In this document: one piece after another, positions 1-5,879 of the stretch | Layout: each line of letters opens with the position of its first letter | How positions within the stretch are numbered: position 1 is the first letter of the stretch | Source of the DNA: Escherichia coli | GTDB lineage: Bacteria > Pseudomonadota > Gammaproteobacteria > Enterobacterales > Enterobacteriaceae | DNA: 5,879 nt | Assembly: GCF_003334815.1 (NCBI RefSeq) | Contig: NZ_QOWO01000072.1 | Reading direction: 5' to 3' (one strand) | Notes under the pieces: model-generated | What the model saw: the letters and a program-made list of their open reading frames with translations, nothing else | Database searches by the model: none | What the model was told of the DNA's origin: nothing | Made by a program: the position numbers and the translations under genes

Positions 1-40
1 TTCGTACTAATCGCTTCAATCCAAAGAACTTCACTTTTCC

Positions 41-77
41 TTAGCGTGTGTTATCGCAGAAATGCCCACGGAACCCC
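41..77. repeat. Left copy of an imperfect 37-bp inverted repeat (partner at 5803-5839)
   Basis: Hand alignment: reverse complement of 41-77 matches plus 5803-5839 at 34/37 positions. The repeat contains the last 8 codons and TAA stop (51-53) of the 51..248 ORF. Confidence 0.7.
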
Positions 78-248
78 GGTTTGGCGTTTCCCTGCCAATA
101 TTTGATAGCCAACCCAGAGGATATAAACGCTAATACCTGCACTTAGAAGAGATAACATATCTTGGCCTAATTGACTTTGAAGTGGTTTGGTCATCTCTTC
201 GATTTTACTAACAACTTCGCTATTAAACTTTTCAAAGAAACCAGACAT
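51..248 (-). CDS. 65-aa membrane ORF resembling the N-terminal segment of VirB6/TrbL-family proteins (possibly a truncated gene)
   Basis: ATG at 248 preceded by AGGTGA, 4 nt after the stop of the upstream lipoprotein gene. MSGFF... then one hydrophobic helix (LSLLSAGISVYILWVGYQIL) followed by AGKR, the usual start of VirB6-type proteins, but it stops at TAA 51-53 where canonical proteins continue for about 250 aa. Confidence 0.4.
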   Translation of the reverse strand: MSGFFEKFNSEVVSKIEEMTKPLQSQLGQDMLSLLSAGISVYILWVGYQILAGKRQTGVPWAFLR

Positions 249-252
249 GTTA

Positions 253-516
253 TCACCTGTTCAATCCATGTTGCTTATCATATTCAGCTGACTCAGCCTT
301 AAGTATTTCAAGCATAGGCCCATAGGTTCTACCAATAATTCCGGCAACTTTTTTAACATTTTGACAATTAACAGAGTCTTCCCCTGACTTTTTACACTCC
401 TTATATTTCTCCGTTGCTTCTTTGGGATGATTTAGCCACCAATCTGATGATTTTGTATCTTCACCACATGCGGAAAGAATAAAAATAGATATCAAGAGTG
501 TACAAATTTTTTTCAT
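253..516 (-). CDS. Small secreted lipoprotein (87 aa); position immediately upstream of a VirB6/TrbL-like ORF suggests a TrbK/entry-exclusion-like role
   Basis: N-terminal signal peptide MKKICTLLISIFILSAC with lipobox L-S-A-C; GAGGA Shine-Dalgarno 7 nt upstream of the ATG at 516; stop TGA at 253-255. Confidence 0.6.
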   Translation of the reverse strand: MKKICTLLISIFILSACGEDTKSSDWWLNHPKEATEKYKECKKSGEDSVNCQNVKKVAGIIGRTYGPMLEILKAESAEYDKQHGLNR

Positions 517-536
517 CTTTGATTCCTCGTATGGAC

Positions 537-578
537 ATTACAATTGCTGATGCAATCAGCAATTGTAATTTTTGTCAA
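537..578 (-). promoter_or_regulatory. Perfect palindrome (15-bp arms, 3-bp spacer) plus adjacent minus-strand TTGACA; candidate operator/promoter for the lipoprotein operon
   Basis: ATTACAATTGCTGAT-gca-ATCAGCAATTGTAAT at 537-569, 21 nt upstream of the ATG at 516. Minus-strand hexamer TTGACA at 578..573 immediately upstream. No clean -10 hexamer identified. Confidence 0.4.
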
Positions 579-617
579 CTAAAAAAAACACCTATTGCAT
601 TATGCTATTTTTTGCAA

Positions 618-902
618 TTAATCCGCTTCAAATCCAAAACGAATCTCTTTTATGTTCAAAAGCAATCTCAATAAGATCATCGGTCTTAACGATGAAGCTG
701 AAGCACAACTTAATTTAGCTCTTGCATTAAATAACTGCCCCTGAACTGTTCCCGGTGTTGTATTTCTAAAATAAGCTATTTCATCAATAGTAAATCCTAT
801 GCTGTATAAAATGGTCACGCTCTTTTCCGCATCGATTAATCCTTCATCGTCGTAAAAGATTTGATGAAGTTGAGAAATGCGTATAGCATCATGCTTAGTC
901 AT
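618..902 (-). CDS. Small helix-turn-helix DNA-binding protein (sigma-70 region-4 / KorA-like HTH)
   Basis: 94-aa ORF; AGAGG Shine-Dalgarno 6 nt upstream of the ATG at 902. Segment FTIDEIAYFRNTTPGTVQGQLFNARAKL fits the T-x-G-T-V HTH pattern. Lies 76 nt downstream of repA on the same strand. Confidence 0.5.
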   Translation of the reverse strand: MTKHDAIRISQLHQIFYDDEGLIDAEKSVTILYSIGFTIDEIAYFRNTTPGTVQGQLFNARAKLSCASASSLRPMILLRLLLNIKEIRFGFEAD

Positions 903-978
903 AATAACCTCTAGCCAGGTTGTTGTGATTAGCGGTTTGTCAGAGTTGCAACCTCTGGCAAATCGCGCCGATTAAATA

Positions 979-1728
979 TCAATTTTTTATAATCTTTGAT
1001 TGCTCATCTTTTTGAAACCAGAATTCAAGACGAACGACTTTTTTGCCTCTTTTTAATGGCTTCCACTGGATTATCCAATTATCTTTTTCGGTCAACTCTT
1101 TTACGGCAGGTTCTATCACCCTTTCTCTGAGTAATCCAAAGGTTTTTTTATAACTTTCAGGAGATTCCATTGCGTGATGAAAATCATCCAGCGATATAGA
1201 TAACCATCCGTTATTGTCTTTGTGGGTATTCATTTGCTCGAATAATTCAAGCAACCGCCATGAGTGAACAGAGCGCAGTCCGCAAGCCTGAGATAGCTGG
1301 TATTTAGTGAAATTTTCTTCCAGTTCGCATAGATAGGGGGTGACCTGTGGTGTGAAGCTCAAAACAACGTGCGCTTCACCTTCATTGTATTTATAAGCAC
1401 CTAACCATCTGATTTTCCAGACATCAACATCTGTTTCGCTTACTTCGTTTATTCTGAAGCTAATGTAGCGGTTAAAAAAATTGTCAGCAGCGATTTTTAA
1501 TTGTGAATACGCTTGTTTTAAAGGCATTCCAAATGTATTGGCGTATTCTTCAGCCGTGATTTTAATCGGGGTGTACTGTCCGCCCATTTTGGCTATTGCA
1601 GCAAAAATGATGCGTTTTTCAGCCAGTGACAGGCTTTGCGCTGCTCTCGTAATGGCATTGCTCATCACGATATTTTTCCCGCGCAGGTTCAAGGTCATGG
1701 TAATGGATTCAGTTTTTTTCCCTTTCAT
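979..1728 (-). CDS. repA: Rep_3-family iteron-binding replication initiator RepA
   Basis: Architecture matches pSC101/R6K-type initiators as remembered: NAITRAAQSLSLAEKRIIFAAIA (winged-helix 1), WKIRWLGAYKY...PYLCEL, SISLDDFHHAM...LEFWF. Preferred start is ATG 1728 (MKGKK, preceded by AGGCGGAGAG); the track ORF extends to 1782 and internal ATGs at 1698 and 1665 are alternatives. Stop TGA 979-981. Cognate iterons lie 130 bp upstream. Confidence 0.85.
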   Translation of the reverse strand: MKGKKTESITMTLNLRGKNIVMSNAITRAAQSLSLAEKRIIFAAIAKMGGQYTPIKITAEEYANTFGMPLKQAYSQLKIAADNFFNRYISFRINEVSETDVDVWKIRWLGAYKYNEGEAHVVLSFTPQVTPYLCELEENFTKYQLSQACGLRSVHSWRLLELFEQMNTHKDNNGWLSISLDDFHHAMESPESYKKTFGLLRERVIEPAVKELTEKDNWIIQWKPLKRGKKVVRLEFWFQKDEQSKIIKN

Positions 1729-1761
1729 CTCTCCGCCTAAATAGGTCAACTGGCACTTGGA

Positions 1762-1845
1762 AAAGTAACAGGTATCGGGCAACTGTAACGAAGATAAACG
1801 ATGTTATCGCACAAGTAAAGTAACATTGCTTGTTGCTGTTACTTT
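1762..1845 (-). promoter_or_regulatory. repA promoter/operator region with inverted iteron half-sites (candidate autoregulatory operator)
   Basis: Iteron core GTTACTTT occurs as AAAGTAAC at 1762-1769 and 1817-1824 and as GTTACTTT at 1838-1845. The pair 1817-1824 / 1838-1845 forms an inverted repeat with 13-bp spacer between the iterons and the repA start. Confidence 0.45.
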
Positions 1846-1849
1846 TGCC

Positions 1850-1858
1850 TGTGGATAT
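1850..1858. promoter_or_regulatory. DnaA box-like site (8/9 match)
   Basis: TGTGGATAT, reverse complement ATATCCACA versus consensus TTATCCACA; directly abuts the iteron array. Confidence 0.35.
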
Positions 1859-1860
1859 TG

Positions 1861-1944
1861 CCCGAAAAAAGTTACTTTTAACCCGAAAAAAGTTACTTTT
1901 AACCCGAAAAAAGTTACTTTTAACCCGAAAAAAGTTACTTTTAA
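1861..1944. repeat. Four tandem perfect 21-bp iterons (CCCGAAAAAAGTTACTTTTAA)
   Basis: Unit starts at 1861, 1882, 1903 and 1924; all four copies identical, contiguous, no spacers; located upstream of a Rep_3 initiator gene. Confidence 0.9.
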
Positions 1945-2040
1945 CGCTGTAACTTGATGATTCAAAAGAATTTCTAGCGACTAAAAAGGTTTTAAAAAAA
2001 AAGATAAAAAGGATTTAAAAAGGAATTTACCCCCAAAATC
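1945..2040. other. AT-rich, A-tract-phased region of the origin (candidate DNA unwinding/bending element)
   Basis: Strongly AT-rich by inspection; AAAAAGG recurs at 1983-1989, 2006-2012 and 2017-2023; flanked by iterons on one side and a perfect DnaA box on the other. Confidence 0.4.
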
Positions 2041-2049
2041 TGTGGATAA
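2041..2049. promoter_or_regulatory. DnaA box (perfect 9-mer)
   Basis: TGTGGATAA is the reverse complement of TTATCCACA; sits at the edge of the AT-rich origin region. Confidence 0.5.
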
Positions 2050-2156
2050 CTCTGCTTAAACCAAGAGGACAGATCACGTTACGTTAAGACAACAAACCTA
2101 ATAAACGACGCGCTCATTTTTTAACCGCTACGCGTAAGTGCTCAAATCAATACCTG

Positions 2157-2222
2157 CTCTCTTCCGCTTCCTCGCCCACTCGCTCACTAACGTTCGGTCG
2201 CTGGGGCTGCGGCGAGCGGTGC
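2157..2222. other. Segment resembling the ColE1/pBR322 primosome assembly (n'-type pas/ssi) region
   Basis: CTCTTCCGCTTCCTCGCCCACTCGCTCACTAACGTTCGGTCGCTGGGGCTGCGGCGAGCGGT is recognisably similar, from memory, to the pBR322 stretch CTCTTCCGCTTCCTCGCTCACTGACTCGCTGCGCTCGGTCGTTCGGCTGCGGCGAGCGGT. Lies about 110 bp from the oriV DnaA box in a GC-rich ORF-poor island. Confidence 0.3.
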
Positions 2223-2589
2223 CACCTCCCGCATGTTGTCGGTTATTCCGTTGCTGTACTGTTCGGAAATTCGTTCTGTGAGCCATCCAGAACACCAGAA
2301 CTCGATTTTCTGGTCCCGGTAATGGTATCCCACGTCTTAGCCCTTAAAACGCGCTCAGAAACTCTCTGAGGCGCTAAAATGCCAACAGATGCCCGTCAGG
2401 GCATGGAAGGTGCGAAAAACGCTTACAGAGGGTTTCAGGAGGCCAAGCGCGCCGATACCCCTAACCAGGGGCTTTCAGGTCGCTAAGAACCGCGTCAGCC
2501 CCCTGCAAAGCAAAAATTGCACGAAACAGGCAGCCACTCGGTTGGCAGGTGGTCGTAGACCGTCGATGTTGCAGCGATGATTGTATTAA

Positions 2590-2934
2590 TCATCTAATGC
2601 TATGGTTGGTGACTTCTTTTTCCAGAGCCTTATTAACAAAAGCATTCAACGATAAATCTTCTTCCATCGCCATTTCTGCTACCCGACGATGCAGTTCTGG
2701 ATCAAGCCTGACGTTAAACACGCCTTTAAACGGGATATCAGGTTCCTTTCCATCCTCCACACAAGACTGTAAATACAGATCAACCGATGTTTTAAACTCC
2801 TGTTCCAGTTCAGCTAATGTAGAAGCCTCATAAGTTACCAGGTCCCGAATAAACGCCAGTTTTCCATACAGGACATTATTTTCAAAATCGGGTTCAACTG
2901 TACCTAAATATCCTTTATATTTTAAATGTTTCAT
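2590..2934 (-). CDS. hicB: HicB-family antitoxin (N-terminal HicB fold plus C-terminal ribbon-helix-helix DNA-binding domain)
   Basis: 114 aa; C-terminal FNVRLDPELHRRVAEMAMEEDLSLNAFVNKALEKEV is a typical RHH segment of HicB antitoxins. Start ATG 2934 overlaps the hicA stop (ATGA at 2931-2934); stop TGA 2590-2592. Confidence 0.8.
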   Translation of the reverse strand: MKHLKYKGYLGTVEPDFENNVLYGKLAFIRDLVTYEASTLAELEQEFKTSVDLYLQSCVEDGKEPDIPFKGVFNVRLDPELHRRVAEMAMEEDLSLNAFVNKALEKEVTNHSIR

Positions 2935-3179
2935 AATAATCCGGCCTCTTTCAGATTCTGTTTAATCGCTTTCAGCGTACCACCTTTAATATAACTTTCC
3001 GGATGTGGGCGATGCATTAATATGGTGTGGTTGATATCAGCATTGAAAAACCGCACTCTTGACCCCTGCATTTCTTTTTTGACATATCCCAAAGAGGAAA
3101 ACAAAACGACCAGTTCATCCCATTCAAACGTTTTTTTGCTGTTTAAAAACTTCGCCAGTAGTTTATCTGTTTTTCCCAT
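2931..3179 (-). CDS. hicA: HicA-family toxin (mRNA interferase)
   Basis: 82 aa; GSRVRFFNADINHTILMHRPHPESYIKGGTLKAIKQNLKEAGLL resembles the E. coli HicA core (GSNH...PRHP...LRKAILKQLGL, remembered). GGGGAG Shine-Dalgarno 3 nt upstream of the ATG at 3179; toxin-first order typical of hicAB. Confidence 0.75.
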   Translation of the reverse strand: MGKTDKLLAKFLNSKKTFEWDELVVLFSSLGYVKKEMQGSRVRFFNADINHTILMHRPHPESYIKGGTLKAIKQNLKEAGLL

Positions 3180-3193
3180 ACGCTCCCCTTGTT

Positions 3194-3229
3194 TGTAACT
3201 AATTATAGTTACAGTGTTGTTTTTGTCAA
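3194..3229 (-). promoter_or_regulatory. Consensus sigma70 promoter for hicAB with overlapping palindromic operator
   Basis: Minus strand: -35 TTGACA (3229..3224), 16-bp spacer, -10 TATAAT (3207..3202), about 23 nt upstream of the hicA ATG. Palindrome TGTAACT-aattat-AGTTACA (3194-3213) overlaps the -10. Confidence 0.55.
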
Positions 3230-3320
3230 ACGTGCCCTCAATGGAACATTTGAGCAGAAACTAAAGCTTGGAGACTCCCAAAATTAGAGAGGAATTACTT
3301 AAAGGCTGCAAAGAACCAAT

Positions 3321-3368
3321 GCAGGATAGACAATCCGATGTCAAATGGTACCATTCGATATCGGATTG
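3321..3368 (-). other. Candidate oriT: near-perfect 38-bp palindrome followed on the minus strand by a TATCCTG|C nick-like motif
   Basis: CAATCCGAT-gtca-AATGGTACCATT-cgat-ATCGGATTG at 3331-3368. On the minus strand the motif TATCCTGC (3328..3321) follows 2 nt after the repeat and fits the MOB_P-type nick consensus YATCCTG|Y. Lies in the divergent intergenic region next to a MobC-like gene. Confidence 0.35.
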
Positions 3369-3419
3369 TCCAAAAACAGGGTTTTTGCCTGTGCCTGCCG
3401 CAGGCTCTATGGAGTGAAG

Positions 3420-3923
3420 ATGAAACAGATAAAATTCAGACTTAGTGGTGATGAGTTAAAACTTGCAGAACATAACGCGATTTCAAGTGGATTTTCCAGT
3501 ATCAATACATTTGCCAGACATAATGTGCTTAACATTGAAACTAAGCCTGTTAATATCCCAGTTAATAATGAACCAGCAAAGCTGGTATCAGTGCGCCTTT
3601 ACCCTCATGAAATAGAACTTGTTAAACGTAATGCTGCCCTTCACGGCATGAGCATGAGCAGAGAAATTGCTATTCGTGTGCGTCAGTCTTTGTTAAAGAA
3701 TGAAGTCTGTCTTTACCCTGATGAAGTTAAGGAACTTAAAAAACTATCAACTGCTGTAGATCGTGTTGGTCGCAACATTCATTTTATCATAAAAGGTGAA
3801 AGATTCTGCACGGTTAACGATCCAGATTTCAGAAAAGACGTTATTGAAGTGATTGAACTGTGTAAGCAAATTGATTCAAAACTTGAAACGTTAACCAAGA
3901 GTGTTGTTAACAGATTTGGTTAA
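3420..3923 (+). CDS. MobC-like relaxosome accessory protein (tandem ribbon-helix-helix segments)
   Basis: 167 aa from ATG 3420, with GGAG 7 nt upstream; the track ORF start at 3345 lies inside the palindrome and is rejected. Two RHH-like segments (IKFRLSGDELKLAEHNAISSGF; KLVSVRLYPHEIELVKRNAALHGMSMSREIAIRV) and C-terminal LKKLSTAVDRVGRNIHFIIKG resembling the MobC L..L...R.G.N motif. Stop TAA 3921-3923. Confidence 0.45.
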   Translation: MKQIKFRLSGDELKLAEHNAISSGFSSINTFARHNVLNIETKPVNIPVNNEPAKLVSVRLYPHEIELVKRNAALHGMSMSREIAIRVRQSLLKNEVCLYPDEVKELKKLSTAVDRVGRNIHFIIKGERFCTVNDPDFRKDVIEVIELCKQIDSKLETLTKSVVNRFG

Positions 3924-3929
3924 AATCAA

Positions 3930-3948
3930 GGCCATCAAATAGATGGCC
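3930..3948 (-). terminator. Hairpin between convergent genes; likely intrinsic terminator for the minus-strand VirB5-like operon
   Basis: GGCCATC-aaata-GATGGCC (7-bp stem, 5-nt loop). On the minus strand it is followed by TTGATTTTA (U-rich); on the plus strand the downstream tract is not U-rich. Confidence 0.4.
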
Positions 3949-3955
3949 CTAGCTG

Positions 3956-4258
3956 TTATCTCATCGTAAATCGCATTACGATTAATAACAGAAGTAAAAT
4001 ACAAAACAGCTTCAACGTAAAAAGGAGTCTTTCTTTTATACCACCGCTGGGAACAAACCTCTTTTCAATTCTATCAGTGATAAATTGCAATGTGCCATAA
4101 TACATAAAAGCATTAACCAGCTTTAACGTAAGCTCCATACTTAAAACAATAACTATTATTGGTAGAGATATTAACAGTGGCGGCGGTGTAGAACCGGTAC
4201 TATTCAATCTAGACCAATGATTATCTACCCATTCTTTTAGCTTATTTAGCTTTATCAT
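3956..4258 (-). CDS. Small integral membrane protein (100 aa, two hydrophobic helices); entry-exclusion-like by position after the VirB5-like gene
   Basis: ATG at 4258 lies 1 nt after the VirB5-like stop (TGAtATG); the track ORF's longer N-terminus overlaps the upstream gene. Hydrophobic stretches PLLISLPIIVIVLSMELTL and LLFTLKLFCILLLLLIVMRF. No family recognised. Confidence 0.45.
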   Translation of the reverse strand: MIKLNKLKEWVDNHWSRLNSTGSTPPPLLISLPIIVIVLSMELTLKLVNAFMYYGTLQFITDRIEKRFVPSGGIKERLLFTLKLFCILLLLLIVMRFTMR

Positions 4259-4259
4259 A

Positions 4260-4973
4260 TCATTCGAAACTCGGTATTTTGGCATTTTTCTGACGTAAAC
4301 GATACTCTGCATACTTTTGTTCTTTCAACATTTCCGCATCAGCCCTGTTTTTACTATCCCATACATCATACTGCATTTTAATTGCCTGTATTTTTAACGA
4401 CTGAGCCTGTAATGCGTTAGCTAAATCCTGGGATTCCTTCATATCCTTTGAAGACTCAATTCGGCTACTTAAACTCTGAATCTGAGACATTGCACTTGAT
4501 AGCTGCTTATTTATCTCATTTCCCTGTTCAATGCTGGCGGCCGTTGAAACTATTCTGGCCTTACAAAGGTTATCAGAACTTTCAATGCCTGTATTACACA
4601 TATCAAACGCTCCATACTTACTGAACAGATTTTTAGCCTGGCTGCTTAATGCACCTTCGGGATTACTGGTAAAATCAGAAATATAACTGTTCCCCTGCTT
4701 ATAAATGTTTGCCAACTCTGATTGCAGGTTACTTAGTTCATTTGTGAATGCCGCAATATTCCTTATACCTGTTGCCGTGGCTAACTGGTCTTTATATGCC
4801 TGAATCTGACTTTGATAATGCCGCGCTGTTTCAGACCATTGTTTGAGTCGTTCTGTCCATCTTGTGGCTTCAATGGCCCATTCCGGACTGGCATCAATAG
4901 CAACCGGAATACCTGCGACAGAACCAAATGAAAATAAGCACAAAAGTACTGAAAAAATTAGTTTTTTGTTCAT
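4260..4973 (-). CDS. VirB5/TrbJ-family type IV secretion minor pilus protein
   Basis: 237 aa; signal peptide MNKKLIFSVLLCLFSFGSVAG, then GIPVAID and a Gln-rich coiled-coil stretch (QSQIQAYKDQLATATGIR) as in VirB5/TrbJ proteins. Strong GAGGAG Shine-Dalgarno; start overlaps the upstream gene's stop (ATGA at 4970-4973). Confidence 0.7.
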   Translation of the reverse strand: MNKKLIFSVLLCLFSFGSVAGIPVAIDASPEWAIEATRWTERLKQWSETARHYQSQIQAYKDQLATATGIRNIAAFTNELSNLQSELANIYKQGNSYISDFTSNPEGALSSQAKNLFSKYGAFDMCNTGIESSDNLCKARIVSTAASIEQGNEINKQLSSAMSQIQSLSSRIESSKDMKESQDLANALQAQSLKIQAIKMQYDVWDSKNRADAEMLKEQKYAEYRLRQKNAKIPSFE

Positions 4974-5710
4974 GCTGAACTCCTCGCACGTGCTTTTTCC
5001 AGGGATGCTCGTCTTCTTGCTTCCATTCCCAATGCGCCTGTTGAAGCCCGTTTCTGCTCCACTTTTTCACCTGCCCATTCGGCGGCTGTTTGCGTTCCCC
5101 GTTTCATTTGGTTTCTCGTTTTCTCTACGGCCATCCCAGCAGCCCCAATCCCTAAAAGAGCCATTCCCTGAAGAGTACCTTCGACACCTGCACCAGCAAG
5201 CTGCTGCGCGAAACTCGATGATTTCCAGACAAAGACAGCAATCAGAACTCCAATTACAAATGCCATTGCGCCCATTGTTAAAATATTTGTTGAGTTAGCA
5301 TCTCTCGATATCTGACTAAGCATATCAGTTTGAAACTCAGTACCAATTTTGACGAGAACTCCTGCAAAAATAACAGTAAATACACTAGAAAATAATATAC
5401 CAAGCCAGTTATTAAACATTACTCTGGTGAATCCAAACATATGACAACCGATAAATATCGGAGCTACAAGAATAGCTAACTGCATTGTTACATCGGCAAG
5501 CATGTAAATAACAGCCGCTACAGACATAATCAGGATGCTTCCTCCCCAAACCAACATTGAACCGATCCCACCCTCAACTGACACATATTTGGATTGATCC
5601 ATAGCATAAACTTTGTCTGCCAAAAGCTGAGTTGTACTCCACATGGTATCTAGCGTTGCCCATACAGGTTTACCAAGGAACCCATCCTTCATAGATTTAA
5701 TAGCATCCAT
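4970..5710 (-). CDS. VirB6/TrbL-family polytopic inner-membrane protein, lacking the canonical N-terminal segment (possibly N-terminally truncated)
   Basis: 246 aa with 4-5 hydrophobic helices and a charged C-terminal tail. APIFIGCHMFGFTRVMFNNWLGILF matches the conserved VirB6 P-x-F-I...TR..F..W block (remembered from Brucella/Agrobacterium VirB6). The frame is open upstream to TGA 5861-5863 with no ATG/GTG/TTG before ATG 5710, and the ribosome-binding site is weak. Confidence 0.7.
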   Translation of the reverse strand: MDAIKSMKDGFLGKPVWATLDTMWSTTQLLADKVYAMDQSKYVSVEGGIGSMLVWGGSILIMSVAAVIYMLADVTMQLAILVAPIFIGCHMFGFTRVMFNNWLGILFSSVFTVIFAGVLVKIGTEFQTDMLSQISRDANSTNILTMGAMAFVIGVLIAVFVWKSSSFAQQLAGAGVEGTLQGMALLGIGAAGMAVEKTRNQMKRGTQTAAEWAGEKVEQKRASTGALGMEARRRASLEKARARSSA

Positions 5711-5802
5711 TGCTGCCGTCAGATAGCCATCAGCATTGCTTACGAATGTTAAAATAATGGCAAATTTTGATAGGTCCCAAACGAGATCTTGTAATGGGGT
5801 TT

Positions 5803-5839
5803 GGGGCTCCGTGGGAATTTCTGCGATAACACCCGCTAA
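5803..5839. repeat. Right copy of the imperfect 37-bp inverted repeat (partner at 41-77); an inverted, degenerate copy of the 3' end of the 51..248 ORF
   Basis: Plus 5758-5829 translates to WQILIGPKRDLVMGFGAPWEFLR-stop, versus YQILAGKRQTGVPWAFLR-stop at the C-terminus of the 51..248 ORF (encoded on the opposite strand). Nucleotide identity is 34/37 in the core. Confidence 0.7.
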
Positions 5840-5849
5840 GCGATTTCTC

Positions 5850-5879
5850 CCTGACGGAAATCACTTGTTTTCCGTCAGG
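5850..5879. repeat. Perfect hairpin/inverted repeat at the right window edge (11-bp stem, 8-nt loop)
   Basis: CCTGACGGAAA-tcacttgt-TTTCCGTCAGG; the stem contains the in-frame TGA (5861-5863) that closes the upstream extension of the VirB6-like reading frame. Downstream context is beyond the window. Confidence 0.5.

Follow-up and report, generated by a model that had tools for sequence, protein, structure and literature searches.

The 5,879-nt stretch of Escherichia coli DNA analysed here (the window) very probably records the insertion of a 3,788-bp Tn3-family transposon into the virB6-like gene of a 5.72-kb plasmid, seen through a contig break at k=77. The event is of a kind already known, namely an ordinary Tn3-family insertion viewed via an assembly break. 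Coordinates of the relevant features are listed in Table 1.

Table 1. Features of the window related to the insertion
Feature	Position	Strand	Basis
Complete plasmid backbone, plus second copy of the target duplication	78..5802		Matches to LR792480.1 and NZ_CP122591.1
Outermost 77 nt of the tnpA end of the transposon; contig stops	1..77	-	77/77 identical to NZ_CP062882.1 1469-1545
Last 13 tnpA codons and TAG stop (RTNRFNPKNFTFP*)	3..44	+	Equals the C-terminus of NZ_CP062882.1 TnpA
38-bp terminal inverted repeat, tnpA-proximal end, outer tip at 77	40..77	-	Minus strand reads GGGGTTCCGTGGGCATTTCTGCGATAACACACGCTAAG
Truncated 5' part of the virB6/trbL-like gene	51..248	-	Comparison with the intact 332-aa protein
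First GGTTT of the target-site duplication, as read on the plus strand (gene strand: AAACC)	78..82		Single in empty sites
3' part of the virB6/trbL-like gene, residues 57-332, without start codon	4970..5802	-	In-frame translation
Target-site duplication, copy 2, GGTTT	5798..5802		Abuts the repeat tip directly
38-bp terminal inverted repeat, resolvase/res-proximal end, outer tip at 5803	5803..5840	+	Reads GGGGCTCCGTGGGAATTTCTGCGATAACACCCGCTAAG
Outermost 77 nt of the res/tnpR end of the transposon; contig stops	5803..5879	+	75-77/77 to known copies
30-bp dyad CCTGACGGAAATCA ct TGTTTTCCGTCAGG, inside the transposon	5850..5879		Inverted-repeat search

Terminal inverted repeats

In a self-alignment of the window, 40-77 agrees with the reverse complement of 5803-5840 at 35 of 38 positions. 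The preliminary description, made from the sequence alone, had reported 34 of 37 positions (41-77 against 5803-5839), which is correct, the true arm being one base longer. About 5e-11 such pairs would be expected by chance in 5,879 nt, and the best scores in five mononucleotide shuffles reached only 25-28 of 38. The weaker similarity with indels that had been followed out to about 80 bp was not significant. The flanks outside the arms scored 8-9 in local alignment, whereas shuffled flanks gave mean scores of 6.0-8.7 and 12-47% of the shuffles matched the observed 8-9. The residual similarity corresponds to an AT-rich near-palindrome, CAAATWTTG, in virB6, and the resemblance beyond the arms is due to chance.

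Both arms are 38 bp long, GGGGTTCCG...CGCTAAG and GGGGCTCCG...CGCTAAG, and have the form of Tn3-type terminal repeats. A GGGG outer tip together with a TAAG inner motif is the consensus of the Tn3 family, as seen in the repeats of Tn3, Tn1000 and Tn21. The first arm equals the initial 38 nt of the transposon copy in NZ_CP062882.1, and the second agrees with the opposite terminus of that copy (ending at 5256) and of copies L004 and L006. The earlier view that the repeats are recombination or mobile-element sites, and not a decaying gene duplicate, is thus borne out: they are transposon termini. No Rfam family was detected in the window at gathering thresholds, and the two repeat sequences are absent from the main text of the 2026 TIME paper (PMC13367494).

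The transposon

The element is 3,788 bp long in NZ_CP062882.1 (1469-5256), contains tnpA and a putative serine resolvase gene, and is present in many enterobacterial plasmids. Its genes are annotated as "Tn3 family transposase", a generic PGAP label, and "recombinase family protein"; the first 77 nt of the window have 100% matches under the former annotation in many plasmids. With 916.9 bits, the 988-aa TnpA is well above the cut-off of 500 for NCBIfam NF033527 (Tn3 family transposase), which identifies the product of the full copy as a Tn3-type transposase; large DDE transposases of this type have about 1,000 aa. In tblastn it was only 36-39% identical to TnAs1, TnAs3 and ISPa38, the lineages for which NCBI has names. 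The tnpA stop codon lies inside one terminal repeat. Identity of the element with ISYps3 was considered and rejected, ISYps3 being described as 7.3 kb with 34-bp repeats, in contrast to 3,788 bp with 38-bp repeats here.

It had been suspected that the enzyme is encoded outside the window, and both tnpA and the putative resolvase gene are indeed carried by full-length copies of the transposon. The statement that the window itself lacks a recombinase or transposase is accurate with respect to complete genes, but the C-terminal 13 residues of the 988-aa TnpA, with their stop codon, are encoded unchanged at its left end. At the other end, the outermost 77 nt matched at 75 of 77 positions to the NZ_CP062882.1 copy, at 76 of 77 to copy L006 and at all 77 to a contig of GCA_965212685.1. 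Beyond position 77, the full-length copy reads GTGGCCTGTATCG... at its tnpA end and TCCTGCAGTTGAAG... at its res end.

The protein encoded next to tnpA has 207 aa and is of the serine-recombinase type, its hits to NCBIfam serine recombinase models being partial and sub-threshold. Between its gene and the terminal repeat lies a stretch of about 145 nt with repeated TGWCGGAA motifs and dyads. In the full copy, TGWCGGAA / GTACGGAA recurs three more times between the 30-bp dyad of the window and the start of tnpR. This dyad may be a resolvase-binding res subsite and is a candidate for crossover subsite I.

Other copies of the transposon are flanked by 5-bp duplications of their own, such as AAAAA in a colicin gene (NZ_CP062882.1) and TATCT in trbL (copy L012). 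In strain Res13-Lact-PEA12-26 the element occurs on the chromosome as well as on several plasmids, so that carriage in multiple copies is normal.

Target plasmid and interrupted gene

The segment between the arms matched LR792480.1 (5,718 bp) at 100% over the whole length of that record and NZ_CP122591.1 (5,720 bp) at 98.7%, and both matches wrap around the record. In each of these plasmids the empty site, ...GTAATGGGGTTTGGCGTTT..., is uninterrupted and has a single GGTTT. The window has GGTTT twice, one copy against each repeat tip, i.e. a 5-bp target duplication relative to the empty site. Subtracting one copy from the 5,725 nt between the arms leaves 5,720. The segment is thus the entire backbone of a circular plasmid of 5,720 bp, and it is the target of the insertion rather than the element. 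It had been proposed that the arms might be terminal repeats of a larger element; they are indeed element termini, but the element lies outside the 5.7-kb segment. The backbone is that of a Rep3/iteron plasmid with hicAB, a nikA/ddp1-like mob gene, eexN, and virB5- and virB6-like genes. Its replicon, hicAB, mob module and T4SS genes belong to the target plasmid and are not transposon cargo.

Comparison with related plasmids for an intact virB6, which the preliminary description had recommended, was successful: LR792480.1 and NZ_CP122591.1 each contain an intact gene for a 332-aa VirB6/TrbL-like protein. The 65-aa ORF at 51..248 consists of 57 native codons (248..78) followed by eight codons (GVPWAFLR) and TAA contributed by the terminal repeat (77..51), in agreement with the earlier reading that the arm carries the last eight codons and the stop of this ORF. 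Over its first 57 residues the product agrees completely with the intact NZ_CP122591.1 protein, and the divergence begins exactly at the repeat tip. On the far side of the insertion, the translation of the 3' part, TPLQDLVWDLSKF..., follows the intact protein from residue 57/58 on, and its longest ATG-initiated remnant is the ORF at 4970..5710. The equivalent gene in the GCA_965212685.1 contig has Pfam TrbL on record. The gene is therefore split, as had been described, with its N- and C-terminal parts separated by the insertion. Both parts have the same orientation, and deleting the insertion together with one GGTTT joins them exactly. The insertion inactivates the virB6-like gene, of which the 65-aa ORF is a stub.

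Contig ends and sister assemblies

Each end of the window holds exactly 77 nt of the transposon. The window has the appearance of a short-read de Bruijn contig with k=77 that stopped inside a repeated element, the type of assembler and the value of k being deduced from the sequence itself. The repeats lie at the contig edges and point outward because the assembly broke inside the transposon of a circular plasmid. That they bracket nearly the whole window is thus literally true, but this is a product of the contig break point and not of the molecule. In the circular form the transposon lies between the two arms, and both are directed away from the 5.7-kb segment.

The same junctions, with an identical backbone, recur in several independent samples, and all recovered contigs with this junction share one orientation. 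The GCA_965212685.1 contig (5,979 bp, or 5725 + 254) has no mismatch over the 5,725-nt backbone and extends through the same junctions into 121 nt of full-length transposon sequence at the tnpA end and 133 nt at the other end. This division into 121 + 133, and not 127 + 127, counts against the contig-break account. GCA_002190105.1 has 699 nt of the transposon after the identical junction, including an ORF with DDE_Tnp_Tn3 (PF01526), and three Logan contigs (k=31) end exactly 30 nt into the transposon.

Since the window ends at transposon position 77, we infer the full-length interior in this isolate from the sister assemblies and the k-mer coincidence; the isolate probably carries the full-length element, and in multiple copies. 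A 400-nt query across the junction of backbone and transposon had no match in PLSDB or in complete E. coli genomes. The expected molecule of about 9,513 bp (5720 + 5 + 3788) is thus so far unseen as a closed molecule, since no finished record in these collections has the junction.

Mechanism and alternative explanations

Tn3-family elements are known to move by a paste-and-copy mechanism through a cointegrate and its resolution (PMC13367494). By analogy with this established behaviour, TnpA would act on both 38-bp terminal inverted repeats and cut the target with a 5-bp stagger at GGTTT, which falls within virB6 codons 56-58. The replicative route would join the plasmid to the donor replicon as a cointegrate, which the resolvase would then resolve at res, leaving one transposon copy in the small plasmid with a 5-bp duplication and another in the donor. 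With more than one transposon copy per cell, the assembler would fail to cross the element, and the contig would end k bases into each terminus.

An unresolved cointegrate or integrated form would present an identical local picture, with the backbone between opposite element ends and the 5-bp duplication at their inner edges (mechanism in PMC13367494), and a k=77 contig is unable to separate it from a simple insertion. We nevertheless regard it as unlikely: the transposon has an intact gene for a putative serine resolvase and a res-like region next to it, such systems resolve cointegrates efficiently, and recurrence of the junctions in independent samples is more in line with a plasmid that is resolved and stable than with a short-lived intermediate. 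Hardly credible, on the other hand, is the inversion model that had been suggested, which takes the arms as crossover sites for site-specific recombination, or as scars left by an earlier event, and has the 5.7-kb segment flip and virB6 split in the process. The arms are mutually inverted and located at the window edges, and inversion by resolvases is possible where two res sites have opposite orientations (PMC13367494). However, they are transposase-binding terminal repeats of the Tn3 family (GGGG...CTAAG, with the tnpA stop inside one of them) and not res or inversion sites, and only one res end is within the window. The two parts of virB6 are co-linear and share a strand, removal of the insertion restores the gene perfectly, and the duplication of 5 bp is direct. 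An inversion would not leave this pattern, which points to a simple insertion; the comparison with the empty site already refutes the inversion model.

A closed circle with a 154-nt Tn3-derived MITE was also considered. Here the window would be a complete 5,879-bp circle and its ends, once joined (77 + 77), a MITE or TIME mobilised in trans by full-length copies. The arithmetic closes (5720 + 5 + 154 = 5879), deletion derivatives of this transposon lineage do exist (one of 394 bp, consisting of transposon positions 1-213 and 3603-3788, and a related one of 295 bp), and the TIMEs IS101, MITESen1 and TIME244 have been documented in Enterobacteriaceae (PMC13367494). The hypothesis was dropped on the 77 + 77 halves, the lack of copies elsewhere and the longer sister contigs. 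Both retained ends measure exactly 77 nt, which is a standard assembler k, and a record cut exactly at the joint has a chance of 1 in 5,879. In other assemblies an insertion that agrees in site, orientation and backbone contains more of the transposon (121/133 nt and 699 nt). The joined 154-nt sequence had no contiguous copy in PLSDB (72,556 plasmids) or in 5,426 complete E. coli genomes, whereas a TIME or MITE is a short contiguous element (50-500 bp) without tnpA that occurs as such at one or more sites. A miniature of this kind is very improbable, as is its more specific form, a derivative that has kept both terminal repeats and a single res dyad and either inserted into virB6 or collapsed there in situ. 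If it did exist, it would add to the enterobacterial TIMEs one not described before, which the full-length transposon mobilises in trans. In the joined form, the sequence across the joint would pass from ...GTACGAA directly into CCTGACGG...

Relation to known elements

The inserted element resembles compact cryptic Tn3-family transposons composed only of tnpA, tnpR and res, such as Tn5403, in its 38-bp GGGG...CTAAG repeats. Further likeness to the family is found in the tnpA stop within a repeat, a DDE-type TnpA, a small upstream gene of the serine-recombinase type beside a candidate res region, and 5-bp duplications. Tn5403 is described as free of resistance genes and is reported to have inserted into traB (PMC5142620), a situation similar to the present insertion into a plasmid transfer gene. 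The window ends, if joined, would give a TIME-like element of 154 nt with Tn3-type repeats and a 5-bp duplication; the difference from TIMEs is that the evidence here favours a full-length element cut by assembly. With regard to repeat-induced breaks of de Bruijn contigs, the window shows the same behaviour, ending exactly k (77) bases into a presumably multi-copy element, and nothing material is different.

The case represents one more Tn3-family insertion, here disabling the virB6/trbL-like gene of a small cryptic plasmid; it may be of minor interest for tracking such plasmids and raises no new question. It also offers a caution for genome scans: where a contig ends in a repeated transposon, the terminal repeats can mimic brackets around the whole sequence, and an ORF reading through into a terminal repeat can feign an inverted gene fragment. 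The supposed inverted copy of the last codons of the 51..248 ORF near the right end of the window is such a case, being the second terminal repeat read in a frame that is open by chance.

Terminal repeats of a Tn3-family transposon

The inverted repeat near the two ends of the window was recovered by a repeat search with 38-nt arms at 40-77 and 5803-5840 (92% complementary), and direct comparison gave 35/38 complementary positions. In a sequence of 5,879 nt, chance would give about 5e-11 pairs as good as this one, and the best 38-nt inverted matches in shuffled windows (n=5) reached 25-28. These figures bear out the 34/37 match between 41-77 and 5803-5839 reported in the preliminary description, with an arm longer by one base. 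The weaker, indel-containing similarity said to extend outward to about 80 bp was not upheld: local alignment just outside the arms scored 8-9 (shuffle means 6.0-8.7), a score that 12-47% of shuffles matched or exceeded, and the "WQIL / YQIL" likeness there arises from an AT-rich near-palindrome, CAAATWTTG. The arms have a GGGG...CTAAG layout, which, from Tn3, Tn1000 and Tn21, we take to be the hallmark 38-bp terminal repeat of the Tn3 family.

If the window ends are joined, the extra sequence amounts to 154 nt and its halves match different things. Bases 1-77 are 100% identical to one terminus of a "Tn3 family transposase" element found in a great many plasmids, those of E. coli and Salmonella among them, and bases 77-154 match the opposite terminus of the same element at 98.7%. 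A complete copy in NZ_CP062882.1, located within a colicin gene and flanked by an AAAAA duplication, contains tnpA (988 aa) and a recombinase gene (207 aa), followed by about 145 non-coding nt and the second repeat; its TnpA passes the NCBIfam model NF033527 (Tn3 family transposase) with 916.9 bits, the cut-off being 500. The tnpA end of this copy was identical to window 1..77 at 77/77 positions and the other end to 5803..5879 at 75/77. On the plus strand, 3..44 encodes RTNRFNPKNFTFP-stop, the exact TnpA C-terminus, with its stop codon within the repeat. The transposon already has an annotation and is widespread, with 63 PLSDB records containing 80% or more of its length; it is also commonly multi-copy, a single strain having copies on the chromosome and several plasmids.

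No published name was matched among Tn5403 and ISYps3 (by their descriptions) and the TnAs1, TnAs3 and ISPa38 lineages. Tn5403, compared by description only, is a cryptic Tn3-family transposon with 5-bp duplications and insertion into transfer genes (PMC5142620). The description of ISYps3 gives 7.3 kb and 34-bp repeats (PMC3297565), against 3,788 bp and 38-bp repeats here, and TnpA identity to the other three lineages is just 36-39%.

Insertion into the virB6-like gene

With the window as a megablast query against 72,556 plasmids, 78..5804 aligned at 100% to LR792480.1 (Salmonella, 5,718 bp) in its entirety, and NZ_CP122591.1 (E. coli, 5,720 bp, circular) was matched over its whole length at 98.7%; both matches wrap around the record. 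The uninterrupted site ...GTAATGGGGTTTGGCGTTT... is present in both plasmids. In the window GGTTT occurs twice (78-82 and 5798-5802), each copy directly abutting an arm tip; without the outer sequence and with GGTTT counted once, exactly 5,720 bp remain. In NZ_CP122591.1 the insertion point lies within an intact gene for a 332-aa "type IV secretion system protein" (VirB6/TrbL-like). The 65-aa ORF (51..248, minus) shares 57 identical residues with this protein and then reads GVPWAFLR-stop from the arm; the remainder, from residue 57/58, is encoded in frame at 5802..4970, also on the minus strand. Thus, the doubled GGTTT, the uninterrupted site in both plasmids and the co-linear, in-frame halves show that a simple insertion, which duplicated 5 bp of the target, interrupted virB6. 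The split itself had been recognized correctly in the preliminary description, but the inversion models offered there are refuted: the two gene halves share a strand, and the duplication is direct.

In the 46-kb conjugative plasmid NZ_CP062878.1, the 5' end of a trbL gene contains an identical transposon copy with a TATCT duplication. Genes of the VirB6/TrbL type have thus been hit twice independently, which may reflect a target preference or sampling. The strain has further copies on its chromosome and other plasmids.

Position of the repeats at the contig ends

Each window end holds exactly 77 nt of transposon sequence, the cut falling exactly where the halves would meet. A standard de Bruijn k is 77, and a contig entering a repeated element stops k bases in. 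A search for exact matches to the 65-aa stub protein revealed the same junction in other assemblies. The sister contig in GCA_965212685.1 (5,979 bp; 0 mismatches across the 5,725-nt backbone) carries 121 + 133 nt of transposon sequence (254 = 2 x 127) that continues as in the full-length element; in GCA_002190105.1 the junction leads into 699 nt of transposon sequence that include a DDE_Tnp_Tn3 ORF, and three Logan contigs (k = 31) end exactly 30 nt into the transposon. A contiguous 154-nt copy was found neither in PLSDB nor in 5,426 complete E. coli genomes. Taken together with the multi-copy habit, these observations indicate that the window is the target plasmid linearised from inside the transposon: the repeats face outward, and an interior of ~3.6 kb, unplaceable by the assembler, would lie beyond them. 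It is a known kind of event, viewed through an assembly break. The exact insertion was not found in finished records (PLSDB, complete E. coli genomes). The sister contig is split asymmetrically, 121/133 nt instead of 127 + 127, which may reflect the assembler's repeat handling or a post-processing step.

The arithmetic (5720 + 5 + 154) would also fit a closed circle of 5,879 bp carrying a miniature element of 154 nt, and Tn3-derived TIMEs are documented in Enterobacteriaceae (PMC13367494). However, the 77-nt ends cut at the joint, the continuation of the junction into the transposon in both longer contigs and the absence of a contiguous copy from the searched collections make this reading very improbable. 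An unresolved cointegrate, which would give an identical contig and from sequence alone looks like a simple insertion, is unlikely: the putative resolvase gene of the transposon is intact, and several samples share the junction.

Proposed mechanism and candidate res region

Tn3-family transposition follows a paste-and-copy route (summarized in PMC13367494). For the simple insertion described here, TnpA would act on the two 38-bp ends and join them to a 5-bp staggered target cut, replication would form a cointegrate of donor and small plasmid, and the resolvase would recombine the two res sites to leave a single copy per replicon. The expected product would be a ~9.5-kb plasmid with virB6 inactivated. 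We infer this order of steps, together with the full interior and the multi-copy state in this isolate.

The res-like region contains a 30-bp dyad, CCTGACGGAAA...TTTCCGTCAGG, a half-site-like TGTCGGAA and a second dyad, TGTACGGAAAC...GTTTGTCGTACA, adjoining the tnpR start. In sequence, this arrangement resembles a three-subsite res with a putative TGWCGGAA-type binding motif, in which the dyad most distant from tnpR would be the candidate crossover subsite.

Coordinates of features in the window and in related records
Feature	Record	Position	Strand
EexN-family gene	window	253-516	
Palindrome upstream of eexN	window	537-569	
Segment shared with 35-kb plasmids	window	855-3230	
Rep3-family initiator gene	window	979-1782	minus
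Inverted half-copies of 21-bp repeat	window	1761-1782, 1836-1853	
Tandem 21-bp repeats	window	1861-1944	
GC-rich stretch	window	2150-2240	
Palindrome upstream of nikA/ddp1-like gene	window	3329-3370	
VirB5-like gene	window	4260-4973	
VirB6/TrbL-like gene	window	4970-5802 + 78-248	
30-bp dyad; whole res-like non-coding stretch, resolvase gene to terminal repeat	window; NZ_CP062882.1	5850-5879; 5073-5218	
Complete transposon (3,788 bp)	NZ_CP062882.1	1469-5256	
Transposon copy in trbL	L012 (locus from NZ_CP062878.1)	1501-5288	
394-bp derivative	L004 (locus from NZ_CP075654.1)	2501-2894	
295-bp element	L005 (locus from NZ_JBXRYY010000004.1)	2501-2795	
Contig ends	L007 (sister contig, GCA_965212685.1)	1-133, 5859-5979	

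Miniature relatives and other plasmid features

A genuine 394-bp internal-deletion derivative (transposon positions 1-213 + 3603-3788) was detected in NZ_CP075654.1, NC_011754.1 (E. coli ED1a) and four further plasmids. The two terminal repeats and the entire res-like region are retained, one tip is mutated (GGCG for GGGG), and no 5-bp duplication is obvious; the derivative has the look of either a TIME-like element not yet described or a dead remnant. A 295-bp element, present in NZ_JBXRYY010000004.1, CP056941.1 and further E. coli plasmids from sheep and humans, combines closely related 38-bp ends with an unrelated interior; its final 73 nt share 96% identity with the transposon's res end. 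In NZ_JBXRYY010000004.1 it lacks a flanking duplication. It may represent a second miniature element mobilised by this transposase.

The backbone carries only three T4SS genes, for an EexN-family entry-exclusion lipoprotein, a VirB5-like (Pfam T4SS) and a VirB6/TrbL-like protein, and no other mating-pair-formation genes. A ~93% identical trio is present on widespread 4,237-bp RepL plasmids of E. coli, Shigella and Klebsiella. No RNA family was found in the window with Rfam. Four perfect tandem 21-bp direct repeats, CCCGAAAAAAGTTACTTTTAA, adjoin the Rep3-family gene, accompanied by related inverted half-copies, and form with it a typical iteron origin. The GC-rich stretch, CTCTTCCGCTTCCTCGCCCACTCGCTCAC...GGCTGCGGCGAGCGGT, resembles the conserved segment beside the ColE1/pMB1 origin. 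Two intergenic palindromes were noted: one, whose 21-nt arms abut and match at 90%, lies just upstream of the nikA/ddp1-like gene and is a possible oriT or operator, and one with perfect 15-nt arms, ATTACAATTGCTGAT/ATCAGCAATTGTAAT, may be an operator. The segment shared with 35-kb plasmids annotated with the relaxase genes taxC and taxA matches them at 94%, which suggests modular exchange.

Follow-up and report, generated by a model that had tools for sequence, protein, structure and literature searches.

A perfect 33-bp palindrome between a PixR-like regulator gene and an entry-exclusion gene on small IncX4 satellite plasmids

Gene content and operon layout

The window, i.e., the whole stretch of 5,879 nt that was analyzed here, belongs to a small IncX4 satellite plasmid. 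Its minus strand carries a small regulator gene with a helix-turn-helix (HTH) domain, a spacer of about 100 bp that contains a perfect palindrome, and a translationally coupled unit consisting of eex, virB6, virB5 and orf118 (Table 1). The preliminary description of this DNA listed three minus-strand genes, and all three reading frames are present (902 to 618, 516 to 253 and 248 to 51), but the third is the 5' piece of a split virB6 and not a mini-gene. This frame, running from 248 to 51, comprises the first ~57 codons of a virB6 of 332 aa, which is interrupted by a 154-bp Tn3-type MITE located across the window ends and resumes from 5802 to 4970. The gene is intact, with 332 aa, in a relative of 5,720 bp (L001). 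VirB6 shares about 50% identity with VirB6 of IncX4 plasmids, and the Pfam family TrbL was matched in the relatives. VirB5 shows 82% identity with its IncX4 equivalent (E 6e-144) and scores 44 bits against TIGR02791, which is below the cut-off. No family match and no counterpart in IncX4 was found for orf118, which is present in all relatives.

Table 1. Features at and around the palindrome, with positions in the window.
Feature	Position	Strand	Remarks
virB6, 5' part (TrbL/VirB6 family)	78..248	-	begins 4 nt past the eex stop codon; cut by the MITE
eex, EexN-family entry-exclusion lipoprotein, 87 aa	253..516	-	lipobox LSAC, Cys17
Perfect 33-bp palindrome	537..569	.	arms ATTACAATTGCTGAT / ATCAGCAATTGTAAT, plus-strand loop GCA; candidate operator or hairpin
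Candidate eex promoter	550..578	-	-35 TTGACA (578-573), 17-nt spacer ending in TGa, weak -10-like TTGCAT (555-550)
PixR-family regulator gene, 94 aa	618..902	-	LuxR/GerE-type HTH without receiver or ligand domain
SymR-like cis-antisense RNA (predicted)	897..969	+	opposite the Shine-Dalgarno sequence and start codon of the HTH gene
orf118, last gene of the operon	3956..4312	-	hydrophobic
virB5 (pilX5-like)	4260..4973	-	start overlaps the virB6 stop codon
virB6, 3' part	4970..5802	-	contiguous with 78-248 in the plasmid that lacks the interruption

Judged by sequence and modeled fold, the HTH protein belongs to the PixR family, the LuxR-C-type solo regulators of IncX4 and IncX7 plasmids. It aligns with IncX4 PixR across 79 aa (44% identity, E 2e-24), and in tblastn about 450 IncX4 records match it with 47% identity. 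Members of the family match GerE and Sigma70_r4_2, the window protein by itself giving weak Pfam matches (E 0.006-0.03), and profile matches in the PDB point to VraR, GerE and RcsB. The AF2 model has five helices (pLDDT 84.3) and is superimposed by Foldseek on the DNA-binding domains of NarL (1je8, TM 0.84 to target), DosR (1zlj) and RcsB with an rmsd of about 1 A, the domain of VraR being matched as well. Similarity, profile, AF2 and Foldseek results all indicate a small LuxR/GerE-type protein, in line with the HTH regulator that had been noticed upstream of the lipoprotein gene. The closest characterized protein is PixR of the IncX4 plasmid pHNSHP23, a LuxR-C-type activator of IncX4 transfer genes that binds promoter DNA (Yi et al., mBio 2022, PMC8725589). 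Both proteins are of similar size (94 aa here, 97 aa in PixR), are of the LuxR-C/GerE type and lack a ligand or receiver domain; their N-terminal segments are near-identical, and the gene start and leader share 84-97% nucleotide identity. In addition, both genes lie immediately 5' of an EexN-family gene, an order also seen in IncX7. The surroundings differ, however: pixR follows taxC, whereas the HTH gene follows rep on a non-conjugative 5.7-kb plasmid with no complete T4SS downstream.

The lipoprotein is, according to its sequence, a member of a known family, the EexN-family entry-exclusion proteins. The N-terminus, MKKICTLLISIFILSAC followed by GED, carries the lipobox LSAC with Cys17, and residues 4-58 match NCBIfam NF033894 with 69 bits (cut-off 33; E 2.5e-19), leaving an extension of 29 aa at the C-terminus past the model. 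An identical protein is named EexN family lipoprotein in RefSeq. A clean lipobox and an exclusion-type function had both been proposed for this protein, and they agree with the EexN assignment and with the position of the gene next to virB6. In contrast, the suggestion that its sequence is unrecognizable and possibly undescribed does not hold given this score and the existing RefSeq name, and the parallel drawn with TrbK of Trb operons is better replaced by one with Eex of IncN and IncX plasmids. The HMM searches proposed at that stage for both proteins accordingly return GerE/Sigma70_r4_2 for the HTH family and EexN for the lipoprotein. The likeness to the EexN proteins of IncN plasmid pKM101 and of IncX plasmids includes the lipobox, the small size and the score above the model's cut-off, as well as the location of eex directly 5' of virB6, which is shared with IncX1 (virB5-eex-virB6) and with pKM101. 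The differences are the identity of 43-59% to Eex of IncX4, IncX7 and IncX1, the C-terminal extension, the own upstream spacer and the lack of a complete T4SS on the plasmid. The dN/dS ratio amounts to 0.03-0.07 for eex and 0.16-0.21 for the HTH gene, and the PixR paralog, the exclusion gene, virB6 and virB5 are all kept under purifying selection.

Opposite the start of the HTH gene we predict a SymR-like antisense RNA with two stem-loops, which would be common to this gene and to pixR of IncX4 and IncX7. The candidate promoter consists of TTGATG (861-866) and TAGCAT (884-889), separated by 17 nt. The match to Rfam RF01809 begins at the complement of ATGACT of the HTH gene and scores 44.2 bits (E 4e-6), under the gathering score of 61; at the equivalent position, RF01809 scores 37.2 bits in the 2.2-kb plasmid and 34.1 bits in IncX7. 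Covariation supports the predicted structure. Pairing is seen in 98.9% of cells across seven homologous loci, and eight of the 14 pairs of helix 2 show compensatory changes, a number reached by none of 500 shuffles, with slid controls giving 0-3. Moreover, the wobble pairs are standard pairs on the plus strand only. In the literature searched we found no description of an antisense RNA for pixR.

The palindrome, its spacer and its relatives

The palindrome between the HTH gene and the lipoprotein gene was described before as perfect with 15-bp arms, and it is indeed so: the arms (537-551 and 555-569) are 15 nt each, are separated by a loop of 3 nt and show 100% complementarity. No other perfect inverted repeat in the window is as long. 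When perfect hairpins with a loop of at most 10 nt were searched in 300 random sequences of matched composition (first-order Markov), the longest per sequence typically measured 7-8 nt and never exceeded 12 nt, compared to the 15-nt arms observed here. The palindrome is real and non-random, with a dyad symmetry far above chance. There is no second copy of an arm in the window when up to three mismatches are allowed, and further matches to arms or half-sites, in the window as in the 4.2-kb and 2.2-kb relatives, are chance matches within coding regions only.

The minus-strand TTGACA (578 to 573) and the distance of 21 nt from the palindrome to the eex ATG (516), both reported earlier, are equally present; the Shine-Dalgarno sequence of eex is GAGGAA (528 to 523). 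Together with the TTGCAT listed in Table 1, the hexamer outlines a candidate eex promoter, for which a start near 543 is expected as read from the sequence, and its TTGAC is preserved in all three palindrome alleles. The internal promoter that had been postulated here has a perfect -35 element, but a canonical -10 is absent and a sigma-70 promoter scan of the spacer reported nothing. The scan misses the candidate because TTGCAT has no A at position 2. No strong terminator was found between the HTH gene and eex. Local alignment against shuffled controls revealed no significant similarity between the spacer and the PpilX regions of IncX4, where PixR binds, and of IncX7 (p 0.05-0.9), and a homology seen by eye (TTGCATC...GTCCATA...) was dropped on the basis of this comparison. 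A common motif 5' of the -35 element (CAAT..GGT.TTTTT) was rejected as well, since its position is inconsistent in the IncX4 variant.

The palindrome is confined to small IncX4 satellite plasmids of E. coli and Salmonella, where it occupies the same place each time, directly downstream of the HTH gene (21 PLSDB records, 10 metagenome contigs and integrated copies). About 0.4% of the complete genomes of E. coli contain the full module. A 2.2-kb form, composed of RepL, HTH and ddp1, is found in more genomes and retains the HTH gene but neither the palindrome nor eex. Searches of PLSDB (distant blastn), of 241 million metagenome records (exact core pattern), of GTDB genomes (peptide patterns) and of an index of 5.8 billion proteins yielded no divergent palindrome alleles beyond three, distributed over two or three lineages. 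The loop varies among these alleles, and the single arm change is a C to T substitution in the integrated copies (L013-L015).

The satellites have an oriT/TaxA-like ddp1 and hicAB in common with IncX4. They are co-resident with IncX4 plasmids in strains ETEC6335, Ec-050-T20-MAC, L3Cip3 and MIN12, and a cointegrate has formed; many 4.2-kb plasmids, on the other hand, come from genomes without an IncX4 record among the matches listed. No paper describing the eex-virB6-virB5 module of these small plasmids was found in the literature searched. Neither a similar palindrome nor a half-site turned up in the IncX sequences searched, which comprised one complete IncX4 plasmid (L016) plus partial loci from another IncX4 type and from IncX7. 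Since IncX4 and IncX7 have no spacer between pixR and eex, which overlap or abut, the spacer with its palindrome is an added module of regulatory appearance. IncX7 does have a palindrome with 17-nt arms and a 3-nt loop between eex and cds9, which we considered as a PixR box built in the same way. The element has A5/T5 flanks and lies at the site of an ordinary terminator in IncX4, which makes a terminator the simpler explanation, and its half-site is out of register with the 33-bp palindrome.

The body of the HTH gene is a swapped cassette, with a dS of 0.31-0.48 compared to 0.02-0.15 in neighboring genes. Its dS is 3- to 10-fold above that of eex or virB6. Identity between lineages is 72% in the spacer and rises to 97-100%, with the step falling precisely on the palindrome's upstream border. 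Arms and leader show no changes between the two main lineages, whereas the loop differs.

Possible functions of the palindrome

Such an identity step, together with the elevated dS of the HTH gene, would be expected if the palindrome were non-regulatory, either a junction or hot spot of recombination or the product of template-switch 'palindromisation', marking the seam of the variable HTH cassette and the conserved block of eex, virB6 and virB5. The right-hand block is ~2.4% divergent, which predicts about 0.8 differences in 33 bp, and one is seen. When neighboring-gene dS is taken as the reference instead, 2.5-4.5 changes are expected in the arms, yet the two main lineages agree in all 30 arm positions (P 0.01-0.08), with the arms being inside the 97-100% identical block that ends there. 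The single difference between the main lineages is in the loop, which is the pattern of a functional dyad, and the plasmids encode no site-specific recombinase. We regard a purely non-regulatory origin as rather improbable.

As the best single explanation, to which we assign, on weak evidence, a probability of about 0.35, we propose that the palindrome is an operator that covers the start region of a promoter within the spacer, with the PixR-like HTH protein from the upstream gene as the likeliest ligand. LuxR/NarL-type HTH domains form dimers on inverted repeats. In the proposed mechanism, the TTGACA element and the weak, TGn-extended -10 would constitute the promoter, the palindrome would cover roughly positions -26 to +7, and one or two dimers of the PixR-like protein would bind there and hinder RNA polymerase. 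The position of the palindrome over the putative -10 and start fits repression. A multicopy plasmid could thereby limit VirB6, a polytopic membrane protein, VirB5, a pilus-tip protein, and the exclusion lipoprotein, independent of the regulator gene, while translation of the HTH gene would probably be damped by the SymR-like antisense RNA. Binding of the HTH protein to the palindrome is plausible given its LuxR/NarL-type fold and its homology to the promoter-binding PixR (PMC8725589), and the spacer has a single -35-like element, which is part of the candidate promoter at the palindrome. Leaving aside orf118 and other unnamed ORFs, the DNA-binding proteins evident in the 4.2-kb relatives are RepL and the HTH protein, and the 5.7-kb lineage uses a Rep different from RepL; consequently, among plasmid-encoded proteins, the HTH protein is the one evident DNA binder shared by all carriers of the palindrome.

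Several observations argue against this operator. Besides the lack of a canonical -10 and of a second site, nothing comparable to the palindrome is present in the PpilX fragment bound by PixR, the HTH gene persists without the palindrome in the 2.2-kb plasmids, and no covariation of the recognition helix with the palindrome was found across relatives: identical arms accompany QG..F, AG..L, AA..L and AS..L helices, and the NH..L allele has one arm change (residues aligned to NarL K188, V189 and K192). The swapped HTH cassette, with its identity step at the border of the palindrome, and a length of 33 bp, above that of the usual LuxR-type sites, weigh in the same direction. With predicted contact residues that vary and an HTH gene that persists alone, the dimeric repressor operator of the preliminary description is retained here as a proposal. 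The repressor role it ascribed to the HTH protein is at odds with the homolog PixR, which is a demonstrated activator and not a known repressor (PMC8725589). Antisense control of the HTH gene would keep the protein level normally low, which suggests that an inducible activator fits better than a standing repressor.

The constancy of the palindrome in spite of variable HTH contact positions, and the occurrence of HTH without palindrome in the 2.2-kb plasmids, would also be accounted for if the operator served a factor of the host or of the helper IncX4 plasmid, while the PixR-like protein acted elsewhere, on helper transfer genes or an upstream site. Co-residence and cointegrate formation with IncX4 are compatible with a helper factor. 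Yet, neither the complete IncX4 plasmid nor the partial IncX4-variant and IncX7 loci contain a similar palindrome or half-site, and the many 4.2-kb plasmids without a listed IncX4 match speak against a dependence on the helper. For host factors, comparison by eye with consensus sequences gave no fit to LexA, CRP, FNR, Fur, Cra and IHF, nor to sigma-54 sites. A non-adjacent factor is a doubtful candidate of low probability.

The same spacer, without a convincing promoter and without a strong terminator between the two genes, leaves room for a function at the RNA level. The palindrome would then be a hairpin in a read-through HTH-eex transcript, serving as a processing, stability or insulation element, by which expression of eex-virB6-virB5 would be uncoupled from the antisense-controlled HTH cistron, unlike the directly coupled pixR-eex of IncX4 and IncX7. 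The sense RNA contains the 15-bp stem, and a segment of 121 nt has an MFE of -28.7 kcal/mol (z -3.3). The stem is kept although the loop varies, and it ends 8 nt 5' of the Shine-Dalgarno sequence, which is left free. The sole arm substitution gives a G.U pair in the sense RNA and A.C in the antisense RNA, but one such event has a chance of 50%. An RNA element moreover needs no perfect Watson-Crick stem of 15 bp free of wobble or bulge, the sense strand has no U-tract downstream and hence no terminator, and Rfam gives spurious miRNA-hairpin matches only. Overall, we consider the RNA hairpin unlikely, although likelier than the other alternatives to the operator. On the opposite strand, a terminator scan flags 537-569 followed by TTTTTG, and the plus-strand RNA folds with a z of -4.6, as would suit an intrinsic terminator that stops antisense transcription from the eex side. 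We rejected this assignment as highly improbable since the T-run is not conserved: TTTTTG occurs only in the 5.7-kb lineage, with TCTAGT in the 4.2-kb and integrated lineages. The stem has just four G-C pairs, and no plus-strand promoter or gene lies upstream.

Relation to known systems and significance

IncX4 plasmids rank among the main carriers of mcr-1 colistin resistance, with PixR as the master activator of their transfer. The satellites combine their own PixR paralog with an Eex and a VirB6 that diverge from those of the helper (43-59% and ~50% identity, respectively) and a helper-like VirB5 (82%). A speculative picture, to which we attach little probability, is that the 2-6 kb plasmids are dedicated IncX4 satellites whose cassette re-programs the exclusion specificity or channel composition of the helper T4SS, or excludes rival IncX4 plasmids. 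The PixR paralog would switch the cassette via the palindrome, and the SymR-like antisense RNA would check this paralog as well as pixR of IncX4 and IncX7, a hitherto overlooked layer of FinP-like fertility inhibition for the main mcr-1 vector. The purifying selection on the cassette points to plasmid-on-plasmid parasitism or interference, which could raise or lower the spread of mcr-1, and the palindrome would be the obvious handle on cassette control. If it is merely a hairpin or a junction, the finding shrinks to the already annotated pair of a PixR-like and an EexN protein.

The arrangement resembles and departs from known regulatory sites in several respects. PixR acts on PpilX, downstream of eex, with the recognition-helix residues RK..D, whereas the palindrome is located between the two genes, in a spacer inserted at the pixR/eex boundary, and the HTH protein has QG..F. 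With the lux and tra boxes of LuxR and TraR and the 7-2-7 sites of NarL, the locus has the protein fold and the dyad-symmetric DNA near transfer-related genes in common. The usual LuxR-type sites are, however, shorter than 33 bp; lux and tra boxes measure 18-20 bp and are centered near -42 for activation, whereas the palindrome lies downstream of the only -35-like hexamer, and centering it at -42 would place the start within the eex ORF. Similar to KorA, KorB and TrbA of IncP and to the repressor network of R388, a small plasmid-encoded HTH protein goes together with a perfect inverted repeat that overlaps a transfer or exclusion promoter, here a candidate one. Those systems rely on other protein families, and the locus has a single putative site.

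The predicted antisense RNA finds its counterparts in FinP/traJ of F-like plasmids and SymR/symE of E. coli, which also involve a short cis-antisense RNA with two stem-loops over the Shine-Dalgarno sequence and start codon of the target. The putative target here is a LuxR-type regulator instead of a toxin or TraJ, and the SymR score is sub-threshold. If real, the RNA would explain the silence of PixR outside mating and would offer a target for blocking IncX4 transfer; in the case of FinP, the target is likewise the master activator of transfer.

Plasmid and gene content

The window is a circular small plasmid of 5,879 bp. Over positions 78-5804 its sequence matches the Salmonella plasmid LR792480.1 (5,718 bp) at 100% identity and the E. 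coli plasmid NZ_CP122591.1 (5,720 bp) at 98.7%. The window plasmid encodes an iteron-type Rep with four 21-bp iterons, the three minus-strand genes under study (the HTH gene, eex and a 5' piece of virB6), the remainder of virB6, virB5, orf118, hicAB and the TaxA-like ddp1 with its upstream near-palindrome. Ddp1 shares 91% identity with IncX4 TaxA, and HicAB, VirB5 and VirB6 share 98, 82 and about 50% with their IncX4 counterparts, respectively.

Coordinates of the features discussed, in the window and in compared loci
Feature	Locus	Position	Strand
154-bp element	window	5803-5879 and 1-77	
Target duplication GGTTT	window	5798-5802 and 78-82	
virB6, 5' piece	window	78-248	-
eex (ATG at 516)	window	516-253	-
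GAGGAA before eex	window	528-523	-
Palindrome (arms 537-551 / 555-569)	window	537-569	
TTGACA	window	578-573	-
HTH gene	window	902-618	-
Promoter-like TTGATG-17-TAGCAT	window	861-889	+
SymR match	window	897-969	+
Partial inverted iteron copy	window	1761-1782	
Four iterons	window	1861-1944	
GC-richer non-coding stretch	window	2158-2580	
42-bp near-palindrome	window	3329-3370	
orf118	window	3956-4312	-
virB5	window	4260-4973	-
virB6, remainder	window	4970-5802	-
SymR-like element	L006 (2,255-bp plasmid)	1218-1290	-
SymR-like element	L005 (IncX7)	2433-2506	-
SymR-like element	L004	2430-2506	-
SymR-like element	L003	6043-6119	+
SymR-like element	L002	2261-2336	+
Region between eex and cds9	L005 (IncX7)	3002-3090	

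The extra DNA compared to the relatives is a 154-bp element across the window ends, with 38-bp terminal inverted repeats of the Tn3-family type (GGGG...ACGCTAAG) and a bordering 5-bp target duplication. Because it interrupts the 332-aa virB6, this gene is broken in this particular plasmid; the third gene, initially taken for a separate VirB6-N-like gene, does belong to VirB6 but is a truncated virB6. The element is absent from every other small-plasmid relative examined and has no intact copy in PLSDB, where both ends occur 394 bp apart in six E. coli plasmids and one end in many others. Purifying selection acts on eex, virB6 and virB5 (dN/dS 0.03-0.09) and on the HTH gene (0.16-0.21), marking the module as a maintained cassette and not debris.

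The lipoprotein, whose sequence had not been recognised in the preliminary description, matches the EexN family lipoprotein profile NF033894 with 69 bits (cut-off 33) and is already annotated as such in RefSeq. Alone, the HTH protein gives weak Pfam matches, but it shares 44% identity over 79 aa (E 2e-24) with the product of the gene that lies between taxC and eex on IncX4 plasmids. This product is PixR, which binds a 120-bp PpilX fragment and activates it 130-fold (Yi et al., PMC8725589). Family members match GerE and Sigma70_r4_2, the family profile retrieves VraR, GerE and RcsB from the PDB, and an AlphaFold model (pLDDT 84) superposes on the DNA-binding domains of NarL, DosR and RcsB, in agreement with the initial assignment as an HTH regulator. 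Both genes add a member to a family already known, PixR-like for the one and EexN for the other.

The four iterons are exact copies upstream of rep, and the partial inverted copy extends over the region where rep starts, an arrangement typical of iteron-mediated autoregulation. The near-palindrome just upstream of ddp1 has 21-nt arms, 90% complementary, and no loop; a related inverted repeat has the corresponding position in the 2.2-kb plasmid. The near-palindrome probably belongs to oriT or to the ddp1 operator. The GC-richer non-coding stretch shows 86-92% similarity to non-coding sequence of Col(MG828)-type plasmids (~1.5 kb) and to other small plasmids (927 PLSDB records), and near 2160-2230 it resembles the ColE1/pBR322 primosome assembly site.

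Gene order in relatives and the link to IncX4

IncX4 and IncX7 plasmids have the order taxC-pixR-eex, followed by a terminator and PpilX and then by cds9-pilX1 and the genes beyond. The pixR and eex genes of these plasmids overlap or lie 4-9 nt apart, whereas in the window plasmid a spacer with the palindrome separates the HTH gene from eex. The order HTH gene-spacer/palindrome-eex-virB6-virB5-orf118 was encountered only in 5.7-kb plasmids with an iteron Rep, in 4.2-kb plasmids with RepL, and in copies of either integrated into larger plasmids. Plasmids of 2,255 bp (NZ_CP095131.1 and about a dozen records of identical size) encode only RepL, a PixR-like HTH protein and ddp1, and keep the regulator without any eex or virB genes or the palindrome; an oriT-like inverted repeat accompanies their ddp1.

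Small and IncX4-type plasmids co-reside in strains ETEC6335 (5.7 kb), Ec-050-T20-MAC (4.2 kb, with a 33.8-kb IncX4), L3Cip3 and MIN12 (both 2.2 kb). In addition, the 38.8-kb record pOkiPb01695_3 (NZ_AP042573.1) is a cointegrate in which the 5.7-kb plasmid and an IncX4 are fused in the taxA/ddp1 region. With its palindrome, the spacer is an architectural variant confined to the satellite plasmids of IncX4.

Between eex and cds9, the IncX7 plasmid pJARS35 of Yersinia pestis carries a perfect palindrome (arms of 17 nt, loop of 3 nt), along with two further copies of AATCATAA; possible readings are a terminator, a PixR box or the two combined. IncX4 PpilX contains CGAATCAT twice.

The palindrome as a candidate operator

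With 15-nt, perfectly complementary arms and a 3-nt loop, the palindrome is the longest perfect inverted repeat of the window, compared to a maximum of 12 nt in 300 composition-matched random sequences. Inverted-repeat search and sequence reading confirm it and the adjoining TTGACA, respectively; its arm sequence does not recur in the window at up to three mismatches. Of the internal promoter proposed along with it, the TTGACA is present, but a scan for sigma-70 promoters gives none within the spacer, and TTGCAT, preceded by TGa, is the best candidate for a -10 at a suitable distance.

We estimate a probability of about 0.35 that the palindrome is an operator for the HTH protein, as initially proposed. 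Its strong symmetry, the predicted LuxR-type fold of the neighbouring protein, which is the one evident DNA-binding protein that all plasmids with the palindrome encode, and the overlap of the palindrome with the putative -10/start belonging to the single -35-like element of the spacer argue for this. The two main lineages differ at one position, in the loop, with no arm changes (P 0.01-0.08 from the synonymous divergence of neighbouring genes). However, identity between lineages is 72% in the spacer and rises abruptly to 97-100% right at the upstream edge of the palindrome, which places the arms inside a generally conserved block, and the HTH gene body is a swapped cassette (codons 18-94; dS 0.31-0.48 versus 0.02-0.15 around it, compared to L002, L008 and the integrated copy L013). 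That the palindrome marks a recombination junction is unlikely in our view.

Against an operator also speak the residues aligned, without gaps to the GerE/NarL motif, with K188, V189 and K192, DNA-contacting residues of NarL (1JE8): they read QG..F, AG..L, AA..L, AS..L or NH..L in proteins sharing the palindrome, and differ in almost every allele (QG/AG/AA/AS/NH/QK). Together with the divergence of the gene body, this suggests allele swapping or changing DNA specificity. Furthermore, the 2.2-kb plasmids retain the regulator without the palindrome, the target of PixR itself lacks such a palindrome and is not significantly similar to the spacer, and no second site was found in the window, the 4.2-kb and 2.2-kb relatives, one complete IncX4 plasmid (L016) or partial loci of a second IncX4 type and IncX7. 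A site for another binding protein, of host or helper, is an improbable alternative.

A sense-strand RNA hairpin within a read-through transcript is viable, if rather doubtful: the spacer contains neither a terminator nor a clear promoter, the computed stem is stable, and the sole arm change yields G.U in the sense RNA. The plus-strand terminator flagged by a scan is very improbable, since its T-run is not conserved. As to the operator, activator geometry is impossible because with a centre at -42 transcription would begin within the eex ORF; if bound at the palindrome, the HTH protein acts as a repressor. Such repression is reasonable as a hypothesis, but comparison of the relatives does not confirm it and does not strongly favour it.

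A SymR-like element opposite the HTH gene start

At 44.2 bits (E 4e-6), under its gathering score of 61, the Rfam SymR model (RF01809) matches a stretch exactly antisense to the HTH gene's Shine-Dalgarno sequence and start codon, with weaker matches at the equivalent place in the 2.2-kb plasmid and IncX7. Seven loci were aligned (window, 4.2-kb plasmid, 2.2-kb plasmid, integrated copy, two IncX4 types and IncX7), and the two stem-loops show strong covariation. In this alignment 98.9% of their cells are paired. Compensatory changes affect 8 of the 14 pairs of helix 2, which retains pairing in the window despite an entirely different stem sequence; none of 500 shuffles and no slid control came near the observed value. 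The G.U pairs are standard pairs on the plus strand only.

A promoter-like element falls within the codons of residues D5-A6-I7 and H13-Q14-I15, which are invariant, and has the same sequence in IncX4 and IncX7; it places a start at 896-897, the 5' end of the SymR match. Across IncX4 types the 74-nt antisense stretch is 84-97% identical, their proteins only about 44%. An antisense RNA opposite the HTH gene start is likely; no mention of it was found in the PixR paper (PMC8725589) or the other literature searched. Such an RNA would add a layer of control of the FinP/traJ kind, which fits the reported inactivity of PixR outside mating (PMC8725589). The element is common to the PixR-like gene and the pixR genes of IncX4 and IncX7.

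Follow-up and report, generated by a model that had tools for sequence, protein, structure and literature searches.

At oriS of plasmid F, the initiator RepE binds four 8-mers of consensus TTTTTA(G/T)A as single-stranded DNA (PMC4081077, PMC10602881). RepE and TrfA each bind just one of the two strands at the unwinding element and require all of its repeats, which supports a loop-back model of origin opening (PMC4081077, PMC10602881). RepA of pPS10 occupies an inverted-repeat operator as dimers and iterons as monomers, and handcuffing occurs in this system (PMC4857107). Other Rep_3 proteins include pi (pir) of R6K and IncX plasmids with its gamma-ori, the RepB-type initiator of IncX1 plasmids, and RepM of Acinetobacter along with the initiators of further small-plasmid replicons.

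Here, we analysed a stretch of 5,879 nucleotides from Escherichia coli (hereafter the window). We consider that positions 979-2050 are, with a probability of about 0.88, the basic replicon of a small plasmid that replicates by the theta mode, made of a Rep_3 initiator and its cognate iteron origin on the plan of F oriS/RepE and pPS10 oriV/RepA. The anatomy of this module was read from the sequence, and its biochemistry is inferred by homology. The features are as follows.

979-1728, minus strand: repA, whose product is a Rep_3 initiator of 249 aa that contains both WH1 and WH2
1731-1738, minus strand: putative Shine-Dalgarno-like AGGCGGAG, as read upstream of ATG 1728
1761-1779, minus strand: inverted iteron CCCGAtacctGTTACTTTT, degenerate but of full length, with 79% complementarity to each iteron across 19 nt
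1791-1819, minus strand: best candidate repA promoter, with putative -35 TTTACT (1819-1814), 17-bp spacer and -10 TATCTT (1796-1791)
1817-1825 / 1837-1845: iteron half-site repeated in inverted orientation, perfect over 9 bp (AAAGTAACA, 11-bp gap, TGTTACTTT)
1850-1858, minus strand: second DnaA box ATATCCACA, 8/9, directly adjacent to the repA-proximal end of the array at iteron 1
1861-1944, plus strand: four contiguous identical 21-bp iterons, unit CCCGAAAAAAGTTACTTTTAA (Tandem Repeats Finder)
1950-1962, minus strand: putative IHF-like site AATCATCAAGTTA, weak (1 mismatch), located in the spacer that separates the iterons from the unwinding element
1980-2021, minus strand: DNA-unwinding element whose repA-sense strand carries four T-rich 8-mers, TTTTTAAA (2021-2014), TTTTTATC (2010-2003), TTTTTAAA (1998-1991) and TTTTTAGT (1987-1980)
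2041-2049, minus strand: consensus DnaA box TTATCCACA, 9/9, at the outer edge of the module
2053-2227: origin-flanking segment common to IncX1 plasmids, outside the minimal module

Every element that the original prediction had placed within 979-2049 was found there in the proposed order (DnaA box, AT-rich region, iterons, DnaA-like box, inverted half-sites, repA). This order is shared with F oriS and with the relatives described below, and its spacing is near-invariant in all close relatives and looser in distant ones. The module has what identifies an iteron-type origin: tandem direct repeats of ~17-22 bp adjoining rep, an AT-rich unwinding element with internal repeats beside the iterons, host DnaA boxes within the origin and inverted partial iterons in the rep promoter that form a candidate operator. 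It is a well-formed example of an ordinary, well-understood kind, and carries little weight as a discovery because iteron/Rep_3 replicons are already textbook.

One of the closest counterparts is F oriS, which matches the module in order, strand and orientation: DnaA box(es), a G-run (GGGG in F), four 8-mers, a ~45-bp spacer, four iterons, an inverted-repeat operator composed of iteron half-sites, and rep (F record; PMC4081077). The 8-mers of F (TTTTTATA twice and TTTTTAGA twice) read TTTTTA(T/G)A, and are spaced 15/9/14 rather than in the regular 11/12/11 register seen here. Furthermore, the iterons of F (core TGTGACAAAT), compared by reading, are unrelated in sequence and lie 20-31 bp apart, whereas those of the module are contiguous 21-mers. 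The DnaA boxes flank the iterons, one on each side, whereas F has a tandem pair on one side, and a scan of the window with the iteron core revealed no second cluster comparable to F incC. pPS10 oriV, which we liken to the module by description, likewise has four identical contiguous iterons, of 22 bp.

The resemblance to the IncX1 origin is confined to the DnaA box and ~180 bp that follow it (window 2040-2227), which are homologous to the flank of that origin; nothing else of it is shared. The IncX1 initiator is only 24% identical to RepA over 163 aa, and the six 22-bp iterons of IncX1 (TGCGTACCCATCCACCTTTCAG), accompanied by a GATC-rich AT region, are unrelated to those found here. Given the low Rep identity, the unrelated iterons and the different AT region, the module is not an IncX (pir/pi, gamma-ori) replicon.

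The Rep_3 initiator and its translation start

A Pfam profile search, which the original prediction had named as the test that could refute its Rep_3 assignment, matched both domains of the family in the expected succession. In the longest form of the open reading frame (979-1782, minus strand, 267 aa), Rep3_N/WH1 (PF01051) spans aa 38-181 (E 3.4e-32) and is followed by Rep3_C/WH2 (PF21205) at aa 197-254 (E 3.1e-15). The best match of known structure was the WH1 dimer of pPS10 RepA (1HKQ, E 1.3e-14), a distant match limited to WH1, followed by F RepE (1REP, E 7.6e-13). RepE is similar in size (251 aa vs 249 aa) and can be aligned over 228 aa with 23% protein identity (E 4e-16). RepA nevertheless scored 73.6 bits against the NCBIfam profile of the F/IncFIA RepE equivalog (NF010305), for which the curated cutoff is 342. 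Our analysis therefore suggests a protein that works like RepE, yet is not an F-type RepE. The best NCBIfam profile was that of Acinetobacter RepM (repM_Acin, NF038290, E 7e-42), also below its curated cutoff (143.8 vs 250 bits).

RepA is identical to RefSeq WP_000676688.1, whose gene is 750 bp long and starts at ATG 1728, the start codon favoured by the original prediction over TTG 1782. Comparison with relatives agreed with this choice. Directly upstream of the position matching ATG 1728, the Providencia homologue has a 10-bp indel and an in-frame TAG, and pISHS7_4 has an in-frame TGA two codons upstream of the same position. Since this indel breaks the frame and these stops lie in frame, TTG 1782 was ruled out, and ATG 1728 is the predicted translation start. 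At the position of the Shine-Dalgarno-like sequence, Providencia carries AGGTGA, 4 nt before the ATG. In the Pelobacter and Burkholderia homologues, the annotated start corresponds to ATG 1665 in the alignment; initiation there would cost ~2 residues of the WH1 profile match, and so this codon is possibly a minor internal start at most. Between the E. coli and Providencia repA genes, we counted 58 nucleotide changes in 741 nt, with proteins that remain 98.4% identical, and repA is under strong purifying selection.

Origin elements and the repA leader

Tandem Repeats Finder reported an array at 1861-1945 with a period of 21, 4.0 copies and 100% matches, confirming the four identical iterons at 1861-1944. 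The array lies 133 bp upstream of ATG 1728, and each 21-bp unit corresponds to two helical turns. The iteron core AAAGTAAC occurs 7 times in the window vs 0.32 expected (0/200 shuffles reached 7), with every copy located within the 180 bp between 1762 and 1941: four in the iterons, one in a half-site of the same orientation (1838-1845) and two in inverted half-sites (1762-1769 and 1817-1824). The iterons differ at 0/84 positions from Providencia, 1/84 from pTR_1_133 and 4/84 from pISHS7_4, while non-coding DNA outside them differs by 22-26% in these comparisons. For Providencia, the contrast between iterons (0/84) and other non-coding positions (52/238) is significant (Fisher P=4.6e-8), and the iterons are under strong purifying selection. 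In the pISHS7_4 lineage, a single C-to-G change affects the same base in all four iterons and in an inverted operator copy. Both explanations offered earlier for the identity of the repeats, homogenisation and strong selection, are thus supported.

The two inverted half-sites correspond to those predicted in the repA leader. The one at 1817-1824 belongs to the perfect inverted repeat at 1817-1845, which overlaps the candidate -35 of repA and is, by analogy with pPS10 RepA (PMC4857107), a candidate operator for RepA dimers. The one at 1762-1769 is present as predicted, although it is not merely a half-site: it forms part of the full-length degenerate inverted iteron at 1761-1779. This element sits between the candidate promoter and the repA start codon, making it a candidate operator or roadblock; it is kept at 16/19 positions in Providencia, and its pISHS7_4 copy carries the CTTAC core of its own lineage. 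Across relatives, the inverted cores at the promoter follow the iteron core of each lineage (GTAAC, GTAAG, TGGGTC, ATGAAAC, ATGTGCC, GGGACA or TGCGTCA). A standard sigma-70 scan of 900-2400 returned no promoter with at least 9/12 matches between the iterons and repA, and the candidate at 1791-1819, with 8/12 consensus matches, came from a relaxed scan; it would place the transcription start near 1784. Counterparts occupy the same position in Providencia (TTTACT-17-TATTTT) and pISHS7_4 (TTTACT-16-TATGAT, 9/12).

The two predicted DnaA boxes, perfect at 2041-2049 and with one mismatch at 1850-1858, are the only matches with at most one mismatch in the whole window, and both lie on the same strand. 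Their number is not above chance for a window of this size (shuffle mean 1.66), so the support for them comes from position and conservation in relatives rather than from count. The box at 2041-2049 is invariant in the alignment of relatives, and marks both the end of the Providencia homology and the start of the homology to the IncX1 origin flank. The core TATCCACA of the second box is found at the same place in relatives L002, L004, L005 and L006, as an exact TTATCCACA in L005 and L006, and L008, L013 and L017 also have DnaA-like boxes after their iterons.

The region between the outer DnaA box and the iterons is AT-rich and phased, as originally described, with GC content down to 15% at 1980-2019. 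The tracts number four rather than three, and correspond to unwinding-element repeats like those of F oriS. TTTTTA recurs on the minus strand with start positions 2021, 2010, 1998 and 1987, giving a period-11 repeat of the form TTTTTAnn. The 8-mers lie 28 bp from the DnaA box at 2041-2049 and 46 bp from the first iteron core, distances that are identical in L002, L004, L005 and L006. Moreover, fixed distances (28 bp to the DnaA box and 46-50 bp to the first iteron) span from Enterobacterales to Pelobacter and the GC-rich Ralstonia and Burkholderia plasmids. Three or four 8-mers occur in the Neisseria, Pelobacter, Ralstonia and Burkholderia relatives; Neisseria keeps the repeats with looser spacing, and the Ralstonia and Burkholderia relatives combine three 8-mers with four or five iterons, so that a match of one 8-mer per iteron is not universal. 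Single-strand folding of the unwinding element was no more structured than that of shuffled sequences.

An IHF consensus scan detected no exact site in the origin, and sites with one mismatch such as that at 1950-1962 are at chance level in the window (9 found vs 12 expected). By reading the sequences, we observed an exact IHF consensus at the same spacer position in relatives L006 (AATCAACAAATTG) and L008 (TATCAACACTTTA).

In the mechanism that we propose, RepA monomers would bind the four 21-bp iterons, all on one face of the DNA since each iteron spans two helical turns, while host DnaA would bind the boxes at 2041-2049 and 1850-1858, bracketing the origin. The 15%-GC element (1980-2021) would melt, and its T-rich strand would expose the phased TTTTTAnn 8-mers, four in all and one for each iteron. 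RepA on the iterons would loop back over the ~35-bp spacer to capture this strand, possibly assisted by IHF or HU, and DnaB would be loaded after strand capture. RepA dimers on the inverted half-sites (1817-1845) and on the inverted iteron (1761-1779) would straddle the weak promoter and repress repA, and handcuffing, the pairing of sister plasmids by iteron-bound RepA, would limit copy number. We tentatively advance a broader proposal, which may well prove wrong: that the 8-mers are sequence-specific single-strand sites for this Rep clade, with about one per iteron-bound monomer, and that the replicon also defines an untyped incompatibility group of small taxA/oriT-bearing plasmids parasitising IncX conjugative plasmids.

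Relatives and the host plasmid

Nine relatives have the same architecture and spacing, the most distant at ~45% Rep identity. Among them, the Neisseria, Pelobacter, Ralstonia and Burkholderia relatives keep the layout while their iteron and operator sequences change together. Related Rep proteins are encoded by 3065 plasmid records, with Acinetobacter as the largest group, and the close clade (at least 65% Rep identity) comprises only a handful of Enterobacterales plasmids. The homology between the window and the Providencia plasmids, among them p4kb (3997 bp), is limited to 988-2050, and its end points mark the natural module boundaries. The other genes of p4kb encode a toxin-antitoxin pair, a DDP1-like protein and a methyltransferase-like fragment. 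This remaining gene content offers no other Rep candidate; the module is the sole replicon candidate of p4kb, which amounts to a natural 'deletion mapping'.

The plasmid that hosts the replicon is a satellite of IncX conjugative plasmids. It carries IncX-type taxA/ddp1, eex, actX-like and pilX5/6-like genes (context in PMC3332091), whereas its type IV secretion system is reduced to fragments. Because its replicon is distinct from the pir/gamma-ori of IncX, the taxA/oriT-bearing satellite can presumably coexist with an IncX helper and be mobilised by it. The replicon seems both untyped and rare. It was present in 3/5426 complete E. coli genomes, and PLSDB/MOB-suite gives no replicon type for plasmids carrying the module, indicating that typing schemes miss a small Enterobacterales plasmid family that travels with IncX. 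A literature search with the iteron sequence and the plasmid names matched only a Providencia genome paper, in which the replicon is not discussed.

The relatives, with their co-changing iterons and operators and fixed 8-mer spacing, constitute a clean comparative set on which the loop-back model of RepE and TrfA can be examined beyond F and RK2. If the 8-mers are true single-strand sites for Rep, the clade would be a broad natural test set for loop-back origin opening. Furthermore, the module, compact at 1.07 kb, could serve as a new vector origin that would presumably be compatible with those of ColE1, p15A, pSC101 and IncX.

Flanking DNA and alternative readings

Replication could also use cis elements outside 979-2049, or a second origin located there, either in the 2053-2227 flank with its 'pas'-like core or in the Col(MG828)-like segment at 2132-2579. 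Several observations lend this reading some weight, yet we regard it as unlikely. Positions 2053-2227 are 76-78% identical, and 2040-2227 are 78% identical, to the segment of the IncX1 plasmid p663Rt_52k_tetX that adjoins its rep, iterons and DnaA boxes, and this flank is retained beside the origin of pISHS7_4. Conversely, it is absent from p4kb and pTR_1_133, which carry the Rep_3 module, and it is thus dispensable for the module. Within the flank, a 63-bp core (2159-2221) is 98% identical to the ColE1-like plasmid L010, 291 bp past rop and between rop and ori. In pBR322, the PriA-dependent primosome assembly site lies in the rop-ori interval, and the core is possibly an accessory priming site. 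Single-strand folding of 2140-2240 was no more stable than that of shuffles (z +0.5 and +1.3), and a priming-site argument based on hairpins is therefore unsupported. BLAST matched nothing beyond these 63 bp to the Rop-encoding ColE1-like plasmid, with no RNAII or ori homology, which places the window outside the ColE1 type. Rfam detected neither RNAI nor any other replication-control RNA in the window; this absence counts for little because Rfam also missed RNAI in the Rop-encoding ColE1-like plasmid used as a control. Finally, ~390 bp of 2132-2579 are shared with 1.4-1.5-kb Col(MG828) plasmids without a recognisable rep gene, and a Col(MG828)/pKL1 literature search returned no replication mode for these 1.5-kb plasmids.

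It is highly improbable that the module is no longer active and survives as a relic, with the plasmid persisting by integration into, or dependence on, an IncX helper. The conjugative IncX plasmid pOkiPb01695_3 does contain the whole 5.7-kb plasmid in integrated form, flanked by two taxA/ddp1 copies, and the secretion genes of the 5.7-kb plasmid are fragmentary. Against this stand closed circular records of 5718-5720 bp in Salmonella and two E. coli strains, the intact and constrained repA, the invariant iterons, and the lack of any other replicon candidate in p4kb. Least probable of all is that the 21-bp repeats form a partition (centromere) site or a purely regulatory array rather than an origin. 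It is typical of par sites, too, that tandem repeats precede an autoregulated gene, but the neighbouring protein belongs to Rep_3 and not to ParB/ParR, the window has no gene for a partition ATPase, and the array is flanked by a 15%-GC unwinding element and DnaA boxes in a layout that equals F oriS element for element.

The Rfam search also returned miRNA matches, one of them on the iterons, which were rejected as artefacts of palindromes and repeats, as well as a sub-threshold symR-like match located outside the origin.

Architecture of the Rep_3 module

The original prediction, which read 979-2049 as a complete Rep_3 iteron replicon, was confirmed as an observation and supported, with refinements, as an interpretation; each element was found at the coordinates it had been assigned. 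The principal features are as follows.

979-1782, minus strand: repA ORF in its longest form, 267 aa
1761-1779, inverted orientation: full-length inverted iteron with a diverged centre, CCCGAtacctGTTACTTTT
1850-1858, minus strand: DnaA-like box ATATCCACA, the sole other match in the window with at most one mismatch
2041-2049, minus strand: DnaA box TTATCCACA, single occurrence in the window

A profile search, proposed as a check of the Rep_3 assignment, upheld it, as both domains of the 267-aa ORF were matched: Pfam Rep3_N (WH1) at residues 38-181 (E = 3.4e-32) and Rep3_C (WH2) at residues 197-254 (E = 3.1e-15). The favored start codon, ATG 1728, agrees with the 750-bp repA annotated by RefSeq. 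The TTG at 1782 was excluded because three relatives carry a frame break or stops upstream of ATG 1728. In the Providencia relatives, the upstream frame is disrupted by a 10-bp insertion and closed by a TAG right before the ATG, and plasmid pISHS7_4 has a TGA two codons upstream of it. Among relatives, the sequence 5' of this ATG diverges freely and the codons 3' of it are conserved. In alignments, ATG 1665 coincides with the start annotated for the homologues from Pelobacter and Burkholderia; it may serve as a minor internal start, but initiation there would clip the WH1 profile match.

Tandem Repeats Finder recovered the four identical contiguous iterons as a 21-bp unit present in 4.0 copies with 100% identity (1861-1945). 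Their core, AAAGTAAC, occurs seven times, always within 1762-1941 (0.32 expected); the iterons account for four of these, and the others are a direct half-site and two inverted ones. Both DnaA boxes lie at the predicted positions, and on the same strand. Two matches with at most one mismatch in 5.9 kb is close to chance (shuffle mean 1.66); what argues for the boxes is where they lie, on either side of the iterons, and their conservation in relatives, rather than their number. The AT-rich region with phased tracts was also present, falling to 15% GC at 1980-2019, and contains four tracts rather than the three predicted, with TTTTTA starting at 2021, 2010, 1998 and 1987 on the repA-sense strand.

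The inverted iteron half-sites expected in the repA leader were seen as a perfect inverted repeat, AAAGTAACA - 11 bp - TGTTACTTT, at 1817-1845. The half-site proposed at 1762-1769 does contain an inverted iteron core, but is part of the full-length degenerate iteron at 1761-1779. A standard scan found no promoter in 1730-1860. A relaxed scan gave a candidate, TTTACT-17-TATCTT, at 1819-1791 (8/12 matches). The corresponding stretch of Providencia has the same hexamers, and that of pISHS7_4 a closer match to consensus, TTTACT-16-TATGAT (9/12). The candidate -35 overlaps one arm of the inverted repeat, and the inverted iteron at 1761-1779 would sit just downstream of the predicted transcription start, an arrangement compatible with autorepression of repA.

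Conservation and selection among related plasmids

Two Providencia alcalifaciens plasmids, p4kb (3997 bp) and p2939_90_4 (7475 bp), have only 988-2050 in common with the window (89% identity), a span starting three codons short of the repA stop and ending one base beyond the DnaA box. The whole module occurs twice on p2939_90_4, which resembles a partial dimer, or a cointegrate, of units like p4kb. The remaining genes of p4kb specify a RelE/antidote pair, a DDP1-like protein and a methyltransferase-like fragment, which leaves the module as its sole candidate replicon. p4kb would thus be a natural equivalent, short of proof, of cloning 979-2060 for replication.

None of the 84 iteron positions differed from Providencia, compared to 52 of 238 in the other non-coding DNA of the module (Fisher P = 4.6e-8). 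Against the remaining non-coding DNA, iterons were similarly conserved in pTR_1_133 (1/84, P = 1.5e-8) and pISHS7_4 (4/84, P = 7.5e-6). repA differs from its Providencia counterpart at 58 nucleotides, yet the proteins are 98.4% identical. These comparisons point clearly to selection acting within the module. In pISHS7_4 (Rep 82% identical), the four differences are one C-to-G change in each copy (GTAAC to GTAAG), and the inverted copy in the repA leader bears the same change, which we read as concerted evolution of the binding sites. Iteron identity had been attributed to homogenization or strong selection; the concerted change and the invariant iterons lend support to both.

A tblastn search of 72,556 plasmids returned 3065 records with a related Rep. 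Upstream regions were read in relatives at 88, 82, 65, 53-50, 51, 45 and 42% Rep identity (pTR_1_133, pISHS7_4, a Klebsiella 4.4-kb plasmid, Neisseria lactamica pNL18.2, Pelobacter pPRO2, Ralstonia pRSI13, a Burkholderia ubonensis plasmid and Komagataeibacter pGE3). In nearly all, a DnaA box comes first and is followed by three or four TTTTTA repeats at intervals of about 11 bp. After a spacer come roughly four iterons of 20-21 bp and another DnaA-like box, and between this box and rep stand inverted copies of whichever iteron core the lineage has. In pGE3, the boxes, iterons and inverted copies are retained without an exact TTTTTA repeat, and the layout was not seen in the 560 bp examined of an E. 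coli relative (record L016, 40% identity). In the five Enterobacterales members, spacing is constant: 28 bp separate the DnaA box from the first TTTTTA, and 46 bp the last TTTTTA from the first iteron core. In Pelobacter, Ralstonia and Burkholderia, this second distance is 48-50 bp. The T5 tracts are kept even in GC-rich hosts. The most useful by-product of the analysis is this comparison across the clade, in which T-rich unwinding-element repeats keep a fixed spacing and iterons co-vary with operators.

Likeness to F oriS and pPS10

The nearest solved structure by sequence is the pPS10 RepA WH1 dimer (1HKQ, 1.3e-14), followed by full-length matches to F RepE (1REP and relatives, ~1e-13) and a more distant match to R6K pi (2NRA, 6e-5). 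F RepE aligns with RepA across 228 residues at 23% identity, and RepA scored below the curated NCBIfam cutoffs for both RepE and Acinetobacter RepM; it belongs to a separate subfamily. In the F record, oriS comprises two DnaA boxes, GGGG, and TTTTTATA twice and TTTTTAGA twice on the repE-sense strand. Four iterons follow after ~45 bp, and an operator formed by an inverted repeat of iteron half-sites precedes repE; element order, strand and orientation are all as in the window.

The four 8-mers of F oriS have the consensus TTTTTA(G/T)A; binding of RepE and TrfA to the unwinding element is to one of its strands and needs all repeats, and a single RepE can hold an iteron duplex together with an 8-mer single strand, as the loop-back model has it (PMC4081077; PMC10602881; PMC10797057). 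In pPS10, repression is exerted by RepA dimers at the operator and initiation by monomers at four iterons, with handcuffing as a brake on re-initiation (PMC4857107). Carried over by homology, the mechanism here would combine F/RK2-type loop-back opening with pPS10-type control. Overall, the module is judged a genuine Rep_3 iteron replicon, maintained by selection and built to the F-oriS/pPS10 design. It is a new member, apparently untyped and undescribed, of a very familiar kind.

Flanking DNA and carrier plasmid

The DnaA box at 2041-2049 marks a junction: leftward lies the module common to Providencia, and rightward the DNA is IncX1-like. Positions 2040-2227 are 78% identical to a segment beside rep, iterons and DnaA boxes of an IncX1 plasmid whose initiator is otherwise unrelated to RepA (24% identity) and whose iterons, six 22-bp repeats, are unrelated to those of the window. 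Within it, a 63-bp GC-rich core at 2159-2221 (cttccgcttcctcgc...gcggcgagcggt), also found beside the IncX1 origin, matched at least 5000 plasmid records. A ColE1-like plasmid has it at 98% identity in the interval from rop to ori, 291 bp beyond rop, which is where the PriA-dependent primosome assembly site of pBR322 lies. The core may itself be such a site; folding revealed no hairpin signal and no excess single-strand structure in it. The Providencia plasmids lack the segment, which is possibly an accessory element only.

The non-coding-looking segment 2132-2579 is 77-87% identical to ~390 bp of 1.4-1.55-kb Col(MG828) plasmids such as pG-EA11 of E. coli O104:H4, which lack a recognizable rep gene; there is a small chance that this segment holds a second replication determinant. 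RefSeq calls a 35-aa hypothetical protein inside it (2378-2485).

The 5879-base window represents a contig from a small plasmid. As a circle, 78-5804 is collinear with complete 5718-5720-bp plasmids (Salmonella enterica LR792480.1; E. coli ETEC6335 NZ_CP122591.1) at 98.6-100% identity, with the module well within this part. Among its IncX-related and maintenance functions, the plasmid encodes TaxA/DDP1 (NF041451, E = 4e-69), VirB5-like and VirB6-like proteins, an EexN lipoprotein, a LuxR-type helix-turn-helix protein and HicAB; it carries neither a relaxase nor a full secretion system. In IncX plasmids, ddp1 is taxA, a relaxosome accessory gene adjoining oriT (PMC3332091). The entire 5.7-kb plasmid is integrated in the 38.8-kb IncX conjugative plasmid pOkiPb01695_3, flanked by two taxA/ddp1 copies (record L018, 27688-33913), and DDP1-like genes also occur on pISHS7_4 and p4kb. 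Such plasmids look like satellites of IncX plasmids, with a Rep_3 replicon that differs from, and is presumably compatible with, that of IncX. The module is rare (3/5426 complete E. coli genomes).

Satellite-type genes occupy 253-902 and 3420-5710. A near-perfect 42-nt palindrome (38/42) at 3329-3370, directly upstream of taxA/ddp1 and also beside taxA in the IncX cointegrate, is a candidate oriT; its 33-bp neighbor (3303-3335) is common to 1.5-kb Col(MG828) plasmids. PLSDB types these plasmids as 'non-mobilizable'.

The contig ends (1-82 and 5798-5879), absent from the reference plasmid, are outward-facing Tn3-family transposon ends with 38-bp inverted repeats at 40-77 and 5803-5840 (GGGG...CGCTAAG; 35/38 matching) and a 5-bp target duplication, ggttt, at 78-82 and 5798-5802. 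The TrbL/VirB6-like gene is interrupted by this insertion, and the contig break falls within the repeat. The same end occurs in another plasmid, where fragments of a resolvase and a Tn3 transposase follow it.

A clean match to the SymR antisense RNA, with two hairpins, lies at 897-969 on the plus strand (44.2 bits, below the gathering score of 61; E = 2e-7 to 4e-6). It starts 3 nt inside the minus-strand helix-turn-helix gene (ATG 902-900), in the geometry of symR/symE; the protein opposite is not SymE-like. Finally, the hicA-hicB toxin-antitoxin pair is intact (2590-3179, minus strand), hicA being an uninterrupted 82-aa ORF in the window and annotated as frameshifted in the ETEC6335 reference.

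Follow-up and report, generated by a model that had tools for sequence, protein, structure and literature searches.

The window analysed here, a stretch of 5,879 nt from Escherichia coli, carries a Rep_3-family initiator gene, an iteron-containing origin, a GC-rich island (2105-2585) and, further along, an oriT-like region. The features referred to in the text are the following:

979-1782, minus strand: Rep_3-family replication initiator (Pfam Rep3_N, 2.8e-32; Rep3_C, 2.8e-15; RepM/RepE-like in NCBIfam)
1861-1944, no strand: oriV, four 21-bp iterons (CCCGAAAAAAGTTACTTTTAA) and then an A+T-rich stretch (GC 31%)
2041-2049, no strand: perfect DnaA box at the origin edge, TGTGGATAA (TTATCCACA on the other strand), read from the sequence
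2128-2295, minus strand: short Arg-rich ORF inside the island
2132-2579: discrete module with sharp boundaries common to unrelated plasmid backbones
2132-2235, minus strand: homologue of the ColE1 ssiA/n'-type primosome assembly site (PAS), from BLAST and an nhmmer profile
2164-2219, minus strand: PAS hairpin, with outer stem CCGCT/AGCGG, conserved internal loops and inner stem GCCCC.../...GGGC
2236-2337, no strand: variable spacer, from alignment and per-column variability
2338-2388, no strand: block A, a conserved lead-in (TAGCCCTTAAAACGCGCTCAGA...), from alignment
2379-2486, plus strand: short Arg-rich ORF inside the island
2389-2580, plus strand: short Arg-rich ORF inside the island
2389-2577 (approximately 2385-2577), tentatively plus strand: core, a separable conserved non-coding unit of ~190 nt with sharp ends, from ATGCCC... 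to ...GATGTTGCAGCGA
2389-2404, plus strand: hairpin H1, ATGCCC-GTCA-GGGCAT, with an invariant stem and a variable loop (GTCA/GCTA/GCCA)
2409-2453, plus strand: stem S2, GGTGCG...CGCGCC, around GAAAAACGCTTACAGAG, both arms invariant in 88 sequences
2458-2471, plus strand: hairpin H2, CCCCT-AACC-AGGGG, with loop-only variation in the family
2551-2561, plus strand: hairpin H3, GGTC-GTA-GACC, within the invariant GGTGGTCGTAGACCGTCGATGTT
3321-3370, minus strand: putative IncX-type oriT, a 42-nt palindrome followed by TATCCTG/C, upstream of ddp1 (TaxA-like), from sequence

The sequence-only reading had described 2105-2585 as a GC-rich island with no convincing ORF, and both parts of that description hold. 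The GC content is 54.9%, against 39.0% in the rest of the window, and 2105-2585 is the top-ranked 481-nt window by GC (best non-overlapping runner-up, 48.4%); the high GC is a property of the element itself. In the near-identical plasmid NZ_CP122591.1, PGAP annotates one of the three Arg-rich ORFs, 2379-2486, as a hypothetical protein of 35 aa. However, variable alignment columns fall about equally on the three codon positions (8/11/8 and 23/27/24), with no codon periodicity, the 2379-2486 frame is interrupted by stops or frameshifts at at least five different positions among 27 homologues, and NCBIfam models gave no match to any of the three ORFs. A small-protein gene was therefore rejected, and the island is treated as non-coding.

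Within the island, the module begins 83 nt from the DnaA box, at the invariant GCGTAAGTGCTC, and is present at 77 to 88% identity in hundreds of small enterobacterial plasmids whose replication proteins are unrelated; the carriers include hundreds of minimal plasmids of 1.4 to 6 kb with almost no spare DNA. The PAS piece is matched by >5000 plasmid records and the core by 751. Between them, the spacer contains a stretch of ~56 nt (about 2267-2337) that is missing from the 1.5-kb plasmids, where BLAST alignments break at 2266/2338, and block A is also found in IncX4 replicons. The order rep(-)-origin-PAS(+) is constant in Rep_3 (the window, L013 and L008), IncX1 (L017 and L018), IncX4 (L021 and L022), wHTH RepA (L003, L011, L016 and L010), RepL (L009 and L014), TrfA (L043) and RepA-family (L042) replicons; one rearranged 165-kb plasmid, L019, is the exception. 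Thus, the PAS is origin-proximal and fixed in orientation in nearly every replicon examined. In TrfA-type plasmids of Pantoea and Klebsiella, the PAS followed by block B is kept despite divergence of most of the other sequence. The window copy is without two distal GC hairpins that are found in most small plasmids. Toxin-antitoxin cassettes often adjoin the element, namely, hicAB here, ccdAB in L042 and L043, and relE/parE in IncX4 plasmids. A search of a phage collection matched only three mislabelled 1.4- to 1.9-kb plasmid-like records, and a genome-wide pattern scan, whose hits were for the most part tiny contigs of low coverage from unrelated taxa and probably contamination, added little diversity.

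Because the module is common to unrelated replicons, it must be mobile, and because every carrier has its own rep gene, it is an accessory element and not a replicon. The compositional jump had been taken as a sign of separate acquisition. The sharing among unrelated replicons agrees with that proposal, but in sister Rep_3 plasmids the module and rep lie in one continuous alignment with the same ~78% identity, and IncX1 and IncX4 replicons bear parts of the module at the same place; hence, the link between module and replicon is old, and a recent acquisition is at most weakly suggested.

The earlier suspicion of a ColE1-like segment in the 5' part of the island has proved right: the segment is a genuine homologue of the n'-pas region of ColE1/pMB1. 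BLAST aligns 2156-2220 with ColE1 (NC_001371) 1308-1370 at 53/65 identical positions (82%; E = 2e-11), and an nhmmer profile built from 13 homologues covers ~110 nt of ColE1 (1404-1295; E = 4e-18). Conserved blocks common to both sites are TTCCGCTTCCTCGC and TGCGGCGAGCGG. We take the ColE1 segment to be ssiA from its position: it has the oriT nick (gtatactgg/cttaac; nic/bom) on one side and the RNA-DNA switch on the other, which is the interval assigned to the ssi of ColE1-family plasmids (PMC5935869; PMC3167613). Furthermore, PAS sites of this kind are already known from related plasmids: pHUSEC2011-3, a relative of 1.5 kb, has a 66-bp feature annotated as "phiX174 primosome assembly site", and such a site has also been reported for pColZ (PMC6668396). 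Together, these matches give good support to 2132-2235 as a predicted host-primosome site.

The stems of the PAS are preserved by covariation across four self-complementary sequence versions. L042 has a compensated outer stem (GCGCCT/AGGCGC), and the inner stem is swapped for GTCGAT/ATCGAC in pKL1-like and RepL plasmids and for GGCAAGA/TCTTGTC in Pantoea and Klebsiella plasmids. These comparisons were made class by class; a MAFFT alignment put the inner-stem arms of the classes out of register. The single-stranded folding energy of the PAS was no better than that of shuffled sequences (z = +0.9 and +1.65).

By homology, the active strand of the PAS is the minus (rep-sense) strand, 5'-GAGGAAGCGGAAGAG, reading ...CCGCTCGCCGCAGCCCCAGCGACCGAACGTTAGTGAGCGAGTGGGCGAGGAAGCGGAAGAG and pointing at the origin; the active strand of the ColE1 site itself is presumed from its AAGCGG motif and D-loop logic. 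Dependence on PriA and the choice of strand are predictions. On this assignment, the active strand would be the leading-strand template, not the lagging-strand template, for a fork moving from oriV into the island. A PAS homologue does lie beside the origin, but a simple model of lagging-strand priming behind the departing fork cannot be applied directly, the geometry being opposite to that of ColE1. Because the PAS is inverted with respect to the origin and would lie on the leading-strand template of an island-bound fork, the ColE1 mechanism is not carried over unchanged.

An alternative source of single strands is conjugative transfer. The ddp1 product matches the DDP1 family (3.8e-69), and the oriT-like region at 3321-3370 is common to conjugative IncX4 plasmids of ~33 kb, which have two copies each. 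If this region, with its predicted nick site, is an oriT, the minus, PAS-active strand would be the transferred strand. In pKL1-like plasmids with their R64-type oriT, the nicked strand has the PAS ~110 to 170 nt upstream of ACATCCTG/TC, and there, too, the PAS-active strand would be the one transferred. The argument is ambiguous, however, since pKL1-like plasmids have two oppositely oriented oriTs and since, of the two oriT-like copies in IncX4 plasmids, the one seen in L022 runs in the opposite orientation to the PAS. MOB-suite types the window plasmid as non-mobilizable.

The right-hand part of the module is the core. Its first ~140 nt (2389-2530) are nearly invariant, and a 29.8-kb plasmid carries the core three times, each copy ending at the same boundaries and two of them flanking ccdAB. 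The orientation of the core relative to the origin is not fixed; in L042, copies are found past the 3' end of repA and to either side of ccdAB. IncX1 replicons do without the core, and the copies in IncX4 and L013 are truncated. Hairpin H1, which had been placed at 2399-2414, in fact lies at 2389-2404; it is kept in the Pantoea and Klebsiella homologues and has the compensated counterpart ATGCCGC-TTTA-GCGGCAT in L042. The arms of S2 persist in diverged homologues with different intervening sequence, and at the place of H2 such homologues have other GC hairpins, e.g., CCCGC-GTCA-GCGGG and CGTAG-CGAA-CTACG. An inner AAACGC/GCGTTT hairpin within S2 was rejected, one position being mispaired in 64 of the 88 sequences. 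The plus-strand assignment of the core is tentative and has G-T wobble asymmetry as its one basis: G-T exceeds A-C among the core pairs, which favours the plus strand. Literature on pKL1, Col(MG828) and pHUSEC2011-3 yielded nothing usable on this element, and the core appears to be uncharacterised.

On the homology, position, orientation and conserved structure of the module, we consider it somewhat probable that the island works in cis, as a non-coding single-strand-initiation cassette of the plasmid replication and establishment region. In our model, the left ~105 nt (2132-2235), the ColE1 ssiA homologue, would act as a phiX174-type (n', PriA-dependent) PAS. The minus (rep-sense) strand could be exposed as single-stranded DNA in either of two ways, by unwinding that spreads from the Rep/DnaA-opened A+T-rich origin 100 to 170 nt away or by its own entry into a recipient during transfer from the IncX-type oriT; it would then fold into an imperfect hairpin of ~55 nt, closed by CCGCT/AGCGG and with a 3' AAGAG tail. 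PriA-PriB-DnaT would assemble on the hairpin and load DnaB/DnaC and primase, and a plasmid without a primase of its own would thereby obtain host-made primers and a helicase. DnaB would move 5' to 3' on the minus strand, back across oriV toward rep, and the extension of minus-strand primers would run away from the origin. The right ~190 nt (2389-2577) would be a further structured element, separable from the PAS but travelling with it, and would serve the other strand; a companion initiation signal for that strand is the most likely role for the core, as judged from the comparison with paired signals. The more specific proposal, that the core is a previously undescribed host-dependent ssi or a new structured RNA and forms a portable two-strand priming cassette with the n'-pas, is doubtful.

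A structured non-coding RNA, encoded by the core or the whole island and acting in copy control, on the neighbouring toxin-antitoxin cassette or on a host target, would account for very high sequence conservation without codon periodicity, for short hairpins with loop-only variation and a few compensatory changes, for a strand that tolerates G-T wobbles and for the frequent proximity of toxin-antitoxin genes. The conserved and partly compensated hairpins are what is left of the earlier suggestion of such an RNA. However, no sigma-70-like promoter or intrinsic terminator was found in the island or in two relatives, and the flanks that would have to provide a promoter vary among plasmids. Rfam 15 (including RNAI, CopA and ctRNAs) was searched at E ≤ 1 for the island and for the modules of three plasmids, and at the gathering score for 12 related plasmids, with no match in any of them. 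The folding energy of the core is unremarkable against shuffles (z = −1.4 and −0.9), and few covarying pairs appear in the alifold consensus. The evidence thus weakly suggests an RNA, and we regard this explanation as unlikely.

Only a shade less probable is a double-stranded site for host proteins in the core, e.g., a pSC101-like gyrase-binding or par-like stability site, a replication enhancer or a fork barrier, in place of a single-strand signal. A cis-acting element next to the origin of many replicons, with the short palindromes H1, H2 and H3, repeated motifs (AAAACGC..CAGA and TTTCAGG) and invariant stretches between the hairpins, is what such a site could look like. But H1 and H2 are swapped in diverged copies for sequences that are different and again self-complementary, which argues that pairing and not a recognition sequence has been preserved. 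Furthermore, the core has no Xer site, no DnaA box and no Tus Ter match by scan and direct reading, and sigma-54, Tus/Ter and IHF consensus sequences were not found in the island by eye.

It is very unlikely that the island has no present function and is simply left over from an earlier cointegrate with a ColE1-like or pKL1-like plasmid. The homology to these plasmids, the composition unlike that of the flanks and the missing distal GC hairpins would fit a functionless remnant, but not the sharp-edged retention in hundreds of minimal plasmids, the nearly invariant ~140-nt stretch, the compensatory changes in the stems or the same position and orientation beside the origin in at least five Rep families.

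Still less probable is a recombination or transfer site, i.e., a cer-like Xer multimer-resolution site or an oriT with a relaxase nick site. Such sites are usual on small plasmids, direct copies of the core lie on both sides of ccdAB in L042, some relaxase-less carriers are typed "mobilizable" by MOB-suite, and the left boundary GCGTAAGTGC is faintly like a MOBQ nick region. A scan that recovered ColE1 cer at 0 mismatches found its best window hit at 5 mismatches and outside the island and gave no module match in 12 carriers, and a cer-like site was rejected. No inverted repeat combined with a relaxase nick motif is present within 2105-2585; the "mobilizable" calls go together with an R64/ColE1-type oriT repeat just outside the module that is absent from the window, whose likely oriT is at 3321-3370.

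A compact ColE1-like RNA-primed origin, i.e., a second replicon, is scarcely credible: the ColE1 PAS is collinear with an origin-then-ssiA order and some carriers at first seemed to be without a rep gene, but once the circular records were rotated, a wHTH RepA gene and a RepL-like gene were found to run across the record start, and autonomy of the module was rejected. There is neither an RNAI/RNAII match nor a promoter, and the nhmmer match does not extend beyond the PAS. When the core was compared with the ColE1 ori/RNAII region, Smith-Waterman scores were at shuffle level, and the words seen by eye to be shared with ColE1 (CCAGGAACCG, CCCCCTG and AAAAACGC) either are no more than expected by chance or do not lie in collinear order; the core was thus also rejected as a diverged ColE1 ori/RNA II.

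The single-strand-initiation reading bears on the cis-acting needs of small cryptic and mobilisable plasmids, which are abundant in Enterobacteriaceae and poorly annotated. One non-coding module common to at least five Rep families is a concrete experimental target for how plasmids without a primase prime after origin opening or conjugative entry. If the two-strand cassette is real, minimal plasmids with neither primase nor relaxase could establish after transfer by several helpers, with IncX, IncI1-type and ColE1-type oriTs. Such a cassette would likewise account for the non-coding module, and not rep, being the sole sequence common to two Col(MG828) plasmids: L015 and L016 have unrelated rep genes and are both typed Col(MG828), so what the typing marker detects may be the module and not a replicon.

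Among known systems, the single-strand origins (sso) of rolling-circle plasmids and ICEBs1, at which host enzymes reportedly turn single-stranded into double-stranded DNA after replication or conjugation, are likewise non-coding, highly structured and orientation specific, but they are Gram-positive, RNA polymerase dependent and unrelated in sequence, and the carriers here are theta plasmids as far as known. Closer in setting is the G4-type ssi (G site) that Masai and Arai are said to have described downstream of oriR in R1/R100 and that is recognised by primase alone. It, too, is a single-strand signal a few hundred nucleotides from a Rep-dependent origin and its primer is extended away from the origin, the geometry implied here; it differs in its unrelated sequence and primase-only recognition, and there is no IncFII plasmid among the 751 records that match the core. 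In pHW126, pIGRK and pIGMS31, small enterobacterial plasmids of another Rep family, an accessory ssi-like palindrome beside iteron-like repeats is not essential for replication, and its loss leads to a higher copy number and multimerisation.

The closest relative of the PAS is ssiA (rriA) of ColE1/pMB1 (pBR322), with which it shares ~105 nt of homology, an imperfect hairpin, a location within ~100 to 200 nt of the origin and independence of a plasmid-encoded protein partner. However, the ColE1 origin is primed by RNA II, whereas the replicons here are of the Rep/iteron (theta) type; the orientation relative to the origin is reversed, the homologous active strand running toward the origin here; and in the window the PAS is joined to another conserved element, which ColE1 lacks. 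For the module as a whole, the best parallel is the ssiA and ssiB pair of ColE1, which lies on opposite strands and flanks bom/oriT. The similarity of the core to the ssiB region is not significant (a common 12-mer, GCCCGTCAGGGC; E = 0.41), but the arrangement is alike: two structured elements a few hundred nucleotides apart, beside an origin and an oriT, one for each strand, which is the logic proposed here. Indeed, pKL1-like relatives retain a ColE1-type oriT collinear with the PAS.

The island at 2105-2585, between oriV and hicB, carries in its left part (2132-2235) a homologue of the ColE1 primosome assembly site (PAS), beside the origin, as the sequence-only reading had proposed and as homology, position, conserved orientation and covariation all support. 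Its right part (the core, ~2385-2577) is a conserved multi-hairpin element that accompanies the PAS and is no gene. Both lie in a module (2132-2579) on what is essentially a complete small plasmid: window 78-5804 is matched at 100% by the Salmonella plasmid LR792480.1 (5,718 bp) and at 98.7% by the E. coli plasmid NZ_CP122591.1 (5,720 bp). Its main features are the following:

979-1782, minus strand: Rep_3 initiator
1861-1944: four 21-bp iterons, then an A+T-rich stretch
2041-2049: perfect DnaA box, read from the sequence
2590-3179, minus strand: hicB and hicA, directly past the island
3329-3370: near-perfect palindrome of 42 nt, upstream of ddp1
3420-3923: ddp1 (TaxA-like)
final features in window order: VirB5-like, VirB6-like and EexN genes

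The VirB6-like, VirB5-like and EexN-like genes (3956-5710 and 51-248) are the sole type IV secretion genes, the rest of the apparatus being absent from the 5.7-kb plasmid; the same trio is found on 4.24-kb RepL plasmids with 93-96% identity. The window ends (1-77 and 5805-5879) are missing from the 5.72-kb reference plasmids, a 38-nt inverted repeat (40-77 versus 5840-5803, 92%) lies between them, and the end junction, which splits the VirB6-like gene, may reflect either an assembly artefact or a variant junction. Window 897-969 on the plus strand, located between the 3' end of rep and the 5' end of an HTH regulator gene on the minus strand (618-902), gave a hit below threshold to the SymR antitoxin RNA model (44.2 bits, gathering score 61; E 4e-6) and could be an antisense RNA.

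The island was first described as GC-rich and devoid of a convincing ORF, and on both counts the description holds. Its GC content is 54.9%, compared to 39.0% in the rest of the window, and among 481-nt windows it ranks first, the best non-overlapping runner-up reaching 48.4%. The island's ORFs are all short and Arg-rich. Annotations of near-identical plasmids list one (2379-2486) as a hypothetical protein of 35 aa, but a protein-coding island was rejected: codon periodicity was absent from the variable columns of 13 aligned homologues, the 2379-2486 frame is interrupted by stops or frameshifts at at least five different places in 27 homologues, and no island ORF matched an NCBIfam model.

The proposed resemblance of the left part to ColE1 is genuine: ColE1 1308-1370 can be aligned to window 2156-2220 (53/65 identities, E 2e-11), and a homologue profile lengthens the match to ColE1 1404-1295 (E 4e-18). 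The counterpart lies ~100 nt past the oriT nick (gtatactgg/cttaac) and ~90-100 nt ahead of the RNA-DNA switch region, which is the place where ColE1-family plasmids carry the single-strand initiation signal (ssi). In one paper such an ssi is 82 nt long and lies ~60 nt from oriV (PMC5935869); in another, ssiA is the n' pas, exposed as the leading strand extends (PMC3167613). The related 1.5-kb plasmid pHUSEC2011-3 already has an annotated 66-bp "phiX174 primosome assembly site", and the site was also reported for pColZ (PMC6668396). Among 32 distinct PAS homologues, the blocks TTCCGCTTCCTCG and TGCGGCGAGCGG are near-invariant, and the sequence between them varies with pairing preserved. The outer stem CCGCT/AGCGG changes to GCGCCT/AGGCGC in the 29.8-kb record NZ_LR890201.1. 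For the inner stem, the window class has GCCCC/GGGC, pKL1-like plasmids and some RepL plasmids have GTCGAT/ATCGAC, and plasmids of Pantoea and Klebsiella have GGCAAGA/TCTTGTC together with an additional GCCGC/GCGGC hairpin. Such pairing-preserving changes are the mark of a single strand that folds; the nearest-neighbour folding energies of the PAS were unremarkable by themselves. As a statement of homology, the PAS assignment is fairly secure.

With the island as query, the ColE1-like piece matched more than 5,000 plasmid records, and 36 records had at least 80% of the island covered. The module is sharply bounded (window 2132 and 2579) in backbones with nothing else in common: pG-EA11/pSF301-1-type plasmids of 1.4-1.6 kb, encoding repA alone (PMC3486847), RepL plasmids (2.4-4.2 kb), bacteriocin plasmids (2.6-2.8 kb), Rep_3 plasmids (5.25 kb) and a 100-kb Klebsiella plasmid with one internal copy. 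Most small plasmids run ~65 nt beyond the end of the window copy, adding two GC-rich hairpins, and ~56 nt of spacer is missing from the 1.5-kb plasmids. Two carriers seemed to lack rep, but in both the gene was found across the record start; hence, the module is an accessory element and not a replicon. The window aligns without a break, from rep through 2510 at ~78%, with two sister Rep_3 plasmids (L008 and L013), and the equivalent spot beside rep carries window 2040-2227 in IncX1 replicons and the PAS with window 2338-2436 in IncX4 replicons, which argues that the tie of the module to this replicon type is old. The high GC content is intrinsic to the element rather than a sign of recent import. 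The separate acquisition suggested earlier is partly borne out, in that unrelated backbones share the module.

Two module carriers of 2052 bp (L015) and 2810 bp (L016) were both typed as Col(MG828) by MOB-suite, although their rep genes differ (RepL-like in one, wHTH RepA in the other). Since the non-coding module is all they have in common, the typing marker probably lies in the module and not in a rep gene. In a scan of genome contigs, the module turned up, with low coverage, in assemblies from unrelated taxa (L023-L041; Streptomyces, Mycobacterium, Flagellimonas, Halobacillus and others), usually as entire plasmid-like contigs of ~1.4-1.6 kb, which suggests that tiny E. coli plasmids contaminate sequencing projects widely; in one, binned as a Bacteroidetes MAG (L027), the island is identical to that of the window. 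The core also matched, at ~91%, three records of 1.4-1.9 kb that were deposited under the name "Escherichia phage" (OR844749.1, OR844798.1 and OX638291.1); they look like plasmids of the pKL1 type and not like phages.

Window 2335-2579 by itself matched 751 plasmid records. NZ_LR890201.1 has three copies of the unit ~2385-2577 with identical ends, one beyond repA and two flanking ccdAB, and its PAS is located elsewhere; the core is a second element, separable from the PAS. Window 2389-2530 is almost invariant in the 13-homologue alignment, and the core contains these pairings:

2389-2404, hairpin H1: ATGCCC/GGGCAT, varying in the loop only; replaced by a compensated ATGCCGC/GCGGCAT in NZ_LR890201.1
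stem S2: GGYGCG...CGCGCC, no change in either arm across 88 sequences; diverged homologues keep both arms
hairpin H2: CCCCT/AGGGG; diverged copies have different self-complementary hairpins in its place
hairpin H3: GGTC/GACC

H1 had been singled out in the sequence-only reading, placed ten bases off. Diverged PAS copies in TrfA-type plasmids of Pantoea and Klebsiella, and in metagenome contigs, are still followed after ~65 nt by H1-GGAAGGCGCGAAA..CGCTTACAGA and by CTGCWAAGC. The conserved short hairpins agree with the earlier idea of a structured RNA, but the core is not convincingly an RNA gene: neither a sigma-70 promoter nor a terminator was found for it in the window and two relatives, the suggested covariance-model search, run against Rfam, gave no match, its folding energy is close to that of shuffles, and its consensus fold has few covarying pairs. 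A scan that recovered ColE1 cer exactly found no Xer core site in the core, and similarity to the ColE1 ori/RNA II region was no higher than for shuffles. In the weak stem 2533-2546, many G-T and few A-C pairs are tolerated, a mild indication that it is the plus strand that folds.

The copies bracketing ccdAB in NZ_LR890201.1 (21516-21693 and 22372-22549) are direct and ~180 nt long, and one is followed by an 8-nt tandem repeat (CATATAAG). Toxin-antitoxin cassettes adjoin the core in several plasmids (hicAB in the window, ccdAB in Pantoea, relE/parE in IncX4).

All small plasmids examined have the order rep (minus strand), origin region and PAS, the last reading CTCTTCCGCTTCC on the plus strand, as do IncX1, IncX4, TrfA-type (Pantoea, L043) and RepA-family (NZ_LR890201.1) replicons; only a rearranged multi-replicon plasmid of 165 kb, which has two inverted copies, departs from this order. 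By ColE1 homology, we take the active strand to be the one reading GAGGAAGCGGAAGAG, in the window the minus, rep-sense strand, because the displaced ColE1 strand has RNA II sense. DnaB loaded at the PAS would then travel towards oriV and rep, and primers on the minus strand would be elongated away from the origin. The minus strand is predicted to be the transferred strand as well. Immediately 3' of the palindrome it reads TATCCTG/C, a MOBP-like nick motif, and 3321-3370 is a likely IncX-type oriT; this region is common to ~33-kb IncX4 conjugative plasmids, in two copies apiece. In pKL1-like 1.5-kb plasmids, an R64/IncI1-type oriT (inverted repeat, second inverted repeat, ACATCCTG/TCCCG) lies on the PAS-active strand 110-170 nt downstream of the PAS, and a ColE1-type oriT (...gtatactgg/cttac) lies on the opposite strand; in pG-EA11 (1549 bp), the two opposed oriTs (832-907 and 1020-1083) are both directly beside the PAS. 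The second oriT and the doubled IncX4 region make the agreement of active and transferred strands only suggestive. The 3321-3370 region also occurs in some 1.5-2.1-kb plasmids. MOB-suite "mobilizable" calls of some carriers follow an oriT repeat that is located just beyond the module and is absent from the window.

In our best reading, the module would be a host-primosome single-strand-initiation cassette of primase-less plasmids, acting once the origin has opened, once the plasmid has entered by conjugation, or in both situations. PAS elements are of a known kind and already annotated in close relatives, and their novelty is modest; no description of the core was found in the literature searched. 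We infer both the strand logic and the role of the core, which may be a second signal serving the other strand, a pairing with the PAS that would parallel ssiA/ssiB of ColE1. The ColE1 PAS has the opposite orientation relative to the origin. In plasmid R1, the G site lies downstream of oriR, and primer extension away from the origin there recalls the geometry proposed for the window PAS.

Follow-up and report, generated by a model that had tools for sequence, protein, structure and literature searches.

An overlapping-type hicAB toxin-antitoxin cassette on a small Escherichia coli plasmid, with a perfect sigma-70 promoter and a predicted HicB operator

Overview of the cassette

The 5,879-nt stretch of Escherichia coli DNA analysed here, referred to as the window, carries with a probability of about 85% a type II toxin-antitoxin (TA) addiction cassette of the HicAB family, of the overlapping-ORF type hicA^O B that is typical of IncX4 plasmids, on a 5.7-kb mosaic Rep_3/iteron plasmid. 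The assignment to hicA^O B rests on the overlapping reading frames, the lack of an internal terminator and the high identity to the pJIE143/IncX4 cassette. The cassette is real, ordinary and previously characterised, and its discovery value is small: such cassettes are annotated in hundreds of RefSeq plasmids, the TA function has been tested on IncX4, and the promoter is already a tool. The features of the cassette are listed below.

2590-2934, minus strand: hicB, antitoxin/repressor gene, 114 aa (ORF list, Pfam, PHROGs)
2931-3179, minus strand: hicA, toxin gene, 82 aa (ORF list, Pfam, PHROGs, AF2 model)
2931-2934, minus strand: ATGA, shared by the stop codon of hicA and the start codon of hicB (TCAT on the plus strand)
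3131-3137, minus strand: A7 homopolymer run, hicA codons 15-17
3183-3190, minus strand: hicA Shine-Dalgarno sequence AAGGGGAG, identified by inspection of the sequence
3194-3213, no strand: perfect palindrome TGTAACTA-N4-TAGTTACA (8-N4-8), predicted HicB (RHH) operator, from sequence and conservation
3202-3207, minus strand: -10 hexamer TATAAT (sigma-70 promoter scan)
3224-3229, minus strand: -35 hexamer TTGACA (sigma-70 promoter scan)

The first-pass annotation, made from the sequence alone, had proposed a hicAB module with the toxin gene first. This is borne out by profile searches, which place both proteins inside the two families, and by the HicA model with its Foldseek matches. HicA matches Pfam HicA_toxin (PF07927; E = 7.5e-12, query 20-81, model 1-58 of 58) and, over its full length, phrog_8887 'toxin' of PHROGs (7e-34), and HicB, encoded directly downstream, matches Pfam HicB (4.6e-20) and, again over its full length, phrog_9151 'HicB-like antitoxin' (1e-48). 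NCBIfam gave no match for HicA, and its relatives are called 'HicA family toxin' in RefSeq; PADLOC gave no match for either protein.

The overlap of the two genes allows translational coupling of hicA and hicB, and the same 4-nt overlap is also present at the loci of relatives. The ATGA had been noted before and is present, but it had been taken as generic to hicAB, whereas hicA^O B is the one subfamily of which it is the hallmark (Lin et al., NAR 2025, PMC11878559); the genes of E. coli K-12 are separated by a gap of 45 nt. A scan of the window found no terminator-like site inside 2590-3179. The A7 run is the site of a frameshift in the E. coli plasmid NZ_CP122591.1 (98.7% identical), in which one extra A disrupts hicA and whose gene table lists HicB and lacks HicA. 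With the hicA reading frame broken in this nearest relative, the plasmid can evidently be carried without the toxin.

The HicA toxin and its missing histidine

The AF2 model of HicA, with a pLDDT of 95.3, has the dsRBD-like alpha-beta-beta-beta-alpha fold (helix 20-29, strands 32-36, 41-46 and 51-56, helix 66-79), preceded by an extra N-terminal helix (3-13). In a Foldseek search of the PDB with this model, the HicA structures 1whz, 6g26_E and 6g26_F took ranks 1-3 with probabilities of 0.99-1.0 and 4c26 took rank 5 with 0.75 (TMt 0.57-0.73); the E-values reach only 0.02-0.5 because the HicA domain is small. The protein shares 98% identity with cluster P0001, the HicA of IncX4, and belongs to a clade of long HicA proteins, which are marked by the additional helix at the N-terminus and by GSR (39-41) and HRPHP (56-60) motifs. 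For this clade a search gave 2,692 clusters (50% identity) at E <= 1e-3, present in enterobacteria, Acinetobacter, Piscirickettsia, Leptospira and on Sinorhizobium pSymA, and no structure has been solved for it. The HicAB of S. meliloti was considered as the nearest tested relative and set aside, the characterised pair being the chromosomal SMc04441/SMc04269 and not the pSymA copy that resembles the HicB described here.

The catalytic histidine of HicA toxins lies in a G-S-H motif and corresponds to His23 in E. coli, His24 in B. pseudomallei and His28 in Y. pestis HicA3 (PMC11594946). It is absent from the HicA of this plasmid, which reads G39-S40-R41 and has no histidine from residue 36 to residue 50. 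The close relatives all have GSR, and among 146 representatives of the clade that were newly retrieved about 128 carry GSR, a minority GSA, GSK or GAR, and none GSH; in the HxPHP motif of the clade, H56 is nearly invariant and H59 invariant. R41 and the catalytic histidine are equated from the register of the motif and from hhalign, whose agreement was weak, rather than from a structural superposition. The hhalign comparison with K-12 HicA (probability 1.5% and 13%) was used solely for the absence of a histidine near the GS, and sequence searches of the PDB, started from HicA, from HicB and from two profiles of HicA, returned no significant HicA/HicB match and no residue-level alignment of R41 with the histidine. 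Because the GSH histidine is missing, the biochemical activity of the clade is assumed. At somewhat less than even odds, we tentatively suggest that the GSH-less toxins of the clade have an active-site arrangement that differs from that of the HicA proteins studied so far, for RNA cleavage or otherwise, with the HxPHP motif and the additional N-terminal helix in place of the histidine, and that the centre of the enterobacterial HicB box is the -10 hexamer. The missing textbook histidine is a question that can be addressed cheaply by mutagenesis.

The HicB antitoxin

HicB carries a C-terminal ribbon-helix-helix (RHH) domain, to which several comparisons point. Weak Pfam matches to Antitox_RHH and RHH_1 cover residues 73-107, Arc-like repressor PHROGs match residues 72-112 (E = 1e-4), and a CopG-family PDB chain aligns with residues 73-111. 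The model of HicB is of low confidence (pLDDT 59) and shows a strand (73-77) and two helices (79-91 and 96-112) in the RHH pattern; its N-terminus, a candidate for the partial RNase-H-like domain that binds HicA, is modelled as four strands and a helix (4-60), with pLDDT < 50 at residues 1-33. No match to Pfam HicB_lk_antitox was found in HicB, nor a solved structure detectably similar to it by sequence. In the HicB alignment the predicted DNA-reading residues are conserved, R76 without exception and F73, N74 and V75 almost without exception; the single member without the motif upstream of hicA that is described below (locus L015) has LMLR in place of FNVR. Residues 1-111 are 98% identical to IncX4 HicB (tblastn), which is annotated as WP_000681613.1 in a representative IncX4 record, and the final residues differ because the homology stops 9 nt inside hicB.

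Promoter and candidate operator

The perfect TTGACA and TATAAT hexamers on the minus strand, with their spacer of 16 nt, were confirmed by the sigma-70 promoter scan. They form the sole 12/12 match in the window, the nine other matches scoring 9/12, and the number of perfect promoter sites to be expected in a stretch of equal length and composition is about 0.008. The spacer is 17 nt in nine of ten other distinct cassettes and 16 nt in the remaining one (L014), and the homology to the IncX4, IncI2 and IncF cassettes stops immediately upstream of the -35. A perfect promoter of hicAB has already been described in the literature: PhicA of IncX4 is a perfect consensus promoter, 'strikingly' so, and has been used as a strong expression promoter (PMC11537010). 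Judging from the position of the -10, transcription would start at about 3194-3196, which would leave hicA a short leader, some 15-17 nt long.

The palindrome spans the -10 and this predicted start, and the -10 hexamer consists of the final two bases in one arm together with the 4-nt centre. It had been described as TGTAACT-N6-AGTTACA over the -10 and as the likely HicB binding site. Both heptamers are present at 3194-3200 and 3207-3213 and the overlap stands, but the arms are 8-N4-8 and not 7-N6-7. Arms of 8 bp alone are not rare, as the window contains five such palindromes with spacers of 0-8 at three loci against about one expected. What makes this palindrome significant is where it lies and that it is conserved among relatives. 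The motif TGYRACTA-N4-TAGTYRCA has one match in the window (3194-3213), even when three mismatches are allowed, and neither a second operator nor extra half-sites comparable to BS1/BS2 of Y. pestis were found in the window; Rfam likewise gave no match in it. Upstream of hicA, TGYRACTA-N4-TAGTYRCW is present in all 11 distinct related cassettes examined, which come from plasmids, chromosomes and a likely prophage, while its flanks are not conserved except for TTGAC. The motif occurs in Photorhabdus/Xenorhabdus contigs, beside a P2-type capsid gene, at IS-flanked loci, in IncX4, IncI2 and IncF plasmids and in Acinetobacter, and once in a 33-kb IncX4 plasmid.

Since the -10 hexamer forms the centre of the palindrome, which usually doubles as the -10 among the related cassettes, promoter function by itself would be expected to bring some conservation. 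It is nevertheless improbable that no protein binds the palindrome and that it is conserved merely through its overlap with the -10 and start of a strong promoter: the outer TGYRAC/GTYRCA, which sigma-70 does not need, are the best-conserved columns, whereas the N4 of the -10 core varies (TAAT, CACT, TTGT, CTGT, AAAT, TTAT, TAGT, AATT). The twofold symmetry is also retained, as both arms shift symmetrically to TGCAACTA/TAGTTGCA by paired T-to-C and A-to-G changes in L012 and in the Acinetobacter locus L005. In Acinetobacter the palindrome is placed 51 nt away from the start codon and covers the -35 of a different promoter and not a -10, and the conservation is therefore independent of the -10 role. 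A regulator other than HicB might occupy the site, either a host factor or the second small DNA-binding protein encoded on the plasmid (a small HTH protein, 618-902). The chances of this are slimmer still, as the neighbouring genes differ among the motif-bearing loci, nothing but HicA and HicB accompanies the motif throughout, and of these two only HicB has a DNA-binding domain.

The motif conserved in 11/11 cassettes, together with the Arc-like RHH domain of HicB, thus supports the earlier proposal of a HicB site. The palindrome that covers the -10 very probably serves as the operator for HicB, which would act by occluding the promoter. The operator sequence was not found in the searchable literature, and PMC11878559 mentions no operator or palindrome. 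The predicted operator TGYRACTA-N4-TAGTYRCA is shared by the hicAB of mcr-1 IncX4 plasmids and of some IncI2 plasmids and could aid the design of curing or derepression strategies.

With HicB as the regulator, the cassette would work as follows. The single perfect sigma-70 promoter would give a bicistronic mRNA with a short leader, from which hicA would be translated first, yielding a toxin with a dsRBD-like fold that is presumed to be a ribosome-independent RNase. Translation of hicB would be coupled to that of hicA via the ATGA, and HicA would be neutralised by direct binding of HicB. The C-terminal RHH domain of HicB would bind the 20-bp palindrome, whose centre is the -10 and whose promoter-proximal arm would lie over the transcription start, so that HicB or HicAB on the operator would exclude RNA polymerase and keep a very strong promoter shut. 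A drop in HicB or an excess of HicA would let the promoter fire at once and replenish the antitoxin.

Comparison with characterised systems

Over 2599-3230 the cassette shares 94% nucleotide identity with the hicAB of IncX4 mcr-1 plasmids, represented by about 400 IncX4 records, and the IncI2 and IncF copies are 87% identical to it. HicA and HicB are each 98% identical to those of the hicA^O B of IncX4 (pJIE143, p14EC007a), with which the cassette also shares the ATGA overlap, the lack of an internal terminator, the -35, the -10 and the distal operator arm (Lin et al., NAR 2025, PMC11878559). The two differ in the spacer (16 nt here, 17 nt in IncX4), in the operator, both arms of which are perfect here while the proximal arm in IncX4 is TAGTTGCA, and in the replicon, a small Rep_3/iteron plasmid as opposed to a conjugative IncX4 plasmid. 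In p14EC007a, HicA is toxic and is rescued by HicB (PMC11878559, Fig. 5D). The hicA and hicB transcripts are similarly abundant in the IncX4 cassette, there is no internal terminator, and hicA mRNA is not above that of purA; its advantage in plasmid competition is weak (PMC11878559). Curing of IncX4 is eased by HicB and RelB supplied in trans, and PhicA of that curing study is the same promoter, its HicB being WP_000681613.1, as at locus L003; the spacer is given there as N17, and the embedded palindrome or operator is not described (Microbiol Spectr 2024, PMC11537010). The hicA^T B of IncI2 mcr-1 plasmids (p45) is likewise a plasmid-borne addiction module, but it shares less than 26% protein identity with the cassette described here, has an intergenic gap of 24 nt and contains an intrinsic terminator inside the module, by which the toxin:antitoxin ratio is raised (PMC11878559), whereas none was found here within 2590-3179.

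The RHH-type HicB proteins of Y. pestis (HicB3) and B. pseudomallei bind inverted repeats over the -10 (PMC11594946). These systems are likewise toxin-first operons. Their antitoxin has an N-terminal HicA-binding domain, which may have a counterpart here, and, as here, a C-terminal RHH domain, and the inverted repeat over the -10, which is BS2 in Y. pestis and a single palindrome in B. pseudomallei, has its counterpart here. Their proteins show no detectable similarity to those of the present cassette in the PDB sequence search. Furthermore, there is one operator here as opposed to two in Y. pestis, the genes overlap instead of lying 174 nt apart (Y. pestis/B. pseudomallei comparison), and the HicA described here is without the GSH histidine. 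The hicAB of E. coli K-12 has the same family, the same gene order and autorepression by HicB, which is predicted here. It differs in the HTH domain of its HicB, in place of RHH, in its two promoters (P1, Sxy/CRP-S, and P2, repressed by HicB; PMC11594946), in the intergenic gap and in its HicA of 58 aa with His23. The likeness to the RHH repressors Arc and Mnt of phage P22, suggested by the Arc-like PHROGs matched by the C-terminus of HicB, is one of mechanism only, and HicB has an additional, predicted toxin-binding domain. By analogy, two RHH dimers on neighbouring half-sites would suit a twofold-symmetric operator of about 20 bp that overlaps the promoter.

Iterons and the operator

1861-1944: four copies of the 21-bp iteron CCCGAAAAAAGTTACTTTTAA

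The first-pass annotation had pointed out that AGTTAC is common to the palindrome and the iterons and had raised a possible cross-talk between RepA and the hicAB promoter, while flagging that the match could be a coincidence. The shared 6-mer is real: AGTTAC occurs at 1870, 1891, 1912, 1933, 2833 and 3207 and GTAACT at 1949 and 3195, that is, in all four iterons (1870-1933), in both operator arms (3195, 3207) and in an inverted copy at 1949. Rep_3-family initiators elsewhere are autorepressors that act via inverted partial iterons. RepA might accordingly bind the half-sites of the hicAB promoter, or HicB the iterons, which would couple replication to TA expression, but this is the least probable of the alternatives considered and the idea of such cross-talk is clearly rejected. 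The likeness of iteron and operator ends at 6 nt, with no 7-mer in common, and is statistically unremarkable, given that a 6-mer is shared with the iteron by 21% of the other 20-mers of the window and by 12% of random 8-N4-8 palindromes. The best ungapped match of the iteron to 3181-3235 is 11/21, which equals the median of the window. The operator is also found on an IncX4 plasmid with unrelated iterons (TAAACATGAGAGCTTCCTCGGT) and a Rep 19% identical to RepA here, and at chromosomal, IS-flanked and likely prophage-associated loci, which indicates that it travels with the cassette. The promoter-proximal arm has AGTTGC and not AGTTAC in IncX4, IncI2 and IncF, and conversely the same replicon, its iterons identical, is found in Providencia, where both hicAB and the motif are absent. 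The 6-mer match between operator and iteron is, judged from these sequence comparisons, due to chance.

Elsewhere on the plasmid, the Tn3-like end sequences match unannotated stretches of E. coli plasmids.

The hicAB cassette and its known relatives

The pair had been annotated on the first pass as a toxin-first hicAB module with an ATGA overlap, and both open reading frames and the overlap are present:

hicA, 2931-3179, minus strand: 82-residue toxin gene
hicB, 2590-2934, minus strand: 114-residue antitoxin gene
Shine-Dalgarno sequence AAGGGGAG, 3190-3183, minus strand: read directly from the sequence, inside a ~15-nt leader

The HMM search suggested for the two families agreed with the assignment (Pfam HicA_toxin, 7.5e-12; HicB, 4.6e-20), as did full-length PHROGs matches to 'toxin' for HicA (7e-34) and 'HicB-like antitoxin' for HicB (1e-48). 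HicB also gave weak RHH matches at residues 73-107 (Pfam) and Arc-like repressor matches at 72-112 (PHROGs). Sequence searches detected no solved structure similar to HicA or HicB. The AlphaFold model of HicA, built from 101 homologues (pLDDT 95.3), has a helix-strand-strand-strand-helix core with an extra N-terminal helix, and in a Foldseek comparison with the PDB ranks 1-3 were all HicA structures, namely TTHA1913 (1whz) and B. pseudomallei HicA (6g26_E, 6g26_F), with a fourth, 4c26, at rank 5. For HicB the model has low confidence (pLDDT 59), with a C-terminal strand-helix-helix still visible at 73-112.

At 2599-3230 the window shares 94% identity with hicAB from ~400 IncX4 plasmids, many being mcr-1 plasmids, and 87% with the copies that some IncI2 and IncF plasmids carry. 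Both proteins reach 98% identity, HicB to its IncX4 counterpart and HicA to the IncX4 cluster P0001. Lin et al. (NAR 2025) named this type hicA^O B, in which the ORFs overlap and an internal terminator is absent, and which is found mostly on IncX4 plasmids (PMC11878559). In the IncX4 plasmid p14EC007a, HicA is toxic and neutralised by HicB, hicA and hicB are similarly abundant as mRNA, hicA mRNA shows no increase relative to purA, and hicAB confers only a small advantage in plasmid competition (PMC11878559). A plasmid-curing study described the IncX4 hicA promoter as 'strikingly' perfect (-35 TTGACA, N17, -10 TATAAT), put it to use as a strong promoter, and made IncX4 curing possible by providing HicB and RelB in trans (PMC11537010). 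The main points of the first-pass annotation are therefore correct, but not new, because the cassette type, its toxicity and the perfect promoter were already published (PMC11878559, PMC11537010) and the system is already known.

Within hicA, codons 15-17 contain an A7 run (3131-3137). In the related locus L001 (NZ_CP122591.1, ~2880) A8 stands in its place, which leaves hicA frameshifted and hicB intact, and the gene table of NZ_CP122591.1 lists HicB alone of the pair. Slippage at this run could serve to switch the toxin off, or the difference could be a sequencing error in NZ_CP122591.1.

The motif at the presumed active site of HicA

Characterised HicA toxins need the histidine of a G-S-H motif (His23 in E. 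coli, His24 in B. pseudomallei, His28 in Y. pestis; PMC11594946). The window HicA has G39-S40-R41 at the motif and no His in residues 36-50; the equivalence of R41 and the catalytic His is tentative, drawn from the register of the motif and from hhalign, whose result was weak. All close relatives share GSR and HRPHP, the latter at residues 56-60 here. A HicA profile search of 1.84 billion representatives returned 2,692 clusters (defined at 50% identity) at E <= 1e-3. Among 146 newly retrieved representatives of the HicA clade, GSR was present in ~128, a minority had variants such as GSA, GSK or GAR, and none had GSH, while H-x-P-H-P was nearly invariant; copies on S. meliloti pSymA and on Piscirickettsia and Leptospira plasmids have the same motifs. 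This clade is large, has the extra N-terminal helix and, as far as sequence searches reach, has no detectable solved structure. Given the toxicity of the IncX4 member (PMC11878559), the clade probably uses another catalytic arrangement.

The promoter and the predicted HicB operator

The perfect promoter hexamers reported earlier were found on the minus strand, TTGACA at 3229-3224 and TATAAT at 3207-3202, with a 16-nt spacer. This was the sole 12/12 site in a promoter scan of the window, all others scoring 9/12, and ~0.008 perfect sites are expected at the window's composition. Homology with the IncX4, IncI2 and IncF cassettes stops directly upstream of the -35, and the promoter is therefore part of the cassette. 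The perfect consensus is typical of plasmid-borne copies (the window, IncX4, IncI2, IncF and the related locus L012), and the copies from Photorhabdus, Xenorhabdus and Salmonella and the one beside the capsid gene reach 8-10/12, as read from the upstream alignment.

The palindrome over the -10, previously given as TGTAACT-N6-AGTTACA, has arms that are one base longer each, TGTAACTA-N4-TAGTTACA at 3194-3213. On the coding strand, the distal arm contributes its last two bases to the -10, whose other four are the centre of the palindrome, and the proximal arm spans the predicted transcription start at ~3194-3196. The upstream regions of 11 distinct cassettes with HicA 65-98% identical were compared, from IncX4, IncI2 and IncF plasmids, a locus adjacent to a P2-type capsid gene, two Photorhabdus loci, a Xenorhabdus contig, an IS-flanked Salmonella locus, two metagenomic types and an Acinetobacter plasmid. 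TGYRACTA-N4-TAGTYRCW lies upstream of hicA in every one of them, in surroundings that are variable except for the TTGAC of the -35.

The palindrome might be read as simply part of the promoter. Against this reading, the N4 centre is variable (TAAT, CACT, TTGT, CTGT, AAAT, TTAT, TAGT, AATT), with the TAnnnT of a -10 retained, and the arms are better conserved. Two cassettes have TGCAACTA/TAGTTGCA, a symmetrical change in both arms. The Acinetobacter palindrome is located 51 nt 5' of the start codon over the -35 of another promoter, so that its conservation is independent of a role at the -10. The motif is present once in the window, even at three mismatches, and once in an entire 33-kb IncX4 plasmid. 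In the alignment of relatives, the RHH strand of HicB has an invariant R76 and nearly invariant F73, N74 and V75, and L015, the sole related locus without the motif, has LMLR at positions 73-76. Together, these observations argue for a protein-binding site. The RHH-type HicB operators of Y. pestis and B. pseudomallei are likewise inverted repeats overlapping the -10 (PMC11594946). The earlier suggestion of a likely HicB site is supported by the comparison of the 11 cassettes, which now defines 3194-3213, by inference, as the predicted HicB operator, where HicB would repress hicAB by occluding the promoter.

The operator and the RepA iterons

The replicon comprises:

RepA, 979-1782, minus strand: Rep_3-type initiator with distant RepM/RepE matches
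iterons, 1861-1944: four repeats of 21 bp

AGTTAC/GTAACT is indeed common to operator and iterons, and had led to speculation about cross-talk between RepA and the hicAB promoter, which we reject as chance. Operator and iteron have a 6-mer in common and no 7-mer; such a 6-mer is shared with the iteron by 21% of the window's other 20-mers and 12% of random 8-N4-8 palindromes, and the 21-nt iteron, aligned without gaps to 3181-3235, matches at best 11/21, the median for the window. Operator and replicon are also found apart. In an IncX4 plasmid that carries this operator, the iterons are six copies of TAAACATGAGAGCTTCCTCGGT, AAAGTTACTTTT is absent and the Rep is just 19% identical to the window RepA, and in IncX4, IncI2 and IncF one operator arm reads AGTTGC, not AGTTAC. 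The Providencia alcalifaciens plasmid p2939_90_4 (L023) has the same replicon, identical iterons and a different TA pair, with neither hicAB nor the operator motif. On this sequence evidence, the replicon and hicAB form independent modules, and the 6-mer is most plausibly a coincidence.

Three inverted partial iterons adjoin the rep gene and flank the array: AAAGTAACA-N11-TGTTACTTT at 1817-1845, a copy at 1761-1782 that is iteron-like, inverted and overlaps the start of the long rep ORF, and AGTTAC-N10-GTAACT, which closes the array at 1933-1954. As sites of RepA autoregulation, these are more plausible than the hicAB promoter. The 7.5-kb L023 has the rep gene twice under one protein accession (1510-2256 and 5498-6244), and its four-iteron array likewise occurs in two identical copies. 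Part of its replicon appears to be duplicated, because the second rep copy lies ~3,990 bp from the first, close to the size of a related Providencia plasmid of 3,997 bp.

Plasmid context and contig ends

Window 78-5804 matches LR792480.1, a circular 5,718-bp Salmonella enterica plasmid, at 100% identity and NZ_CP122591.1, an E. coli plasmid, at 98.7%. The window plasmid is a mosaic, which also carries:

ddp1: NCBIfam DDP1 equivalog, 6e-69
IncX-like genes: EexN, a small HTH protein, VirB5- and VirB6-like proteins
virB6-like gene, apparently split: N-terminus 248-78, rest 5802-4970

Because the NCBIfam DDP1 match covers residues 26-190 of the long ORF, the true ddp1 start is placed at ~3420. Between ddp1 and the hicA promoter, a 42-bp near-perfect palindrome (3329-3370; 22-nt arms, 91% complementary) may serve as an oriT-type element or be bound by DDP1. 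A perfect hairpin at 537-569, with 15-bp arms (ATTACAATTGCTGAT / ATCAGCAATTGTAAT), a 3-nt loop and a following TTTTTG, separates the gene of the EexN-like lipoprotein (253-516) from that of the HTH protein (618-902) and has a terminator-like score on the plus strand. The stretch at ~2140-2230 resembles the ColE1/pBR322 backbone in the region of the primosome assembly site; an Rfam search of the whole window gave neither RNAI nor any other RNA family.

The contig ends (window 1-82 and 5798-5879) are not plasmid sequence. They contain 38-nt inverted repeats at 40-77 and 5803-5840, 92% complementary, reading GGGG...CGCTAAG with their outer ends toward the plasmid, which look like Tn3-family terminal repeats, and GGTTT occurs as a 5-bp direct repeat at 78-82 and 5798-5802 that looks like a target-site duplication. 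From these repeats, a Tn3-family element therefore appears to have inserted in the virB6-like gene, with the contig breaking inside the element. Matches to the 77-nt contig end, at 90-99% identity, fall in unannotated stretches of 145 plasmids of E. coli and Salmonella.

Follow-up and report, generated by a model that had tools for sequence, protein, structure and literature searches.

The locus described here raises the question whether a long palindrome adjoining a sequence of the type cut by MOB_P relaxases is an origin of transfer (oriT) or only the operator of the neighbouring gene. The palindrome lies between the divergent genes hicA and taxA in a stretch of 5,879 nucleotides from Escherichia coli (contig NZ_QOWO01000072.1), referred to below as the window. 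A preliminary description of this DNA had proposed a candidate oriT and had named the operator as the alternative.

The plasmid that carries the locus

Positions 78–5804 of the window correspond with 100% identity to the circular Salmonella plasmid LR792480.1 (5718 bp), and a 5720-bp E. coli plasmid is a second close match (98.7%). This plasmid of ~5.7 kb is a mosaic of IncX4-like pieces. Its genes that bear on the locus are:

On the window plasmid: pilX5-like and pilX6-like genes, an EexN lipoprotein gene and an actX-like regulator gene, all IncX4-like
979–1782, minus strand: rep, iteron-type
2590–3179, minus strand: hicBA
2931–3179, minus strand: hicA, as called in the preliminary description
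3420–3923, plus strand: taxA (ddp1), relaxosome accessory protein (equivalog of NCBIfam NF041451, DDP1; 232 bits, cutoff 150)

The two ends of the window (1–77 and 5803–5879) belong to a Tn3-family transposon and represent its inverted-repeat ends, GGGG(T/C)TCCGTGGG(C/A)ATTTCTGCGATAACAC..., and the source replicon is thus the 5.7-kb plasmid plus a transposon. The same transposon in CP043759.1 is about 3.8 kb long and includes a Tn3-family transposase. The insertion lies in the pilX6/virB6-like gene and is marked by a 5-bp duplication, GGTTT, at 78–82 and 5798–5802. Upstream of rep, four perfect 21-bp direct repeats of CCCGAAAAAAGTTACTTTTAA (1861–1945) are presumably the iterons of the replication origin. 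The hicA promoter is a perfect sigma-70 consensus on the minus strand, TTGACA-16-TATAAT (3229–3202), and is overlapped by an 8-bp inverted repeat, TGTAACTA/TAGTTACA (3194–3213), the probable HicB operator. Between the eexN-like and actX-like genes, at 537–569, lies a perfect inverted repeat of 15 bp with a 3-nt spacer, ATTACAATTGCTGAT/ATCAGCAATTGTAAT.

Among these genes taxA is the sole relaxosome gene. The window contains no open reading frame for a relaxase, and hence no cognate MOB_P relaxase beside the putative oriT; none is annotated on the sister plasmid (L001), and a coupling protein is absent from the gene set of the window plasmid. Since the plasmid lacks a relaxase, an oriT on it can only work with a helper.

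The nick motif and the IR1 palindrome

The locus is part of a conserved module of ~93 bp (3316–3408), the elements of which are as follows (a slash within a nick sequence marks the predicted nick):

3316–3328, minus strand: nick region, 5'-CTATCCTG/CATTG-3'
3327–3354, plus strand: promoter-like element TAGACA-16 nt-TG-n-TACCAT, a prediction from a consensus scan (9/12, with extended −10 TG)
3329–3370, no strand: IR1, a 42-bp compound palindrome with outer arms GACAATCCGAT and ATCGGATTGTC around the inner palindrome AATGGTACCATT
3371–3387, no strand: IR2, a small hairpin CAAAAAC-AGG-GTTTTTG, kept in all full-length IncX4-type copies
3387–3407, no strand: GC-rich block GCCTGTGCCTGCCGCAGGCTC, the right-hand edge of the conserved module

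The nick-type motif reported in the preliminary description is present. The plus-strand sequence GCAGGATA at 3321–3328 reads TATCCTGC on the minus strand, which agrees with the nick-region consensus of MOB_P relaxases, (C/T)ATCCTG(C/T) (PMC3772185), and is its sole match within the window. By itself the 8-mer is uninformative, because YATCCTGY occurs at the chance level: over both strands there is one match against 0.54 expected, and at least one was found in 87 of 200 shuffled sequences. The caution expressed earlier about the motif taken alone was thus well placed. Its conservation is a separate matter. The sequence CAATGCAGGATAG is unchanged in all 11 plasmid copies compared and in each of the 18 palindrome variants, the nick block CAATGCAGGATAGACA is constant across the same 18 variants, and the 11-nt sequence ATGCAGGATAG is common to the window, R6K, IncX1 and IncX3. 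By analogy to RP4, the predicted nick falls on the minus strand within TATCCTG/C, between G (3322) and C (3321); this position rests on the MOB_P consensus. A limited literature search found no experimentally mapped IncX4-type oriT or nick.

The palindrome next to the motif is likewise real, but its dimensions differ from those first given: it is 42 rather than 38 bp long, and it abuts the motif with a gap of 0 rather than 2 nt. Within it, the outer arms described earlier, CAATCCGAT (3331–3339) and ATCGGATTG (3360–3368), and the perfect inner palindrome (3344–3355) were found as stated. The two arms of the full repeat (3329–3349 and 3350–3370) comprise 21 nt each, are complementary at 19 of 21 positions (90%) and have no spacer, making IR1 the longest inverted repeat of the window. 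A zero-spacer palindrome pairing at 19/21 is expected 4.7e-6 times in the window, and the best of 100 shuffled sequences reached 15/21. On the minus strand, IR1 (3370 to 3329) is followed directly by TATCCTG/C, which places the predicted nick 7 nt from the hairpin. Folded as single-stranded DNA, IR1 yields a hairpin of −14.3 kcal/mol (z −5.3) that ends immediately 5' of TATCCTG. A hairpin ending directly 5' of TATCCTG/C was obtained for the window and R6K, for three IncX4/IncX7 variants and for another MobP1 plasmid, with z scores of −3.7 to −6.9.

The variability of IR1 was examined with a pattern scan of metagenomes, which returned 57 distinct segments. A segment was kept only if it had the complete CAATGCAGGATAGACA...GTCCAAAAAC frame; the segments left out included chance matches without flanking similarity. 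The plasmid copies and the filtered metagenome variants together gave 18 distinct palindrome sequences. Across these variants, 13 of the 21 IR1 pairs show changes on both sides, and 90% of the cells are paired, versus 28–44% when the partners are slid by 1–3 columns; none of 500 shuffles reached the observed value. Folding thus suggests that IR1 would form a hairpin in the transferred single strand, and IR1 is a probable recognition site of TaxA and/or TaxC. However, a dimeric binding protein can co-evolve with a palindrome, and covariation alone does not prove a hairpin role. Both a hairpin role and the binding of a dimeric protein are normal at transfer origins.

The remainder of the module

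IR2 is also seen in the single-stranded fold, and in one variant (L065) it reads CGAAAAC...GTTTTCG, altered on both sides. The GC block contains the palindrome GCCTGC-C-GCAGGC (3393–3405) and is nearly invariant in the alignment of plasmid copies, including the 2.1-kb Col(BS512) plasmids; it could be a site for a relaxosome protein or belong to the taxA leader. Folding of the minus strand over the full module yields three hairpins (−25.3 kcal/mol, z −6.7), of which the largest is followed immediately on its 3' side by the nick motif. The promoter-like element lies within the stretch formed by the nick region and IR1 and is directed toward taxA, and its TAGACA hexamer belongs to the invariant block. 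An Rfam scan of the whole window returned no family.

TaxA and the cognate relaxase

The gene downstream of the module, described earlier as MobC-like, does encode a relaxosome accessory protein, but the protein is TaxA/DDP1 (NF041451) and not MobC; a Pfam scan of TaxA gave no MobC family match. The site therefore has the adjacent taxA (ddp1) of an IncX-family oriT. The window TaxA is 94.6% identical to the TaxA of IncX4. Weak Pfam matches to NikA-like sequences (residues 2–41 and 54–81; E about 0.004, below Pfam significance), to Arc (62–94) and to DUF6290 suggest that TaxA may be a tandem ribbon-helix-helix protein. It is the likely binder of IR1, and the location of the promoter-like element inside IR1 makes a second, autoregulatory role of the palindrome likely.

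The cognate relaxase had been assigned to MOB_P from the nick motif, which agrees with the protein itself: IncX4 TaxC matches the NCBIfam MobP1 model with 404 bits. Transposon sequencing identified taxA, taxC and taxB as essential for IncX4 conjugation, the determinants of which are said to remain largely unknown (PMC8725589).

Distribution of the module

The segment 3298–3410 was compared with the plasmids in PLSDB and is kept at 77–93% identity in 732 of them, typed by MOB-suite as conjugative (449), non-mobilizable (266) and mobilizable (17). In conjugative IncX4 and IncX7 plasmids the module is located directly upstream of taxA-taxC. IncX4 plasmids carry a second copy, which adjoins rep and stands in front of an unrelated 175-aa gene, and such a repeated segment, upstream of taxA and beside rep/ddp3, occurs in the IncX4 relatives, R6K and IncX3. 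The window itself has one copy. The same layout has been published for IncX plasmids, with two oriTs within long inverted repeats, one near taxC and one near rep (PMC3402527; PMC3332091).

The module also occurs in plasmids that have neither taxA nor a relaxase, namely a Col(MG828) plasmid of 1565 bp, Col(BS512) plasmids of 2.1 kb, where it is partly rearranged, and a 4237-bp RepL plasmid with two copies. Its retention there argues for a cis-acting site that is selected for itself. Across unrelated backbones the similarity begins exactly at CAATG, 5 nt past the predicted nick, and stops just after GCAGGCTC, that is, after the GC block. Such limits, together with the occurrence apart from the genes, are those expected of a self-sufficient cis-acting site and not of a gene's private operator.

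Function of the module and alternative explanations

Taken together, these data indicate with a probability of roughly 85% that 3316–3408 is an IncX4-type oriT of the MOB_P class, on a relaxase-less plasmid of ~5.7 kb. The candidate oriT of the preliminary description is supported by the conservation of the module upstream of taxA-taxC, by its duplication beside rep, and by R6K, in which the same nick motif is abutted by a hairpin. The pattern of evidence fits a finding already known in kind, an IncX or MOB_P oriT, of which this is an IncX4-type member.

In the mechanism envisaged, TaxA, encoded immediately downstream, would bind the 42-bp IR1 as a ribbon-helix-helix oligomer and help to load IncX4 TaxC, which would be given in trans by a co-resident IncX4 conjugative plasmid. 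TaxC would cut the minus strand at TATCCTG/C (3322/3321), 7 nt 3' of the IR1 hairpin, and stay on the 5' C. The minus strand would then move 5' to 3', so that the hicAB and rep side would enter first and taxA and IR1 last. In the recipient, the reconstituted hairpin and nick sequence would be the signal for the closing strand-transfer reaction. TaxA binding probably also represses taxA, the promoter-like element lying in the nick region and IR1. As judged from the sequence, the window plasmid could be mobilised by an IncX4 helper in this way.

The operator named as the alternative in the preliminary description would make IR1 a binding site for TaxA over the taxA promoter and nothing else, with ATCCTG a coincidence and the real oriT, if any, elsewhere. 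Several observations point in this direction: the promoter-like TAGACA-16-TGnTACCAT lies inside the palindrome and faces taxA, ribbon-helix-helix proteins such as TaxA typically bind palindromes, the 60 N-terminal residues of TaxA vary loosely in step with the inner half-site of IR1, the nick 8-mer by itself occurs at the chance level, and there is a precedent in RA3 MobC, which according to the title of PMC4175270 autoregulates mobC-nic. However, the entire module with an invariant nick motif is retained in plasmids without taxA, for which an operator-only role is an insufficient explanation, and also at the rep-proximal site before an unrelated gene. Furthermore, just ATGCAGGATAG is conserved across all IncX subgroups while the palindrome diverges, the opposite of what an operator should show. 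An operator as the sole role is thus very unlikely; an operator as a second role of the oriT is what the promoter-like element makes likely. The site may instead be an oriT by descent that is inactive here, a relic left with other IncX4 debris after loss of the relaxase. This would agree with the mosaic of IncX4 fragments (pilX5/pilX6, eex remnants and the actX-like gene) without taxC, with the typing of the relatives of the window plasmid as non-mobilizable by MOB-suite, and with the sister plasmid, which combines the window palindrome with a TaxA N-terminus usual for another type. No IncX4 helper is listed for the host of the sister plasmid, a result that is uninformative rather than negative. 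Against decay, the nick motif, the three inverted repeats and the taxA frame are all intact, and the module is kept in minimal plasmids of 1.5–2.1 kb, where dead DNA is unlikely to persist. In addition, close relatives of the 5.7-kb plasmid from gut metagenomes have intact palindromes of other types, suggesting that a working site is still being selected and exchanged. There is accordingly only a slight chance that the site is a relic.

An element linked to replication, either a priming signal of the ssi type or part of an alpha/beta-type origin, would account for the three consecutive hairpins in one strand (z −6.7), for the second copy adjoining rep in IncX plasmids and for the position of the R6K long inverted repeats beside the alpha and beta origins; R6K is also known to carry ssi signals. 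However, the invariant part of the module is the MOB_P nick consensus and not the hairpin, and the orientation relative to taxA-taxC is always the same. The module also moves among unrelated replicons, namely Col(MG828), Col(BS512), RepL and the iteron Rep of the window, and the literature gives these repeats oriT function (PMC3402527; PMC3332091). A replication element is consequently extremely improbable, and the IncX4-type oriT is retained as the explanation of the module.

Types of IR1 and their possible meaning

Contigs from gut metagenomes (L035, L018, L090 and L072) that are 96–98% identical to the 5.7-kb plasmid have other palindrome types, indicating an exchange of the oriT within a single backbone. 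The 4237-bp RepL plasmids (L006; also L016, L017, L034 and L048) carry two modules of different palindrome types, at 3089–3190 and 1738–1827 in L006, with types such as ...GTCAAATGTTAACATTT... and ...TAGAAATTGCATGCAATTT.... Two oriT types on one small plasmid may be a way to use several helpers. Both copies could be compared in four conjugative plasmids (L002, L023, L032/L033 and L040/L041), and in these they form matched or near-matched pairs. The 60 N-terminal residues of TaxA follow the inner half-site of IR1 loosely, with L001 as an exception, in a sample that is small and uncorrected for phylogeny.

A tentative proposal, which we regard as possible but doubtful, is that IR1 is the specificity code of IncX4-type oriTs. 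The variable inner half-sites would be read by the variable N-terminal ribbon-helix-helix of TaxA, and relaxase-less plasmids would widen their range of helpers by swapping IR1 or by carrying two oriT types. If so, several hundred plasmids typed as 'non-mobilizable', including mcr-1 carriers, would be mobilisable, and the subset of IncX4 helpers able to mobilise each could be predicted.

Pinning down the IncX4-type oriT would correct mobility predictions for the 266 carriers typed as 'non-mobilizable', and the ~93-bp module would be a sequence marker for plasmids able to hitch-hike on IncX4 conjugation. It would also serve in experiments as a compact cis-acting cassette. In biological terms, the combination of a MOB_P nick site with an adjacent hairpin and accessory gene is textbook and will not surprise a specialist.

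Comparison with known transfer origins

The closest known counterparts are oriT-alpha and oriT-beta of R6K (IncX2), for which two functional oriTs within the long inverted repeats are cited (PMC3402527 and PMC3332091, citing Avila 1996). R6K contains two 111-bp copies in which ACTGCGATGCAGGATA is followed by GGGCAAACG...CGTTTGCCC and which run into the start codons of taxA and ddp3; IncX1 and IncX3 are built in the same manner. Like the window module, the R6K, IncX1 and IncX3 sites lie directly upstream of taxA, and they share with it ATGCAGGATAG, the zero-gap hairpin and an inner AAATG-N4-CATT palindrome. The relaxase and accessory proteins belong to the same families, TaxC and TaxA, as those of the IncX4 type. 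In contrast, R6K, IncX1 and IncX3 have a second copy upstream of a ddp3-like gene by rep, whereas the window has the single copy and, unlike them, no TaxC. The hairpin arms are unrelated (GGGCAAACG... in R6K, GACAATCC... in the window), as is the stretch from the hairpin to the taxA start, where R6K is without IR2 and the GC block. The window TaxA is only about 26% identical to that of IncX3. Beyond ATGCAGGATAG, the inner motif and the layout, no BLAST-level similarity between the IncX4-type module and the R6K oriT was detected.

A metagenomic hybrid (L087, 2227–2320, minus strand of the locus) combines an R6K-like nick flank and hairpin, GCGATGCAGGATAGGGCGAGCG...AAATGACGTCATTT...GCATTTGCCC, with a right-hand block of the IncX4 type, AAAACAGAATGTTTTCTCCTGAGCCTGCCGCTGGCTC, and suggests common descent of the R6K and IncX4 oriT types. 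In the 33.9-kb MobP1 plasmid RCS29_pII (L010, 1234–1290), a compound hairpin built around an inner palindrome, CAAATGTGCACATTTG, comes immediately after GCAGGATA, and both lie upstream of a TaxA-like gene. The architecture thus reaches beyond the named IncX groups.

A paper based on oriTfinder assigns the IncX4 'oriT-like region' to another place, the interval that separates taxC from the following gene (PMC6287198). The repeat reported there, GCAGGTGAGCAAAG..., was found in an IncX4 plasmid (L002, 6079–6092) between taxC and the actX-like gene. The IncX4 homology of the window stops at ~936, about where this repeat would lie; the exact repeat is absent from the window, and the region was rejected as a functional site here. 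A Xer-type resolution site was also dropped, as in our judgement the locus bears no resemblance to the cer-type core.

In RP4 (IncP-1alpha) the accessory gene traJ is adjacent to oriT and has its promoter inside it, and the relaxase operon enters the recipient last. The RP4 oriT has the identical nick 8-mer, TATCCTG/C, and on its nicked strand an inverted repeat precedes nic closely on the 5' side (PMC3772185). Past the 8-mer, however, RP4 and the window have no sequence similarity, and homology between their accessory proteins cannot be demonstrated. Compared with the RP4 repeat, IR1 has about double the length and is compound, and it adjoins the motif directly, so that 7 nt separate the hairpin from the predicted nick.

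The MOB_P oriT of R64 (IncI1) is recognised by a ribbon-helix-helix accessory protein, NikA, and small plasmids of the pCERC7 type carry oriT and nikA only and borrow the relaxase from a large conjugative plasmid. The window plasmid differs from the R64 system in oriT sequence and in helper group, and its TaxA has two tandem ribbon-helix-helix-like segments. Relaxase-less 'pOriT' plasmids, as described in the survey by Ares-Arroyo et al., are transferred with the relaxase and pilus that a conjugative plasmid provides (PMC10123127). The survey includes an 'R6K-like' oriT family and matched known oriTs at >80% identity (PMC10123127); the IncX4-type module, which shares just 11 nt with R6K, was therefore probably missed. 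The window plasmid follows the same concept as these pOriT plasmids, in which the oriT is carried alone and the machinery is borrowed.

Follow-up and report, generated by a model that had tools for sequence, protein, structure and literature searches.

The 5.7-kb plasmid contained in the window (the whole 5,879-nucleotide stretch of Escherichia coli DNA that was analysed) is most probably, with roughly three chances in four, a hitcher that carries an IncX4-type oriT and the accessory protein TaxA, and that uses the relaxase and mating channel of a co-resident IncX4 plasmid. Mobilisation in trans fits this plasmid because its taxA, kept by purifying selection, is intact, its IncX4-type oriT is conserved, and a natural cointegrate is joined at the nic core. 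In the proposed mechanism, the small plasmid's TaxA would bind the oriT inverted repeat and distort the DNA. TaxC, supplied in trans by the co-resident IncX4 conjugative plasmid, would then nick the minus strand at TATCCTG|C (3322|3321), and the strand would leave through the TaxB protein and PilX channel of the helper, hicAB reaching the recipient first and taxA last. The small plasmid would thereby keep only the cis-acting site and the origin-specific accessory protein. The kind of plasmid is known and this member appears to be undescribed; no description of taxA-only small plasmids, or of small plasmids with an IncX4 oriT, was found in the literature searched.

The gene at 3420–3923 is genuine and intact, with an ATG at 3420 and a TAA at 3921–3923 (Table 1). 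A 192-residue version starting at 3345 was rejected; it would begin within the oriT palindrome and is supported by no homologue alignment. The 167-residue product matches the NCBIfam equivalog NF041451 ("DNA distortion polypeptide 1") at 232.1 bits (E 3.8e-69; curated cutoff, 150 bits) over residues 1–165, which covers positions 1–169 of the 169-position model. Its identity to TaxA as annotated on 33-kb mcr-1-type IncX4 plasmids is 94.6%, and in related records PGAP names this gene ddp1 or taxA. The preliminary description, made from the letters and their translations, had correctly recognised a mobilisation accessory protein but called it MobC-like. The family is instead TaxA/DDP1 of IncX plasmids: Pfam MobC (PF05713) gives no match to the window protein at E ≤ 10 and none at E ≤ 0.1 in any of 24 homologues, and no partition or generic-regulator family was assigned in the profile searches. 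Taken by itself, this is an ordinary outcome, a protein of a known and already annotated family.

Table 1. Features of the window on and around the taxA–oriT segment (empty strand cells, no strand assigned)
Feature	Position	Strand	Basis and remarks
Terminal inverted repeat, 38 bp, Tn3-family, outward-facing	40–77		Pairs with 5803–5840; self-BLAST and comparison with the 5718-bp plasmid
hicB (2590–2934) and hicA (2931–3179), toxin-antitoxin pair	2590–3179	-	tblastn, 98–99% protein identity to the IncX4 pair
Predicted nic core; plus strand CAATGCAGGATAGACAATC, minus strand ..GTCTATCCTG|CATTG	3317–3335	-	Predicted nick 3322|3321
Near-perfect palindrome, 42 bp, GACAATCCGATGTCAAATGGT / ACCATTCGATATCGGATTGTC	3329–3370		Repeat finding, 90% complementary; self-BLAST, E 6e-11
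Conserved oriT-distal block CAAAAAC-N3-GTTTTTGCCTGTGCCTGCCGCAGGCTCT	3371–3408		Invariant columns in a four-way alignment with IncX4 and 4237-bp plasmids
Shine-Dalgarno GGAG	3411–3414	+	Direct sequence reading; 5 nt before the taxA ATG
taxA (= ddp1), 167 aa, relaxosome accessory protein of IncX4 type	3420–3923	+	NF041451 score; identity to annotated TaxA
Stem-loop GGCCATC-aaata-GATGGCC	3930–3948		Sequence reading; 7 nt past the taxA stop
Second 38-bp Tn3-family inverted repeat GGGGCTCCGTGGGAATTTCTGCGATAACACCCGCTAAG	5803–5840		Self-BLAST; comparison with the 5718-bp plasmid

Ddp1, synonymous with TaxA, is the auxiliary protein of the MOBP relaxase TaxC (PMC3332091), and a transposon screen of an IncX4 plasmid scored taxA as essential for transfer (PMC8725589). 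The need for TaxA, together with TaxC, in oriT nicking and transfer is known only from work on R6K and the IncX4 plasmid pHNSHP23 (PMC8725589). Judged by dN/dS against IncX4 taxA genes (0.17–0.21), the window gene is under purifying selection. Eight of its nine amino-acid differences from mcr-type TaxA lie within residues 3–33. The N-terminal 73 codons are swapped between plasmids that are otherwise 98.7% identical, with the repeat unchanged; the ETEC 5720-bp plasmid shares its repeat with the window but has a different 73-residue N-terminal allele. The idea that the first RHH unit co-evolves with the arms of the repeat was rejected on this ground.

TaxA consists of two RHH-like units (approximately residues 2–41 and 54–94) followed by a C-terminal two-helix domain with G117-R118-N119. 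The RHH-like segments noted previously correspond to these two units, with weak Pfam matches only, namely to NikA-like (PF21983; E 0.0039 for residues 54–81 and E 0.037 for residues 2–41) and to Arc (PF03869; E 0.003, residues 62–94). NikA-like matches occur in 16 of the 24 homologues at E ≤ 0.1 and in none at E ≤ 0.001, and PF21983 is precomputed for most TaxA homologues. The motif picked out by the first reading corresponds to L106..L109.....R115.G117.N119, and in the alignment G117, R118 and N119 are invariant across the 24 homologues. Structure prediction, suggested at the same time as a check, gave an AF2 monomer of moderate quality (mean pLDDT 71.5, pTM 0.33) with helices at residues 10–22, 28–37, 62–75, 79–92, 100–124 and 135–165. 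In this model the helix pairs 10–22/28–37 and 62–75/79–92 are each preceded by an unstructured segment at the place of the expected strand, and no sheet is modelled. With this model as query, Foldseek against PDB returned only coiled-coil and helical-hairpin matches (E > 0.6), which are uninformative for assignment, and did not recover PcfF.

The MobC-like accessory factor PcfF of pCF10 has an N-terminal RHH and then a helical domain. When the family profile was compared with PDB, the region of the GRN motif (residues 103–160) aligned weakly with residues 55–113 of PcfF (6QEQ; E 0.046), including K..L.T.....GxN, whereas the RHH-like unit is duplicated in TaxA. Homology is plausible, at most, with RP4 TraJ and Ti-plasmid VirD1, which assist relaxases of the MOBP class with a cleavage site at ATCCTG|. 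The NCBIfam models of both match TaxA weakly (VirD1, E 0.01, residues 51–126, 15.8 bits against a cutoff of 173; TraJ, E 0.04, residues 55–163, 14.3 bits against a cutoff of 134), with scores far below the family cutoffs.

Directly 5' of taxA, an IncX-type oriT is predicted at 3317–3408. Its minus-strand motif, TATCCTG|C, fits the MOBP nic consensus (C/T)ATCCTG(C/T) with a 5'-proximal inverted repeat (PMC3772185), and IncX4 relaxases are typed as MOBP. The sequence TATCCTGC occurs once in the window, and the predicted TaxC target across the nick is GGATTGTCTATCCTGCATTGG. The core ATGCAGGATAG is present at every oriT-like site found in the loci examined (11 distinct sites) and lies upstream of taxA/ddp1 in 7/7 plasmid types examined; core and palindrome together directly precede taxA/ddp1 in the window, in IncX3, in two lineages of IncX4 and in three further types of plasmid. 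The palindrome, which ends 50 nt before the taxA ATG, is presumed to be the oriT inverted repeat to which the accessory protein binds. Its arms co-vary between plasmids with complementarity kept, such that five different arm sequences are all complementary. In the window, the oriT is kept almost base for base and retains a perfect 11-bp outer stem. BLAST places the site twice in the window, a result of the palindrome matching its own reverse complement; a second oriT was rejected and the oriT is single. The distal block contains a 7-bp inverted repeat (3371–3377/3381–3387), is present in IncX4-type sites, and is absent from IncX3-type sites and from the locus L015. It may serve as an additional binding site for the relaxosome, or belong to the promoter or operator of taxA.

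Over 99 nt, the window oriT shares 90.9% identity with each of the two copies found on mcr-1 IncX4 plasmids. These copies of the block are inverted relative to each other; one is close to taxA and the other close to the gene for the replication initiator. Conjugative IncX plasmids have been described with the same arrangement of two oriTs (PMC3402527). The IncX4 site, for its part, is a predicted oriT, assigned by position, motif, conservation and R6K/IncX precedent, and an experimental mapping of it was not found in the literature searched. The window oriT was compared with IncX3 and with published IncX work rather than with the mapped R6K oriT (LT827129).

The original description of the DDP proteins was of factors that distort the R6K replication origins alpha and beta. 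In an alternative reading, TaxA serves mainly the upkeep of its own plasmid or acts against the helper, as an RHH repressor or autoregulator, as a DNA-distorting replication aid, or as a decoy that titrates or redirects the helper's TaxC (fertility interference). In its favour, the RHH-like units are similar to repressors (Arc, for example) and to families of antitoxins, and a promoter-like match for taxA (3327–3354) lies inside the palindrome; however, this match is weak and no better than the shuffled background. The plasmid replicates by a Rep_3/iteron system whose origin is some 1.5 kb away, and the R6K distortion sites coincide with oriTs in long inverted repeats (PMC3332091, PMC3402527). 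The swap of the N-terminal 73 codons beside an unchanged repeat implies that this domain may have another partner. Moreover, 4237-bp relatives carry two inverted oriT copies and no taxA, so that a resident taxA is not obviously required, and the site can be carried without one. In proteins of this kind a role in the relaxosome commonly goes together with autoregulation, which makes this reading an addition more than an alternative. A main role in upkeep or interference is unlikely. What benefit a resident taxA brings to the small plasmid, given that the 4237-bp relatives do without it, is left unexplained by the hitcher model.

Positions 78–5802 of the window make up a complete circular plasmid of 5718–5720 bp that is known from Salmonella and E. 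coli. Its limits are marked by a Tn3-family insertion that splits the virB6-like gene, flanked by a 5-bp target duplication (GGTTT at 78–82 and 5798–5802), and the window's own molecule is visible only up to the transposon ends. In uninterrupted relatives the virB6-like gene is one 332-aa ORF. The fragmented VirB6 of the preliminary description has two causes, namely the opening of the circle inside the gene by the window and the Tn3-family insertion.

Models of relaxases matched none of the ten largest ORFs of the window, tblastn with IncX4 TaxC and TaxB gave nothing in the window at E ≤ 0.1, and no remnant of TaxC or TaxB is present in the circularised plasmid (complete circular relatives LR792480.1 and NZ_CP122591.1). 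Since 78–5802 is the whole circular plasmid and holds no such remnant, the relaxase is, as read from these complete sequences, absent from the replicon of the free plasmids rather than merely off-window. The first reading had rightly noted that the window lacks a relaxase and had offered two accounts, a gene outside the window or a lost one; for the free plasmids only absence holds. MOB-suite types the 5.7-kb plasmid as non-mobilizable because it has no relaxase gene, which is not a transfer test.

For the window's own molecule, the relaxase could be off-window if the 5.7-kb plasmid were embedded in a larger replicon between two Tn3-family copies, as a cointegrate of replicative transposition. 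The outward-facing repeats and the 5-bp duplication fit a simple insertion and a cointegrate alike, and a fusion of the plasmid with an IncX4 plasmid exists, formed by another route. Yet the same 5.7 kb is found as a free circle in one Salmonella record and in the genomes of three E. coli. A relaxase located past the transposon would not be the cognate neighbour of this taxA, as a stem-loop and a convergent operon hold the position that taxC has in IncX4. This reading is very unlikely.

The flanks of taxA are as first described, with hicAB on one side and a convergent minus-strand set of secretion-type genes (virB6-like, virB5-like, ORF118) on the other. The hicAB pair is divergent from taxA and has a 12/12 promoter match (3229 to 3202, minus strand). 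In IncX4 plasmids the taxC ATG lies within a few bases of the taxA stop, an arrangement shared by IncX plasmids. The small plasmids diverge at this point; taxC is missing, and the window has instead the stem-loop, at the position of the taxC start, and the convergent operon. A T-rich run follows the stem-loop on the minus strand, and the structure is likely to be the terminator between taxA and the convergent operon, although a simple terminator scan did not pick it up.

The preliminary description saw in this arrangement a degenerate or modular conjugation system, and the taxA–oriT segment could in that case have been captured with hicAB from an IncX4 plasmid and be a decaying, functionless remnant. 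The plasmid is indeed a mosaic: hicAB is inverted relative to taxA compared with the IncX4 order, the order of the virB6-like and virB5-like genes is not the canonical one, and the VirB6, PixR-like and Eex proteins share only 43–47% identity with those of IncX4. It lacks the relaxase and most of the secretion genes, so that only fragments of a type IV secretion system are left. On the other hand, the taxA ORF is intact in every small plasmid examined and its dN/dS is about 0.2, the oriT is nearly unchanged with its outer stem perfect, the pair of taxA and oriT recurs on at least three unrelated small replicons, and a cointegrate is joined at the nic core. Degeneration is thus not the best reading of the segment, and a functionless remnant is very unlikely.

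The oriT block was found in 732 records of one plasmid database, 449 of them conjugative and 266 typed non-mobilizable, and 22 ddp1-bearing records are typed non-mobilizable. Other ddp1 plasmids that lack a relaxase are a complete one of 2920 bp (L005) and a contig of 4718 nt (L011). The nic core also occurs on plasmids of 1.5, 2.1, 2.9 and 4.2 kb, some with two oriTs that match different IncX lineages. E. coli ETEC6335 has the 5720-bp relative, and the five of its plasmids that were inspected measure 136, 5.8, 5.7, 121 and 96 kb; none is a helper of IncX4 size, so the small plasmid persists there without an obvious helper.

The natural cointegrate is pOkiPb01695_3 (38,788 bp), an IncX4 plasmid fused to the 5.7-kb small plasmid. 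Both crossovers lie within the 19-bp nic core at 3317–3335, and not in the near-identical 3' part of taxA (about 300 bp). Relaxase-catalysed recombination between oriTs is known for other relaxases, such as TrwC of R388. The location of both junctions inside the nic core points to relaxase-mediated oriT–oriT recombination in this case as well. The fusion could also derive from rare homologous recombination in 19 bp of identity, or from an assembly error, neither of which is the simplest reading.

More tentatively, the 5.7-kb plasmid may be an active manipulator of its IncX4 helpers rather than a passive passenger. With the plasmids of 1.5, 2.1, 2.9 and 4.2 kb it would then make up a large guild of IncX-dependent hitchers, so far unrecognised, among the enterobacterial plasmids that are typed non-mobilizable. 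It has its own TaxA allele, and its PixR-like activator could switch on the pilX transfer operon of the helper. The plasmid also encodes entry-exclusion, VirB5-like and VirB6-like proteins of its own, through which the mating channel of the helper could be modified. Furthermore, TaxC-mediated oriT–oriT recombination would fuse the plasmid reversibly to helpers, as in pOkiPb01695_3. PixR-like genes have been noted on small untyped plasmids (PMC8725589).

Among known systems, TaxA/DDP1 of R6K, pOLA52 and mcr-1 IncX4 plasmids such as pHNSHP23 shares with the window protein its family, its length of 167 aa and its position downstream of a nic core and inverted repeat. The plasmids pCERC7, NTP16 and pU302S carry nikA and an oriT, lack nikB, and are mobilised by I-complex plasmids (PMC9282650, PMC11389934). 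The logic is shared with the window plasmid: an oriT related to that of a conjugative plasmid, an accessory protein of RHH or RHH-like type, and no relaxase. The best reading by this analogy is that the window plasmid is the IncX4 counterpart of the NikA-only pCERC7 group. The helper differs, being the I-complex NikB for the NikA-only group and, as proposed, the IncX4 MOBP relaxase TaxC for the window plasmid; mobilisation is reported for the former and predicted for the latter. Unlike NikA, the window TaxA has 167 aa, two RHH-like units and a helical C-terminal domain. Two inversely oriented oriTs are attributed to pBuzz by a title cited in PMC11389934, and are described likewise for conjugative IncX plasmids (PMC3402527). 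The 4237-bp relatives have this layout too, whereas the window plasmid has a single oriT together with taxA.

Among the carriers of the colistin-resistance gene mcr-1, IncX4 plasmids are prominent. If the IncX4 oriT works on small plasmids typed non-mobilizable, some of which have a TaxA of their own, standard typing based on relaxases underestimates the set of plasmids able to move in the presence of an IncX4 plasmid. The nic-core cointegrate also suggests how small plasmids, with the cargo they carry, may be incorporated into IncX4 plasmids. Rfam gave one sub-threshold match only, unrelated to taxA or oriT. The Tn3-family end sequence is also present in 145 plasmids, and in pO145-13516 a resolvase-like frame follows the same end.

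The open reading frame at 3420-3923, which the preliminary description had taken for a MobC-like accessory gene, encodes a protein that matches the NCBIfam model NF041451, "DNA distortion polypeptide 1", over its full length at 232.1 bits (curated cutoff, 150 bits). By tblastn it has 94.6% identity to the annotated taxA of 33-kb mcr-1-type IncX4 plasmids and ~90% identity to ddp1 of a second IncX4 lineage. taxA and ddp1 are two names for one gene, whose product serves the relaxase TaxC as its auxiliary protein (PMC3332091), and taxA scored among the conjugation-essential genes in a transposon screen of the IncX4 plasmid pHNSHP23 (PMC8725589). The accessory-gene ORF is therefore confirmed, far above chance. 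A 192-aa reading with a start at 3345 was rejected; that start falls within a palindrome, and the alignment of 24 homologues opens at MKQ. As judged from its sequence, the gene is not decaying; dN/dS between small-plasmid and IncX4 taxA genes is 0.17-0.21.

The MobC family itself is unsupported by its own model: Pfam MobC matched neither the window protein nor any of the 24 homologues, and the HMM search returned TaxA/DDP1. By this family membership, TaxA/DDP1 is the correct name. The motif noticed earlier is nevertheless real and conserved. The best match of the family profile among PDB sequences is PcfF (6QEQ; E 0.046, residues 103-160), an accessory factor of pCF10 that the C-terminal region of the window protein thus weakly resembles, and the aligned stretch takes in G117-R118-N119, which is invariant in the family. 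Weak ribbon-helix-helix (RHH) matches were obtained with the Pfam models Arc (E 0.003, residues 62-94) and NikA-like (E 0.0039, residues 54-81; E 0.037, residues 2-41), and similarity to VirD1 and RP4 TraJ (NCBIfam) is sub-threshold. In the AlphaFold2 model (pLDDT 71.5, pTM 0.33), two helix-helix pairs each follow an unstructured segment, and two long helices pair at the C-terminus. The predicted fold is compatible with two RHH units and a helical domain, although no sheet is modelled. A Foldseek search against the PDB gave nothing informative.

Between hicA and taxA lies a three-part block (3317-3408) that is conserved upstream of IncX4 ddp1, in the window, and on 4237-bp RepL plasmids without taxA. 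The sequence TATCCTGC occurs once in the window. The window motif agrees with (C/T)ATCCTG(C/T), the MOBP nick consensus, which has an inverted repeat directly 5' of it on the strand that is cut (PMC3772185), and IncX4 relaxases are typed MOBP. The same core, followed by a palindrome, is found upstream of taxA/ddp1 on the window plasmid and its ETEC relative (strain ETEC6335), in two IncX4 lineages, and on an IncX3 plasmid, a 2920-bp RepL plasmid, a 4718-nt Rep_3 contig and one more metagenomic contig. The arms covary: their sequences differ (CCGAT/ATCGG, CATGG/CCATG, CAACTA/TAGTTG, CACAACAC/GTGTTGTG, GGGCAAACG/CGTTTGCCC), but pairing of the outermost 7-11 bp is perfect at every site. On the mcr-1 IncX4 plasmid the block is present twice in inverted orientation, once beside taxA and once beside the replication-initiator gene, matching the layout of conjugative IncX plasmids, in which two oriTs lie within long inverted repeats (PMC3402527). 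Because of the nick consensus, the MOBP typing, the conserved core with pairing arms and the two-copy layout, 3317-3408 is read as an oriT, with the minus strand predicted to be cut between 3322 and 3321.

Features of the window and of the cointegrate plasmid pOkiPb01695_3 (last row)
Feature	Coordinates	Strand	Remarks
38-bp terminal repeats (GGGG...CGCTAAG)	40-77 and 5803-5840		
5-bp target duplication GGTTT	78-82 and 5798-5802		inside virB6-like gene
virB6-like gene	78-248 and 4970-5802	-	47% to IncX4
EexN lipoprotein gene	253-516		
pixR-like ORF	618-902	-	94 aa; 44% to PixR
Rep_3-type initiator gene	979-1782	-	
First part of block			CAATGCAGGATAG; minus strand reads CTATCCTG|CATTG
Second part of block	3329-3370		palindrome, 42 bp
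Third part of block	ends at 3408		GC-rich, conserved
taxA ORF	3420 (ATG) to 3921-3923 (TAA)	+	167 aa; GGAG 5 nt before ATG
118-aa membrane-like ORF	3956-4312	-	one set with virB6-like and virB5-like genes, convergent with taxA
virB5-like gene	4260-4973	-	82% to IncX4
Small plasmid with flanking taxA/oriT copies	27688-34020		in pOkiPb01695_3

The stretch 78-5802 is collinear, at ~100% identity, with all of the 5718-bp Salmonella Typhimurium record LR792480.1 and has 98.7% identity to the 5720-bp circular E. coli plasmid of ETEC6335 (NZ_CP122591.1); another 5720-bp E. coli plasmid has the same replication region. On this collinearity, the window is no piece of a large conjugative plasmid. In tblastn searches of the window and of the plasmid in circularised form, IncX4 TaxC and the coupling protein TaxB had no match at E<=0.1, and none of the ten main ORFs in the window matched a relaxase model. 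The relaxase had been placed outside the window or considered lost. It is indeed missing from the window, but it is not merely off-window, since the complete 5718/5720-bp plasmids lack it. On those plasmids the replicon itself is without a relaxase; the window's own molecule is visible only up to the transposon ends.

The two 77-nt window ends (1-77, 5803-5879) each carry a 38-bp terminal repeat and face outward as ends of a Tn3-family element, whose end sequence is present in 145 plasmids and is followed in pO145-13516 by a resolvase-like frame. The exact length of 77 nt at both ends looks like an assembly-graph overlap with a repeat contig. VirB6 had seemed fragmented because of the Tn3-family insertion and circular permutation. 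The earlier interpretation holds in part, for the accessory role and the relaxase-less window but not for the MobC family; a degenerate conjugation system is the less likely reading.

IncX4 homologues were found by tblastn for HicA and HicB (98-99%), Eex (43%), VirB5, VirB6 and PixR. Here virB6 precedes virB5, whereas the canonical operon has them the other way round. Just upstream of the initiator gene, at 1804-1965, six-frame translations contain KVTFFGL in three to four tandem copies, which indicates direct DNA repeats of ~21 nt and would fit an iteron origin.

The 38,788-bp pOkiPb01695_3 (NZ_AP042573.1), in which the small plasmid's replication region recurs at 100% identity, combines a complete IncX4 plasmid with all of the small plasmid, the latter inserted between two taxA/oriT copies in direct orientation. 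Base-by-base comparison placed the junctions. The taxC-side copy has the IncX4-type taxA and repeat and, past the core, the small plasmid's hicA flank; in the other, taxA and repeat are identical to the window and the IncX4 flank follows. Both exchanges lie inside 19 bp common to the parents (CAATGCAGGATAGACAATC, 3317-3335), and neither in the ~300-bp near-identical 3' part of taxA, a likelier place for homologous recombination. At one junction a 32-bp stretch is duplicated in tandem, with CCTG| bounding the unit on the nicked strand. Such a product would be expected if a relaxase began at one oriT and ended at the other, and the cointegrate structure suggests that the small plasmid's oriT has served an IncX4 relaxase in cells.

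We infer that the small plasmid's TaxA would bind and distort its own oriT, that TaxC of a co-resident IncX4 plasmid would nick at TATCCTG|C, and that the helper's TaxB and PilX system would export the strand, with hicAB entering first and taxA last among the flanking genes. Use of TaxC in trans by relaxase-less IncX derivatives has been suggested (PMC3402527). In the strain with the 5720-bp relative, no IncX4-sized plasmid was present among the five plasmids inspected. Relaxase-less hitchers with their own accessory protein are a kind already known: pCERC7, NTP16 and pU302S carry an R64-like oriT and nikA without nikB and rely on I-complex plasmids (PMC9282650, PMC11389934), and the window plasmid would work alike. 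No description of IncX4-type taxA-only plasmids was found in the searchable literature. What makes the plasmid significant is mainly its connection with IncX4 (mcr-1) plasmids, how many small plasmids share the origin, and the cointegrate with its junctions at the nick core.

Of the nine positions at which the window protein differs from mcr-type TaxA, eight fall within residues 3-33. The ETEC plasmid, otherwise 98.7% identical, has a divergent allele with 29 amino-acid differences in place of the first 73 taxA codons (3420-3640 in the window, 3172-3392 in that plasmid) and of the ribosome-binding region, whereas its codons 74-167 and oriT repeat are unchanged. Variation in the first RHH-like unit therefore does not follow that of the repeat, and the unit behaves as an exchangeable module.

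The block occurs in 732 plasmid records, typed conjugative (449), mobilizable (17) or non-mobilizable (266), the last including cryptic plasmids of 1.5, 2.1 and 4.2 kb. NC_017629.1 (1564 bp) and 2.1-kb plasmids of E. coli, Shigella and Klebsiella, typed non-mobilizable, have the same nic core; the full block is on the 1.5-kb plasmids, and the 2.1-kb plasmids match the core and half of the palindrome. The relaxase-less pair of taxA and oriT is also present on other small replicons, and among ddp1-bearing records 22 are typed non-mobilizable. The 2920-bp RepL plasmid (NZ_CP041119.1), with ddp1 and no relaxase, has oriT-like sites of different IncX types at 2033 (+) and 2717 (-), an IncX4-like one upstream of ddp1 and another with IncX3-type arms, GGGCAAACG/CGTTTGCCC. 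The 4237-bp relatives have two inverted oriTs, like pBuzz, and no taxA. In NZ_LR890339.1 (4237 bp) the copies are inverted (3694-3795, +; 2343-2432, -), one with the mcr-1-type IncX4 repeat and the other with that of the pF190-type IncX4 lineage.

These widespread RepL plasmids also have the virB6-like, eex and pixR-like genes in common with the window. PixR, of the LuxR type, activates the pilX transfer operon of IncX4 plasmids, and a pixR-like gene on a small plasmid could affect a helper's transfer genes; for small untyped plasmids, PMC8725589 notes just the presence of such genes. On the strand opposite the 5' end of the pixR-like gene and the region upstream of it, 897-969 (+) matches the SymR antitoxin RNA of Rfam below threshold (44.2 bits; gathering score, 61; E 4e-6).

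Follow-up and report, generated by a model that had tools for sequence, protein, structure and literature searches.

The closest described relative of the locus analysed here is the pilX operon of IncX4 plasmids of the pHNSHP23 type, in which PixR is accompanied by cds9/eex, pilX1-6, cds8, pilX7-11, taxB and trbM (PMC8725589). This operon is activated by PixR and begins at the eex homologue—eex heads the operon in IncX4 and IncX7 alike—and holds, between pilX6 and pilX7, the uncharacterised gene cds8; the 18 genes that the same study found to be required for transfer do not include cds8 (PMC8725589). PixR-like genes occur on small plasmids as well (PMC8725589); beyond that one sentence, we found no description in the literature of the cassette discussed below. 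Exclusion systems are the second point of reference: where the donor-side target of an exclusion protein is known, it is a homologue of VirB6, with a recipient protein recognising a VirB6-type protein of the donor in the pairs TraS/TraG of F, Eex/TraG of SXT, and YddJ/ConG of ICEBs1, and R27 (EexA/EexB) and pKPC_UVA01 require more than one protein, or presence in the donor too (review, PMC12282955).

The window—by which we mean the whole stretch of Escherichia coli DNA that was analysed, 5,879 nt in length—represents a complete 5.72-kb plasmid related to IncX4. The plasmid carries ddp1/taxA with an IncX4-like palindrome upstream, ddp1 being 90-95% identical to that of IncX4 and taxA with its upstream region sharing 93% nucleotide identity; a relaxase and a coupling protein were not found on it. 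Dependence on the relaxase and type IV secretion system (T4SS) of a helper is known from small plasmids equipped with no more than an oriT and/or a relaxase accessory protein, such as those of the pCERC7 group, which have NikA alone. The window plasmid is like these in having ddp1/taxA and no relaxase, and in being found together with, and in one natural cointegrate fused to, an IncX4 plasmid; unlike it, NikA-only plasmids of the pCERC7 group carry, to our knowledge, no VirB6, VirB5, Eex, or transfer activator. Strains ETEC6335, Ec-050-T20-ESBL, and strain 10 contain both the small plasmid and IncX4. A co-residence test that covered 60 of 228 records suggests enrichment, 3 of 25 carriers turning up in this 26% sample against about 0.3 expected. 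In our reading, the 5.72-kb plasmid is a non-conjugative satellite of IncX4-type conjugative plasmids, and its mobilisation by IncX4 is putative.

The features of the window that enter the comparison are given here in operon order, with position 1 as the first letter of the window.

618-902, minus strand: PixR-like regulator gene, LuxR C-terminal type; 44% identical in amino acids to the regulator that stands in the pixR place of IncX4
537-578, minus strand: candidate promoter/operator, TTGACA (578-573) and a perfect 15+15-nt palindrome (537-569)
253-516, minus strand: EexN-family entry-exclusion lipoprotein gene, first cistron; lipobox LSAC; NF033894
78-248, minus strand: 5' part of the VirB6 gene (57 codons), ending at the insertion point
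40-77, no strand assigned: 38-bp terminal inverted repeat of a Tn3-type element, partner at 5803-5840
5803-5840, no strand assigned: the other terminal inverted repeat of this element (38 bp), partner of 40-77
4970-5802, minus strand: distal 833 nt of the VirB6/TrbL gene, severed from the 5' part by the transposon
4260-4973, minus strand: VirB5-like gene, 237 aa, signal peptide; PF07996, E 1.9e-27, residues 21-219
4256-4262, minus strand: stop-start junction TGAtATG of the VirB5-like gene and the small gene; no strong Shine-Dalgarno sequence
3956-4258, minus strand: gene of a small, predicted inner-membrane protein, 100 aa, last cistron; called from purifying selection, family, hydropathy, and an AlphaFold2 model
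3927-3951, minus strand: probable Rho-independent terminator hairpin; called from fold energy, uniqueness in the window, and conservation
3915-3926, minus strand: interrupted U-rich tail (UUGAUUUUAACC from the 7-bp core), covering the last codons of the convergent ddp1
3420-3923, plus strand: convergent ddp1/taxA, relaxosome accessory protein; NF041451, 231 bits; stop 6 nt from the hairpin core

Behind the PixR-like regulator the genes thus follow in the order eex-virB6-virB5-small gene, and the hairpin comes after them. A preliminary description of this DNA had spoken of a VirB5-like operon; the VirB5-like gene does belong to the unit, but the name is too narrow for what is an eex-virB6-virB5-small gene operon behind its regulator. 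The EexN gene scores 69 bits with NF033894 against a cut-off of 33, and an intact 999-nt copy of the VirB6 gene (NZ_CP122591.1, 332 aa) matches PF04610 with an E of 1.4e-40. The VirB5-like protein reaches 44 bits with TIGR02791, below the cut-off of 132; it has 82-84% amino acid identity to IncX4 PilX5, with 90.5% nucleotide identity over 4326-4917. The region upstream of eex was read in eight other small-plasmid modules, and seven of them have a palindrome in the matching position, with a different sequence in modules that have a divergent regulator; in L010 none was found.

The likeness to the IncX4 pilX operon lies in the same type of regulator, in eex as the first gene, and in homologous VirB6 (50%) and VirB5 proteins. 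There are also differences: IncX4 has virB1-virB4 and virB7-virB11, whereas the window operon lacks them; virB5 lies behind virB6 in the window and before it in IncX4; and the window operon ends in a hairpin right after the small gene, while that of IncX4 reads on. The earlier statement that virB7-virB11 equivalents are missing downstream holds for the complete 5.72-kb plasmid, which has no further T4SS genes.

The virB6 gene of the window copy is split by a Tn3-type insertion, a point missed in the preliminary description. A 5-bp target duplication, GGTTT, stands at 78-82 and 5798-5802, and the junction arithmetic closes exactly (171 + 833 = 999 + 5). The 77-nt transposon end matches large E. 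coli plasmids; at those matches the gene table contains no transposase. Because virB6 is split, it is doubtful that the native promoter still drives the distal genes here, and the cassette may be inactive in this copy.

We read the locus as a PixR-like regulator gene upstream of what would be a shortened IncX4/IncX7-type pilX operon on a satellite plasmid. A four-cistron transcript, eex-virB6-virB5-small gene, would end at an intrinsic terminator at 3927-3951 with its U-rich tail, and the 100-aa inner-membrane protein, translated through coupling to the preceding cistron, would act as an accessory to VirB6—as partner, stabiliser, or modulator. Taken as a whole, with the hairpin as operon terminator and the small protein as a VirB6-associated accessory membrane protein, not an exclusion protein, we give this reading a probability of about 0.6.

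The small gene begins one nucleotide past the VirB5-like stop, as had been noted earlier: on the minus strand, TGA (4262-4260) is followed by a single T (4259) and then by ATG (4258-4256), and the 100-codon frame closes with TAA at 3958-3956. The gene is presumably translationally coupled to the preceding cistron. A 118-codon reading from an ATG at 4312 was dropped—the added codons would run within VirB5 in a different frame, the Yersinia pestis plasmid pYC lacks them, and all family members align from the Met at 4258. Compared with pYC, the small gene has a pN of 0.20 and a pS of 0.75, similar to the other cistrons (VirB5, 0.16/0.79; eex, 0.12/0.55), and compared with the related locus L002 its omega is 0.2; by these substitution patterns, the small ORF is a genuine gene under strong purifying selection. 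RefSeq annotation mostly omits it.

The two hydrophobic helices described earlier are evident as hydropathy maxima of 2.22 near residue ~36 and 2.54 near residue ~86 (19-residue windows), and an N-terminal amphipathic helix accompanies them. An AlphaFold2 model places helices at 2-20, 28-68, and 74-99, with a mean pLDDT of only 69.7, which is low confidence; the protein presumably sits in the inner membrane. The conserved core of the family is roughly YYGTLQFI-D-IEK-VP(N/S)G-SERLL-LKLFCILL. The failure of the preliminary description to recognise any similarity was borne out, as profile searches of Pfam, NCBIfam, PADLOC, and PHROGs gave no match for the small protein or its relatives; in Pfam this applies to the small protein and each of 21 family members at E <= 0.001. 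The protein shows no sign of being VirB2, VirB3, or VirB7, there being no match to PF04956 (TrbC/VirB2) or PF05101 (VirB3) and no lipobox: its N-terminus, MIKLNKLKEWVDNHWSRLNSTGST, is polar, and its only Cys is residue 86, in the second hydrophobic helix.

The family is small and keeps to one setting. A profile search of 1.84 billion representative proteins returned only 7 matches, one of 5.8 billion proteins only 24 clusters, all from the same kind of cassette, and when 72,556 plasmids were searched by tblastn with the small protein, only 22 gave matches, all of them small. The cassette is present on at least five replicon types, and throughout it the small gene is the final gene with a hairpin always next. 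In most relatives the small gene lies directly behind VirB6, whereas in the window it lies behind VirB5; forms of 59-94 aa follow TrbL/VirB6 directly on RepL, Rep_3, and Rep_1 plasmids, and forms of 99-100 aa are placed behind VirB5. The start of the small gene overlaps the preceding stop in relatives (ATGA or TAATG), and in L007, L010, L013, L015, and L016 the stop overlapped is that of VirB6. Short forms lack the first hydrophobic helix, and some members have in-frame deletions or frameshifts. One of the nearest relatives is the Yersinia pestis cryptic plasmid pYC (NC_002144.1), whose small protein, WP_010891418.1, is annotated as hypothetical and is 69% identical to that of the window. Its order is shared—regulator(s), EexN, VirB6, VirB5, small gene, hairpin, and a convergent ddp1-like gene—while its replicon, toxin-antitoxin system, and hairpin sequence differ; VirB6 and ddp1 appear frameshifted in pYC.

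A probable remote homologue is found within the IncX4 operon itself. There, a small hydrophobic ORF (L005, 8808-8987) overlaps the pilX6 stop, and it was the sole match of the family profile among 638 six-frame ORFs (19 bits, E 4.8e-5; the next had 0.55). The hhalign probability for the family against this ORF is 84%, and a bridging member, P0014, aligns with it by BLASTP at 39% identity over 36 aa (E 2e-6). The resemblance is remote, with 59 aa in the IncX4 ORF against 100 aa in the window, and the start over the VirB6 stop that marks the IncX4 ORF is not seen in the window, where the small gene lies behind VirB5. The two variants of the IncX4 ORF are too alike to reveal selection. The ORF probably lies in the interval called cds8 in pHNSHP23; if cds8 is this very ORF, its absence from the 18 genes required for IncX4 transfer would count against the accessory reading.

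From its position as the last gene of the cassettes, mostly behind VirB6, and from the probable homologue behind pilX6, we infer that the small protein is a VirB6-associated accessory protein; the tie to VirB6 would be physical or functional. With the family profile, no homologue was found in IncX1, in IncX3, or in an IncY-linked T4SS locus, and the protein is therefore not a general VirB6 partner.

A different role had been proposed for the small gene, which was said to occupy the slot of entry-exclusion genes. Under this alternative, the protein would be an entry- or surface-exclusion factor, or half of a two-part system, acting in the recipient membrane against the T4SS. The constant company of an Eex lipoprotein and a VirB6 would fit such a role for a small inner-membrane protein, given that VirB6 homologues are known exclusion targets and that multi-protein exclusion systems are known (PMC12282955). 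The cassette also resembles pairs of the TraS/TraG type, in that its exclusion gene and its VirB6 gene are inherited as a unit on different replicons; the small protein, on the other hand, has no detectable similarity to TraS or other Eex proteins. The exclusion slot is unsupported because the operon already begins with a bona fide gene for an EexN lipoprotein, and the small protein has neither a lipobox nor a match to the NCBIfam EexN family (NF033894). Nor does position favour it: the relatives and the probable IncX4 homologue lie directly behind VirB6, not in the slot between virB5 and virB6 that is the eex site in IncX1 and IncX3. We therefore regard an exclusion function of the small protein as unlikely.

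Less probable still is a function unrelated to the T4SS, with the last place in the operon taken by a membrane-active factor for maintenance or toxicity, or by a protein with some other selfish function. In favour of this, the protein is of no known family, is short, and has a very hydrophobic composition, and one member (L014) is solitary on a 28.7-kb contig with neither VirB6 nor VirB5 as a neighbour. Such a function is hard to square with the tight synteny and overlapping starts with VirB6/VirB5 in at least five replicon types, or with the probable homologue inside the IncX4 transfer operon, and neither a partner antitoxin gene nor an antisense RNA family was detected.

The hairpin GGCCATC-aaata-GATGGCC, reported earlier directly behind the 100-aa membrane protein gene, is present at 3930-3948 as a perfect 7-bp stem with 5 GC pairs and a 5-nt loop, and its core begins 7 nt past the TAA of the small gene. 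As minus-strand RNA, the stem grows to 10 pairs (3927-3951), including two G-U pairs, and the extended hairpin folds at -16.2 kcal/mol (z = -3.95), with 0 of 200 shuffles folding equally well. The core is the sole perfect hairpin of its class in the window (a perfect stem of 7 bp or more with 4 or more GC pairs, loop of 3-8), where dinucleotide shuffles give an expectation of 0.39 per window; it sits within the 32-nt gap (3924-3955) that separates ddp1 from the convergent small gene, where by our own arithmetic only about 0.002 such hairpins would be expected by chance. The tract that follows on the minus strand is U-rich, as had been claimed (UUGAUUUUAA after the 7-bp core, with 6 U among the first 8), but it is interrupted, and past the extended stem only AUUUUAA is left. 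Because of this interruption the site is absent from the output of a consensus terminator scan; the U tails of relatives are stronger (L002, UUUUCUAUUCU; pYC, UUUUUCUUUAU). Rfam reported nothing at gathering thresholds on the whole window.

Comparison adds to these properties. A strong hairpin lies within ~30 nt of the small-gene stop in 10 of 10 related small-plasmid loci, and these hairpins comprise at least four unrelated sequences; that of pYC, with its U run, is at the matching place and unrelated in sequence to the window's. In plasmids of 4237 bp the hairpin is homologous, with one C to T change in the stem that keeps a G-U pair, and with a different loop. In IncX4 the operon continues into pilX7-11, and the corresponding place has no comparable hairpin. 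The pattern favours the earlier view that the transcript ends here, and the hairpin is very probably a transcription terminator at which a conjugation operon, short and truncated, comes to its end.

It is very improbable that the ORF is the remnant of a gene in decay, with a hairpin that mainly serves ddp1 or marks a recombination joint and does not end the virB transcript. RefSeq's usual omission of the ORF, the deletions and frameshifts of several members, and the ddp1 stop 6 nt away would all fit, as would the fact that the window and the 4237-bp plasmids cease to be homologous in nucleotides at 3928, where the hairpin has its foot. Yet the ORF is under strong purifying selection, and the plus-strand sequence past the hairpin (CUAGCUGUUAUC) is not U-rich, with a weaker fold on that strand (-13.4 kcal/mol, z -2.4). 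In addition, ddp1 has been lost from the 4237-bp plasmids while the hairpin remains with a better U run, and distant cassettes have unrelated hairpins at the same place.

The reading as terminator and VirB6-associated protein can be carried one step further, though with a low probability. The cassette could be a portable T4SS interface module by which satellites manipulate IncX4/IncX7 helpers, with the small protein as a VirB6-binding subunit that is also present in IncX4. Its parts would be a PixR-like activator, an EexN lipoprotein, a divergent VirB6, an optional VirB5, and a small tail-anchored protein. In such a module, for example, the satellite's VirB6 and its small partner would be swapped in and evade the helper's exclusion protein in helper-carrying recipients, while the satellite's Eex would block redundant entry and its regulator would co-activate transfer.

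A terminator alone is ordinary; the setting gives this one its importance. IncX4 plasmids are major carriers of mcr-1, and here four or five genes out of a T4SS operon have been kept together under selection across at least five replicons, with a last gene that belongs to no described family. Should the small protein have no such part to play, an annotation fix remains, for a real gene and terminator that RefSeq mostly omits. Should the small protein and the divergent VirB6 indeed act on the helper's channel or its exclusion, they would offer a handle on the donor-side target of EexN-type exclusion, and would show satellite plasmids tuning the spread of resistance plasmids.

The window is a small enterobacterial plasmid. 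From 78 to 5802 it is 100% identical to LR792480.1, a 5718-bp plasmid of Salmonella Typhimurium, and 98.7% identical to NZ_CP122591.1, a 5720-bp plasmid of E. coli; the outermost 77 nt at both window ends are foreign to the plasmid, and the equal length of these overhangs suggests assembler k-mer overlap with a repeated element. The features discussed here are as follows.

Features of the window
40-77 and 5803-5840: Tn3-type 38-bp inverted repeats (GGGG...TAAG)
78-82 and 5798-5802: 5-bp direct duplication GGTTT (target duplication), flanking the inverted repeats
248-78 and 5802-4970, minus strand: VirB6/TrbL (PF04610, E 1.4e-40 for the intact protein)
253-516, minus strand: EexN-family lipoprotein (NF033894, 69 bits against a cut-off of 33)
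618-902, minus strand: PixR-like LuxR-C-type regulator
979-1782, minus strand: Rep_3-type initiator, with 21-bp iterons at 1861-1944
2590-3179: hicAB
3420-3923, plus strand: ddp1/taxA, convergent with the 100-codon reading frame (NF041451, 231 bits)
3930-3948: hairpin GGCCATC/GATGGCC with a 5-nt loop; ten pairs in the minus-strand RNA, 3927-3951
3956-4258, minus strand: 100-codon open reading frame, here the small gene
4260-4973, minus strand: VirB5-like protein (PF07996, E 1.9e-27)

The 38-bp repeats and the GGTTT duplication therefore indicate insertion of a Tn3-family-type element inside the VirB6 gene. This gene is intact (999 nt) in NZ_CP122591.1 and in two pieces in the window (171 + 833 = 999 + 5); the transposon is absent from both related records and probably blocks or alters downstream gene expression in the window's copy. 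Elsewhere on the plasmid, four tandem 21-bp iterons (CCCGAAAAAAGTTACTTTTAA) lie beside the Rep_3 gene at 1861-1965, and the reading frames across them (KVTFFGL repeats) are artefacts. A GC-rich segment at 2132-2580, non-coding in appearance and without an Rfam match, recurs at 83-95% identity in more than 900 plasmids, among them the 4237-bp plasmids discussed below and cryptic E. coli plasmids of 1.5 kb.

The small gene is mostly unannotated in RefSeq, yet comparative evidence indicates that it is real. It is also found in 4237-bp RepL plasmids of E. coli, Shigella, and Klebsiella (94-95% amino acid identity, omega ~0.2) and, annotated as a hypothetical protein, in the Yersinia pestis cryptic plasmid pYC (69% identity; 0.20 nonsynonymous and 0.75 synonymous differences per site, the latter saturated). 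Selection values are similar for its neighbours VirB5, eex, and VirB6, and the family as a whole shares the start at 4258; a longer 118-codon reading was rejected, its start not being conserved. AlphaFold2 predicts helices at residues 2-20, 28-68, and 74-99 with a mean pLDDT of only 69.7. Among further database copies (P0006, P0009, P0010, P0004, P0008), some have lost the first hydrophobic helix through in-frame deletions, of which at least one lies between short repeats (TLKL...TLKL), and others carry frameshifts; such copies could be real variants or assembly errors.

The preliminary description ended the VirB5-like operon at the hairpin, and the anatomy it gave is confirmed: the VirB5-like and small genes meet at TGA-t-ATG (4262-4256), the small gene stops with TAA at 3958-3956, its protein has two hydropathy peaks (2.22 and 2.54, 19-residue windows), and the hairpin is present. 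No other perfect hairpin in the window combines a stem of 7 bp or more, four or more GC pairs, and a loop of 3-8, a combination that dinucleotide shuffles yield 0.39 times per window; this one lies in the 32-nt gap between the convergent genes. The minus-strand RNA folds at -16.2 kcal/mol (z = -3.95); the plus-strand fold is weaker (-13.4 kcal/mol, z -2.4) with a tail that is not U-rich, and the hairpin is therefore oriented for the minus-strand transcript. The U tract on its 3' side is interrupted, which is why a consensus terminator scan missed it.

Comparison supports the terminator reading well. A strong hairpin lies within ~30 nt of the small-gene stop in all ten small-plasmid loci, with at least four unrelated sequences among them and a U run after most. 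The window and the 4237-bp plasmids share a homologous hairpin in which one C-to-T stem change keeps pairing (G-U) and the loop differs; their nucleotide homology ends at 3928, the hairpin foot, and the 4237-bp plasmids have lost ddp1 and kept the hairpin. Together, these comparisons make a good case for a terminator belonging to the cassette, that is, the unit of PixR-like regulator, eex, virB6, in some cases virB5, small gene, and hairpin.

The small-protein family is tiny: searches returned 10, then 24 clusters among 5.8 billion proteins, seven matches among 1.84 billion representative proteins, and no match in Pfam, NCBIfam, PADLOC, or PHROGs. The C-terminal half forms the conserved core (roughly YYGTLQFI-D-IEK-VPNGT-SERLLLILKLFCILL), and the first hydrophobic helix is missing from short forms. 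The 99-100-aa forms come after VirB5, the order seen in the window (L023, L026); more distant members (59-94 aa) come immediately after the TrbL/VirB6 gene, overlapping its stop with their start, in cassettes that run regulator, Eex, VirB6, small gene and have no VirB5. The plasmids of these distant members carry RepL (L007), Rep_3 (L010, L013), or Rep_1 (L015-L018), and the small gene is always last in the cassette. One metagenome scaffold (L008, 20,986 bp) has a gene run of virB1-virB5, eex, virB6, and the small gene that ends there; a second regulator-eex-virB6-small gene copy follows, with a Rep_3 gene that shares 93% identity with that of the window. This scaffold is possibly a cointegrate or a misassembly.

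Parts of the plasmid closely resemble IncX4. PilX5 of IncX4 plasmids (e.g. the mcr-1 plasmid pMCR_1139_A1) is 82-84% identical to the VirB5-like protein, with 90.5% DNA identity over the VirB5 core at 4326-4917, and ddp1/taxA with ~100 nt upstream is 93% identical in DNA. In contrast, VirB6 (50%), Eex (43-55%), and the regulator (40-44%) are far more distant at the protein level; thus the plasmid is a mosaic, in which VirB5 looks like a fairly recent import. Measured against pYC, eex and 5' virB6 show a synonymous divergence of ~0.55, VirB5 and the small gene one of ~0.75-0.79, which implies that a recombination joint lies within virB6, near 5101-5178. The region upstream of ddp1 (3314-3419, 93% identical to its IncX4 counterpart, 42-bp palindrome at 3329-3370 included) is kept twice in 4237-bp plasmids lacking ddp1 (L002 1649-1750 and 3012-3101), and a cis-acting site such as oriT is suggested.

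The IncX4 gene order is regulator, eex, virB1-virB5, virB6, small ORFs, virB7-11, and taxB. In the IncX4 plasmid pHNSHP23, one long operon activated by PixR starts from a promoter that lies 42 bp upstream of cds9, the eex homologue; the uncharacterised cds8, between pilX6 and pilX7, rises 13-fold with PixR and is outside the 18 genes scored essential for transfer (PMC8725589). PixR-like proteins also occur on Col and small untyped plasmids (PMC8725589). A 59-codon ORF with an ATG overlapping the stop codon of pilX6 (L005 8808-8987) is kept at 90% identity or more in ~440 IncX4 records. It was the sole match of the small-protein profile among 638 six-frame ORFs (E 4.8e-5; next best 0.55), with an hhalign probability of 84% and a BLASTP match to the bridging member P0014 (39% identity over 36 residues, E 2e-6); homology is probable, though not proven. 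No homologue was found in IncX1, IncX3, or one IncY-linked type IV secretion system. IncX4 has no strong hairpin after the 59-codon ORF, which fits a transcript that would read on past it. Between this ORF and the VirB7 lipoprotein gene, IncX4 has another small hydrophobic ORF (L005 8962-9192; 76 codons from GTG, two predicted helices), which does not match the family profile.

The operon's promoter and operator would lie at 537-578, between regulator and eex, where a TTGACA hexamer precedes a perfect 15+15-nt palindrome. A palindrome occupies the same place in seven of eight other small-plasmid modules whose eex-upstream region was read (L010 shows none), and its sequence differs in modules with a divergent regulator; it is a candidate operator co-varying with the regulator. 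It lies downstream of TTGAC(A) at the same position in L002, L004, L007, L013, L016, and L026, and most other cassettes have AACAGCACTGAATATATTCAGTGCTGTT in place of the window's palindrome, doubled in L007. A transcript from this promoter would cover eex, virB6, virB5, and the small gene and terminate at the hairpin. Coupled translation is probable for the small gene, which lacks a good Shine-Dalgarno sequence and directly adjoins the stop codon before it.

The reading of the small gene as occupant of an entry-exclusion slot is unsupported—an EexN gene lies elsewhere in the same operon, and relatives of the small gene follow VirB6. Co-inheritance with VirB6 across many replicons, overlap with the VirB6 stop in most lineages, and the probable post-pilX6 counterpart make an accessory membrane protein of VirB6 the best-supported role. 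Where the donor-side target of an exclusion protein is known, it is a VirB6 homologue (review, PMC12282955), so Eex, VirB6, and the small protein could plausibly form a module that confers specificity on exclusion or on the channel.

Of 5426 complete E. coli genomes, 25 carry the small-gene segment, plasmid-borne every time, and 228 carry IncX4 taxC. In a sample of 60 of these 228 IncX4-positive records (26%), IncX4 and the small plasmid are co-resident in at least three strains (ETEC6335, Ec-050-T20-ESBL, strain 10), against a rough chance expectation of ~0.3; because some isolates are clonal, the excess is only suggestive. In one E. coli record, an IncX4 plasmid and the 5.7-kb plasmid are naturally fused: the cointegrate pOkiPb01695_3 (NZ_AP042573.1, 38,788 bp; region 27688-34897) has duplicated ddp1/taxA-hicAB segments at the joints and a 100% identical, likewise unannotated small gene. 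The plasmid carries ddp1/taxA and IncX4-like upstream DNA without a relaxase; most simply, it would be a satellite that IncX4 moves, either in trans or through cointegration. What was found is an ordinary terminator together with a real, uncharacterised accessory gene, and its context—a conserved, truncated type IV secretion cassette on putative IncX4 satellite plasmids—is of greater interest than the hairpin itself.

Follow-up and report, generated by a model that had tools for sequence, protein, structure and literature searches.

A virB6 gene split, very probably by a Tn3-family transposon, in an IncX4-derived module of a small Escherichia coli plasmid

Tn5403 is a cryptic class II transposon of ~3.7 kb that carries tnpR and tnpA and is similar to the element described here. 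Tn3-family transposons of this kind have 38-bp GGGG…TAAG terminal inverted repeats (IRs), a 5-bp target-site duplication, a DDE transposase (TnpA; NCBIfam NF033527), and a TnpR of the serine-recombinase type, with a res-like region separating tnpR from the nearby IR. Complete copies of the element studied here are alike in these respects, but the window, by which we mean the whole 5,879-nt stretch of E. coli DNA that was analyzed, contains just its two 77-nt ends. We consider it very likely (probability about 0.92) that the window is a contig assembled from short reads and belongs to a ~5.7-kb plasmid whose virB6 gene was struck by such a replicative transposon.

The split gene belongs to a module with relatives among described transfer systems. 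In the IncX4/IncX7 pilX operon with PixR (PMC8725589), the regulator lies directly before eex, and the module shares this arrangement with IncX4. The IncX4 order is eex-pilX1-2-3/4-5-6-…-11, whereas of these genes the module retains eex, 6, and 5 alone, and 6 precedes 5. Another relative is found on the Yersinia pestis plasmid pYC (NC_002144), referred to as cryptic where PMC3316555 cites Dong et al. 2000. Mobilizable islands also carry transfer genes that reshape their helpers: TraG/TraH/TraN in SGI1, and TrbJ-TrbK-TrbL in GISul2 or the "IncP island" (PMC5704250). SGI1 disables the entry exclusion of its helper by replacing the helper's TraG (PMC5704250).

The two parts of virB6 and the transposon ends

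Two minus-strand ORFs of the window, one of 246 aa (5710..4970) and one of 65 aa (248..51), are parts of one 332-aa TrbL/VirB6 gene. Both had been located from the letters of the window, together with ORFs for a 237-aa protein (4973..4260, minus strand) and an 87-aa lipoprotein (516..253, minus strand), and all four lie where they had been placed. The suggestion that this 65-aa ORF supplies the N terminus missing from VirB6 was borne out: the 5′ part of virB6 (78..248, minus strand) comprises codons 1–57, including the first transmembrane segment, TM1 (residues 34–52), after which the ORF runs on to position 51 through eight codons (GVPWAFLR) and a TAA read from the transposon IR. The 3′ part (4970..5802, minus strand) comprises codons 56/57–332, which encode the periplasmic loop, four more hydrophobic segments, and the tail at the C terminus. 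The start of the 246-aa ORF is internal Met87 (ATG at 5710), a mere ORF call; on the minus strand, the frame stays open upstream of it until a TGA at 5861–5863, and this stop and the TAA at 51–53 are both present and in frame, as the sequence-only reading had described.

Removal of the element and one copy of the target-site duplication restores a 999-nt ORF of 332 aa. The rebuilt protein is identical in 332/332 positions to WP_033550755.1 of NZ_CP122591.1, an empty-site plasmid in which the 999-nt virB6 is whole. Its match to the Pfam TrbL family (PF04610) covers positions 2–214 of the 215 in the model (E = 1.4e-40), and it has five hydrophobic segments in a polytopic layout, as in members of the TrbL/VirB6 family; NCBIfam contained no model matching it. 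The proposed profile searches thus gave PF04610 for the VirB6-like protein and PF07996 for its VirB5-like neighbor. The insertion point lies after codon 57, just beyond TM1.

The left, tnpR-proximal end of the transposon (Tn 1–77) occupies positions 5803..5879 on the plus strand, with 1 mismatch in 77 relative to complete 3,788-bp copies, and the right, tnpA end (Tn 3712–3788) occupies 1..77 on the same strand and is identical to them at 77/77 positions. The left 38-bp terminal IR (GGGGCTCCGTGGGAATTTCTGCGATAACACCCGCTAAG, 5803–5840) pairs with the right one (40–77) at 35/38 positions; they read GGGG…CGCTAAG, in keeping with the GGGG start and TAAG end of Tn3-family IRs. Positions 3–44 hold the tail of tnpA, namely its last 13 codons (RTNRFNPKNFTFP) and TAG. 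Directly outside the two IRs lie two copies of a 5-bp target-site duplication, GGTTT (5798..5802 and 78..82). The empty site predicted from them, GAGATCTTGTAATGGGGTTTGGCGTTTCCC, with one GGTTT, matches exactly in two relatives (L001 and L002), so that the two signs of insertion expected for the Tn3 family, a 5-bp duplication and relatives with an unoccupied site, were both found. With the transposon ends and one duplication copy taken away, the window backbone is 5,720 bp and the same as LR792480.1, another plasmid with the empty site and a whole virB6, save for two 1-nt indels in A-runs. The plasmid has an iteron/Rep_3 replicon, HicAB, ddp1, an IncX4-like oriT-type segment, and the module (regulator-EexN-VirB6-VirB5-small membrane protein). 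The 35/38 IR pairing, the perfect 5-bp repeat, and the 100% identity of the restored ORF place the split well beyond chance.

The hairpin that had been noted at the window edge is genuine: a palindrome with 11-bp arms, CCTGACGGAAA-TCACTTGT-TTTCCGTCAGG, fills positions 5850..5879 (Tn 48–77). Its place is in the res region, past the IR and ahead of tnpR, and related motifs (TGTCGGAA and TGTCGTACA) occur at Tn 135 and 177, 5′ of tnpR (start at Tn 185). The palindrome is a candidate resolvase-binding subsite.

Continuation of the insertion beyond the window

Complete copies of the element elsewhere are 3,788 bp long, with the layout IR-res-tnpR-tnpA-IR, and occur commonly on plasmids of E. coli and Salmonella. 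The TnpA they encode reaches 917 bits with NF033527, for which the cut-off is 500, and the annotation pipeline PGAP labels the element "Tn3 family transposase" only, with no specific name; a literature search with the IR string returned nothing, and a name for the element was not found. Three reference copies that we inspected are without matching target duplications, so the insertion in the window is the only sign of recent activity. One candidate whose transposon end matches perfectly (H91) was rejected as a truncated remnant beside an IS3 element.

The 65-aa fusion ORF is present in at least five further contigs from ~10 samples. One contig, L012, spans the whole window and continues past position 5879 with Tn 78–133 (56/56 identical) and before position 1 with Tn 3668–3711 (44 nt, 44/44 identical). 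Another, L015, has the same junction and extends 622 nt deeper into tnpA (620/622 identical), so that it contains 699 nt of the right end in all (Tn 3090–3788); its 221-residue product matches PF01526, as expected of a Tn3-type DDE transposase. The window and these two contigs are 100% identical over all overlaps, which argues for one lineage. The linkage between transposon and plasmid was thus seen to Tn 133 on the tnpR side and from Tn 3090 on the tnpA side. We infer that the insert in the window plasmid is the full 3,788-bp element, which would bring the plasmid to ~9.5 kb.

Contigs stop inside the transposon at characteristic distances. Both ends of the window lie exactly 77 nt inside it, as expected of a contig break at k = 77; in the Logan assemblies, for which we take k to be 31, the reach is 30 nt, and the overhangs of L012 (133 and 121 nt) sum to 254 nt, or 2 × 127, though they are not 127 nt each. 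The transposon is probably multi-copy in the host genome, and de Bruijn assemblers would break there for that reason. Different assemblers, working on different samples (NCBI and Logan), arrived independently at the same junctions. In exact searches, the virB6::Tn junction was not found in viral, metagenome, or species-representative genome contigs, and it was absent from complete E. coli genomes; a search with the 285-aa product that spans the tnpR-side junction returned only L012.

These continuations overturn the idea, entertained in the sequence-only reading, that the window ends are contiguous in a circle of exactly 5,879 bp: L012 and L015 run past the ends into the transposon. Its proposal of a palindromic insertion in virB6 holds insofar as the inserted element has inverted-repeat ends and fails as to size, since the ~70 nt envisaged give way to an element that bears tnpA and is 3,788 bp when complete. 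With such an insert, the agreement in phase of the two reading frames is meaningless. Nor are the fragments of virB6 separated by 4.7 kb on the plasmid, where they lie opposite one another on the two sides of the transposon.

A closed 5,879-bp circle or tandem unit would carry in virB6 a ~154-bp palindromic element, with ~70 nt between the two stops. The joined window ends do resemble a miniature element, having 38-bp IRs and a 5-bp duplication that make them formally similar to a MITE or TIME. For this to be real, however, the deletion junction would have to coincide with the arbitrary break of the window, symmetrically at 77/77, and in BLAST the joined ends split exactly at 77/78; the contiguous sequence was absent from every collection searched (72,556 plasmids, 5,426 complete E. 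coli genomes, and viral contigs). This candidate was dropped after the BLAST split and then the continuations in L012 and L015, which differ from it beyond both window ends and refute it for those two contigs; for the window itself, we give it next to no credence. A true miniature derivative of the transposon does exist: in six plasmids of the pECOED type, Tn 1–186 is joined to 3576–3785 in a 394-bp form. The insert in the window's own sample might be an internally deleted, non-autonomous, TIME-like derivative of this sort, all the more as the tnpR side was traced only to Tn 133, which also lies within the 394-bp form. That form, however, keeps 210 nt of the right end, whereas L015 has 699 nt with tnpA at the identical junction and so is not miniature, and the window is indistinguishable from L012 and L015 wherever they overlap. 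A deleted derivative is thus improbable.

A mis-join of transposon ends to an uninterrupted plasmid contig is of a kind that does occur at contig ends inside repeats, but the transposon ends here have a perfect 5-bp target duplication on their flanks and reappear from different assemblers and samples, and we regard such a chimera as exceedingly unlikely. No more credible is a split VirB6, made as an N-terminal peptide and a 246-aa protein, as the functional conserved state. The 246-aa ORF is called in L017 too, but there the split is an exact 127-bp duplication, probably a leftover k = 127 overlap. The sequence-only reading had named a conserved split in homologous loci as grounds for abandoning its view; none was found, virB6 being uninterrupted in 22/22 related PLSDB plasmids (332 aa where the gene lies within one record; 294 aa in pYC), with a dN/dS of 0.08 over the whole gene. 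We read the split of virB6 as an ordinary transposon knock-out combined with an assembly break. When a contig breaks off k bases into both ends of a transposon, it can mimic a circle with a very small palindromic insertion, and a gene divided between the contig ends can mimic a rearranged operon; here, the ambiguity was resolved by recognizing IRs of 38 bp, a 5-bp duplication, and relatives in which the site is empty.

For an insertion of this type, TnpA would join the plasmid to the donor replicon in a cointegrate, which TnpR would then resolve at res. VirB6 is predicted to be lost, leaving a 57-residue stub followed by the eight IR-encoded residues. Because 3.8 kb of oppositely oriented transposon DNA would part the 3′ section of virB6, virB5, and the small membrane protein gene from the eex promoter, their expression should fall, and a polar effect is predicted on the translationally coupled virB5 and on the small membrane protein gene.

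A conserved module of IncX4 origin

The first gene of the operon (253..516, minus strand) encodes an 87-aa lipoprotein with a lipobox, LSAC, at residues 14–17. Its score of 69 bits against the NCBIfam EexN model NF033894 (cut-off 33) points to the EexN family of entry-exclusion lipoproteins. The protein had been called TrbK-like; its entry-exclusion character stands, but NCBIfam returned EexN (IncN-type) and no TrbK model, and judged by its sequence it is a functional analogue of TrbK only. Upstream of eex, a TTGACA resembling a −35 element precedes a perfect palindrome of 15+3+15 (537–569), and this stretch (537..580, minus strand) probably serves the module as promoter and operator; another perfect palindrome occupies the same position in pYC. 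Further upstream lies the gene for a 94-aa HTH regulator (618..902, minus strand), which is 40% identical (E = 4e-18) to the HTH protein at the PixR position (taxC-HTH-eex) of an IncX4-type plasmid and matches Pfam HTH_40 and Sigma70_r4_2 weakly.

Downstream of virB6, the virB5-type gene (4260..4973, minus strand) overlaps the virB6 stop codon by an ATGA (GCATGAAC). Its 237-aa product has a signal peptide, matches PF07996 (E = 1.9e-27), and is 85% identical to PilX5 of an IncX4-type plasmid; against the P-type equivalog model TIGR02791 it scores 44.3 bits, below the cut-off of 132. The last gene of the module (3956..4258, minus strand) encodes a 100-aa small membrane protein that is 67% identical to an ORF of pYC and was without a counterpart in Pfam, NCBIfam, or IncX4. 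Just downstream of this gene, a hairpin with a T-rich tail, GGCCATC-AAATA-GATGGCC (3930–3948), was read off the sequence and had not been flagged by the hairpin scan. A search of the whole window against Rfam gave no match.

The order regulator-EexN-VirB6-VirB5-small membrane protein is unusual but genuine. The view that the VirB6-VirB5 junction is established was upheld, as the order and the 4-nt overlap also occur in a cointegrate and in 4,237-bp RepL plasmids of E. coli, Shigella, and Klebsiella; in pYC, VirB6 likewise precedes VirB5, but with a 193-nt gap. An origin of the order by insertion or local rearrangement was rejected, since three other backbones share it, and VirB6 before VirB5 is the normal, selected state of the module, unrelated to the insertion. 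Values of dN/dS for the module among the RepL plasmids, pYC, and the cointegrate range from 0.03 to 0.2, indicating purifying selection. Among complete E. coli genomes, ~27 of 5,426 have the module; in the plasmid collection, 22 of 72,556 do, and pYC has it too. Both pYC and the 4,237-bp plasmids have the LuxR/HTH regulator, EexN, VirB6, VirB5, and the small ORF; identities are 85% (VirB6) and 77% (Eex) for pYC and 98–99% for both proteins in the 4,237-bp family. They differ from the window plasmid in having other replicons and an uninterrupted virB6, which in pYC has a shorter C terminus.

The module derives from IncX4 transfer genes. Its proteins are 84–85% (VirB5), 51–56% (VirB6), 53% (Eex), and 40% (regulator) identical to those of IncX4-type plasmids, which also share ddp1, hicAB, and the oriT-type segment with the window plasmid; the small membrane protein is an extra of the module. 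We consider this selected, IncX4-derived Eex-VirB6-VirB5 module, present without other secretion genes, to be of more biological interest than the insertion that split it.

A possible role in reshaping an IncX4 helper

By analogy with the islands, the cassette might be a plasmid-borne counterpart of the TraGHN set of SGI1 and the TrbJKL set of GISul2. Taken as a whole, this reading is a tentative one, with the odds somewhat against it. The likeness lies in a non-conjugative carrier that encodes a VirB6 homolog, alone or together with VirB5 and an exclusion protein, related to those of the helper. Here, in contrast to the islands, a small plasmid acts as carrier, IncX4 is the presumed helper, and the gene order is Eex-B6-B5. 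On this analogy, VirB6 of the cassette, possibly with VirB5, may swap into the secretion machine of the IncX4 helper. The cassette's own Eex may set up a separate exclusion group and so let the small plasmid enter helper-bearing cells, and the PixR-like regulator may switch on the transfer genes of the helper. If the reshaping reading is true, the lineage disrupted by the transposon is a natural knock-out of that function.

The carriers of the cassette (pYC, the 4.2-kb RepL family, and the 5.7-kb family) are small plasmids that lack a relaxase but have an oriT-type segment. The observations that bear on the reshaping reading are circumstantial: VirB6 and Eex share 50–57% identity with their IncX4 counterparts while VirB5 shares 71–84%, and ddp1 and the oriT-type segment, which is IncX4-like, are present. 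A pilX5 of the IncX4 type occurs in about 4% of complete E. coli genomes. Among the matches listed (60 of 253 records), IncX4 plasmids are co-resident in at least three carrier strains.

A transposon insertion in virB6

A check against the ORF list and the sequence confirmed the sequence-only reading in all its coordinates, in the ATGA overlap and in both stop codons. The window's last 77 and first 77 bases bear a 38-bp imperfect inverted repeat (IR; GGGGCTCCGTGGGAATTTCTGCGATAACACCCGCTAAG at 5803-5840, partner at 40-77, 35/38 matching), with GGTTT directly outside each copy (5798-5802 and 78-82). Repeats of this kind, 38 bp long and of the form GGGG…TAAG, mark Tn3-family transposons when a 5-bp duplication flanks them (see also PMC4133298 and PMC13367494, on TIMEs). 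Removal of 5803..5879, 1..77 and one GGTTT fused a 65-aa ORF (248..51, minus) with a 246-aa ORF (5710..4970, minus) into one gene of 999 nt. The encoded 332-aa protein matched the Pfam TrbL/VirB6 profile end to end (model 2-214/215, E 1.4e-40) and was identical at 332/332 residues to the annotated protein of NZ_CP122591.1, bearing out the proposal that the short ORF holds the missing VirB6 N terminus. The break follows codon 57, just beyond hydrophobic segment 1 of five (residues 34-52, the others lying within 139-247), so the 65-aa ORF consists of the first 57 residues of VirB6 followed by GVPWAFLR and a stop codon, this tail being read from the IR. The 246-aa "gene" is a mere ORF call starting at internal Met87. 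Window 3-44 holds the last 13 tnpA codons and TAG.

Taking the element out leaves a backbone of 5,720 bp, from which LR792480.1 (Salmonella Typhimurium, 5,718 bp) departs by two single-A indels only and to which NZ_CP122591.1 (E. coli, circular, 5,720 bp) is 98.7% identical; the predicted uninterrupted site was found in both. An insert-free plasmid, the same but for two indels, therefore exists.

The inverted repeats, the GGTTT duplication, the empty site and, from other contigs described below, the link to tnpA are observed; the rest of the course is inferred. TnpA would have driven replicative transposition from another replicon and TnpR would then have resolved the product, giving a plasmid of about 9.5 kb. 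VirB6 would be lost, and virB5, which is translationally coupled to virB6, would suffer a polar effect together with the small membrane protein gene, because the oppositely oriented transposon now parts them from the eex promoter.

In one public assembly of the empty-site plasmid (GCA_900457155.1, UGZF01000006.1), the 127 bp of window 5619-5745 are repeated exactly and in tandem within virB6 (positions 2909-3162), which yields a false 121-aa + 246-aa split; the probable source is a terminal overlap of k=127 kept in a rotated circular contig.

The contig break

BLAST of the joined 154 nt broke exactly at 77/78, the window break, and the halves proved to be the tnpR-proximal end and the tnpA 3' end of one 3,788-bp element, IR-res-tnpR-tnpA-IR. 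Complete copies (Tn) occur, for example, at 6001-9788 of L005 and 2290-6077 of L003, and TnpA, with 917 bits, lay well above the 500-bit cut-off of the Tn3-family model. Looking up the exact sequence of the 65-aa fusion ORF showed this insertion in at least five further contigs, which represent about ten samples. This recurrence suggests a stably inherited lineage, and the module carrying virB6 would therefore be dispensable for plasmid maintenance.

Two of these contigs reach beyond the window. L012 (5,979 bp) contains the entire window at 100% and runs past both ends, into Tn 78-133 after position 5879 (56/56 identical) and Tn 3668-3711 before position 1 (44/44). L015 continues from window 422..1 into another 622 nt of tnpA (620/622), whose product bears PF01526. 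These continuations speak against a closed circle of window length, and the palindromic insertion of about 70 nt, like the phase agreement of the two frames, is an artefact of joining the window ends. The contiguous 154-bp form was not found in 72,556 plasmids, 5,426 complete E. coli genomes or viral contigs; the only short form found, 394 bp long, was an internally deleted derivative carried by pECOED-type plasmids. Assembler k-mer sizes are typically 31, 77 and 127. Logan contigs stop 30 nt and the window 77 nt into the element, and the two L012 overhangs sum to 254 nt; stops that follow k-mer sizes are expected when a unique contig meets a repeat, so the window is a contig that stops at a repeated transposon on either side, rather than a closed circle. 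The split observed by the sequence-only reading thus stands and its interpretation was partly right, the cause being a routine Tn3-family insertion viewed across a contig break, of low novelty.

The edge hairpin (5850-5879) corresponds to Tn 48-77, within the res region that precedes tnpR, and is plausibly a resolvase subsite. The 394-bp derivative (3001-3394 of pECOED, NC_011754, and five other plasmids) joins Tn 1-186 to 3576-3785. Formally this makes it a miniature, TIME-like element, though one that lacks a matching target duplication.

The plasmid and its module

By ORF list and profile searches, the window is a small plasmid. A Rep_3-type initiator gene (979-1728, minus) adjoins four perfect 21-bp iterons (CCCGAAAAAAGTTACTTTTAA, 1861-1945) followed by degenerate AT-rich 11-mers (1982-2029), a typical iteron origin. 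hicAB (2590-3179, minus) is 94% identical to the IncX4 copy, inverted relative to ddp1, with a perfect consensus sigma-70 promoter directly upstream of hicA (3229..3202, minus; TTGACA-16-TATAAT, 12/12). ddp1 lies at 3420-3923 (plus; NF041451, 232 bits, cut-off 150). A GC-rich non-coding block (2158-2580) is 84-88% identical to tiny Col-type plasmids of ~1.5 kb and to 4,237-bp RepL plasmids; an Rfam search matched nothing in it, hence no RNAI lies there, and the block could be what is left of a second region for replication or priming. Upstream of ddp1, segment 3314-3419 shares 88% identity with the region between hicB and ddp1 of IncX4, holds an inverted repeat (CAATCCGAT…ATCGGATTG, about 3330-3368) and occurs twice, in opposite orientations, in the RepL plasmids (L008 1-85 and 2870-2959); it is a candidate IncX4-type oriT. 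MOB-suite classed the window plasmid type and the RepL plasmids all as non-mobilizable.

The module, all on the minus strand, comprises a 94-aa HTH regulator (902..618), an EexN lipoprotein (516..253), VirB6, a 237-aa VirB5-type protein (4973..4260) and a 100-aa membrane protein (4258..3956). The last has two hydrophobic stretches and is conserved in Y. pestis pYC (67% identity) and RepL plasmids; no Pfam, NCBIfam or IncX4 counterpart was found, and its gene is module-specific. Between regulator and eex (537-580, minus), a -35-like TTGACA directly precedes a perfect 15+3+15 palindrome, ATTACAATTGCTGAT-GCA-ATCAGCAATTGTAAT. pYC has another perfect palindrome, AACAGCCCTGAATA|TATTCAGGGCTGTT, in the same position (about 4380-4430), and its regulator is only 43% identical. 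The palindrome looks like an operator co-evolving with the regulator.

Module order and relation to IncX4 plasmids

The sequence-only reading took the VirB6-VirB5 junction as established, and rightly so: regulator-EexN-VirB6-VirB5(-small ORF) recurs in RepL plasmids of E. coli, Shigella and Klebsiella, in pYC, in a cointegrate with an IncX4-like plasmid and in the empty-site relatives. These four settings rule out the order as a by-product of the insertion. Module genes have no internal stops and a dN/dS of 0.03-0.2. IncX4-type plasmids, unlike the module, are ordered taxC-HTH-eex-pilX1-…-pilX5-pilX6, and PixR activates their transfer operon from upstream of its first gene, cds9 (PMC8725589), which we take to be eex.

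Module VirB5 is 84-85% identical to IncX4 PilX5, compared with only 51-56% for VirB6 and 53% for Eex. At the DNA level (window 4317-4917 for virB5 and 4969-5791 for virB6; H191, NZ_CP046418.1), virB5 shares 91% identity with typical IncX4 pilX5 and 96.5% with the IncX4 plasmid that accompanies a 4,237-bp plasmid in strain LZYWN_4; virB6 matches IncX4 in 71-79% patches only. This mosaic relative to IncX4 suggests recombination between small plasmids and IncX4 helpers. No conjugative plasmid with a closer VirB6 was found in PLSDB.

VirB6 homologues are donor-side partners of exclusion proteins (PMC12282955). SGI1 carries VirB6/VirB5/Eex-type genes that reshape the helper machine and bypass helper exclusion, a role also proposed for GISul2 and an IncP island (PMC5704250). 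By analogy, the small-plasmid module may act likewise against IncX4 helpers; a literature search found no experiment on it. Already present in public sequences, the module is of modest interest as an analogue of known helper-reshaping gene sets.

The natural cointegrate NZ_AP042573.1 (38,788 bp) joins an IncX4-like conjugative plasmid to the 5.7-kb small plasmid. Its joints fall where hicAB and ddp1/taxA are duplicated, and it retains both Eex, VirB6 and VirB5 sets.
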